DNA of 64,000 bases from Octopus bimaculoides (lineage: Eukaryota): contig NC_068988.1 of assembly GCF_001194135.2 (NCBI RefSeq), positions 73,282,008-73,346,007 on the forward strand, written 5' to 3'. Made by a program: the position numbers and the translations under genes. A model generated the notes under the pieces. That model ran no database searches, was not told where the DNA came from, and saw only the letters and a list, made by a program, of their open reading frames with translations. Of the stretch, positions 1 to 64,000 are shown in pieces. The first letter of the stretch is position 1. Each line of letters starts with the position of its first letter.

Positions 1-13220: not shown

Positions 13221-13655
13221 CCCCAGCACTAGCAATAATTTTATTATATCCACTCAAAACATCATCATTTTGCCGACTGCTGCAATTTACTTGGGTGTCA
13301 GCAATTTGGCTTCTAACACATCTGTGATATTTTTTCTTCTAGTATAGCTGTATTTACTTTTTATTATCAAATCAATTGTTTATAGATGTGTGCACACACA
13401 AGCACAATAATATGCATACCTTATCCTCCTTCCATCTCTCTGTACGTTTATATATGTATATATATATATATATATATNNNNNNNNNNNNNNNNNNNNNNN
13501 NNNNNNNNNNNNNNNNNNNNNNNNNNNNNNNNNNNNNNNNNNNNNNNNNNNNNNNNNNNNNNNNNNNNNNNNNNNNNNNNNNNNNNNNNNNNNNNNNNNN
13601 NNNNNNNNNNNNNNNNNNNNNNNNNNNNNNNNNNNATATATATATATATATACAC

Positions 13656-13687
<32 letters not shown>

Positions 13688-13885
13688 GCACGCACACACA
13701 CACACACACATATACATACATATATATGTATGTATGCATAAGTTTAAATGCATAGATATAAATACACATGTATGTATATGAATATGTGTGTACATATATT
13801 TCATATGCAGGTATGCGTTTAATGTCTATATGTTTACACACATATATATACTTATATATAAATATAAATATGTATGTATATATAC

Positions 13886-13935
<50 letters not shown>

Positions 13936-15397
13936 TGTTGTCATCATTGGCTGTCCATCATTGTTTGATGTTGACTGTTCTGTTAAGAAATCATCTCTGG
14001 TAGGCTAACATGTGGGCTATAAGGCCTGCTCTTGATTTGTCTATAGCTATGTGTGTACTTGTGTAAACAGGAAATAGCTCTTCTTTCAAACATGTTATAT
14101 TAAAAACATGAATGTGTTCAAGCTTCATCTTTTTCATAACTGTTAATAGTTCCTTATTAATCCTTTATGTTTGGTTGGGTAATGTTCCTTATTGTACTGC
14201 TAAAACTACACAAACTGAAAATATGATATACAAGAACCAAATGTGCTATGATTATAAAATGGATGAATATATCGTTAAAAGATTTATAAAGTAGAGCACA
14301 ATCTGTAATACAACTCAGCACAAACTTACAGTTACAATACATTACAATAATACCAGAATGAATCATAACCTTATTCACATGAAACCACAAACACCCTTTT
14401 GTTGATTGAACATGCATTTGTACTAAGGAACCAATGCAACTCATGATAATGCAGTATGCAAAATAAAGTTGGATAGAAAATACTAGTTGACAACGCTACC
14501 ATTTTTTAATAGAATCACACACACACAAAGGAGAAGATGAGAGGAGTAGCTATTGAAGCTTTACTAACAGAAAGACACAAACCTAAATTCATTCCATATA
14601 CATCACCCATAAAAAACATGTTTAAAATCATGAAATCTACCAAGATCTACTATAATGTAATTTTAAATCCAATGTTGAAGATCTTATTAGTTATGAAATT
14701 ATTCCCAAGACCCTTTGCGACTTATCACAGAATGCATGGACCATCACAACTGTTTAATTTTAAAATGTGTGCCATCACAACCGTTTAATTTTAAAATGAG
14801 ATTGTGGAAGCTTTGCAATGTAGGACCAATGGAACATTATACCAATTTAAACAAAAGATTAGTAAAATAATATTTAAAATCCTAAATAAAAAAGATCAAA
14901 CTTAAACATAAATGTGTTCTTAATATGCGTATGAGTGTATCTACATAAATATTTATATATAAGCACACATTTATATGTACACATAAGTTGGCTTTGCAAT
15001 CATGAGGTCCTGGGTTTAATTCTACTGCATGGCATCTTGGGCAATTGTCATTCTCTGTATCCACACAATAACCTGTAGCTTGTGATTGAAATTGGGAAGA
15101 CATTGACTCAGTCAGGTGAGTTGACCTAAATTTCAAACATTGTGTTACACCAAATCTGCCTGACAATTATATTAACAATACACATGTCTGTGGAATGCTC
15201 AGCTGCTTACATGCTAATTCAAGAGTAGATAATTTAGTTAATTGAACTACTGTATTCTCATCACTGACACTGGAAATTCACCATACACATCTACATATAT
15301 TCACAAACTCACACACGCACAGATACCTCTGGGTGTGTGTGTATGTGTATATATGTGTGTGTGTGTGTATGTGTATATATGTGTGTGTGTGTGTATG

Positions 15398-15890
15398 TAT
15401 GAGAGAAAGAAAATGGAATTCATGAGACTTTATTATTCACTACAATCGTTTCAACCCATCATGCACTACTGCCTTGTGGGTGGGATGTTTTACAAAGAGT
15501 TGTGGTGTATCATAGATGCAGATGTGGCTCATAAAGGTGACTTGCCAAAAGGTACTTTGCTTTTTAATCTCTGTTTTGCTTATTTGTATTAGAATACATT
15601 TTGGTAGTTGTAGTTTGCTACTTGTCTACATAAAGAACTGGGTTATAACCCAGTTCTTTGTGTAGATGAGTAGCGAACTACATTCACCAAAATGTATTCT
15701 AAGGCAATAAGTGAAACGGAGATTAAATAGGGAGGTGGCTTTTGACAAGTCTCCCGATGAGACACATATGTACCTATGATGCACGACAGCTGTTTGTACA
15801 GCATCTAACCTGTGAGGTATCAGTGCACAATGGGTCAAAACAATCACTGAATAATAAAGAGTTTTGTGAATTCCATTTTCTTTCACACAT
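15398..15890 (+). other. ~490-bp fold-back palindrome (hairpin 1), centre 15645/15646
   Basis: Perfect 28-bp core AAAGAACTGGGTTATAACCCAGTTCTTT. Arms remain alignable for ~245 bp, out to GAAAGAAAATGGAATTCA / TGAATTCCATTTTCTTTC. Confidence 0.95.
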
Positions 15891-16049
15891 ATTTTATAAA
15901 CTCTACAGACATGAAGGAATTTCTGAAGTAAATCCAGTGGTATTTACATCCATACTGTTGATGACATCAGATAGCCGAATATAGTGTATTGGCTTTAAAT
16001 GGCATACTACAAGATGTATATCTAAATTTAAAATAAATACTTATATACA

Positions 16050-16436
16050 TAAACATTATTGATGTCACATTCATGTGTTTTGCTTAAACACTTTGCAGCA
16101 TTACAGGGAATGTTCCTTTAAGATATCATGCGTTAAAAAATACTGTATATCTACAAATCAGGGTGAAACAAATTGCTCTGTAGGTAAATGAGAATTATGA
16201 ATATCAATATTTTGCTGTTATTTCAGGTCCTTGGCACAATATACTTGGGTCACCCTCAAAACAAATTGCAATCACTGGTCTGGATAGTGTAAATGCTGCT
16301 ATACCACATGGTTTTGAGGAATTCAGTATTTTTTAACACATGATATCTTAAAGGGACTTTCCCTGAATGAAATACTGCAGCTAATAAGCATTTAAACTAA
16401 GCAAATACATTAAGTTTGTGACATCAATAATGTTTA
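16050..16436. repeat. Inverted repeat (hairpin 2), arms 16050-16145 and 16324-16436, ~180-bp spacer
   Basis: TAAACATTATTGATGTCACA / TGTGACATCAATAATGTTTA and CCTTTAAGATATCATGCGTTAAAAAATACTG / CAGTATTTTTTAACACATGATATCTTAAAGG. Confidence 0.92.
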
Positions 16437-16494
16437 CATTATTAGAGCTGCTTCTTTTGTAGAAAGGATTATTATAGCTTCTTCTAACTCAGAA

Positions 16495-16533
<39 letters not shown>

Positions 16534-16549
16534 ATATATTGAAAACATA

Positions 16550-16895
16550 TATCCAATTCTATGTTCCTGACTTTTGTTTCACATATTTTCAAAAGAAAAA
16601 ATGACCACTGAAATACTTAGCCACTTACTTTTAACTAAATGTTAATTATAATTATTCATATCATCATCATCATCATCATCATTTAATGTCAGTTTTCCAT
16701 GCTAGTGTGGGTTGGACATTTTGAAGGTCAAACTGTCCAACCCATACCAGCATGGAAAATGGACGTTAAACAATGATGATGATGTATGAATAATTATAAT
16801 TAACATTTCATTAAAAGTAAGTGACTAAGTATTTCGGTTGACATTTTTTCTTTTAAAAATATGTGAAACGGAAGTCAGTAACAGAATTGAATGTG
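16550..16895. repeat. ~345-bp fold-back palindrome (hairpin 3) with two RTE 3' tails at its apex
   Basis: Apex TTTGA-AGG-TCAAA at 16720-16732. The RTE tail with (CAT)n/(ATG)n is on both arms, and pairing continues ~110 bp into non-TE flank (e.g. AAATGTTAATTATAATTATTCATA / TATGAATAATTATAATTAACATTT, perfect). Confidence 0.95.
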
Positions 16896-19243
16896 GGTTC
16901 AAGCAATGGATATATTTATATTGACTAATGTAAATGGATATGTTTATATTGTCTTATGTAAATGTTTTGATATTTGAAGGATGACAGTGATGATTGTTTG
17001 TACATAGCTGTGTGGGTAAGGTGCTTCCTTCCTCTGACCAAGGTGGATTTAGTAGATGGAAACTGAAAAATACCCATCATATATATGTGTGTATGTGTCT
17101 GTGTACTTTTTTCTTAACATCACACAATGGCTGTAAATGAGAATCATCCACATTCTGCTGAGGTTGTTCTGTTCCAGTCATTTGTGAAATTCATATTTGG
17201 TCATGTATGGAAACAGATAAAGGTTGGCAACAGAAAGGACATCCTGCTGATGGAAAATCTACCTTAACAATTAATGGAAAAGTGGATGTTAAATGATGAT
17301 AACATTCACAATGAAAACAAAAGGAAAATCCTTGAATATAAAACAGACATCATTGTTTTGTTAAAACTTTAGTTAGCATTCATAGTCAGTTTTTGTGTCA
17401 GATTTTCAGCAGATGGGGAGAATTTTTTCCAGAAATATTTTGAGAATTGTCTATTTACAGTATTATTTTTACATTTCTTCATAAATTTACTTATAACAAG
17501 TATATGAAATTTTCAAATCTGTGGTAACTTTTTATTTCACTTATTAATTGGATCTTGTGATACAAAAATTTAATTGTCTATTTCTATGTGGTCAAAAGCC
17601 TCTTCAAATTACTAGAGCATTATGTTGTTGGAGGCTATTTTGTCTCCTGATCACTGTATTCTCAATCATTTTCCCATTTTGAGCAACTCTTCATTACTTT
17701 ATCATTGTGCACATGAAGTGGATGTGTTAACTTGAAATTGGCCAGTAATCTGGACAATTTTTTCACTTTCATTTTTTTATACCTTCAGGTTTTGCAAATC
17801 CTTCAAAATTAATAATTGAAGCAAGGTTTTTTTGCCAAATAACGCTCTTAGCCTTCTTTGAAATTCTGTTAAAAGCTGGTGAATTTGATACCTCTTTAAG
17901 AGTAGGTCCTCCTTCCTTATCTGTTGCTTTAGTAAGACTTTCAATGAGTCTTGCGTATAATATGCCTTAAAAGTTGAATGAATCCCCTGGTGTATTGGCT
18001 GAAGAAGTGAAGTTGTATTTCAACATTGTTTTTAGCAGTGGCAGTGGCAATATTGGTATTGTTGTTTTTAATGTCCACTTTCCTTTGCTTGCATGAATCA
18101 AAAGACATTTGTTGAGGCAGATTTTCCAAGAGCAGATGCTCTTCCAATCTCCAACCTTCACCTGTTTCCAAGCAAGCAAGGTAATTGTCCCTCTTGTCCT
18201 TTGAATGCAAACAATACAATGTTCTCATAGAATGATGCAAACTAACAACACTATTTGTCTGATGGCAATGTTTGTTTGCAAGGACACACACGCACTTATA
18301 TACACACACACTTATATACACACACATATGCATACATGCAATGGACTTCTCTCAGTTTCTGTATATCGAATCCACTCACAAGGCTTTTGAGCTTTTGGCA
18401 GTTAAAAAAAAAGAAGATTTTAGCATTTGGCTATGGTTTTACATGGATGCTAGGACCCATATGGATTAAAAGCATGTGGAAAAAAATAGTTTGCTTTCAC
18501 AATATTCTTTTACCTCAGGGATGAATGGGATGAAAAAAAACAGTCTTCAAAAACTAAAGTTGCAATCCAAGATTTTTTATTGGGTTTGTATATGATTAAG
18601 AGATTAAATATTCTTAAATCTTTAGATTTTCTGAAATATAAACAAATAGTGGTTTGAAATTGCAGTCACCACCAAGTTCTTCTGAAATTTTAAATCCAGA
18701 CATTGACAATTCTTCTCTCACCTTGCAGCTCCTTTATAACATATTTTCCTCCAAAAAAATTCTGTTTCATATATATGTTGAAGACTTGAGAGTGGCATGT
18801 AATAATTCTACTCAATAATTTCCTTAAAATTTTGAAAAGATGCTGCTAAGGTCATCTGTTCTGGCTCTTTCATTTTGTAATTTTATATTATTCCAACTGC
18901 TTACTTGAACCATCCATAACCAACAGCAAACATTTTGCAGTCTTCTCTTTTGTCCTTTACCATTGCAAAAATGGGCTAGGTTTTGTACAAATGGTAACAT
19001 AGGTGGAAATTATATGGAATTTTGATTGATTCATGCTAGTCTAGGAGATTGCATTGTGTGCATTCTTAACTCCAGTCAAATATCTTCTTTAAAAATTTTA
19101 CACCCAAATACACACACACACACTACTCCAAATCCTGGTTAGAGTATCCACATAAGGCTAATTTATACCTGCATCAAATTGCCAGAAGTCAAACCAAATC
19201 ATATTTTGAAAATATCATTATTTGGTTTGACTTCATTATAACT

Positions 19244-19333
<90 letters not shown>

Positions 19334-19384
19334 ACATACACACATGCATGCATACATACATACATACATACATACATACATACA

Positions 19385-19820
19385 TGATGGCCGTCCACTC
19401 GTGACCGAGGAAGACCATTGCCGACCTTCAGGAACATTCTGCGCTCTAGTACTAACTTACATTTTGCATTTATGGCTCCATTGGTGGCTAATGAGCTCTG
19501 CTCTTGATAAGCATACACGACCGCAAACATTGCAGATTAAGCTTTCCCCATTCACTATACGAGCCGTGCACTTTCGCGCAGCTCGCTTAAATTCTTCATG
19601 CTGGATACGTGCTCTCTCAAAAGTGTTGATCCCCTCCTTAACCTGCTTCCTCCATCTGTGACGATGACAGGCATTGTTCTCCCAGTCAGTGTCCTGCATA
19701 TCACAAGCCTTTCATGAGGACTTGACACAGTCCTTAAAGCGCAGCCTTAGTTTCTGTTGGAGTCTCTTTCCATTCACAAGTTCTCCATAGAGCATCTGCT
19801 TAGGAATCCTGCTATCCTTC
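19385..19820 (-). mobile_element. 5'-truncated RTE (BovB-like) 3' end flanked by (TACA)n
   Basis: Minus translation DSRIPKQMLYGELVNGKR...LRFKDCV...WRKQVKEG...CNVCGRVCLSRAELISH, a typical RTE C-terminus. Confidence 0.88.
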
Positions 19821-20139
19821 ATACATACATACATACATACATACATACATACATACATACATAATACATACATATAATAGAAACAGGTTTCAAAGAAAAT
19901 AGACTAAACATGGTATAAATAGGGGAAAAGTAAAAAGAAACAAAGAAAATGGACACTAAGTATAAAAGTAATGGCTTTTTTTTTTATAAAACAAAGATAT
20001 ATACATATGAGACTCATAATAATGATTTTTATACTTCTTAATTCCACCTCAAATCATTTATTTGTATGTATATATATCTTTGTTTTATAAAAAAAAGCCA
20101 TTACTTTTATACCTAGTGTGCATTTTCCTTATGTCTTTT

Positions 20140-20178
<39 letters not shown>

Positions 20179-20439
20179 TCAGTAAATAGTGGGGTTGTGT
20201 TAACCGCACGTGGTTATATATATATGTGTATACATATATACATATACATATACCTCATCACCACTAGTTTTATTGCTTTCTTGCTCCAACCAATCACTCT
20301 TACCCTTTATTTTAAAATGAGAGTAGCCAGAAAACTCTTGTGAGTGGTAAGAAACCTGTTCTGCTCTGGCCCTTTTCCCCTTGTACCTAACCTCTTTTTA
20401 CTCATTTCCCAGTGTAAAGTTACTACTACCCCTTTGGGG

Positions 20440-20630
20440 TTCATAGTCTTGCAAGCTGCATGGTCACCTCGGTACATGTGGTAAAGTAGTTGGTGTTAAG
20501 AAGGGCATTTGGTCATAGAAACAATGTCAAAGCTGACACTGGAGCACAATGCAGTCCTTGGGCCTATCAAACTCTGTTAAACCATCCAATCCATACTTGC
20601 ATGGAGAATGGATGTTAAATGATGATGAAG
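20440..20630 (+). mobile_element. RTE 3' UTR terminus with (ATG)n tail
   Basis: GTTGGTGTTAAGAAGGGCAT...CCATCCAATCCATACTTGCATGGAGAATGGATGTTAAATGATGATG. Confidence 0.75.
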
Positions 20631-20639
20631 AGGAGGATA

Positions 20640-21190
20640 TATATGATGGAGCCAAGGTGAGTGAAATTATAGGGCTATATCTTTTAGATATATTGAGAAA
20701 AAATCTTCCTGAAATGGACTGGGATTTATAACATGATAATGGCCTGAATCCTATTAAGAAATTGCAATGGTCATAAGTTACATAAATTTAGAAAAAAAAA
20801 TTGATTCAAATATTTAAGAAATAGAGTTTAGATACTAATATTATTGCTGTTAATTTTCTTGGTGCAATATTTAAACTAGATAATGACAGTTTCAGACCAT
20901 ATCACTAACCAAATGAGAAATTAGAGTATATGCATAGACAATTGACTCATCCAGTTTGGGAACTTGGTTGACAATGTTAGTAAATAGGTATCCTTGATAT
21001 CTTCTGATGCTAGGTATTATAATGAGGCGCTAAGAAATTGCGGGTTCTCCAATAAGTTTAGATACATAAAAACACTTGGAATACATAGCATAAGAATGGG
21101 AATATATGGTAAAACCCAGTATTTAACCTAGCAGTAAGAACAAATATCACCAACCCTCATCTATTTTCAAGCAAGGTAATATTTCCCCAT
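20640..21190 (+). mobile_element. Penelope-like element RT/thumb fragment
   Basis: YDGAKVSEIIGLYLL...DL*HDNGL (degenerate GLYRDDGL), NFLGAIFKL..SFRPY, YYNEALRNCGF, NIW*NPVF...TNI. Confidence 0.8.
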
Positions 21191-21299
21191 AGTCAGACAT
21201 GTGGTTTTAATGGAACACTGGAAATGACAAACATTGCTTGTATTCAAGACAAGGGTACACACAAACATTTACATATACATATACATATGTACATATATA

Positions 21300-21432
21300 C
21301 AATGGGTTTCTTTCAGTTTCTGTCAACCAAATCTTCTCACAAGACTTTGGTTGGCTTTGGGCTATAATAGAAGACATCTGCTCAAGGTGCTGCACAGTGG
21401 GACTTAACCCAGATCACATGGTTGGAAGCAAA
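21300..21432 (-). mobile_element. Abundant tRNA-derived SINE (head + CORE-like part)
   Basis: CTTTCAGTTTCTGTCAACCAAATC...CTATAATAGAAGACA...CAGTGGGAC; same family as 45135-45545. Shorter pieces occur at ~17000-17090, 18340-18390 and 31490-31640. Confidence 0.8.
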
Positions 21433-21663
21433 TATATATATATATATATATANNNNNNNNNNNNNNNNNNNNNNNNNNNNNNNNNNNNNNNNNNNNNNNN
21501 NNNNNNNNNNNNNNNNNNNNNNNNNNNNNNNNNNNNNNNNNNNNNNNNNNNNNNNNNNNNNNNNNNNNNNNNNNNNNNNNNNNNNNNNNNNNNNNNNNNN
21601 NNNNNNNNNNNNNNNNNNNNNNNNNNNNNNNNNNNNNNNNNNNNNNNNNNNNNNNNNNNNNNN

Positions 21664-21722
<59 letters not shown>

Positions 21723-21759
21723 TTGGCTTGATGAGTTTTCTGAAGCACAGCATATTGGC

Positions 21760-22335
21760 AAAGGTCTCAGTCATTTGTCACCGCCTCCATGAAGCCCAAC
21801 ATTTGAAGATCATGTTTCACCACTTTGTCCCATGTCTTCCTGGGTCTACCTCTTCCACAGATTCCCTCTACAGTTAGAAGTCAGTACTTCTTTACACAGC
21901 TGTCCTCATCCATATGCTTCACGTGACCATACCAGTGCAGTTGTCTCTCTTGCACACCGCATCTGATGTCTCTTATGCCTAGTTCCCTCAAGACACATAC
22001 ACTCTGTTGTACATGAACACTGAAATTGCACATCCAGTGAAACATACTAGTTAATTTCTTTCAAGCCTTTGCATTTCCTCTGTGGTCACAGCCCACATTT
22101 CACTGCTATGTAGAATGGCTGTTTGCACACAGGCATCATACAGTCTGCCTTTCATTCTAAGGGAGAAGATCTCTGAACTTTGCTCAACCTATTCTTATTC
22201 TCACAGCTGACTTGGTCACCTAGATAATGGAAACTATCAGCTACTTCTAGGTATCCCTCCTGGCATTTGATGGATTCTCTTTTCTGTACATTTCTAGTGT
22301 TTATTGTACCTGTACATTTGCCACACACAAAGACT
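21760..22335 (-). mobile_element. RTE LINE 3' ORF fragment
   Basis: Minus LEVADSFHYLGDQVS...; homologous to 40060-40690 and 55440-56030. Confidence 0.85.
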
Positions 22336-22619
22336 ATATTCCTTACAAATACATACATGTATATATACATATACATGCAAACTACATAGATACCTGTGTA
22401 CATACATACATACATACATACATACATACACATTCATGTATTTTATTAAAGATTCTCCCATCGTCAGATTTTAGATGAGGGTCTTGCAATTTCTTGCTGA
22501 ACAAACAAACACACAGATGATTCGTTTATTGTGATAAAATTTTTGAGTTTGCATTCCATCAAAATTGACATTGCCTGCATATATATATATTTATATATAT
22601 ATGTATGTGTATATATATA

Positions 22620-23298
22620 NNNNNNNNNNNNNNNNNNNNNNNNNNNNNNNNNNNNNNNNNNNNNNNNNNNNNNNNNNNNNNNNNNNNNNNNNNNNNNNNN
22701 NNNNNNNNNNNNNNNNNNNNNNNNNNNNNNNNNNNNNNNNNNNNNNNNNNNNNNNNNNNNNNNNNNNNNNNNNNNNNNNNNNNNNNNNNNNNNNNNNNNN
22801 NNNNNNNNNNNNNNNNNNNNNNNNNNNNNNNNNNNNNNNNNNNNNNNNNNNNNNNNNNNNNNNNNNNNNNNNNNNNNNNNNNNNNNNNNNNNNNNNNNNN
22901 NNNNNNNNNNNNNNNNNNNNNNNNNNNNNNNNNNNNNNNNNNNNNNNNNNNNNNNNNNNNNNNNNNNNNNNNNNNNNNNNNNNNNNNNNNNNNNNNNNNN
23001 NNNNNNNNNNNNNNNNNNNNNNNNNNNNNNNNNNNNNNNNNNNNNNNNNNNNNNNNNNNNNNNNNNNNNNNNNNNNNNNNNNNNNNNNNNNNNNNNNNNN
23101 NNNNNNNNNNNNNNNNNNNNNNNNNNNNNNNNNNNNNNNNNNNNNNNNNNNNNNNNNNNNNNNNNNNNNNNNNNNNNNNNNNNNNNNNNNNNNNNNNNNN
23201 NNNNNNNNNNNNNNNNNNNNNNNNNNNNNNNNNNNNNNNNNNNNNNNNNNNNNNNNNNNNNNNNNNNNNNNNNNNNNNNNNNNNNNNNNNNNNNNNNN
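22620..23298. other. Assembly gap in (TA)n; other gaps near 7248, 7740, 13478, 21453, 41572 and 44393
   Basis: Runs of N bounded by (TA)n or (GA)n microsatellites. Confidence 0.99.
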
Positions 23299-23336
<38 letters not shown>

Positions 23337-24349
23337 CATATATGTATGTATAGGTAGATAGATAGATAGATAGATAGATAGAATGATAGATAGATAAATG
23401 GATAGATACTTACCAGATGTACAAGGTTTGGATTTTGGTTGCACACAACAAAGATGTTCTTTGCTGTGTTCTGCCAAAATTTAAAAGAATATCATATGGG
23501 AAACTTGCAGTCATCTGTACTTGAATTGTTTGCATGATTCTCATTAAATTACACACACACACACACACACACGTATGTATATCATCCTGTGAATGTTATC
23601 ACCACATTTTTTCTCCAATACATTGACCCTAAAGTATCTCACCTATTTGTTTCATTATTCCAAACTATGTCATCTTCATGATGATAAATATTGTAAATCC
23701 AATGCTTCTGTTATTTCTTTTAGCTTTACAAATCCCCAAAGTCTCTGTCTTTTAGAGTTCTATATTCTAATGCAATCCTTTTATATTTTATTTTTTGTAT
23801 GATATGTGAAGTCATTGATGAAACATTATTCTATTTTTTAATATCTAAAAGAAAGTGATACATAAATTCATGGAAATGATCTTTCATTCCTATACTTATT
23901 CTGAATCTCTTGCTTGGCCTTATTCTCAGATATATATGAATAAAAGTGTGTAAATTGGATTTGTTTTTTTATACATGCTATGTACAAAATCAGTTATCAT
24001 TGTAGTATGAAGAATTTTTGATCTCCTTTCCCAAGTTATGTTGAAACAAATGTTTATAATGTAAAATTATTTTCCATCTTCATATACTGTGAATTCTGTT
24101 CAATCTAGTTAAAATCATTTTGCTTGTTATTGCTAATCATTTGATTTATGTGATTTACAATCTGCCTCAACTTAGTTTCATTTTTATATGCATTCACATA
24201 TGCCTGCTCACACACAAATATACAATTTTCTATGGATATGTTTATGCATGTATCCATTCATACGTACATGCACATGTATGTGTAGATGTGTGTGTATGTG
24301 TGTTTGTGTATGTCTATGTATGTATGTACACATACACACATCTTTTATT

Positions 24350-24530
24350 TTTCATTTGTTTCAGTCACTTGACTCTGGCCATGCTGATGCACCACCTTGC
24401 AATGTTTAAGCCAAACAGACCAACCCCACAGTACTTATTTTTAAGTCTGGTACTTATTCTTTTGGTCTATTTTGCCAAACTGATAAGTTACAGGGATGTA
24501 AACAAACCAACACCAGTTGTTAAGGGACAA

Positions 24531-24581
<51 letters not shown>

Positions 24582-24720
24582 CTTTCTTACAGTTTGTATC
24601 TACCAAATTCAATCACAGGGCATTGGTTGGTCCAGGGCTATGGCAAAAGACGCTTGCCCAAGGTGCTGCACAGTAGAACTGTATCTGAAACCAAGTGGTT
24701 GCAAGGCGAGCTTTATATTC
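24350..24720 (-). mobile_element. Near full-length abundant SINE
   Basis: TTTGTTTCAGTCACTTGACTCTGGCCATGCTG...AAACAAACCAACACCAGTTGT...(CA)n...CTACCAAATTCAATCACAGGGC; aligns with 45135-45545. Confidence 0.8.
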
Positions 24721-27700
24721 AATCAGCTATATATATATAGAATATTAACTTACATCCACAAACATGCAAATACATATTCATAGAAAAAAATGAAAAATTT
24801 TAACTATACAATAGTATAGTGTATGTATATTTGAGTGTGTGAATATTATTTTGATGAATAAAGTAATTGTCAATAAATACACAAACAATCAGTGGAACAC
24901 TGTTCATTTCATTGCTGTACTATACCTGTTTACTTGTATATTTGCTTGATATGATAACTAGATTGAAATTTTATTTGATAATAAACATTTTATTTACTAT
25001 TATTTTTGCTATTAAAATAATTTTCCAAACAAAACTTTTTTTTGTTAAATTAATCTTTTTTGTCTTTTTAAAAAGTGTCAAGAATATATATGATGATGAG
25101 TTGTTTTGATTAAGAGTTAATCTCACAGAAGACCAAGATAGTTGTGCTGTTGATACTATTTCATATCATTAATGATGTTAATTCTCTTGATATGAATGTT
25201 ATAAGATATCATTTCCTATTTCCCTAAATTAAGAAACTTATTCAAATGTAAACAGTTTTATGGTTGGAATGGTATTAACATCACAAATAGGTTTCATTTT
25301 TATTAAGATTCAGAAGGAATTGTGTTTATATATGATATATTTACTACGGAAGATCTCTGGTAAATTTTGACAAATCCTGGTGTTTCTACAGAAGTGAAAA
25401 TCCAAAGTGGATTCTCATAGCATTCTTTACTCTATAGGAGAAACTGAACTCACCATTTCAAGTTTATGAAATATCATTCTACAATGCTATTGCTATTTTT
25501 ACTGATAATCTGTGCCTCTTTGTAGCACATATTGCTACTGAAGTTGACTGGACCATGTCATGGTGACAAATTTCAAGACAACTGGTGACTCAAAAGATGG
25601 CAGTTTACATTCATTTAGAATGAAACCAGGGAAAACTATGTTGAAAGTGTTTCTGGTAGGCAAAGGATTAAAAGTTATAGTGGACTCTAGGGTAATGGAA
25701 AATGAAATTAATATTTCTTCTCTTCACAACTGAAGACTTTTGCCAGAAATATCGTCTTAAAGATATGAGCTATTGTATTAATGGTTGAATTTGTAACTGT
25801 TCAAAGTAAATTTTACATCATAATTTTAAACATTTTGAAAAATTTGAAAAAGTTTCCAATTTTCTGGAATTCTTTGAGCAACAACTAACAGTTTTTCATG
25901 TACAACTTCTCTTTGTATCATCATAGTTGTCATCATTTGTTATGTTGCTCTAATTATTCTACTCTTTGGGAGAATTTTCTAACTGTCCAGCAAGCAGAAT
26001 ATATTAAAAAAGTACCAAGGAATGATCTTTATGTCTATTTATGAATGTCACATCTTGAGGAGTAATTTATTTGCATCAATCATTGCTCTTCAAAAACTTA
26101 GGACAAGTGTCAAGAGCACTATTTCAAGGAACCTAAAGAAAATAGGACAAGAGCAATATATAAATGTCAAGAGCAATATATTGAAGAGTCTAAAAATTTA
26201 TTAATTATAGAGTGCTTCGCACATTTATACTGCATCCAGAGCCGGCCTTAGGAGGTGCAGGGCCCAATTTTTTCCCAGCCAATTTTCGTTTCTGTGGCAT
26301 CGTCTTGTATGAAGGGAAATATAAAGAAGTAACATGAAACAGTGTATGGGACTATAATTTGAAATCTGATATACATCACAATTATACTTGAAATAAATAT
26401 TGTTTATAAAAATATTTTTGTATTCAGTTTTCAGAAGGGGGCGAATAACACAATTATACTTGAAATGAATGAAACCTCGAAAATATGCCTAAATTTACAA
26501 AATATTGTATGGCAAAACATAACTGTTGTAGAGATAATAATGAATGAATAATTGAAAGTACAATAATTGAAGAGTCTTTCCACTGACATGCAATATTGAA
26601 GTGCAAAACTTACCTTTCATTTGTATGCTGCAATGGTCAATGCTGTTGTAAGTGTCAGAAATGTCATTCAGCTTTCTGTTTGTGTTTTGTTACTGTCGGT
26701 GATTTCGGTAAAATATCATTACTATTTATTTTTCTTTTTTGTTCTGATTGCTGGAGCAAATTGACATCATTGTACAGGAATTGTATTGATGGGGTTAAAA
26801 TAAACAGACACACACACTCTCTGTCTCTCTTTGTGTGTGTCTGTGTTTGTCCCTCTCTGTCTCTCATTCTGTGTTTGTCTCTCTCTGTCTCTCATTCTGT
26901 GTTTGTCTCTATTTTTATATTCATTTATTTTTTTGTCCTGGATGCTGTACCAAATTGACATTGTTGCAGAGGAAGTGTGTTGATGGGGTTAAAAGAAACA
27001 CGCACACACACACACACACTGTCTTTTCCCTCTCTTTCTGCCTGTCTATGTTTTTCTCTCTCTCTCTTTCTTTGTCTGTCTGTCTGTCTCAGAAATGGTT
27101 ATAGTAAGGATTAATCATTTGATGATTTCATTAATTACATATAAAATTCCTCAAACACAAAAAGAAAACATTTAATGTTGATGGATTTCATAGAATTCCT
27201 GTGAAGAATTAGTTGAATACGGAATAGACACTAGTTCTTGGAAGAATGAAGTGGTTATTCAGACTTGGGATTAGAAAGTATTGATTGCAGTCCACAGTTC
27301 ATAGAAAATATGTTGTCACTGATCATATTGATATCATCACAAATTTAAATGTATGATTTATTACAGTGAGTGATAAGAAAGAGAATATATTTAAATATGT
27401 AACAACAAACATTAGTCTTATTTTGTCAGAACTGCTAAAATTGTCAAAAATAGTGTTGATAACCAGAACAGAAGGATTATTAAGCAGAACATAACATATT
27501 TTCCACTAAGTTACTGTATTGTATTTCAAACATCAGGAACTTGATTCAGAAGTGAAAATTGTATGCAAACAGCAGTGCTGTTCTGTCATAACAAATATGC
27601 ATGTTAGTATTTTTTGATTTTGTGTTTGTCAGAAGCTGCAACAAAGTTTAAATGCAAACTAGTGTCATTATCATTTTAGAGATGTTCAGCAATAGCCTAG

Positions 27701-29276
27701 TAATTTTCTTCACACAATTTTTGTCATAACTCCAAGGTGAGAGGAGGATTCCGAGGGCCCACCCCATTCTGATTTCAGTGTCATAAATATCACATAAGAA
27801 TTTCAGAATAGAACATATTACAACCTATAAAACCAAATTCAATGTAAAGAGCATCAAAAATATAATTAGAATATTTATGTGATAAGGAAAAGACATTAAC
27901 TCCATGAGTCAAATTTTATTTCATTCTCATAAGCATCAGCAACAACACCACCTCAGTAAAACAAAGACCACCTTAGTAAAACAAAGACTTCACTGTATTT
28001 CACAAAGTAGTGATGAGAGAATCACTAATTATATGTTCAGTATTGTACATGAGTTGGCATAAAAGATTAGCATATTTAAAAACAATTTGCAAGATAATTA
28101 CTCAGAGACACTGCAGTAATTTATTTTTAAATATGCTAATTTTGATACCTATCTTTTTTCTTAACTCTATAATTGTTTCTAATTAGCTTTAATACAAAAG
28201 TTTAACTATTGTTTTTCATGTGGATGGCATCTCAATAACTGATCTCAGTAATTTATTTCATGTTAGCTAATCAAGTTTTATGATGGGCATTCACCTAATG
28301 TTGAAGTTACATGATATTACTGTTTTCTAACAGAATAACAGAAAGCAATGGGTTAGCTGGAATGACATGTGACTAATGATCAAATACACTGGGTGGTATT
28401 ACAGCTCACGTTGTGGTATTTTTATTGTAATTTACTTCCACTCTCAGCAATAGTCTATGTAAGGTTTGTAGAGGTTATTGTTGAAGCATTGAATGTAGGA
28501 ATTATTTATAGTTGCAACAACGATGCAGTATTCTTAAAATTTGCTATCTTGTAGGAGAGTTAATATATTGTTCAGAATTAAGTGAAAGAATATTTTATTG
28601 TCGAACTATATGTTTTAATTGTTAAAGCTGTTCTCTCTCTTACATACACACAACCACAAATACACACATGTGCCCACACACACACACACACACATACCCA
28701 CACACATTGTGAAGAAGTTCACAAAGTCACATACAAATATTTTATAAGTACACATTCAACTTCACTGTGTGAATAGATCCTGATGTTAAATCTCAGGGCT
28801 CTCTCCATAGAACATACTCAAGAATTAAAATGATTTTCCAAACAAACTTATTTTTGATTCACTGATCTTTGGTCTTGTGTTGCATTTTTAATCATTTCAA
28901 AATGAGTCAAAAATTTGGAAGTTGATGAGTTATTGCAATTACTTTCAACTGCCAGCAAAAGTATTCATATACAAATGAGTGAAAACTTTGCCTCTTACTT
29001 GTAGCAATTTTCATAACTAGATTGAATATTAGTATACATTCTTGATAAGACAGCAATATTCAATCAAAAATAAATTACCTGTTCTCAACCCATCTTAAGT
29101 AGAGAACCTTGAGGCTGAATGCATGTTTAGCAAACATACACATGTGAAATTTATCCATACATACACTGTCTCAATGCTTCAGATATTTAGTATGTATTTC
29201 TAACAGTCTGTCTGTCTGTCTATATGTATGTCTCTCTCTTATGCATGTATGTGTGTGTGTGTGTGTGTGTATGGTG

Positions 29277-29311
<35 letters not shown>

Positions 29312-29334
29312 CAGTGGAACAATAAAAGCATATC

Positions 29335-29780
29335 TGAGCATGATCTTTGCCAGAACCATGGATTGACTCCCATGCTGGTGATACGTGAAAAGCACCATTT
29401 GAGTGTGATTGTTGCCAGCATTGCATTACCGGCACATGTGCTGGTGGCATGTGAAAAACAACATTCAAGCGTGGTCGTTGCCAGTGCCACCGGACTGGCT
29501 CCCATGCAGGTAGCACGTAAAAACACCTTTTGAGCGTGGTCGCTGCCAGAACCACCTGACTGGCACTTGTGCTGGTGGCGTGTAAAAGCACCCACAACAC
29601 TCTCGGTGTAGTTGGTGTTAGGAAGGGCATCCAGCTGTAGAAACTTTGCCAGATCAGATTGAGCCTGGTGCAGCCTCTGGCTCACCAGTCCTCAATCAAA
29701 CTGTCCAACCCATGCCAGCATGGAAAGCGGACGTTAAACAATGATGATGATGATGATGATGATGATGTTGATGATGATAT
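29335..29780 (+). mobile_element. RTE 3' UTR fragment with four ~65-bp tandem units and (ATG)n tail
   Basis: TGCCAG unit starts at 29348, 29413, 29479 and 29544. Ends GGAAGGGCATCCAGC...CCCATGCCAGCATGGAAAGCGGACGTTAAACAATGATGATG. Confidence 0.85.
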
Positions 29781-29808
29781 ATATGTATATAGATAAATAG
29801 GTAGATAA

Positions 29809-29858
<50 letters not shown>

Positions 29859-29949
29859 CTTTGATACATTATAAGTGGAAGACTCCAATGACTAGTACTC
29901 AGAGCTACTTATTTCTGATCATCAGCTGGTAAACTGAGCCTGGTTTTCT

Positions 29950-30300
29950 TCAGAAATATCCACTGTCTGAATATTTTGGGGAATATGAAATGAAAGTTTG
30001 AAGAAAACATTTATCGCTGTTCTTCTGTTTGAAAATCTTTGTGAACAACACCATGCATCCTAACTTTGTACAATTTGTCACTTCAAATTGCTGTGATTGA
30101 TCCCCATTTGAAACAGCAAGAGGTTTCATATCCCGATACAATGCCATAATCACATTCAACATTTGTTCAGATAGAACTTTCCATAATGCTTCATGACATA
30201 CTATGTCAAAGGCTTTTGAGAGATCAACAAATACTACAGAGAGATCTTTTTCATATTCGTGTACCTTTTCCTGCACCTGCTGCAAGCTAAATATCATATC
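29950..30300 (-). mobile_element. RTE RT fragment
   Basis: Minus ORF QQVQEKVHEYEKDLSVVFVDLSKAFDIVCHEALWKVL...FEVTNCTKLGCM. Confidence 0.8.
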
Positions 30301-30599
30301 TGCTGTTCCACAGCCAGTCCTGAAATCACACTACTTACAGGATATACAGTATTCAGTAATTTGTTCTATTTATTCTATTTAAAATTTGTTCAAGTTAAAA
30401 TCATTCTTGAGAGGATTTTTTCAGCAACTGAAAGGAGTGAGATGTCATGATGGTTATCACATTCATGTTTGTTACCTTTCTGTTTATACAAATGCACTAT
30501 TGTAGCATCTAAGAATCATTGTGAGATTACTCTTGAGTTCTATATATCTATTAATATCTCAGTGAAATTTTAGTCTGGGCATTACCTCCACACTTGATG

Positions 30600-31260
30600 G
30601 TATTTGTATGTATGTATGTATGTATGTATGTATGTATGTATGTATGTGTGTGTGTATGTATGTATGTATGTATGTATGTTTGTATGTATGTCATTATTCA
30701 GTTTTATTTCAAGATTTCTTGCCTATAGAGAAAGAGCTGTTTTCTAACCTAGATCCAAGGCACCTACATTGGAATTTCAACAACATCAACACAGTATTTT
30801 TGTATGTGTGTATGTATGTATATGTGCAGATGTTTATGTTTTGTTTATGTATGTATTCTCATGCATACAGTTGTATGTCAGTTGTATGCTCATATATACT
30901 TTAATGATAAACTTCTGGAAAGTTTTACAGATTTTTAGTTCCAATGATGGATTGGATATGTAGTCTTCGAACCAGCTTTCTCTTTTCTGGTTTTGAGAGG
31001 CCTAATTTCTCAAGACTGGTACTTATCCAGTGTATTACATATAACAGTGCCTCAATAATTACAGGTATAAACCTGAACTCATAATCTGGATAGAGTAACT
31101 GTAGATTTCTCAATAGTTTAGCATAAGGTATTTTCATTATTGCTGATCTTTAGCTTAGTTAACATCCACTGGGCAGTTGATTTCCCCAACTGTACACAGT
31201 TTCTCTTCTCTATCCCAAATCACTATGTCAGGTCTATTATGTTTACATTTTATTGAGGTT
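30600..31260 (-). mobile_element. R4/Dong-like LINE 3' end with (CATA)n tail
   Basis: Minus ORF YAKLLRNLQLLYPDYEFRFIPVII...LEKLGLSKPEKRKL is nearly identical to the C-terminus of the element at 34175-35990. Confidence 0.85.
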
Positions 31261-32200
31261 TTCACTGGGACATTTCACAAGTACTCCTTATTATGAGTGG
31301 CTATGGCTTCTACCATACTGTGGGTTCTTATTGTGTGTGTGTGTGTGTGTGTGGAAGTATTGCCTTGAAAGGTTTAGTTGAACAAATTGACCTCAATATT
31401 TGTTTTTCTTATCCTGGTATTTATTCTATCAATATCTATTTGCCAACCATTAAGTTAGAGAGATATAAACAAACCAACACCAATTGTCAAGCAGTAGTCA
31501 TGGATAAACACAAACACAAAGACACACAAATGTAGATACACTCGTACATACACATGATAAGCTTCTTTCAGTTTCCACCTGCAAAATCCACTCACAAGGC
31601 TTTATTTGGCCCAGGGCTATAGTAGATGACATGCCTAAAGTGTCACATAGAGGGATTTTCATGTACTATGCCTACTGGCATCAGTGATCATGGAATCTTT
31701 GTGCTAAAGTCTGAAGATTCCTGTTTTTTCCTTAGGAAAGATACATCAATGGTTTTTACATTATCTTCTGTTGGTTTATTTACAGTTTGGTCTACTAGTG
31801 TCTTGTTCTCCCAAGCTTACTATTTAACCCTTAGGTAGAGGGACTAAATCACGTGACATTAAGGCATATTTACATACCAGTGGGACTGTGAAAAATGTCT
31901 AGGAGCCGTTCCTTCCCTGAGTCTTGTGTGCCTTTGCCACAGGACCATCTTCTATATGATCCATAACTGGGTTCTCCCTTGACAAGCACTATCATCCAAG
32001 GTTACAGTGTACCTAGGAATAGCAATGACTAAGGGATAACTTCATACTTTCCAAAACCTTTAGATTCTTGAATAGGAGCCTCACCACTCAGCATAGTTCT
32101 TTCAATTATTTTAGGTGTTTAAGCCATTATGACTAAGCACATATTTTTGCTCCACTCTTTATGATTGAAGTGATAGTTATTATTGTATGTATATGTACAT

Positions 32201-32391
<191 letters not shown>

Positions 32392-33773
32392 ATGTATATA
32401 CATATATATGTGTGTGTGTGTGTATACATGTGTGTGTGTGTGTGTGTGTGTGTGAATATATATCTGTGGTATATACCTTTAATCACGCCTGCATAGTCAT
32501 TCATCTTGCCAGAAATAGCTACTAAATCTTCCTCAAATAACACCTTTTTTTAAAATTGGGTCTGACAGTGGATAACAGTCCTGATTAAAAAAAGAGTGGA
32601 TAATTATGACTGGAATGTCTTTGGGACATGTGTGATATGATTAGAATGAATTGCAATAAATAAGCATATGAAAGCATATTTTCCGTAAGAGATAAGATGC
32701 TTCTCTTTAATTGGAAGCCCTTCTCTCATTTTAAATAAAAGTAATACTTTGTAGATATTTATCATATATCACATATATCAATGAGTCAACATTCTTTATT
32801 GAATAATAAAATAAGCCCAAATTTTTTTTTATAAACATTATGCATTTCTATAGAAAATTTCCTTTTGTGAGAAACATTTCTCTTTGTGCCTTGTTCTCTC
32901 ATCTGTGTCAAATTTTTATATAAAGCAAAACCTTTTGTCAGTGCTCTATTACAAAATCGAGGTTAGTACTTCAAGTTTTTCTTTTTATGTCAAACCATTT
33001 GTTCAACTCTACTTATTTGGTGTGAGATGTCTTTATAGACCTACCATCCATCACTTCTGCCATGACTATATCAGGGATTTCTCAGTGAACCAAGACTTTG
33101 ATTTGGTTGTGAATTCTAGATTTTCAATTGATTTCTAGAAAACCCCAAATTTCATATTATATGTTTTATTGTAACCAATAAATATTTAGCATAACAGAAA
33201 GAAATTGTAGTAAAGTTCTTTTAATACCATGAGGAATTGACTCATTGACTCAGTTTTGCTTCTAAGTTGAAACCACTTCACCTTTTTCTTTAATGGTAAA
33301 ACTTGGTAAAACTGTTTGCTAAATTCTTGCATGAAGAATTTTCTCAATTATATTTACGAAATATTTATTCCTATCACTAATATTATTATCAACACCTTTT
33401 GAATTTAAGTTTGATTTTGAAGGTTAAGCACTTTTGGCTCACACAGTAATTTACTCATCTATGTGTGTAATTTATACAGTAATTTACTCATATATGTAAT
33501 TTACTCATATATTCTCATCATTCATGCAGCCACCACACCAAGCTGGATGTGGCTATAACCACTCCAACCTTGCAGCAACTATTTTGTTTTAAAATTCATC
33601 AAGAATTTGTTTTTTGCTCAAAGTCTTGATTTTGCACATACACCTCTCCAGTTCATGACTCTCGATTTTTCTGTTAAAACTCAGTGCTTGCCTTTATGGA
33701 GTTTCATTTACATCTTTAACATTATTCAAGTTGGCCAACTGATCCAGTCTTACCTGTTGGGTGTGCACACACT

Positions 33774-33819
<46 letters not shown>

Positions 33820-33944
33820 TACAGACACACACATTTGCATGTGTGAATGCATGCATATGAGTTGTATATATACACACATGCATAGATATACATGCATGCA
33901 CATATACAGGTGCAGGTGTAGTTGTATGAATAGGTACAGATTGG

Positions 33945-34100
33945 CTATATGGTTAAGAAGTTTGCTTCCTAACCATATATTTTCTGGTTCAGTCTCACTG
34001 CATGGCACTGTGGGCGCGTATTTTCTTCTATAGCCCCAAACCAACCAAAGCCTTGTGTGTAAATTTGGTAGATGGAAACTGAAAGAAGTCCACTGTACAT
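33945..34100 (+). mobile_element. Abundant SINE, head + CORE-like part
   Basis: GGCTATATGGTTAAGAAGTTTGCTTCCTAACC...GGTTCAGTCTCACTGCATGGCAC...GATGGAAACTGAAAGAAG. Confidence 0.85.
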
Positions 34101-34174
34101 ATGTACGTACGTACGTACGTACATACGTACATACATACATACATACATACATACATACATACATACATACATAA

Positions 34175-35990
34175 GAAAGCCTTTGACTCTGTTCCCCACT
34201 CATGGATGCTAGACGTTCTTCAACTTGCTAAAGTTTCAGTGAGAATAGTCAAAGCCATAGCTGACCTGACCTCATTGTAGGCCACCATTTTGAAATTAAA
34301 CATAGAATGACTATATTATCACCAATAGAATACAGTATCACAAAGGTATATTCCAAGGAGACAGCCTCTCAGTGATGTTGTTTATATTTTCTATAAACCC
34401 CTTTTCATTCATGTTAAGGAAGTCTGAAGGATATCTCACTGGTTCTCAAGGAAACAGAAATACCAAAATTACACAGTTTCTTTGTGGATAACTTAAAACA
34501 TTATGCAAAGAATATGCATGAGATGAAAAAGAGCCTTGACCTAGTTACAACATACTCAAACGATTGGTCTGGATAAATGTTATATGGTTGTGAAAAGGGG
34601 GAAAACTATAAACCAGACTAGTAACATCCCCATCAATGATTTGACTGTTTCCCCTGTATCTGATGAGGAATGTTACAGGTATCTAGGGGTGGATGAAAGT
34701 ATATTTAACAGTGGCACCTGTAACAAAACACATGTCACTAAAGAATATTACAGCCAAATAAAGAAAATTTGGACCTCAGAACTCTCTGCATTCAATAAAA
34801 CAGTGGCCCACAATGTGTTTGCAGTGCCAGTACTCATACCAACATTTGGGCTGCTTGATTAGACACTTGATGAGATTCGAGCCATTGATGTGAAAACTCG
34901 AAAAATACTAACAAGCACACATAATTTCCAAATAAACAGTGACATAGACTGCCTCTACCTAAAATGAAAACAAGGCAGCAGAAGCTTAACATTGATCCAA
35001 AATACCTTTGAATATCGCATCATATCCTTTCGGCAACATCTTTTAACCACCAAGTGTTGAAGTGCATACCTTGACCAAGTTTGCATACATGAGGCTGATA
35101 ACATCTTGAGCAGCACTCTTTGTCTGATAACCTAGAATACATGCCCAAAGAAGTCACACGGCTCTCCATGATGATAGTAACATCGCTCATCAAAGCAGTT
35201 TATTATGGACCAATAGCCAGATTACCACCTCCCACTTTGAAGGGTATGCATTTGCAATCCAGGAACAGGAAATATCTACCAAGTGCCTGATGCACAAAAG
35301 AGATAGAGACGCAGAAAAAGCCGTAAAATGTGAGAACCAATGCAGACTTTGGAGTTCACACTGAAGATATCACCCACATTATAAGTAGCTGTCTCACAGT
35401 ATTATCTACTGATGAGACATGATAATGTAACTGGGACACTCTATAATGAAATCCGTCGGAAGGATAATCCCAAAGACAAAGAAATAAGGACCCACAATAT
35501 GGTAGAAGCCATAGCCACTCGTAATAAAAAAGAATACTGGAGGAATGTACCAGTGAAGACCTCAATAAAATGTAAGTACAACATACTTGATATAGTGGTT
35601 TGAGATAAAGAAGAGAAACTGTGCACAATTGTGGAAATTAGCTGCCCAGCAGATGTTAACAAAGCTGAAGATCAGTGAAAAAGAGAACACCTATGCTGAA
35701 CTATTGAGAAATCTGCAGTTACTCTATCCAGATTACAAGTTCAGGTTTATACCTGTAATTATCGGGGCCCTGGGATATGTATCACACTGCCTAAATACCA
35801 ATCTTGAGAAATTAGGCTTCTCAAAACCAAAAAGAAGAAAGCTAATTTGAAGACTAAAGATTCAATCCTTCACTGGAACTGTAAAAATCTGTAAAACTTT
35901 CCAGAAGTTTATCATTTAAATATATATGAGCATGTCTAGATATGCAACTATGTGCATTACAATACATACACAAAACATACAAATCTGCAC
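34175..35990 (+). mobile_element. 5'-truncated R4/Dong-like LINE (RT + CCHC + restriction-like endonuclease), degraded
   Basis: KKAFDSVPHSWML, IFQGDSLS, YRYLGVDE, ELSAFNK..AHNVFAVPVL, DVKTRKILT, AIQEQEIST, CRL...HIISSC, RHDNV, DIVV, VEISCP, IPVIIGALG: the motif order of REL-type non-LTR elements. Confidence 0.88.
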
Positions 35991-36032
35991 ATACATACAT
36001 ACATACATACATACATACATACATACATACAT

Positions 36033-37600
36033 ACTGCATCCTGTCCCCTCCTTTTCCACCCATCCACTCTACTCCTTCGTCGGAGGATTCTACGGGCCTT
36101 CCGTTGTCTCCAACTCGATGCCACCACCTGCCCCATTTTCCCCAACCCACCCTTGTCCTTTAAACGCGCCCGGAACCTATGCGATCTTCTGGTCTGTAGC
36201 ATCTTCTCCTCTCTCCCCTCCCAGCTCCACCTGGATCCTTCCCGTGTCCAGATCCTTCTGCAACACCTGCCCCTTCATCACCAACACTACTTCTCCCACT
36301 GGTTCTAATCAGCAAATTCTTTGCATAACAAATTCCTTCTCTTGCACCTCTTCTCGCCTCATATACTGTATTAGATGCAGCTTCTGTGCTAAACTATATG
36401 TAGGTCAGACGGGCCACCGACTGGCCAACCGGTTCACCAAACATCTAATGTTCGGCTACATTCGAACACACCCGTTGCCTGTCACTTCAGCTTGACCAAC
36501 CACTCCCCTTCTAACATCTCTGTCTTTGGCCTCGCTCTGTACCACGGATCCACACATTCACGACTCTGCCTGGAACAGCGGTATATCTTTAATCTACGAA
36601 CAACTATCCCCTCGGACTAAACACAACCCCCTCCTCCTATTGAGTGCCTCTACACCTCCTGCAACAAAGCAACCTCATTTCTTTTTAATTTATTGTTTCC
36701 AATTGTGCCATTTTATATTGCATTAACTTCTTCTTGATCTCCGTTCAACCCTATTTTTTATAATTTATTGTTTTATTTCTATATACACGCACATATACAC
36801 ACACATACGTACCTATCCACACACACGAAAATACACACGCATCCGTGTACACACATGAACGCACATACACCTCCCACACACACCACACACATACTTCCAC
36901 ACACACACACACATGCACACACACACACACGCACACACACACGCATACACACACACACACATATGCGCGTACACGCACACACGTGCACAAACGCACACAC
37001 ACACACACACACATACACACACACACTGCAAACAAAACACACACATAACATATACATATACGCACACAGACATACTTCAAACTACCAGTACCTTTCTACT
37101 GCCCATTCTCCTACGACATGTGTAGGTAGACACACAACAGGCAGTCACTCCTGCCAAAATTCTTACTATAAATTCTTCCTATGACCTTAAACGATACTAA
37201 GTCCAACCACACACATACATAAACAGCCACCCACACACACACAAACACATATACATACACGTACTATCATTACACACACACACACACACACACAGATCTG
37301 CGCGCACACACATACCCACACATACACACATATACCTCCTTCTCTTGCACTTTCCTGTCTTTGAAAGAACTTTTTATTCACTCATTCTCTTCTGGTCATT
37401 TCTACATGTGCCCGTGTGTGTATCGTTGGCGATTTTCTTTCACTGTCTTCCCTTCTTTGGACTTTTTCTATATTTCTGATGAAGAGTTCCACTCGAAACA
37501 TGAAATCCTCTTTCTTTTCTTTCCTTTCCTGAGCGTCCAATAACACTGTACTTATTCCCCGTTCTCGCGTTGTTGTTTTTTCTTGCTTGTTCATGTTTGG
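36033..37600 (+). mobile_element. Penelope-like element 3' part: GIY-YIG endonuclease and 3' UTR/pLTR
   Basis: PPLSFKRARNLCDLLV; CNTCPFI...FSCTSSRLIYCIRCSFCAKLYVGQTGHRLANRFTKHL (GIY-YIG with Cys linker). A hammerhead-like motif lies at 37476. Confidence 0.85.
37476..37507 (+). ncRNA. Minimal hammerhead-ribozyme-like motif (probably inactive)
   Basis: ATTT-CTGATGA-A-GAG-TTCCA-CTC-GAAAC-ATG-AAAT: core boxes, 3-bp stem II and short stem I are present. The cleavage triplet reads AUG rather than NUH. Confidence 0.55.
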
Positions 37601-37620
37601 ATTGACTATATATATATATA

Positions 37621-37658
<38 letters not shown>

Positions 37659-37879
37659 CATTTATATATATATAATATATATGTATATATTATATATATA
37701 TAATATATATGTATATATTATATATATATATTATATTTATATATGTATACATTATATACATATATTATATATATATTATATATATAATATATATATATTA
37801 TATATATTAATAATAATATGACAACAAAAGTATGAATGAGACCTTGATATTATGTAAATAGAGGAATTTATCTATAATA

Positions 37880-39855
37880 TAATATGTGCAAATTAGTCAG
37901 TTGCCATAATAAAACTGAGAGTTTCAGATGTCGGGGCAGAAGTCTGCTCTGGCATCTCATCGGTTATTAAGACAAACAAAAATGCTATGAAAATGATAGT
38001 TAAATAAAGGGAAATTACTATGAAGATGACCGTTATTAAGACCAACAAAAGAGCTATGAGAATGACCGTTAAATAAAGGGAAATTCCCCAAATAGGGAGA
38101 AAGCAAAATTACTCAATGAAGGTAAAAACCACGCACATAGAAGCCACACATGTGTGTATGTACATACACATGCGTGCACACGCACCCATGCGCATATGCA
38201 AATGTGCATATACTCACTCACACTTGCATGAAACACATATTGCACCCCCCCCCACATACACACATATATATGCATCGATACATATGTAAACATACACACA
38301 TACATACCCGCACACATGCACACACACACGTATATATACCCATATTCGCACAATTATGTACATATACACGTCTCTATACATACATGCACAAATATGCAGG
38401 GTGAAAGGTAATGTACAGAAAAAATATATAAAGCAAAAAAAAAAAAAAGATAAATAATATATATAAAAATATGTAAAAATATATATGTAAGAAATGAAAT
38501 GCTTGTATGTGGACACAATATAAAAAGCAGGTTCTATCAGTGATTTTGGGTGGACTAAAATGTAACAAATATTTAGCCATATGTGGACATGATTCAAAAA
38601 GTTCAGTTCTTCAACTTAGATATGTAGCGGTGTTTAAGGAGCTTTTCCAGGTGAGCCATCTTTCCATATCACAAAGACCGCACTTTCCACTGCTGCTGGT
38701 GTAAGGCTTACACTTGGCTAAGATCTTCCAATGAATGTTATAGTTGACATCTTTTTCTTTTAAGGACCATATATAACTGGATAATTTGGTTGTTTTTCTT
38801 TTTTCCCAGTGTCTGAAGCTTAAGGTGAACCTGGCTTTGAAATTCCCCCCTCATATTTCTTATCCTTAGTGGTTGTAAAGTCCTTAGTGGTCTCAGTCAT
38901 GCAAGCTCCATTTAGCGGACACAAATTTTTATCCCTGCATGAACAGCTGGTTTCATTTTGTTGTTTTTATGTATTGTGTGCAATTATATTTTTAAAATTA
39001 GTAATTTTTAGGCTATGCCTGTAAAAAAGCTTCCTATAATTATGATTAGCTGGAAAATGCCTATCTATAAGTGATAAGAAATATTTACTGATATTAAAGG
39101 TAACTTCGGGTGAGTAAGGGGGTGAAAACCAGATAATTTTCCCACTCCTATGTTTCATTTTCTTTATTACAGGACTGGTAACATGTGTATAGGTTATTTC
39201 CTTGATAAATCTACTATCTTTCAGAGCTTTATTATATATTGGGGCAACACTATTAGAAATGTTTCTATCAGAGGAGAGGCTAGGAATTCCCTTGCTAATT
39301 TTTCTAAATAAGTTCTTAAACACTATGGGGTGGGGACCTTCATTAATATAACTAATATGCAGGAACCTACATTAATATAACTAAGTATATCGTTGGGCAT
39401 ATTTGTGCATGTGTGTATAGAGACGTGTATATAAACATAATTGTGCGTGTATGAGTATATATACATATGTGTGTGCGGGTCTGTATGTGTGTATGTTTAC
39501 ATATGTATGGATTCCTACATATATATATATATATGTGTGTGTGTGGGGGGCTGTGCATGTATGTGTTTCACGCGAGTGTGAGTGAGGATATGCATATATG
39601 CACATGCATGTGGGTGGGTGTGCACACATGTGTATGTACATGCGCGCATACCCATATTCCATGAGTGTGGTTTTACCTTCTTCGAGTAATTTTACTTTCT
39701 CTCTATTCAGGTATTTCCCTTTATTTAACAGTCATTTTCATAGCATTTTTGTTTGTCTTAATAAGTGACGAGATGCTGGGGGAGACTTCTGCCCCAACAT
39801 CCGAAACTCTGAGTTTTATTATGACAACTGACTAATTGTCTCATATTATATTGTG
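37880..39855 (-). mobile_element. Penelope-like element (thumb + GIY-YIG remnants, 39330->38570) bracketed by ~500-bp inverted repeats
   Basis: Minus ORF LSSDRNIS..VAPIYNKALKDS...KIIWFSPPYS...KYFLSLIDRHFPANH, then CSCRDKNLCPLNGAC. 37880-38400 is the reverse complement of 39395-39855. Confidence 0.85.
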
Positions 39856-39857
39856 TG

Positions 39858-39889
<32 letters not shown>

Positions 39890-39899
39890 CACATACATA

Positions 39900-40690
39900 C
39901 ATACAGGTGGCACTGGCAACAATAACGCTTGAATGGTGCTTTTAACATGTCACAGGCACATGTGCCAATCTGGCGGTACTGTCATCAGCCACAACAATGA
40001 TTTCACTTGCCTCAACGGTTCTTCACGAGTGCAGATTTTTGCCTAATGATTGAAAGGTACTCTTATATGGGCTGGTTATGCTGCACTGGTATAGGCCATG
40101 GTTACTGTCTCACTTGGCTTGCTGGGTCTTCTCAGGCACAGCATATCTCCAAAGATCTCGGTCACTTGTCGTTGCCTTGGTGATGATCAATATTCGATGG
40201 TCGTGTTTCACTACCTCATCCCAAGTCCTCCTGGGTCTACCTCTTCCACAGGTTCCCTCAACAGCTAGAGTGTGACACTTTTTCACACAGTTATCCTCAT
40301 CCATTCTCACCACATGACCTTACCAGTGCAGTCGTCTCTCTCGCAGACCACATCTAATGCTTCTTAGGTCCAACTTTTCTCTCAAGGCACTTACACTCTG
40401 TTGTGTATACACATTGACATTACACAGCCAGTGGAGCATATTTGCTGCATTTCTTGCAAGCTTATGCATGTTGTCAGCAGTCACAGCCCATGTTTCACTG
40501 CCATATAGCATGGCTGTTCGCACACATGCGTCATACAGTCTGCCTTTTACTCTGAGTGAGAGGCCCTTTGTCACCAGCAGAGGTAAAAGCTCTCTGAACT
40601 TTGCCCAGGCTATTCTTATTCTAGCAGCTACACTTTCAGAGCATCCACCTCCGCTACTGACTTGGTCACCAAGGTAATTGAAGCTATCAA
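39900..40690 (-). mobile_element. RTE LINE C-terminus running into its 3' UTR
   Basis: KGRLYDACVRTAMLYGSETWAV...RERRLHW*GHVVRMDEDNCVKKC...GRGRPRRTWDEVVK, followed by the 65-bp unit also seen at 29400-29500. Confidence 0.92.
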
Positions 40691-40739
40691 CTACTTGTAG
40701 TTTTTCCTATATATATATGATATATATATGTACATATAG

Positions 40740-41545
40740 GCACAGGAGTGGCTGCGTGGTAAGTAACTTGCTTACCAATCCCATGCTTCCAGGTTCAGTC
40801 CCACTGCATGGCACTTTGGGTAATTGTCTTCTACTATAGCTGCAAGCCGACCAAATCCTTGTGAGTAGATTTGGTAGATGGAAACTGAAAGAAGCCTGTC
40901 ATATATATATATGTGTGTGTATACATATGTTTGTGTCTGTGTTTGTCCTCCCACCGTTGCTTGACAACTGATGTTGGTGCATTTATGTTCCCTTTACTTA
41001 GTGGTTTGGGCAAAGAGAACGATAGAATAAGTACCAGGGTTACATAGAATAAGTCCTGAGTTTGATATGTTCGACTAAAAAGTCAGTGCTCCAGCATGTT
41101 TGCAGTGAAATGACTGAAACAAATTAAATTATTTATATTATTTATATGTGACTGTGTGGTAAGTAGCTTGCTTACCAACCGCATGGTTCTGGGTTCAGTC
41201 CCACTGCGTGGCACTTTGGACAAGTGTCTTCTACTATAGCCTCTAGCCAACCAAAGCCTTGTGAGTAGATTTGGTAGATGGAAACTGAAAGAAGCCCGTC
41301 GTATATATATGTGTGTGTGTGTGTTTGTTTGTGTGTGTTTGTGTGAATGTGTGTGTGTGTGTGTGTTTGTCCCCTCACCATCCCTTGACAACCAATGTTG
41401 GTGTGTTGATATCTCTATAACTTAGTGGTTTGGCAAAAGAGACCGATAGGATAAGAACTAGGCTTACAAAGAATAACTCTGGGGTCGATTTGTTCGACTT
41501 AATTAGGTGGTGCAATCAAATGACTGAAACAAATAAAAGAATAAA
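40740..41545 (+). mobile_element. Two head-to-tail copies of the abundant SINE (40740-41125, 41148-41545)
   Basis: Both start GGCTG(C/T)GTGGTAAGTA.CTTGCTTACCAA, with B-box GGTTCAGTCCC, and end AATGACTGAAACAAAT. Confidence 0.9.
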
Positions 41546-41585
41546 ATAATATATATATATTTATATATATANNNNNNNNNNNNNN

Positions 41586-41960
41586 CAGACGAGGACAGGT
41601 GGTGTAAACAACAAAAGGATGTATTAGTTTAACGCTCGAGAATAGAGAAAGTCTTTAAACGTTTCGAGCTACGCTCTTCAACAGAAAGAAATAAGCAGAA
41701 AAACAAGGAGAAAAAAAATTTTAATGTTGTGGTCAGCGATCTATCATGGCGACTGCCGGACAGAAAGTTCACACAGGAGAGTTAAGAAAAAGGGGAGATA
41801 ACAAAAGGGGAAGGAAGGGGAAAGAAGCGGTGAAACCAAATGCGAGAAGCTGTGTGTGTGTGTGAGAGAGAATGCTGGTGATCTTAATGTATGTATGTGT
41901 GTATGTAGGTGTGACAAAATGAAGAAGGGAGAAGGGAGTTGGTCAATGCTAGTGTGTGCG
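41586..41960 (-). mobile_element. Penelope-type 3' UTR/pLTR fragment with hammerhead-like motif (41657-41684)
   Basis: Minus strand TCTTT-CTGTTGA-A-GAGC-GTA-GCTC-GAAAC-GTT-TAAAGA. Downstream sequence resembles that after the 37476 motif (..GAGCGT..AATA..). Confidence 0.55.
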
Positions 41961-42410
41961 TGGTGGTGTGTTGTGAAGTGATATATCTATATATATATAT
42001 ATATATATATACTATGGACGATTCAAATGAATTATCTTTGTGTCAACATGTACCTCCTTAGGACAGTGTAAACTTTATTTAATCAAGATACCCTCAGCCA
42101 TAAGAGTAGCCTGCAGTATACACCTCGCTTGCATATTTACTACTTCCTAGGTTCTGCTTGCTATGAAACATATGTAGCCCAGATATCATCTACTCCATTC
42201 CTTAACTCTTGTATTTTATTTGCATACTTGGTGACTCTGCCTGCCTACCATGAAATATAAAACATTTTTTCAGCTTACCATCCTATGATATGGAAAAAAT
42301 CCACAATCTTCCACCTCAATAAACCACTATTGGTCCTAAAAGTTGTTTTTTATATTCTCTACAGTTTGCTTGAAGCTAACCTTCTTCCTTGGATCTTACA
42401 TTTATATATA

Positions 42411-42614
42411 TATTGTTATATTTTGGGATGGTCAATTCATTCTTCACTTCAGATTTATTATCGTTCTTATTTTATGTCCTTCGTCTGGAAATCTTTCGTC
42501 ACACATCTTGTGACCTCTTCAGTGACTCTCCATTCCATGTGTCTTGAATATATATAGTGCGTGTGTTTATTTGGTAAAAAAATAAAAAAGCGACCATCCT
42601 AAAATATAACAATA
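42411..42614. mobile_element. ~200-bp MITE-like element with 23-bp TIRs
   Basis: TATTGTTATATTTTGGGATGGTC (42411) vs GACCATCCTAAAATATAACAATA (ends 42614), one mismatch, TA-rich flanks. Confidence 0.7.
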
Positions 42615-42668
42615 TCTGTTTAAACACACAGTTTCACATCATGAATCTTGCAAAACAAATACATAAAC

Positions 42669-42716
<48 letters not shown>

Positions 42717-42859
42717 CCTACATATGTGTGTGTGTGTGGTGTCCGGTTAATTCATCAATCACAATTTGTCATCATTTAACTTGTCCCCAGTCAATACATC
42801 AAGATCATAGGAAAAATGGAAGAACAAATATCTGAATTAAAAAACGTTTATTTTAAGGT

Positions 42860-44160
42860 TTGCTGTATTACATATTTATTTATTCTTAAAATTTAAGATT
42901 GTGTGCAATTGCTTTTAGAAAAAAATTATGTTTTGGCTTGGATCATATTTTTCCATGACATTTTTATACACAGGATCATATCTCTGTATATTTTCTTTTG
43001 GCTTGGTTTTTCTTGCATAAGCTTCCACAATTTGGGACTGGCAAACCTTTCCTCACATTTAATCACTTCAATATGTTTCCAAAGATTTAGATGACTAATA
43101 TTCACTATGGTTTCCAGCAAGCTGTGGTAGGCTTCTAAACTATTTGTAGTATGAGCAATCTCTGTCATACATTGATCCTAAACATTCCATATAGGTAATG
43201 GAAATGGAGGTTCAAGGCGTCACCTTCTCTGTCCTCTTCCTCTAGGTGGTCCTATATAATTATTTTCAAAATAGGATACAATTGACTGTGGAATATCATC
43301 ATCATCAGCAAGTTGTTCATATCCATCTACAACATCATCAACTGGCAGGAAGGCAAGGGCAACAAAACACTGGATTTTTAGACTAAAACTGTCATCTTTG
43401 TGATATCTGCATTTTAGTCCTTCTTGCACAACATACTTGTACACATTTTATCTTAAATGAAAGAAGCAGCATGCCAAATTCGATGCAGGAAACGATACCA
43501 GAAATCTGTTATGGGCTGCATTTTTGAAATTCCTAATTATATTATCATGTCCTTCCTTCTGCAGTAATTCATTTATTTTGGCAAAAAGTCTACTCTGTGT
43601 CTTGACTTTTATCAGAGAGCAATGCGAACAATTGTGGGGCATTAAAATTATCAATTTGAATGTGAAGTATATATAACTGAAATAATATACTAGAGCAGCA
43701 CTTAAATGTTCCATCTTCCGCCTAGTTCTTGTGCTGTTTTAACTGTCGAAGTGGTACTTTGTCACTTGCAAATATTAGTATTCGTTTTGAATCTTGCATC
43801 CCGCTGTCATTCTGTCAAAACGTTTCATTATTGTCAAGGTAGGAGTATTCACTTGGAATGGAAAATCCAATATTTGTAAGTTAGGTGGCAGGATAGTTGA
43901 AACCAGCTTGCCTCTGTGCAAACGGAGGTATTTGCGACAATGTACAGTCCTTTAAATTCTGAACTTCACTAGCGATAACTGAACGAGGGGCATCACAAGA
44001 TGAAATAGACTTTACTTTAATATTAGAAACTACTATCCTTGCATTTATCTCTGCAGCAATTGAAGCATGATTATGGATCCCAATCTTCTTAAGCTCCTTA
44101 TAATTTTCATCTGTATGAAGTCTCACCTTGCACACACAATTTTTTCATCCCCAATATGTC
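42860..44160 (-). mobile_element. Decayed Mutator-like (MULE) transposase with FLYWCH-like N-terminus
   Basis: CKVRLHT...HNH (FLYWCH-like); EDGTFK (first catalytic D); NFKNAAHNRF..SFP....CCFFHL; LAFLPVDDV..YFENNYIG; TTNSLEAYHSLL...HLNLWKHIEVIKCEE. Frameshifted; no TIRs recognised. Confidence 0.88.
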
Positions 44161-45134
44161 TGCAATCTATCTGCATTCTGCTTATTTTTTGTATATATAT
44201 GATTTTCTTGATCGATCACTTTGATTTTTCCTTTCTCTGAAGTTATGATCTTGCATGTAGTCATGTTGATGGGTAGGCGTATTGAATAAATTTAATTCGA
44301 TTTGCTTGAAAATCTTTGTAAACTGTTCATTGCAGAAACTTGGGAGAGAGAGAGGGCAGGTTAAAGAAAGGAAAGAGAGAGAGAGAGAGAGANNNNNNNN
44401 NNNNNNNNNNNNNNNNNNNNNNNNNNNNNNNNNNNNNNNNNNNNNNNNNNNNNNNNNNNNNNNNNNNNNNNNNNNNNNNNNNNNNNNNNNNNNNNNNNNN
44501 NNNNNNNNNNNNNNNNNNNNNNNNNNNNNNNNNNNNNNNNNNNNNNNNNNNNNNNNNNNNNNNNNNNNNNNNNNNNNNNNNNNNNNNNNNNNNNNNNNNN
44601 NNNNNNNNNNNNNNNNNNNNNNNNNNNNNNNNNNNNNNNNNNNNNNNNNNNNNNNNNNNNNNNNNNNNNNNNNNNNNNNNNNNNNNNNNNNNNNNNNNNN
44701 NNNNNNNNNNNNNNNNNNNNNNNNNNNNNNNNNNNNNNNNNNNNNNNNNNNNNNNNNNNNNNNNNNNNNNNNNNNNNNNNNNNNNNNNNNNNNNNNNNNN
44801 NNNNNNNNNNNNNNNNNNNNNNNNNNNNNNNNNNNNNNNNNNNNNNNNNNNNNNNNNNNNNNNNNNNNNNNNNNNNNNNNNNNNNNNNNNNNNNNNNNNN
44901 NNNNNNNNNNNNNNNNNNNNNNNNNNNNNNNNNNNNNNNNNNNNNNNNNNNNNNNNNNNNNNNNNNNNNNNNNNNNNNNNNNNNNNNNNNNNNNNNNNNN
45001 NNNNNNNNNNNNNNNNNNNNNNNNNNNNNNNNNNNNNNNNNNNNNNNNNNNNNNNNNNNNNNNNNNNNNNNNNNNNNNNNNNNNNNNNNNNNNNNNNNNN
45101 NNNNNNNNNNNNNNNNNNNNNNNNNNNNNNATAT

Positions 45135-45545
45135 ATATCTTTCTCTTTTATCTCTTTTACTTGTTTCAGTCATTTGACTGCGGCCATGCTGGAGCACCGC
45201 CTTTAGTCAAGCAAATCGACCCCGGGACTTATTCTTTGTAAGCCTAGTACTTATTCTATTGGTCTCTTTTGCTGAACCGCTAAGTGACGGGGACATAAAC
45301 ACACCAGCATCAGTTGTCAAGCAATGCTAGGGGGACAAACACAGGCACACAAACACATACCCACACATATATATATACATATGTACGACGGGCTTCTTTC
45401 AGTTTCCGTCTACCAAATCCACTCACAAGGCTTTGGTCGGCCTGAGGCTATAGTAGAAGACACTTGCCCAAGATGCCACGCAGTGGGACTGAACCCGGAA
45501 CCATGTGGTTGGTAAGCAAGCTACTTACCACACAGCCACTCCTGC
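45135..45545 (-). mobile_element. Full-length, young-looking copy of the abundant tRNA-derived SINE
   Basis: Minus head GGAGTGGCTGTGTGGTAAGTAGCTTGCTTACCAACCACATGGTTCCGGGTTCAGTCCC; CpGs largely retained. Confidence 0.9.
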
Positions 45546-45548
45546 GCC

Positions 45549-45628
<80 letters not shown>

Positions 45629-47983
45629 AAGAGAGAAAGGGAGAGACATACACACACCAAGTTAAACTAGACCTGTTGGTTGATTTGAATAACATCACAA
45701 TTAAAAGATGTAAATGAAACTGCATAATGCAAGAATTGAGTTTTAAAATTTCTTTTGTCAAACTGCTTATACACACCAGTTACAACTTTTGCTGACCAAA
45801 ACATGAGGCAGTAATATATTTAAACAAATTATTATTATTAAAAAGTAACACATTCCCAAGGTGGTGCTCCATCATGACCACAGTTTCATGAATGATACAA
45901 GAAAAAGGTAAAAGATACTCAATCTAACACATTCTATTGTTCTTATATAAATATCTACTATTTGTGAAAGTGACCCAGACACATAGATGAAGTTTTGGTT
46001 TCATTGCAATATTTTTTCTTGACTTTGTTTTATACTTTAGGAAATGCATGAGATCAAGTTAGACAATTACCTGAGAAAGTTGACAGCTTGTATCCAGTTA
46101 CCAGCAATTGCAATGAGTTCAAGACAAAGATACTAATAACAAAACAGCTATTTTAATAAGTAGCAGAGGGAAGAGTACTTTATGCTGTAAGCAGGTGGAC
46201 TATATACAAACCTGATGAATATTTTTTGGGCTTGCTGTATTGACTTCAATACTCTCTTGTGGATGTAAAAAGAAGGTATGCTTTGTCCTCCTCACTCTAT
46301 ATAGTAGTCAGTTAGCCTGACCACCTATTGATGGATACTTCTGACCAAAATAAATTAGATAACCAGCTCAATAATCTGACAATACTTAAAATTAAAAGAG
46401 CAATAAACCTGCATTTGGAACTCCTTTGATTTTTTAATTCAAGTCATGTCAGGTTTTATGCATTTATTTATTTTCATGGGAATAAAATAATGCAGAATTT
46501 ATACTGAACAGGGCGTCTATGTAGGACTGTGAAACATGTTTGAAAGGACGTAAGTTGCTGGTTAGTAGGCGTTTATATTCCAAAACACTATTTCAAAAAT
46601 AATACAGACATTATATTATTCACTGAAGCTTTACAATAGATGTCCTACTTAGCACTTGTTAGCATTAAAAAAATTCTTTTATAAACCTATGTCTTCTCCA
46701 GCCTGTTACCTGGGACAAAGACAACCTGAGTCATTTTACAAATATCCTGAGAATGTAATTTAGTCCACCTCATTTAAATAGCTTGGCCTTATTGCCTACA
46801 ATATTTATATCAACTAAGGAAAGTATTCTGTCTGGCTTTTTAAAATTAAAGTGATTGCAAATTTTCTATTGTTATCAACTCTTTAGGTTGCAGTATAATA
46901 AATAACAAAACACTTATAGGGAAATCCTGAAATTGCTACTATAAATAATAGTATAAGTTATATAAAGTACATGAATTATACTGTTAATGGTATTCTCTCC
47001 CAAGTTGACAATGTGGCATGAGTGCAAATCATAGTGTATATATAGCGAAAAGAAAAACGTCATCCGTGTTTGTTTTACAGCGTTGGTAAATGTAATTATG
47101 TATGACCTGCTTTATTTATGAATGGTGGTTATAAATATGTATTGTATTAATTTGTAGAAACATTTTATTTTTCAAAAATAAATTTTTTCATATATTAACA
47201 GTTTTAATAAAAAAAAAATGCTGTATGTAATTTACATGGGTTATTTTTATATACAAAACAGAGCTAAAGAACTCCTCCTCACCTGCATTCAAATTTGAAA
47301 CTTTTAGCAAAAAAGGAAACTGGTTTAATTCTTAAAACCAAAATGCTAATTTTATATAAATTGCTTTCAATAAAGCATGAACAAATTTGTTTTAGCAATA
47401 ATGCTTGTCTTGTGACATTAATCATGTGTTGGAATTTGTACATACCCATACACAAATAGTCAGACTTTTATAACAACCAATTTGTATTTGGCATTTATAT
47501 GCTCCCACTCTCAAACATGTGGACATTTATACTGTTATTAATCATAACTGAAGGAGGTGACCAATGTATTTATAAAAGATTTTAAATAAATTTTACAAGG
47601 TGAATTAAAGTAACTCCTTTTGAAATGGTTAGTGAAGGTGCTGGCGAAAGTTTGTATCCTAATGAAAAATAGATAATTATTTTTCATAACAATCCAGTTA
47701 TTTTTGTCTTCCTGTAAATATAAATAATGCAATCTATTGCCTTGCAATTCTGACTAGTTATGTCATAAACATCCATCATTTGTTGGAAGACATTTTCAGG
47801 GATGTGTCTGTCACATATTCTCTTACCTACATGCCACAATATCTATCTATCATCCATGTGTATTCGTAAATGCCCATTGCACATTTTTTTGTTAGTGAAA
47901 GGAATAAAAAATACCTTTATGCATTTCTCTGAGTAAATTTTATTTTATTTTTCATAGAAGTACATGAAAAGTAACAATTCTAC

Positions 47984-48019
<36 letters not shown>

Positions 48020-49212
48020 TGACAACGGCAATGACAACATCAACAACAATAATAATAATAATAACCAGCAGCACATGTAGGAATTCCATGATAAATACAA
48101 AATTTTTTAGGTGGTTGTAAGTTTAGAGCCATAAAAATTAGTCTTCCTTTATAAATCGTATATTCTGCATTATTTTCGTTTAAAAACACTTTCCAGTTCT
48201 TCTGTAATTGAGGGAGCGTGACTTTCCTATTCTCTCAGTACTTCAGAAGTTTATTTATAAATCTAAGAGATTCACAATGGTTACAGAGAATATTCATGCC
48301 AACCATGTTTAGAGTTTTTTTTATGTTCTCTGTTATTTTCATTTTATATTCTATCTTGAACATGTTCCCTTATCTGTTGTAAATACTCACTCTGTACTCT
48401 TTGATTAATTTTTTCCTTTCTACATGTTGATGCTCCTGTGTGTTTTTTCAAGTGATTCAAACCTATATTTCTCTTTATGCTATTGCCTATACCATCTCAT
48501 TCTTTCTCTTTTTAGCTTACATCATCTGTCATCCATATTTTATAAATAAACATCAATTTTTAAGTGAGCAGAAAATAAATAATTGCACTTTTGCACATGT
48601 CTTAAGTGATAGGTGGTATAAAAAAATTATAGTTAAAAAAAAACATTTTTCATTCTCTAATCACCACTGCAACCTCCATCACCATCTCCTCACCATCACC
48701 ACCACCATCATCATTATAGTTTTCAGTAACAAAGCTCAGTTTAAGCTGTTTGATAATCAAGATTATTTTATTTCAGTTCAGCTGTTTGACTTTTCTTGCT
48801 GTTAATACAGAGTTCAAATAACAAATTTAAAAAAAAATAACATCCATGGCTATTTTGCTAAGTTTCATTGAAAAATCTATCTTTCTATGTTAAGTTTATT
48901 GCTTTAATTCCCTCTTTTCTCCACCCATCAATGTATTTATCAATGCGGATAGATAAATAGATTGACAGAAAATATAAAGACTGAATACTAAAATGTTATT
49001 TTCTTGTCAATCATAAATTATGATGTTTAGAATTTCCCCCTGCAAAACACTTTACTTGTCTTTCTCCGTCTCAATTGTCACTTCAACGAATTTTTTAACC
49101 ATGACATCCCCCTCCTCATGTTGCTATGATTTCTCTCTTTCCCTTTCTCTTCACCTCTCACTTCCACTAACCACATGACAGTTTAAGGCATTGGCTGGCA
49201 ATGACACCACTA

Positions 49213-49294
<82 letters not shown>

Positions 49295-49589
49295 CTTTCT
49301 TTAAACTCACCACCAAAATATCACCCCTCTGTATCACTTGCTTTAACTAACTTTTTAACCACATAATAAATATTATGTTCCCCCTACTTCATGTCACTGA
49401 CACTTCTCTCTCCCTGTTTCTCTCATCCTCTTTCTTTCTTTCTTCCTTTCTTTCCCTCCTCTTTTTTCTCTCTCCCTCTTTCTCTCTTGCTTTTTGCCTT
49501 TCCCTTCACCTAATCACGTGACAGTGTAATGCATTTTGGCCTTAGCATATTAATATATAAATAATAATAATAACAATAATAATAATAAA

Positions 49590-49789
49590 GATTTCAAATT
49601 TTGACACATGACCAGCAATTTTAAGGGAGGGGGACAAGTCGATTGCATCACTCCCAGCACTCAACTGGTACTTACTTGATCAACCCTGAAAGGACAAAAG
49701 TCAACCTTGGTGGAATTTGAACTCAAAACGTAGACAGACGAAATACTGATTAGCATTTTGCCTGGTGTGCTAACAATTCTGCCAGCAAC

Positions 49790-49877
<88 letters not shown>

Positions 49878-50135
49878 GTCAAAATTAAAAGAAGAGTGCC
49901 ATTTGTTATCTGGTGAACGATATTTCGACATCTCGTGTGTCTTCAACTGGTTCAAAAAATAAATTTGTCAATCTACTTCATTTTGGTTAATATAGAAAGT
50001 AGATTGACAAATTTATTTTTTGAACCAGTTGAAGACACACGAGATGTCGAAATATCGTTCACCAGATAACAAATGGCACTCTTCTTTTAATTTTGACTCT
50101 ATATCTTCAGGAGGAGTTACCTCAATCCTTTCTAT

Positions 50136-50172
<37 letters not shown>

Positions 50173-50430
50173 GTAACAACAACAACAACAACAACAACAA
50201 CAATAATAATAATAATCCTTTCTACAATAAGCAGAAGGCCTGAAATTTTGTGGGAGGGGACCAGTCGATTACATTGACCCCAGAATTTCACTGGTACTTA
50301 ATTTATTGCCCCCTGAAGAATGAAAGGCAAAGTTAACCTCAGCGGAATTTGAATTCTCAACATAAAGATGGCGTAATGTTGTTAAGCATTTTGCCTGGCA
50401 TGCTAATGATTCTGCCAGCTCACCCACCTT
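49590..50430 (-). mobile_element. Two direct copies of another tRNA-derived SINE family (49590-49788, 50215-50430); third copy at 63405-63615
   Basis: Minus head GCTGGCAGAAT(T/C)GTTAGCA...GAGTTCAAATTCC...CCTTTCA...TAAGTACCAG; (TAA)n flanks. Confidence 0.85.
49877..50098. repeat. Perfect 102-bp inverted repeat with 18-nt spacer
   Basis: 49877-49978 equals the reverse complement of 49997-50098, with no mismatch on base-by-base reading. Confidence 0.95.
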
Positions 50431-50619
50431 AATAATAATAATAATAATTTCTTTATGAACCACTAATGGTTTACACAAAGAGCAAGGATGGTACAGGATG
50501 ATACAATACAATATGATATGATGTAGAGTTACATGGGGACATGGGAACAGTAAAATAACGAAAGCAAAGAAACAGAAAAATAATTCAAACAAGGGATACT
50601 TCCAAGGGCTGCATGTGGA

Positions 50620-51140
50620 AACCCCACAAAACCACTGTCACTCTCTCAGCAAGGGAATGTACCTTCTCCCTGTTATCCTCCTTCAGTCTATGGGCAGATG
50701 CTCATTTTAGGCCTGTTCACTTGGATCATGTTCACCATCGTCATTGACCTTTCAACAAACTTACTAGAAGACTGCACTTTCCTTTTCAAGTGAAACTTGT
50801 AAAAAGCTGATGAGGGCTTGGCCAAACAGGAAGAAGTCTATCTTCAGTCATTTCAGTCTGGTCCACCACACAATCTCTTTTGCCAAGGTCATCATACAAA
50901 CACTGCCTATCCTTCCTGGCCAAAAGAAGGCAGCAAGACAGTCTTCACTAGAGATTCAACTGGAAGCCACATAAACTCACAAGTCAGCAATGCTTGGGCA
51001 GTGGATGAGTGCATGTAGAACAGTTTCGTCACTCTCCATGCATCTTGGGCAGGCCTAGACGATGGGACTTCCATGCCCTATAGGCACTAATAGCCCTGTC
51101 AGGCAAAGGATTTTTGAAAATTATCCATGGGCCCCAACCA
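50620..51140 (-). mobile_element. L1/Tx1-clade LINE C-terminal remnant
   Basis: Minus translation ACPRCMESDETVLHALIHCPSIADL is a CCHC zinc knuckle typical of L1/Tx1 ORF2 ends. Confidence 0.7.
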
Positions 51141-51679
51141 ACTAATTTGACATTTCTAAATTTAGTAATGTATCATTCCATGAAGTCATATAAATTCTGA
51201 CATGATGCCTGCATACAATGAATTGTAAGCTCATGAATATCGACATCAAATAGAGAATCACAAGCAGAAATTCTCTTGTAGGAGAGAATGTAGTGTCATA
51301 TCCAGTCTGTCTTATCTCTGTCTTCATTTCTCAATCATTTCCCTATATCAGGTTCATTCCACTAATCCTTTTACTTAATAATGCTCTTATTTCATGACAA
51401 GTAACTTTCTATTATAATTTTACAATCCTATGATACCACGTTTGTGCCGTTTAATAAAAGTTTAATAAAAGTTGAACATAAGCACCTGACCACCACAATC
51501 CAGTACTGACATATACCACTTTAATTCAGAATTAGGCAATTATCTGTAAACATATTCATAGTATTGAGATAAACATTCCTGAGTTGAATATTCATTGACA
51601 CTGTAATACCTTAACATGACTCACTGAGATGCATACCCACTTTAAAGTTTTGATTACCTGCTTGATTATCATTATTATC

Positions 51680-51870
51680 ATCTTTTAACATCCATGTTCC
51701 ATATTTGCATAGATTGGATGGCTTGACAAGACCCAATGGATCTGAAGATTGCATTGTGCCCCAATGTTTGCTTTGGCATGGTTTCTACAGCTGTATGCCC
51801 TTCTAAATGCCTTCTACTTTACAGAGTGTACTGGGTGCTTTTTTGTATGGAACCAGAACTAGTGAGGTGG
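51680..51870 (-). mobile_element. RTE 3' UTR terminus
   Basis: TCATCTTTTAACATCCATGTTCC...CTACAGCTGTATGCCCTTCTAAATGCC. Confidence 0.7.
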
Positions 51871-52049
51871 CCATTTAGCCTGCAAGACTAAGAACCCTTT
51901 CAGCTGATGGGACTACAGTAGAGTGGCAGGTTGCTTTATGCTAAGATATGAGGAGTTAAAGTATGAGAGAAGAAGCCAGAAGAGAATATGGATGCTTACA
52001 TTATAGAAGAGAAGGTGGGAGTAACAATGAAGCTAGGGCTGGGTACCAT

Positions 52050-53070
52050 GAAAACATTCAATACATACAAAAAGCAAGCATAAGCAATGCTGGTAATCCT
52101 TACAACTGCGATGCACATCGTATACCACCACAACGTTACTGTTTGAGAACTCACTCAGATAAATTATACAGGCCAGAAAGAATTGGTCATATCAATGAAC
52201 TACCAACGCAAAATCATAGACACATGTGACATAATAATTCAACTTCTTGTTCCAATCCTGTACAACACTCTCGATCAAATAAACCTAACAACAGGTATAG
52301 GAATCAGGATGTCCTCCGGTTCAGCCCAAGTTTCGGTTTGTATGTTTCAACCAAGATTGCTGGAAAATATTTTGCTGCTTTGGACAGGTGTTTTCCTAAA
52401 TCTAATTGGTATCATGCTATTTTTAATCAACACACCATGAAGGTATCCTATGCCAGCTCTGCTAATTTAGAGCAGCTTATGCATCGCATAAACAATAGCA
52501 AAATGGAGCAAAGGTTCAATAACTCACGTACTGGATCTAGTGAACATTTGCATCTAAATACCAACCAAGAAGATGTAAACCGCATTGATAAACACCAACT
52601 ATGACCAATTTGTAGTAGCAGAAATACTCATGGTACAGCTAGCACAGTAACAACACCAGTTAATGGAGTCAGGACTACCTTATATACAAATAAATACGAT
52701 AAATGCTCATGCATTAATATGTCCTTTGATGAATCTCTGTATGAGTACAAATCTTGTATATAAATGTACCATGCACACAAGGGGAGGGCCCTATGTTTAC
52801 ATTGGGCAGATGGCTGACTCATTTAAGAATCGTTATCATAACCATGTTGCCAGCTTTAAGACAATCAATAAGAGACATTCAACATCTTTGGCAGATTTTG
52901 TATGGTGACTGAAGGAGGATAAAACAAAGTACAGCATTAATTGGTCCATAGTAAGGTATGCAAAACCATACAATATAATTTCCATGCGTTGCCATCTCCA
53001 CTCTGAGGAATCCCTGTCTATTCTGTAGACTAATAAGAAGATAATTAATAGAATGTCTGAATGACTCACG
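52050..53070 (+). mobile_element. Penelope-like element thumb + GIY-YIG remnant
   Basis: STKIAGKYFAALDRCFP...IFNQHTMKVSYAS; CPLMNLC..NLVYKC...YIGQMADSFKNRYHNHVASF...STSLADFVW. Confidence 0.85.
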
Positions 53071-53999
53071 AGAAGACTACATGCATATAGATGTACTTTT
53101 GCACAATGCAGTGAGAATGAATTATGAGTAACTGTTAAATTAATTCAATTTAATTAAAAAGGTATGGATGACTTAAGTTTACTTTGAACCTCCCCATTCT
53201 CATAAGCACCAAGTAACTAACTTGCTTTGTGATCATGAGTGCACCAAACCTTACATGTGTGTATGCTCAAATCTTTGTGGATGCTTGTATGAGTGAGTTT
53301 ACTCACTCCTTGCACTTCCCTGAGGGCCTTTCTACATCCATATCTGTTAATGGTTATTTTAGAAACTTTTTGCACGGAAACAGTGTAAGAGATAAGAGAT
53401 TTCTCCGGGCTCACATTAGGGAAGAAGTTGAAAATTTGAATGAAATCTGTTGGGTTGTTCTCAACTTTTTGTGATGCACACATACAGATAGAGCAACAAA
53501 CACATGCTCAGTTTTATATATATAGATGAATATATTCCTGTAACATGCATTGTTACTACTAAAGACATAAGAAATGAGAAACTAGTGTGGTTTTCTGTTG
53601 CTTTTATCATCCTTATAAGTGGATGTGAATTCAGCACCACAAATTAACAAGAGTGTGACATTTGCAATGAAAGTGAAGTGAAATAATTTCAATCAAGAAT
53701 TGAAATAACATTCTGTCAGGAGGAGTTTACATCTTGCCTTATGTTTCTCATCACATGCTTTCACTTATAAGCAAGGATTCTTTTTATCACTGGTTCATTT
53801 TTAGCTTTTTGCTGGTACTTATTTTATTGATTTCTGAAGAATGAAAAGAAAAAAACAATGTCAGGATTGAATCATAATGTTCTTGTCACTAATATTAACA
53901 AATATGCAAACCAAAAGTATGCAAGTTGTTTTATGTTGTTAAACATAAACTATGGATTTAGTGTATTACAAGATAACCTACTGATGGTGACAAACTGAA

Positions 54000-56030
54000 T
54001 CTGTACCAGGAGCAAAGCTTCAACCAGACCAAAGGTGACATGGTGGTGGAAAAGTGAGGTTGACAAGGTCATAGAAGAGAGGAGATATGTTTGTAAATAA
54101 TGAAAAAATGGAGGTGGCAAAGAACTATATGGGGTAGCTAAAAGGCAAGCTAGGTGACCAGAAAGGAAAAGATTTGCTGATGTCTCACAGCATGAGGATC
54201 AGAGATGTAAGGTGTTCCAGTTTGCTTAGACAGTGTATCAAAGTGAATCGAGATGTTGTGGATGAGAAGTGTGTACAGATGGATAATGGTATGCTTGCAC
54301 TTAGTGATTCTGAAAAGAAAGAAGTCTGGAAGTGTTACTATGAAAGGCTGCTAAATGTGGAGAATGCATGAGTGAAAGGGAGTCTTCCCAATGTGAAACC
54401 AACAGAGGGACCAGATATCCTAGTTGACAGCAGTATGATAGATAAGGCAATTAAAAATATGGAGACAAGGAAAGCCTCTTGTCCATTGCGAATTACCACA
54501 ATGATGTTTAAGATATCTAATGGATAGGGATAGAGTAGTCACTGAGTAATTAAACAAGTTATTCAAGAATGTGTCATCATCAATGACTGGCATAGTAGCA
54601 TTATAGTCAGCTGTTACAAGGGTAAAGGAGATGCCTTAGATAGAGGTAATTACAGTAGTATCATATTTCTGAACTAGGTCATGAAAATTACTGGAAGAAT
54701 TATAGCCAAATTAATTAGAAACAGAATTAGATTAGATGAAATGCAGTTTGTTTTTATCCTGGGCACAAGTAATACTGATTACTATTTTCTTAATCAGACA
54801 ACTGCAAGAGAAATATTTAGCTAAGAGTAAATCTTTATACATGGCATTTGTAAAAGCAAGAGAAAACCTTTGATAAAGTCCCTTGCTCTGTGATATGGTG
54901 GTCACTGAGGAAGCTGAGGGTAGACAAATGGCTTGTGAAAACTGTACAGGCCATGTACAGGGGTGCTGTCAGTGAGGTGAGAGTTAGCCATGAGTACAGT
55001 GATGAATTTAGTGTACAAGTAGGAGTTCACCAGGGCTCACTTCTCAGTCCCATCCTATTCATCTTTGTCCTTCAGACCATAACTGAGGAATTCAAGATTA
55101 GCTGCCCCTCGGGACTACTATATTCTGATGATCTTGTTCTCATAGTGGAATCTGTAACTGACTTATAAATTCCATGTGTAGAAGCAGTTAACTGAAGCAG
55201 TAGACTGAAGTTCTAGTAAGCAGAAAAATAGATGGGATGCTACCCTCTTCAGGTAAATGGCCCTGCTCAATATATAAGAAAGGTTTAAGCAGAAATTCCA
55301 TGTGGTGTACTCAGTGCAAACTATGGACACAAAAGAGGTGCAGTGGAATTGCAGGAAGGTTAATAGAGAAAGTACTTTTTGTATGTGGAAGATAAACAGG
55401 TGCCATGAAGTCCAAGGTCAAATAAAAGTTGATTTTCTCAAATGCCTTGGAGGCTCCCTAGAAGAAATAGATAATTTCTGTTACCTAGATGACCTAACTA
55501 GCAGTGGAGGAGGATGTTATGAAAGTGTAGTTGCAAGAATAAGACTAGGACAGAATAAGTTCAGAGAGCTATTACGTATGTTGGCAACAAAAGTTCTCTC
55601 ATTCCAAGTGAAAGGCAGATTGTATGATGCTTGTGTATACACAGCAATGCTGCATTGTAGTGAGACATGGGCCCTGAATGTAAAGAACATGCAAAGACCA
55701 GAGAGGAATGAAGCCTGTGCACTCTGCTGGATGTGCAATGCTATTGTGCATGTATGACAAAGTGCAAATGTATTGAGATATAGGTGAGGTATAAGGGGAA
55801 TTAGGTGTACTGTGCAAGAGAGAGGACTACATTGGTTTGGTCATGTGATGTGTATGGATGGGGGAAGTTGCATAAAGAAGTGTTGATTGGTTGAAATGGA
55901 TGGAACTTATGAAAGAAGAAGACTCAAGAAGCCACAGGATAATGTATTGAAGGTTGATTATATAAGGCTGAACATTATCGAGGAGATGACAAAGGCCTGC
56001 AATGATTGACATTTTACTGTGCTCAAGAAG
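54000..56030 (+). mobile_element. RTE LINE (RT to C-terminus), degraded
   Basis: WKCYYERLLNVENA; WLVKTVQAMY...GVHQGSLLSPILF...LLYSDDLVL; FCYLDD; KGRLYDACVYTAMLHCSETW. Confidence 0.92.
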
Positions 56031-56086
56031 ACCCCCCCCCCCACATTACAATGCAGATGATATTGTATGATATTAGTCTGCTTGTA

Positions 56087-56266
56087 TGAGGGGGTGCTGA
56101 AAAGTTCGTGGCTTTGGATAAAATAAAGTACAGGAGGATCAGTTAATTATGATTTTATTCAACATATTTCCCTCTCAGATTCACACACTTATTGCAGCAA
56201 TCCTTCAGTTTTTCTAGCCCTGTAAAAGACTAGGTTTTTCGCCAGAAGCTTTTCAGCACCCCTTCA
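56087..56266. mobile_element. 180-bp mariner-derived MITE with TA TSD
   Basis: TA|TGAGGGGGTGCTGAAAAGTTC ... GAAGCTTTTCAGCACCCCTTCA|TA. The TIR resembles the left end of the mariner at 967. Confidence 0.88.
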
Positions 56267-57089
56267 TACGAGTGTGGGGCCCTATAACCTTCTTCTTTCC
56301 CCTCTCTCTAAGACATCAAGCATTACCCCACATTTTCATCCCTCCTCTATCTACTATAGTCACCTAGGAGCAAAACTAGCACGTATTACATGGTCACCAC
56401 ACTCTGGAACTACTTCTATTCCTCATCTTCCCAAACCACATTATTTCTATCAATCATCTCTTTTCTGTGCCTTCAGCCATTGCTATTTCTCTCCTCTTCT
56501 ATACTCCATTCTAAACAACTCTTATCTTCTATCATCCTCAATAACCACCCATGTCTACCATCATGACCCACCTACTATAGCCCCTTGTGTACTCCTATAT
56601 CTCCCACTCCGCTGCTCCTACACCTTGCACATCATCCCACTGCTTTTGTTCTATTCTGTTCCTGGAGAGCCACTTCCATATCTCTCACCTTACCCCTCTA
56701 CATACAGGTATTTCCCTCCTGCCCTTATTCATCACTCACTACATTAATCTCTACTTCCACCTATTTATTCCTCCTTCACACTCTTATGAAAGTATCTACC
56801 TTTTCCTCCTCTCCAATGACCCAGTGTCCATATTCTCTCTTATGCTCACCTTGTACCTTGAGGGTTTACATCCCATCATTACTTTCCTCTTATCTCCTTT
56901 AGGCATGTATCTTCTTTCTAGCAAGACACTTGTGCTTGTCCCTCTATCATACTTTAGCCTTTCAACATCTGGCATAAATCCACCCACTTCCACCTTCCTT
57001 CTCAAATACTTCCTCTTAATAGTGGGAACTTCCCTTTCCTTTTTCCCTGTTCTTTTCTGTTTTGTGCCTTAGATGGCAAACTGACTAGT

Positions 57090-57280
57090 GTTAGAAGCAT
57101 GAAAAAAGTACCTAGTACACTGTGTAAAGTCATTGGCACTAGGAAGGACATCAAGCCATAGAAACTATGCCAAAGAGAACTTTGGAGCTCAACATGGCCT
57201 TGCAGATTGTCAGTTTTCATCAAACTATCCATTCCTTGCCAGCATGGAAAGCAGATGTTAAATGATGATAATGATGATTT
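57090..57280 (+). mobile_element. RTE 3' UTR terminus with (ATG)n tail
   Basis: AGTACACTGTGTAAAGTC..AGGAAGGACATC..GCCAGCATGGAAAGCAGATGTTAAATGATGATAATG. Confidence 0.75.
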
Positions 57281-57488
57281 AATTTTGTAAAAAAAAACTC
57301 TGTATAGTAGTGTCATAAAATCAGTTGACTTAATAGGGTTAAATTTATAATATTGTCATTGAGAAGATCGACCAAAAGAATAATGGCTTATTCCTTTATT
57401 AATGAAACTAAATATACTGAAAGTATTTATAACTGTATTAAAATGGCACCATTGATGGCCTATAAATAGCAACAGTGAAACAGTGAGT

Positions 57489-57580
57489 GCTATAGTGCAG
57501 AAGCTAGTGAAGGCTATAGTGCAAGAAGCTAGTGAAGGCGATAGTGCAAGAAGCTAGTGAAGGCTATAGTGCAAAAAGCT
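57489..57580. repeat. Minisatellite, ~25-bp unit x ~3.7
   Basis: GCTATAGTGCAAGAAGCTAGTGAAG repeated head to tail. Confidence 0.9.
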
Positions 57581-58340
57581 AATTTATTTCACCAATGTCC
57601 TCAGAAAGCATCAACATCAATATCCCAGTTTCCTCCTGCATACTTATGTTGCCTTATACTAACACATAACCAAACTAATAAAATCCTAACAGTCCACTGC
57701 TATTCATTGTTTTTATCTATTTGTTTGTTTGCTTATTACTTTTGGAAAGAGAAAAATATGACAAAGCAAAATTACTTCCTATCTCAGCTATATCTGTCCT
57801 TCACTTATAACATGCAAGAAAGTGTAATTCAAACTTGTGCCTCAAGGAATCTGAACAAAATTTGAACATTATTTTAGTATTAAGGAAAAAAATCCTTAAT
57901 TACCAACATACCATCTGTTTATAGTATTGAAATGGTTATTATTTTGTTCAAAGGGTTTAGAATTGCTCCCCTGCATTATTTATCTTTGAATAGAAATAGT
58001 CTGTTCAATCGATTCATAACAAATATCATGGTGAATTAATGCTCTGACTTGATTAAAACAATACTGGCAATAACAAAATGGTTTATGTAAGATAATACAT
58101 ATTCTAATTACATAGGTCTTATCATGATTACATTGCATGTTAAAGCCATCATACAAGGCTTTATTCCTCTGTAATCAAGTTTTTTTTTTTAATAATCATA
58201 TTTTGTGAAAATTTGAATAGTTGTAGGAAGATGTGAAATCGCTTTAGACTTTGAAATAAGGTGAGAGTTTTTTTTTATGAGGAAACTAGCTATTTATCTG
58301 CATTTAGAAATCTTGTCAACTATAGAAAAATGAAAGAGCA

Positions 58341-59305
58341 TGTAGTGAAACCACCTCTCTCGGGTATATATTTACAAATGCGAACATAGCGGGTAACATC
58401 TAGCCTTCGGCCTACCTTGGACCCTGCTGTGTCCATCACCCTGATTGGCTCTTATTTGCGTGGCATTTGTCTCCAGTTCTGTTTCGCACCAGGGTGAACA
58501 TCAACCAATCGTGGCCTTCTGATAAGGTCACGTGAGAGAGTGGTTTTCTGCTGTTTCTGGAGCCCCTTTTGCTCCATAAATAAGCCTGTTTTATCCACAC
58601 CAGTTTGTTTCGGCTTTAGACCTCTCTGAGGTCTGGTCGTTTGACCACACACTAACCAGCTAGTTTCCAGTGACGACGTCAACACCACCGTTCTACTGTC
58701 TAGTACAGTCTCGTCGCCAGTGCCAACACGACGCCACTAGTACACACTACCAACGACAACTGCGGTTCCATCTCAACACTATTTGTGTGGATTGTTTCCA
58801 CCACGAAAGAACAGCCAGAACAACCTGCGAGAATCTTCTGTACCAAGTAACTGGTCACAGCATCGAAGCCTCAACTTCACTCACGACATGTGACACTTCA
58901 GCTCTGCTATTCGGCCACAATATCTTATGTACAAACATTCTATCTACTATGAACTGGTATTTCCCTATCTTTGTGTTCAGGACGCTTATTCTCTATGTTA
59001 TGGACTCTTATTCCATGCTCTGTATTTCTCATTCACTCACTCACACATATTATGTATACACACTCTTGTACACGAAGGCCTGTCTTATATATTGTGTCAT
59101 TATTTATATTGCCGTATGCACGCACACACAGACACACAGTTTACTACACTAATAAACTTAATCTATATATATCTTTAATGGTTGTGTCTCTCTCTTTCCT
59201 TGCTGGCATTTCCTCGCATCTCACATGCGAGTACTCTTATGTTAAATTTTATGTTTTGTGTCAACCGTGCGATGCGTTAAAAGGAGCCTCTTCCATTCGT
59301 CACCA
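58341..59305 (+). mobile_element. Putative solo LTR / CpG-richer promoter-like insert
   Basis: Starts TGTAG and could end ...CACCA. CpG-richer than flanks. GATTGG (58443), CCAAT (58505), CACGTG (~58529), ATAAATAA (~58575), AATAAA (59151). No TSD found. Confidence 0.4.
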
Positions 59306-61129
59306 TTCTCCTTTGCATATTAAAACTATTATCTATGAAGAACAAATTTTCTCAGAACATTGTGATTAATGCATTTTTAGAACTATGAAGGATGATTTCT
59401 ATGCAGCAATAACATGTTTCAGTGTAGTTTCTCAAGTATTTAGTTCTGAAAATCCATTTTCTAAGATTCTATGTCTCAGCATCAATGAATGCAAACTCCT
59501 TTTTCTCCAAGTACATTAATCTTTCCTCTTTAGGCGAACGGCAACAAAACTTTTGATAAAGTATTTCACTACAAAATTCATCGCTTTAATATGTCTGATT
59601 TCCCAATTCCATTGTAGTGTGGTCTTATCTAAGTAATTCTAGCCATATTTTCTACAGTTCATGAACTTTTCCCATTTTTCCCAAAGGAAAGTGGCTGGCA
59701 AGCTTGAATTATTTTGTAACAACTTCATATTTTAAATTCAGAACCACTCAGTAGTCTTTGTTCTTCATTTTAACAAGTAACAGTAATGTTTTGGGTTGAC
59801 TCAATTACATGTTTCTCTTATAAATATGTAGCCTTGCATTTAATGTAAGAAAATTGTTGCTTGATACAAAATTTTACATTCCAAACTTTAGAAGAGTGAA
59901 TCCATTCAACTCATTATATTTTTTTATATGATTTTAGGGTCATTGTAAATAATTAATATATGAAAATATGTTTATTTTATTTTTAAAATGTCTATGATAC
60001 ATTAATTTTCTATTTTGCAGCCCATCATCTTTTTTATATATATATAATGACTTGCAAGACAATTGCAAAATTTGGATAAGCATATTTTGTTTCAAGACTC
60101 AATATATAGTAAACACTAGTTCACTGATGTTAAAAACTATAATTTTAGGAAACCATACGTATCATAACAATCACAAGTTATTACAATAGTCAAAGGAATA
60201 TTTTGAAAATGGTATGGGTGAAACACTACTTGGATTTTACAGTGCACTTGGTGTTGTAATTAATTATACAATATTTAACAAGCAGGGCTCTTAATTCTTT
60301 TGCTCTTATTGAGATTGGTTTGAATATTCTTCAGTACTTCACTAAATAATCAAACTGCCATTCATATAGCACAGATATGTCCCTCTCATGAACAGTGTTC
60401 TTTTCATAAACATCAGCAGTTTAATAAGAATCAAGCAACCTAATTTTCTCCCTTCTCAAATGATTCAACATAACATTGCTACCATTTTATAAAATTCTAT
60501 TACGAAGAAACAGATATAGTTATTATGTGGATTAGCTTCTAATCCTAACACGTCCTCTTCTAAAGTGTTGTAGAATCCAACTCAAACAGTTCTAGTTTTT
60601 CTGTTTCTTTAGTCAATAAAAGCTTTTGTCATTACAATATCTTGTGGTGCATTTTCCATATTTCTATATCATTCTAATCAAATGCCATCTATGTTCAATT
60701 GTTAATTATTTCTAAGAAGTAGAAATAACAATTGTATGTGTGTGTACCCTTGTATAGGTGTGTGTTTTCATTTGTTTCACTCTTTTGGAGATTTCCATTA
60801 GTGTTCATTGAAAATTGTGAACACTAGCATGTCTTTTGGAACTACTTAGACCAGAAGAACCAAATATTCTTTTAGACTATTGAGTAGGGCTGTGCATCAA
60901 AATCAAGAAAATGTTCAGTGAAGAATTCAACTTGTCAAAGATGCGTTCCATTAAAATTTTAACATATACACACTGAGCTGGGAATTCTTCTTTCTAATGA
61001 TAAGTAACATTTAATATCAGAAGCAATAAAATTAATTCTACTGTAAAATTCTGTTTTTAGTATTATAAGATCTCACAACAAGAAACAAGTCATTGTATTA
61101 TTCTGCCTATTTCTTACACATTTAGAATG

Positions 61130-62410
61130 GTATGAAATATGAGAAATGTGTGGAAATGGATAATGGTATACTCGCACGTAATGATTCTGAGAAGAAAGAG
61201 GCATGGAAGTGCTACTATGAAAGTTTACCAACTCTGGAGAATGCGTGGAAGGAGAGTCAGGTGGTCTCTAAAGTTAGGAGATGACAAATGGCTTAGAGCT
61301 GTACAACCTATGTATAGGCATGTTATCTGTAAGGAGAGAGTCAACCATGAGTACAGCAATGAATTTAGTGTAGAAGTAGGAGTTTACCAGGGCCTGGTTC
61401 CTGATCCCCTCTGTGCATCATAGTCCTCCAGGCCATAACAGAGAATATTAAGATTGGCTGCCCATGGTAACTACTATATGCTGATGACCTTGCTCTTACA
61501 GCAGAATCTGTTACAGAATTGGAAAAGAAATTTCAGCTATGGAAGAAAAATCTGGAATCAAAGAGCTTTAAAGTTAACCTAGTGAAGACCAAAGTCCTAA
61601 GCAAAAAGTGGATAAAACTCCCTTTCCATCAGGGAAATGGTCCTACTCAATATGAAGGAAAGGTGTTGTAAGGAATTCCATTTGATGCAATCATTGCAAG
61701 CTATGGACACATAAGTGGTGCAACAGAATCACAGGTAGGTTAACAAAGAAAGGAGTCTTTGTATGTGGCAGATGCATAGGAACAATAAACACGAAGAACA
61801 TACAAGAATTAGATTTTCTCAAATACCCATGAGGGTCTGTAGAGATTGTAGATAGTTTCTGTTACCTAGGTGACCAACTTAGTAGAGGAGGAGGTAGTGC
61901 TGAAAGTATAGTTGCTCGAATAAGAATAGGATGCAGAAAATTCAGAGAGCTATTACCTGTGTTGGTAACAAAAGGCTTCTCTCAGAGAGAAAGGCAGATT
62001 GTATGATGCTTATGTACAAACAACTATGCTCTGTAGTAGTCAGACATGGTCCCTGAATGTGAAAACTGAATAGGAATGAGGCTATTATGCTTCAAAGGAT
62101 GGGCAACATCAGTGTGCATGTGCAAGAGAGTGCAAATATGTTGAGGGAAAAGTTAGGCATAGGATGAATCAGATGTAGCATGCAAAAGAGAAGACTATGA
62201 TGGTTTAGTCACATGATATGTATGAATGAAGACAACTGAGTCAAGAAGTACCCATCACTCAAAGTAAAAGAACTTGTGAAAGAGGGAGGCCCAAGATGAT
62301 ACAGGAAGAAGTAGTGAGAGCTGATTTCAAGGTGTTGAGTCTCATGGAGGAGATGGCTATGGACATAAATGTCTGGTGATGAGAGGTTCTTGAGAAGACC
62401 TGCCCACCAC
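61130..62410 (+). mobile_element. RTE LINE, internally deleted copy of the 54000-56030 family
   Basis: Same motif order (GTGCTACTATGAAAG...CTATATGCTGATGACC...GATAGTTTCTGTTACCTAG...AAAGGCAGATTGTATGATGC) but lacking ~0.5 kb of the RT N-half. Confidence 0.88.
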
Positions 62411-62673
62411 AGTGACACTGAGTTCTGAAATCATTGAATATGAGTTCTGAAGGCATTTGTATAATGTGTATTCCAACTATGCATTACATTAATACACCCT
62501 TCACCCAATGAACCAGACTACATCTCATGCACTATGCTTGTCTCTTCCAACCCTCTTTCTCCTGCAGCCCAACACTGCATTGTCATCTCTTTCTCTCCTG
62601 GCCTTCCCCTGCCAACTGTATCACTGCTATCCTGTCACTCCCTTATATACCCATGTTCACCTCTCACTGCATT

Positions 62674-62714
<41 letters not shown>

Positions 62715-62832
62715 ATTCTCCTTTTGTAATTTTGTGATCTCTCTGTTCACTCACCCTGTTCAGTCCTCTGTATCACACCAGTTACATTTATCCCCTTGTA
62801 CCTTGAGAGTGTGTTCTTGCACATCTTTACCA

Positions 62833-62886
<54 letters not shown>

Positions 62887-63029
62887 CGTGCCAACTGAGG
62901 TAGCCATGTATCCCTTCAACAGCAAGACAACTGTTTCTGTCCATCTATCACAGTTTAACATCTCATTACCTGGCACAAAGCTTCCTCCCTCAATACCAGC
63001 TTCTCTCAGTCAAGGGGTCTTTGTTTTGC

Positions 63030-63240
63030 AAGTACTAGGTAACTTCATTGGTGCTTTATAAAAAGCATGCAGTACACTCTGTAAAATAACTGGCAATAGG
63101 AAGGGCATCTATCCATAAAAACCATGCCAAAGCTGACAGTAGAGTTTGGTGCAGTCTTCTGGGTTACTAGCCACTGTCAAAGGTCAAACCCATGTCAGCA
63201 TGGAAAATAGACATCAAATGATGATGATGATGATGATGAC
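63030..63240 (+). mobile_element. RTE 3' UTR terminus with (ATG)n tail
   Basis: GCAGTACACTCTGTAAAA..AGGAAGGGCATC..CCCATGTCAGCATGGAAAATAGACATCAAATGATGATG. Confidence 0.78.
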
Positions 63241-64000
63241 GAAACCAACATGTTAACAATAATCTTTTCCATATAAGCTGGGTAGACAGAATTTACAGAA
63301 TGACAAATAATGTCATCTTGTATATGAGACAAATGAAGAAAGACATATCAAATATGTTCCTAAATTATGAATGCTAATCAATTGTCATAACTGCAGTAAA
63401 ATATTGGTTTCACTTTTTGGCACAAGTCCATCAAGTTCAGGAAAGGGTAAATCAATTATATTGCACCCAGTACTCATCTAGTACTTATTTTATCAACCCA
63501 GAAAGGGATGAAAGTCAAAGTTGACCTTGGCAGAATTGGAACCCAGAACGTAAAGATAGACAAAATGCCACAAAGCATTTTACCTGATTTGCTAACAATT
63601 CTGCCAGCTTGCTGCTTTACTGAAGTAAAATATTAATTTTCATATATAATTAGTCTTTTCCCAAACTTAGATACTCATAGGGATGATATTTAAGCAGTTT
63701 CCATAACATAAAGCAGATAAGATTAATTGCCTCTGAATAAGATGCAAATTTCAGTTTGGTGGCATTCTGCCCGTATTTATATACCAATAATGTATGAGAT
63801 GCAATGTGGTTCATTGAGTGAAGGGTGAATTAATGAAATGTGTAGTACACGTAATACATAGTGCTTTCAGAAAACAGTTTTTCTGAGATGGGCAGATCTT
63901 CTCAAGAACCTCATATCACCAGACATTTTTGTCCATTGTCATCTCCACCATCAGAATCAACATCTTGAAATCAACTCTCACCACTTATCTTATGTCATCT

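What the first reader, a model, noticed from the sequence alone, without database searches (positions are those of the whole stretch)
15398..16895. Three consecutive long fold-backs in 1.5 kb: candidate structured 3' UTR module
Seen: three unrelated inverted repeats (15398-15890, 16050-16436, 16550-16895) occupy most of this interval, separated by only ~160 and ~115 bp. A (GT)n tract at ~15333-15397 could also pair with (AC)n at ~16498-16529, enclosing the first two. I saw nothing this dense elsewhere in the window. Inference: either a dsRNA-rich regulatory cassette (editing, nuclear retention, Staufen-type localisation, siRNA source) on a transcription-factor mRNA, or a local hotspot of snap-back duplication.
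Basis: partly seen in the sequence, partly recalled or inferred. Interest (0 to 1): 0.7.

Follow-up and report, generated by a model that had tools for sequence, protein, structure and literature searches.

The report
Three old fold-back duplications near KLF
Downstream of the last exon of an octopus KLF transcription-factor gene lie three real but unrelated DNA palindromes of different ages; they look like decaying by-products of snap-back DNA copying rather than a built-for-purpose RNA module, and whether they are transcribed could not be tested.

Summary
FB1 (15398-15891), FB2 (16050-16436) and FB3 (16554-16889) are strong fold-backs, with RNA folding z-scores of -25, -13 and -29. They are unrelated in sequence. 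Three of the window's five such palindromes fall within 1.5 kb (simulated p about 0.002).

The window is octopod DNA rich in transposable elements and microsatellites. FB1 starts 2.2 kb after the stop codon (13220) of a KLF last exon.

FB3 shows its origin. Its centre is two head-to-head copies of the last ~57 nt of an octopus SINE, both cut at the same SINE position. Their (GAT)n tails point outward, followed by ~105 bp of co-duplicated flank. This is one inverted duplication, not two SINE insertions.

Arm divergence differs between the three (K2P 0.26, 0.17, 0.12; roughly 37, 24 and 17 My), so they arose as separate events.

None has a convincing target-site duplication. No second copy exists in the 126 kb of DNA on hand (about 106 kb of it octopod). 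Palindrome ends abut microsatellites more often than chance (p about 0.0005).

Best reading: a local hotspot of snap-back or fold-back duplication, decaying almost neutrally. The 3' UTR cassette idea is untested, because no reads or orthologous loci were available. Its only support is a G:U excess in FB1. Interest is low to moderate.

The parts
13032..13220 (+). Context: last coding exon of a KLF-family gene (zinc fingers 2-3, stop codon at 13218-13220). No upstream KLF exon is in the window.
   Evidence: ORF. Best hits are KLF 5/6/7/luna-type C2H2 proteins at 88-93% identity. Regex scans for finger 1 found nothing.
15333..15394 (.). (GT)n/(GTAT)n microsatellite abutting the left end of FB1. 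About 9 nt of its mirror image (CACACATAT) sit at the right end of FB1.
   Evidence: TRF; sequence; arm alignment.
15398..15891 (.). FB1: a 494-bp palindrome with no spacer. The arms are 15398-15645 and 15646-15891. It is the oldest of the three.
   Evidence: 78% arm identity, K2P 0.264, z = -25. G:U 25 vs A:C 11 on the + strand. + strand RNA folds at -277 kcal/mol and - strand RNA at -230 kcal/mol.
16050..16436 (.). FB2: a 387-bp fold-back. The arms are 16050-16160 and 16309-16436, around a ~148-nt unpaired loop. Its ends read TAAACATT...AATGTTTA.
   Evidence: 85% arm identity with indels, K2P 0.172, z = -12.8.
16498..16529 (.). (CA)16 microsatellite between FB2 and FB3. It can pair with the (GT)n at 15333-15394.
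   Evidence: TRF. 30 GT:AC pairs in the MFE fold. It is one of 20 AC/GT microsatellites in the window.
16554..16889 (.). FB3: a 336-bp palindrome with a 3-nt loop (16725-16727). Each arm consists of ~105 bp of non-repeat flank, a (GAT)n tail and 57 nt of SINE 3' end.
   Evidence: 89% arm identity, K2P 0.122, z = -28.6.
16668..16724 (-). Left-arm copy of the octopus SINE 3' end, in minus orientation, with its (CAT)n tail complement at 16656-16682. It is truncated at the same SINE position as the right-arm copy.
   Evidence: BLAST to the fuller SINE copy at 29560-29765: query position 297 (= window 29696) maps to 16724 and to 16728.
16728..16784 (+). Right-arm copy of the SINE 3' end, in plus orientation. 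Its (GAT)n tail starts at about 16773 and points outward.
   Evidence: 94% identity to the copy at 29696-29745.

Best explanation
The three fold-backs are independent DNA-level inverted duplications. They formed at different times (roughly 37, 24 and 17 million years ago on a published octopus TE clock) in DNA rich in microsatellites and repeats, 2.2-3.7 kb downstream of a KLF stop codon. Since then they have decayed more or less neutrally.

Mechanism (inferred): a broken or stalled 3' DNA end folds back on itself or switches to the complementary strand. It copies 110-250 nt in reverse and is then rejoined. This leaves a segment next to its own reverse complement with little or no spacer.

For FB3 the event involved a retroposon. 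The symmetry centre lies exactly at the 5'-truncation point of a SINE 3' fragment, the SINE tails point outward, and ~105 bp of DNA beyond the tail was copied too. That layout is expected if a target-primed or break-primed SINE cDNA end snapped back and copied itself and the flank it was attached to.

The clustering is best explained by a persistently fragile spot. The flanking (GT)n/(CA)n tracts, and the first palindrome itself, would provoke further breaks.

If a transcript crosses them, each would form 110-245 bp of imperfect dsRNA and would be an ADAR or Dicer substrate. That would be a by-product, not the reason they exist.

Shown: the anatomy, the different divergences, the lack of target-site duplications or second copies in the sample, the clustering, and the microsatellite association. 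Inferred: the mechanism, the neutrality and the fragile-site cause.
For: FB3 anatomy:
- Both SINE fragments start at the same SINE position, next to the 3-nt loop.
- Their tails point outward, and ~105 bp beyond the tails is also palindromic.
- The rest of the SINE is absent on both sides.

Timing and decay:
- Arm K2P distances are 0.264, 0.172 and 0.122, which means separate events. A fifth palindrome in the window (49878-50098) has 100% identical arms, so the process is ongoing.
- Arm identities of 78-89% match the decay of nearby dead SINE/LINE copies.

Not obviously mobile elements:
- There is no second copy of FB1, FB2 or the non-SINE part of FB3 in the window plus L001-L003, 126 kb.
- There is no target-site duplication beyond a self-complementary TA in FB1 and FB2, and none in FB3. 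By contrast, a real TIR element in O. bimaculoides locus L001 (about 11790-12720, arms 82% identical) still shows a clean 8-bp TSD, CATCCCAG.
- A published O. vulgaris annotation lists 65 MITE-finder 'families' with 65 insertions among recently active elements, that is, single-copy fold-backs (PMC13282606).

Location pattern:
- Three of 10 palindrome ends abut a microsatellite, against 0.14 expected (p = 0.00045).
- Three of five palindromes lie within 1.5 kb (p = 0.002).

Known mechanisms that give this product:
- Replication template switching makes perfect hairpins (PMC10710096; PMC8794818).
- LINE-1 TPRT ends yield inverted duplications and foldback junctions that hold truncated, tailed insertions (bioRxiv 10.1101/2024.12.14.628481).
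Against: - Genome-wide copy number could not be measured. 126 kb would miss any family with fewer than about 20,000 copies, so FB1 and FB2 could still be low-copy MITEs whose TA...TA ends are Tc1/mariner-type TSDs.
- No outgroup or empty site was available, so neither the ancestral arm nor in-situ origin is shown for FB1 and FB2.
- No SINE target-site duplication or endonuclease site was recognisable at FB3.
- The G:U excess on the KLF-sense strand in FB1 (25:11; a 47 kcal/mol strand difference) is not predicted by pure neutral decay.
- The clustering could equally reflect selection for several hairpins.
- The ages assume arms that were identical at birth and no gene conversion between them.
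Confidence: 0.55

Rival explanations
1. The fold-backs are three insertions of non-autonomous DNA transposons (MITEs or foldback elements with long terminal inverted repeats). They would have been mobilised in trans by Tc1/mariner-type or other transposases, and landed near each other in a permissive, gene-flanking region.
For: - All three have long terminal inverted repeats and sizes of 336-494 bp, typical of MITEs.
- FB1 and FB2 can be read as elements flanked by TA...TA. Tc1/mariner is the most abundant recently active DNA-transposon group in O. vulgaris (PMC13282606).
- The outer 18-20 nt of the FB1 and FB2 arms are perfectly conserved between arms.
- True long-TIR elements exist in O. bimaculoides (L001).
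- The estimated ages overlap published TIR and other TE expansion waves.
Against: - No second copy was found in 126 kb.
- A TA at both ends is automatic for any palindrome ending in TA, and FB3 has no TSD at all.
- FB3 is built from a truncated SINE end plus unique flank, which points to an in-situ or one-off duplication.
- The termini match no superfamily motif I recognise (from my own knowledge; not tested against a library).
- FB1 and FB3 are palindromic right to the centre with a 0-3 nt spacer, which is unusual for elements derived by internal deletion of an autonomous transposon.
Confidence: 0.25
2. Whatever their origin, the hairpins lie in an extended 3' UTR of the KLF mRNA and are kept by selection as a dsRNA module. 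Possible roles are ADAR editing or sponging, nuclear retention, Staufen binding, or an endo-siRNA/hpRNA source.
For: - The fold-backs lie on the sense side, downstream of the KLF stop codon, with no intervening gene detected.
- In silico the three hairpins fold independently and very stably.
- FB1 keeps more pairing on the + strand than on the - strand (G:U 25 vs A:C 11, p = 0.03; -277 vs -230 kcal/mol).
- Clustering has p = 0.002.
- In O. vulgaris most A-to-I editing is in introns and 3' UTRs, where hairpins are enriched (PMC9699675).
Against: - There is no transcription evidence.
- FB1 begins 2,178 nt after the stop codon, against a median octopus 3' UTR of 350-380 nt.
- Three canonical poly(A) hexamers precede the cluster.
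- Arms have decayed to 78-89% identity. FB2 and FB3 show no strand bias (4:5 and 6:6).
- The FB1 bias does not survive correction for five tests.
- No Rfam family reaches its gathering score; only generic hairpin matches to unrelated miRNA models appear on both strands.
- The arms have no homology to any gene or TE in the sample that an siRNA could target.
Confidence: 0.1
3. The palindromes are artefacts of assembly or library preparation, such as chimeric inverted reads or mis-joined scaffolds.
For: - The window comes from a gapped, scaffolded assembly with seven N runs.
- One palindrome elsewhere in the window (49878-50098) has 100% identical arms.
Against: - The arms of FB1-3 differ at 11-22% of sites and by several indels. 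No artefact that copies one read in reverse would produce this.
- No N run lies within or next to the cluster.
Confidence: 0.02

Closest known systems
Template-switch mutations that create perfect hairpins during DNA replication (PMC10710096; PMC8794818)
   Same: - A single event places a reverse-complement copy next to its source.
- The result is a stem with little or no loop, no target-site duplication and no second genomic copy.
   Different: - Described events are mostly tens of nucleotides long; here the arms are 110-250 nt.
- The switch points cannot be mapped here because no outgroup was available.
LINE-1 TPRT-associated inverted duplications and foldback junctions that contain truncated, polyadenylated insertions (bioRxiv 10.1101/2024.12.14.628481)
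   Same: FB3 has a 5'-truncated retroelement 3' end at the fold-back centre, its tail pointing outward, and the adjoining genomic flank duplicated in inverted orientation.
   Different: - The described cases are somatic or experimental events in human cells, many of them leading to large chromosomal foldbacks.
- FB3 is a small (336 bp), germline-fixed, ~17-My-old event in an octopus. It involves a SINE with a (GAT)n tail, and no TSD or endonuclease site is recognisable.
MITEs and foldback transposons
   Same: - Size of 0.3-0.5 kb.
- Long terminal inverted repeats.
- AT-rich sequence.
- Location near a gene.
   Different: - No convincing TSD.
- No other copies in 126 kb.
- FB3 is visibly assembled from a SINE fragment plus unique flank.
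Inverted-repeat SINE pairs (IRAlu-type) in 3' UTRs, which are edited by ADAR and can cause nuclear retention or Staufen binding (PMC11263572; otherwise my own knowledge)
   Same: If transcribed, FB3 would present two SINE ends paired as dsRNA downstream of a coding region.
   Different: - IRAlus arise from two independent insertions of whole SINEs hundreds of bases apart.
- FB3's two copies share one truncation point and co-duplicated flanks, so they come from a single duplication.
- 3' UTR membership and editing are untested.
Drosophila hpRNA loci (long inverted repeats that yield endo-siRNAs; from my own knowledge)
   Same: Hairpins several hundred nucleotides long, sometimes several at one locus.
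   Different: - hpRNAs are inverted duplicates of a target gene's sequence and are defined by 21-nt small RNAs.
- No target homology was found here, and small-RNA data could not be consulted.

Membership tests
MITE / foldback DNA transposon | Terminal inverted repeats | tested here: met
   All three have them. This is trivially true of any palindrome.
MITE / foldback DNA transposon | Target-site duplication flanking the element | tested here: inconclusive
   FB1 and FB2 show only TA...TA, which is self-complementary and part of the palindrome. FB3 has none. A genuine TIR element in L001 of similar arm divergence keeps an 8-bp TSD.
MITE / foldback DNA transposon | Multiple dispersed copies in the genome | tested here: inconclusive
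   There are zero further copies in the window plus L001-L003 (126 kb). No whole-genome search was possible with these tools.
In-situ inverted duplication (template switch or fold-back priming) | A segment directly adjoining its own reverse complement with a minimal spacer | tested here: met
   FB1 has a 0-nt spacer and FB3 a 3-nt spacer. FB2 has a 148-nt loop, so the feature is weaker there.
In-situ inverted duplication (template switch or fold-back priming) | One arm is ancestral local sequence and the other is absent in an outgroup | not testable with these tools
   No orthologous locus could be fetched. Exact-protein look-ups of window ORFs failed, and the homology search returned no octopus KLF.
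Retroposition-associated foldback | A 5'-truncated retroelement 3' end with its tail at the junction, tail distal to the centre, and flank co-duplicated | tested here: met
   FB3 only: both SINE fragments begin at the same SINE position at the centre, (GAT)n tails point outward, and ~105 bp of flank is palindromic. FB1 and FB2 contain no recognisable retroelement.
Retroposition-associated foldback | Signs of target-primed insertion (a TSD after the tail, an endonuclease site) | tested here: not met
   The 21 nt after the tail have no better match in the left flank than in 34% of random windows.
IRAlu-type inverted SINE pair | Two independent SINE insertions in opposite orientation | tested here: not met
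   The two copies share an identical truncation point and co-duplicated non-SINE flanks.
Structured 3' UTR element of the KLF mRNA | Lies within the mature transcript | not testable with these tools
The distance from the stop codon is 2,178 nt, against a median octopus 3' UTR of 350-380 nt.
Structured 3' UTR element of the KLF mRNA | Pairing maintained by selection (covariation, or a sense-strand G:U bias) | tested here: inconclusive
   FB1 shows 25 G:U vs 11 A:C on the + strand (p = 0.03). FB2 shows 4:5 and FB3 6:6. Covariation needs orthologues.
Known RNA families (Rfam 15), including miRNA precursors | Score at or above the family gathering threshold | tested here: not met
   The whole window gives 0 hits at gathering. 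Below threshold, only generic hairpin matches to unrelated, mostly plant, miRNA models appear, on both strands.
hpRNA / endo-siRNA locus | Arms derived from a target gene; 21-nt small RNAs | tested here: inconclusive
   Translated arms have no relative at E <= 1 among 5.8 billion proteins, and there is no DNA match in the sample.

The most novel reading that the evidence does not exclude
Octopus break repair or LINE machinery regularly creates long, perfect hairpins next to microsatellites. This locus has accumulated three of them on the sense strand of a long KLF 3' UTR isoform, where they are retained as an ADAR/Dicer-engaging dsRNA module. Under this reading, FB1's sense-strand G:U excess is the trace of selection for pairing.
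Probability: 0.08. Interest if true: 0.7.

Novelty: new member of a known kind. Interest (0 to 1): 0.25.

Why it matters
As it stands this is ordinary repeat biology: decaying palindromes in repeat-rich octopus DNA.

Two points give it some value.

- FB3 is a clean, germline-fixed example of a fold-back with a truncated SINE end at its centre. That product has so far been described mainly for LINE-1 in human cancer and cell models. Together with the palindrome-microsatellite association, it suggests a testable source of new hairpins in cephalopod genomes.
- Coleoid transcriptomes are unusually heavily A-to-I edited, mostly in intronic and 3' UTR hairpins. Knowing how such hairpins are made, and whether any are retained by selection, bears on where ADAR substrates and new small-RNA genes come from.

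If the cluster proved to be transcribed with the KLF mRNA and conserved, it would be a good model locus.

Tried and rejected
I therefore did not try read laying with run ids from elsewhere.

2. Fetching the same or orthologous locus.
- Exact look-ups failed for the KLF-exon ORF, two FB1 ORFs and ten further window ORFs.
- The KLF homology search returned only short ORFs from other animals, with no octopus protein.

3. Finding family members at the protein level. A concatenate of all open frames of FB1-3 gave no hit at E <= 1. This negative result is weak, because the LINE search shows that the database holds annotated O. bimaculoides proteins but apparently no ORF-called octopus contigs.

4. 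Enlarging the octopus DNA sample.
- LINE proteins gave two O. bimaculoides loci (L001, L002).
- They also gave one non-octopus locus (L003, 69% LINE identity).
- None holds a fold-back copy.

5. Metagenome scan with a two-anchor SINE pattern. It returned 16 chance matches, with no SINE homology and GC content up to 65%.

6. Shared ancestry of the palindromes. Apparent shared A-rich motifs (AAAGAAAATGGA) are not significant.

7. SINE target-site duplication at FB3. Not significant.

8. The (GT)n:(AC)n outer stem as a designed feature. Rejected, because such microsatellites occur every ~3 kb in both orientations.

9. Assembly artefact. Rejected because of arm divergence.

10. tRNA-like heads in 13-19 kb. 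None found.

Full report
**What the window is**

The window has 35% G+C and seven N runs. Microsatellites occur about every 750 bp (83 tracts, 5.5% of bases). It also carries degraded LINE, SINE and Penelope-like/GIY-YIG remnants.

A LINE reverse-transcriptase fragment from the window has Octopus bimaculoides proteins as its best named relatives. Two loci fetched from the O. bimaculoides assembly GCA_001194135.2 carry the same LINE family at 87-90% nucleotide identity. The window is therefore octopod, most likely O. bimaculoides or a close relative.

On the + strand, 13032-13220 encodes KLF-type zinc fingers 2 and 3 followed by a stop codon. No upstream KLF exon lies in the window. The cluster starts 2,178 nt downstream of that stop codon.

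**Checking the observation**

All three fold-backs are real and sit at the stated places.

| Fold-back | Coordinates | Structure | Arm identity | RNA fold |
|---|---|---|---|---|
| FB1 | 15398-15891 | palindromic end to end, no spacer | 78% over 244 aligned sites | MFE -277 kcal/mol, z = -25 |
| FB2 | 16050-16436 | outer ~110 bp pair around a 148-nt loop | 85% | z = -13 |
| FB3 | 16554-16889 | 3-nt loop | 89% | z = -29 |

- The three are unrelated to one another.
- In a fold of 15250-17000 each forms its own hairpin, and the flanking (GT)n pairs with the (CA)n over 30 bp.
- AC/GT microsatellites occur 20 times in the window in both orientations, so I give that outer stem no weight.
- Elsewhere the window has only two comparable palindromes, at 19929-20143 and 49878-50098.
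- Three of five falling within 1.5 kb happens in 0.2% of random placements. This is a post hoc figure.

**Anatomy**

FB3 is the most informative fold-back.
- Its core, 16668-16724 (-) and 16728-16784 (+), is the last ~57 nt of an octopus SINE. A fuller copy of that SINE lies at 29560-29765 and ends in (GAT)n.
- Both fragments begin at the same SINE position, and that position is the centre of the palindrome.
- The tails point outward, and a further ~105 bp beyond each tail is also palindromic.
- The missing 5' part of the SINE is on neither side.
- Two independent SINE insertions cannot produce this. One inverted duplication of a segment (SINE end, tail, flank) can.

FB1 abuts (GT)n on its left, and about 9 nt of the mirror-image motif lie at its right end.

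In this window, three of the ten palindrome ends abut a microsatellite, against 0.14 expected (p = 0.00045).

**Ages**

Kimura two-parameter distances between arms are:
- FB1: 0.264
- FB2: 0.172
- FB3: 0.122
- 19929 palindrome: 0.125
- 49878 palindrome: 0

With the calibration used for O. vulgaris repeats (JC 0.09 = 25 My, 0.2 = 56 My; PMC13282606), and assuming arms identical at birth, this gives about 37, 24, 17, 17 and 0 My. The cluster was therefore built in separate events, and palindrome formation continues in this genome.

**Transposon or in-situ duplication?**

- None of the three has a second copy in the window or in L001-L003, 126 kb in all.
- FB1 and FB2 end in TA...TA, which fits a Tc1/mariner TSD. 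It is also automatic for a palindrome ending in TA.
- FB3 has no TSD.
- As a yardstick, a genuine long-TIR element in L001 (about 11790-12720), with arms as diverged as these (82% identical), still shows a clean 8-bp TSD, CATCCCAG.
- A curated O. vulgaris annotation lists 65 MITE-finder 'families' with 65 insertions among recently active elements. Single-copy fold-backs are therefore common there.
- Sample size limits this test. A family of fewer than about 20,000 copies would be missed, so a MITE origin for FB1 and FB2 remains a live rival (0.25).

**Mechanism**

Two published processes give this product.
- Replication template switching creates perfect hairpins in one step (PMC10710096, PMC8794818).
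- LINE-1 target-primed reverse transcription ends are remodelled into inverted duplications of adjoining DNA, and into foldback junctions that contain truncated, tailed insertions (bioRxiv 10.1101/2024.12.14.628481).

FB3 has the layout of the second process: truncation point at the centre, tail outward, flank copied. No insertion TSD is recognisable, however.

For the cluster I infer a persistently fragile spot. Microsatellites and long palindromes are both known to stall forks and provoke breaks (PMC3855049, listed). The first palindrome may therefore have encouraged the later ones. This step is inference.

**The 3' UTR cassette idea**

It could not be tested.

Indirect points against it:
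- The distance from the stop codon is six times the median octopus 3' UTR of 350-380 nt (PMC9699675).
- Three AATAAA/ATTAAA hexamers precede the cluster.
- The arms have decayed about as much as neighbouring dead repeats.
- Rfam gives nothing at gathering thresholds.

One point in favour: in FB1, arm mismatches that remain G:U on the KLF-sense strand outnumber those that become A:C by 25 to 11 (p = 0.03). The + strand RNA is 47 kcal/mol more stable than the - strand RNA. FB2 (4:5) and FB3 (6:6) show no such bias, and the result does not survive correction for five tests.

It is already known that octopus editing concentrates in intronic and 3' UTR hairpins. Even if these fold-backs are transcribed, they would be further examples of a known class unless they prove to be conserved.

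**Verdict**

- The regulatory-cassette reading remains possible but has almost no support.
- Novelty: new members of a known kind.
- Interest: 0.25.

Noticed in passing
window 49878-50098 (flanks 49790-49877 and 50138-50172): A 221-bp palindrome whose ~100-bp arms are 100% identical. It sits inside an (AAT)n microsatellite, with 41 extra bases before the microsatellite resumes. Part of that 41-bp stretch is an inverted copy of the loop sequence (AATATAGAAAG...). This is either a very young fold-back event or possibly an assembly artefact.
   Followed up: partly
window 19929-20143: A 215-bp palindrome (arms 88% identical) whose right end runs directly into a (TA)17 tract.
   Followed up: partly
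window 38033-38397 and 39397-39764 (also 37876-38015 and 39713-39852): A pair of ~380-bp inverted repeats (80% identical) about 1 kb apart. They enclose an ORF (38967-39323, minus strand) of the repeat-associated type seen near GIY-YIG/Penelope-like remnants. This may be a Penelope-like element with inverted terminal repeats.
   Followed up: no
L001 about 11790-12720 (O. bimaculoides CM046601.1): A long-TIR DNA element with ~310-bp arms (82% identical) and a clean 8-bp target-site duplication, CATCCCAG. Its interior holds telomere-like (CCCTAA)n repeats. I used it as a yardstick for what a real TIR insertion looks like.
   Followed up: partly
L001 8238-8399: A small palindrome with 46-bp perfect arms. 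Its loop repeats 22 nt of the left flank (GATGCATCCATTCTGATGTCTT at 8180-8201 and 8334-8355). This looks like a complex template-switch product. It is cut off by an N run.
   Followed up: no
window 3953-6620: A degraded non-LTR retrotransposon (endonuclease plus reverse transcriptase, broken by frameshifts), 87-90% identical to copies on two O. bimaculoides chromosomes.
   Followed up: partly
window 6874-7064, 17190-17295, 20486-20638, 29560-29765, 57219-57278, 63097-63242: Copies of one SINE family with a (GAT)n tail. None occurs in the 42 kb of O. bimaculoides loci fetched, so its density is uneven, or the family is specific to a lineage or region.
   Followed up: no
window 13372-13935: A long compound (TA)n/(AC)n microsatellite block with a 158-bp assembly gap, lying 150 bp after the KLF stop codon. 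Any 3' UTR reaching the fold-backs would have to run through it.
   Followed up: no
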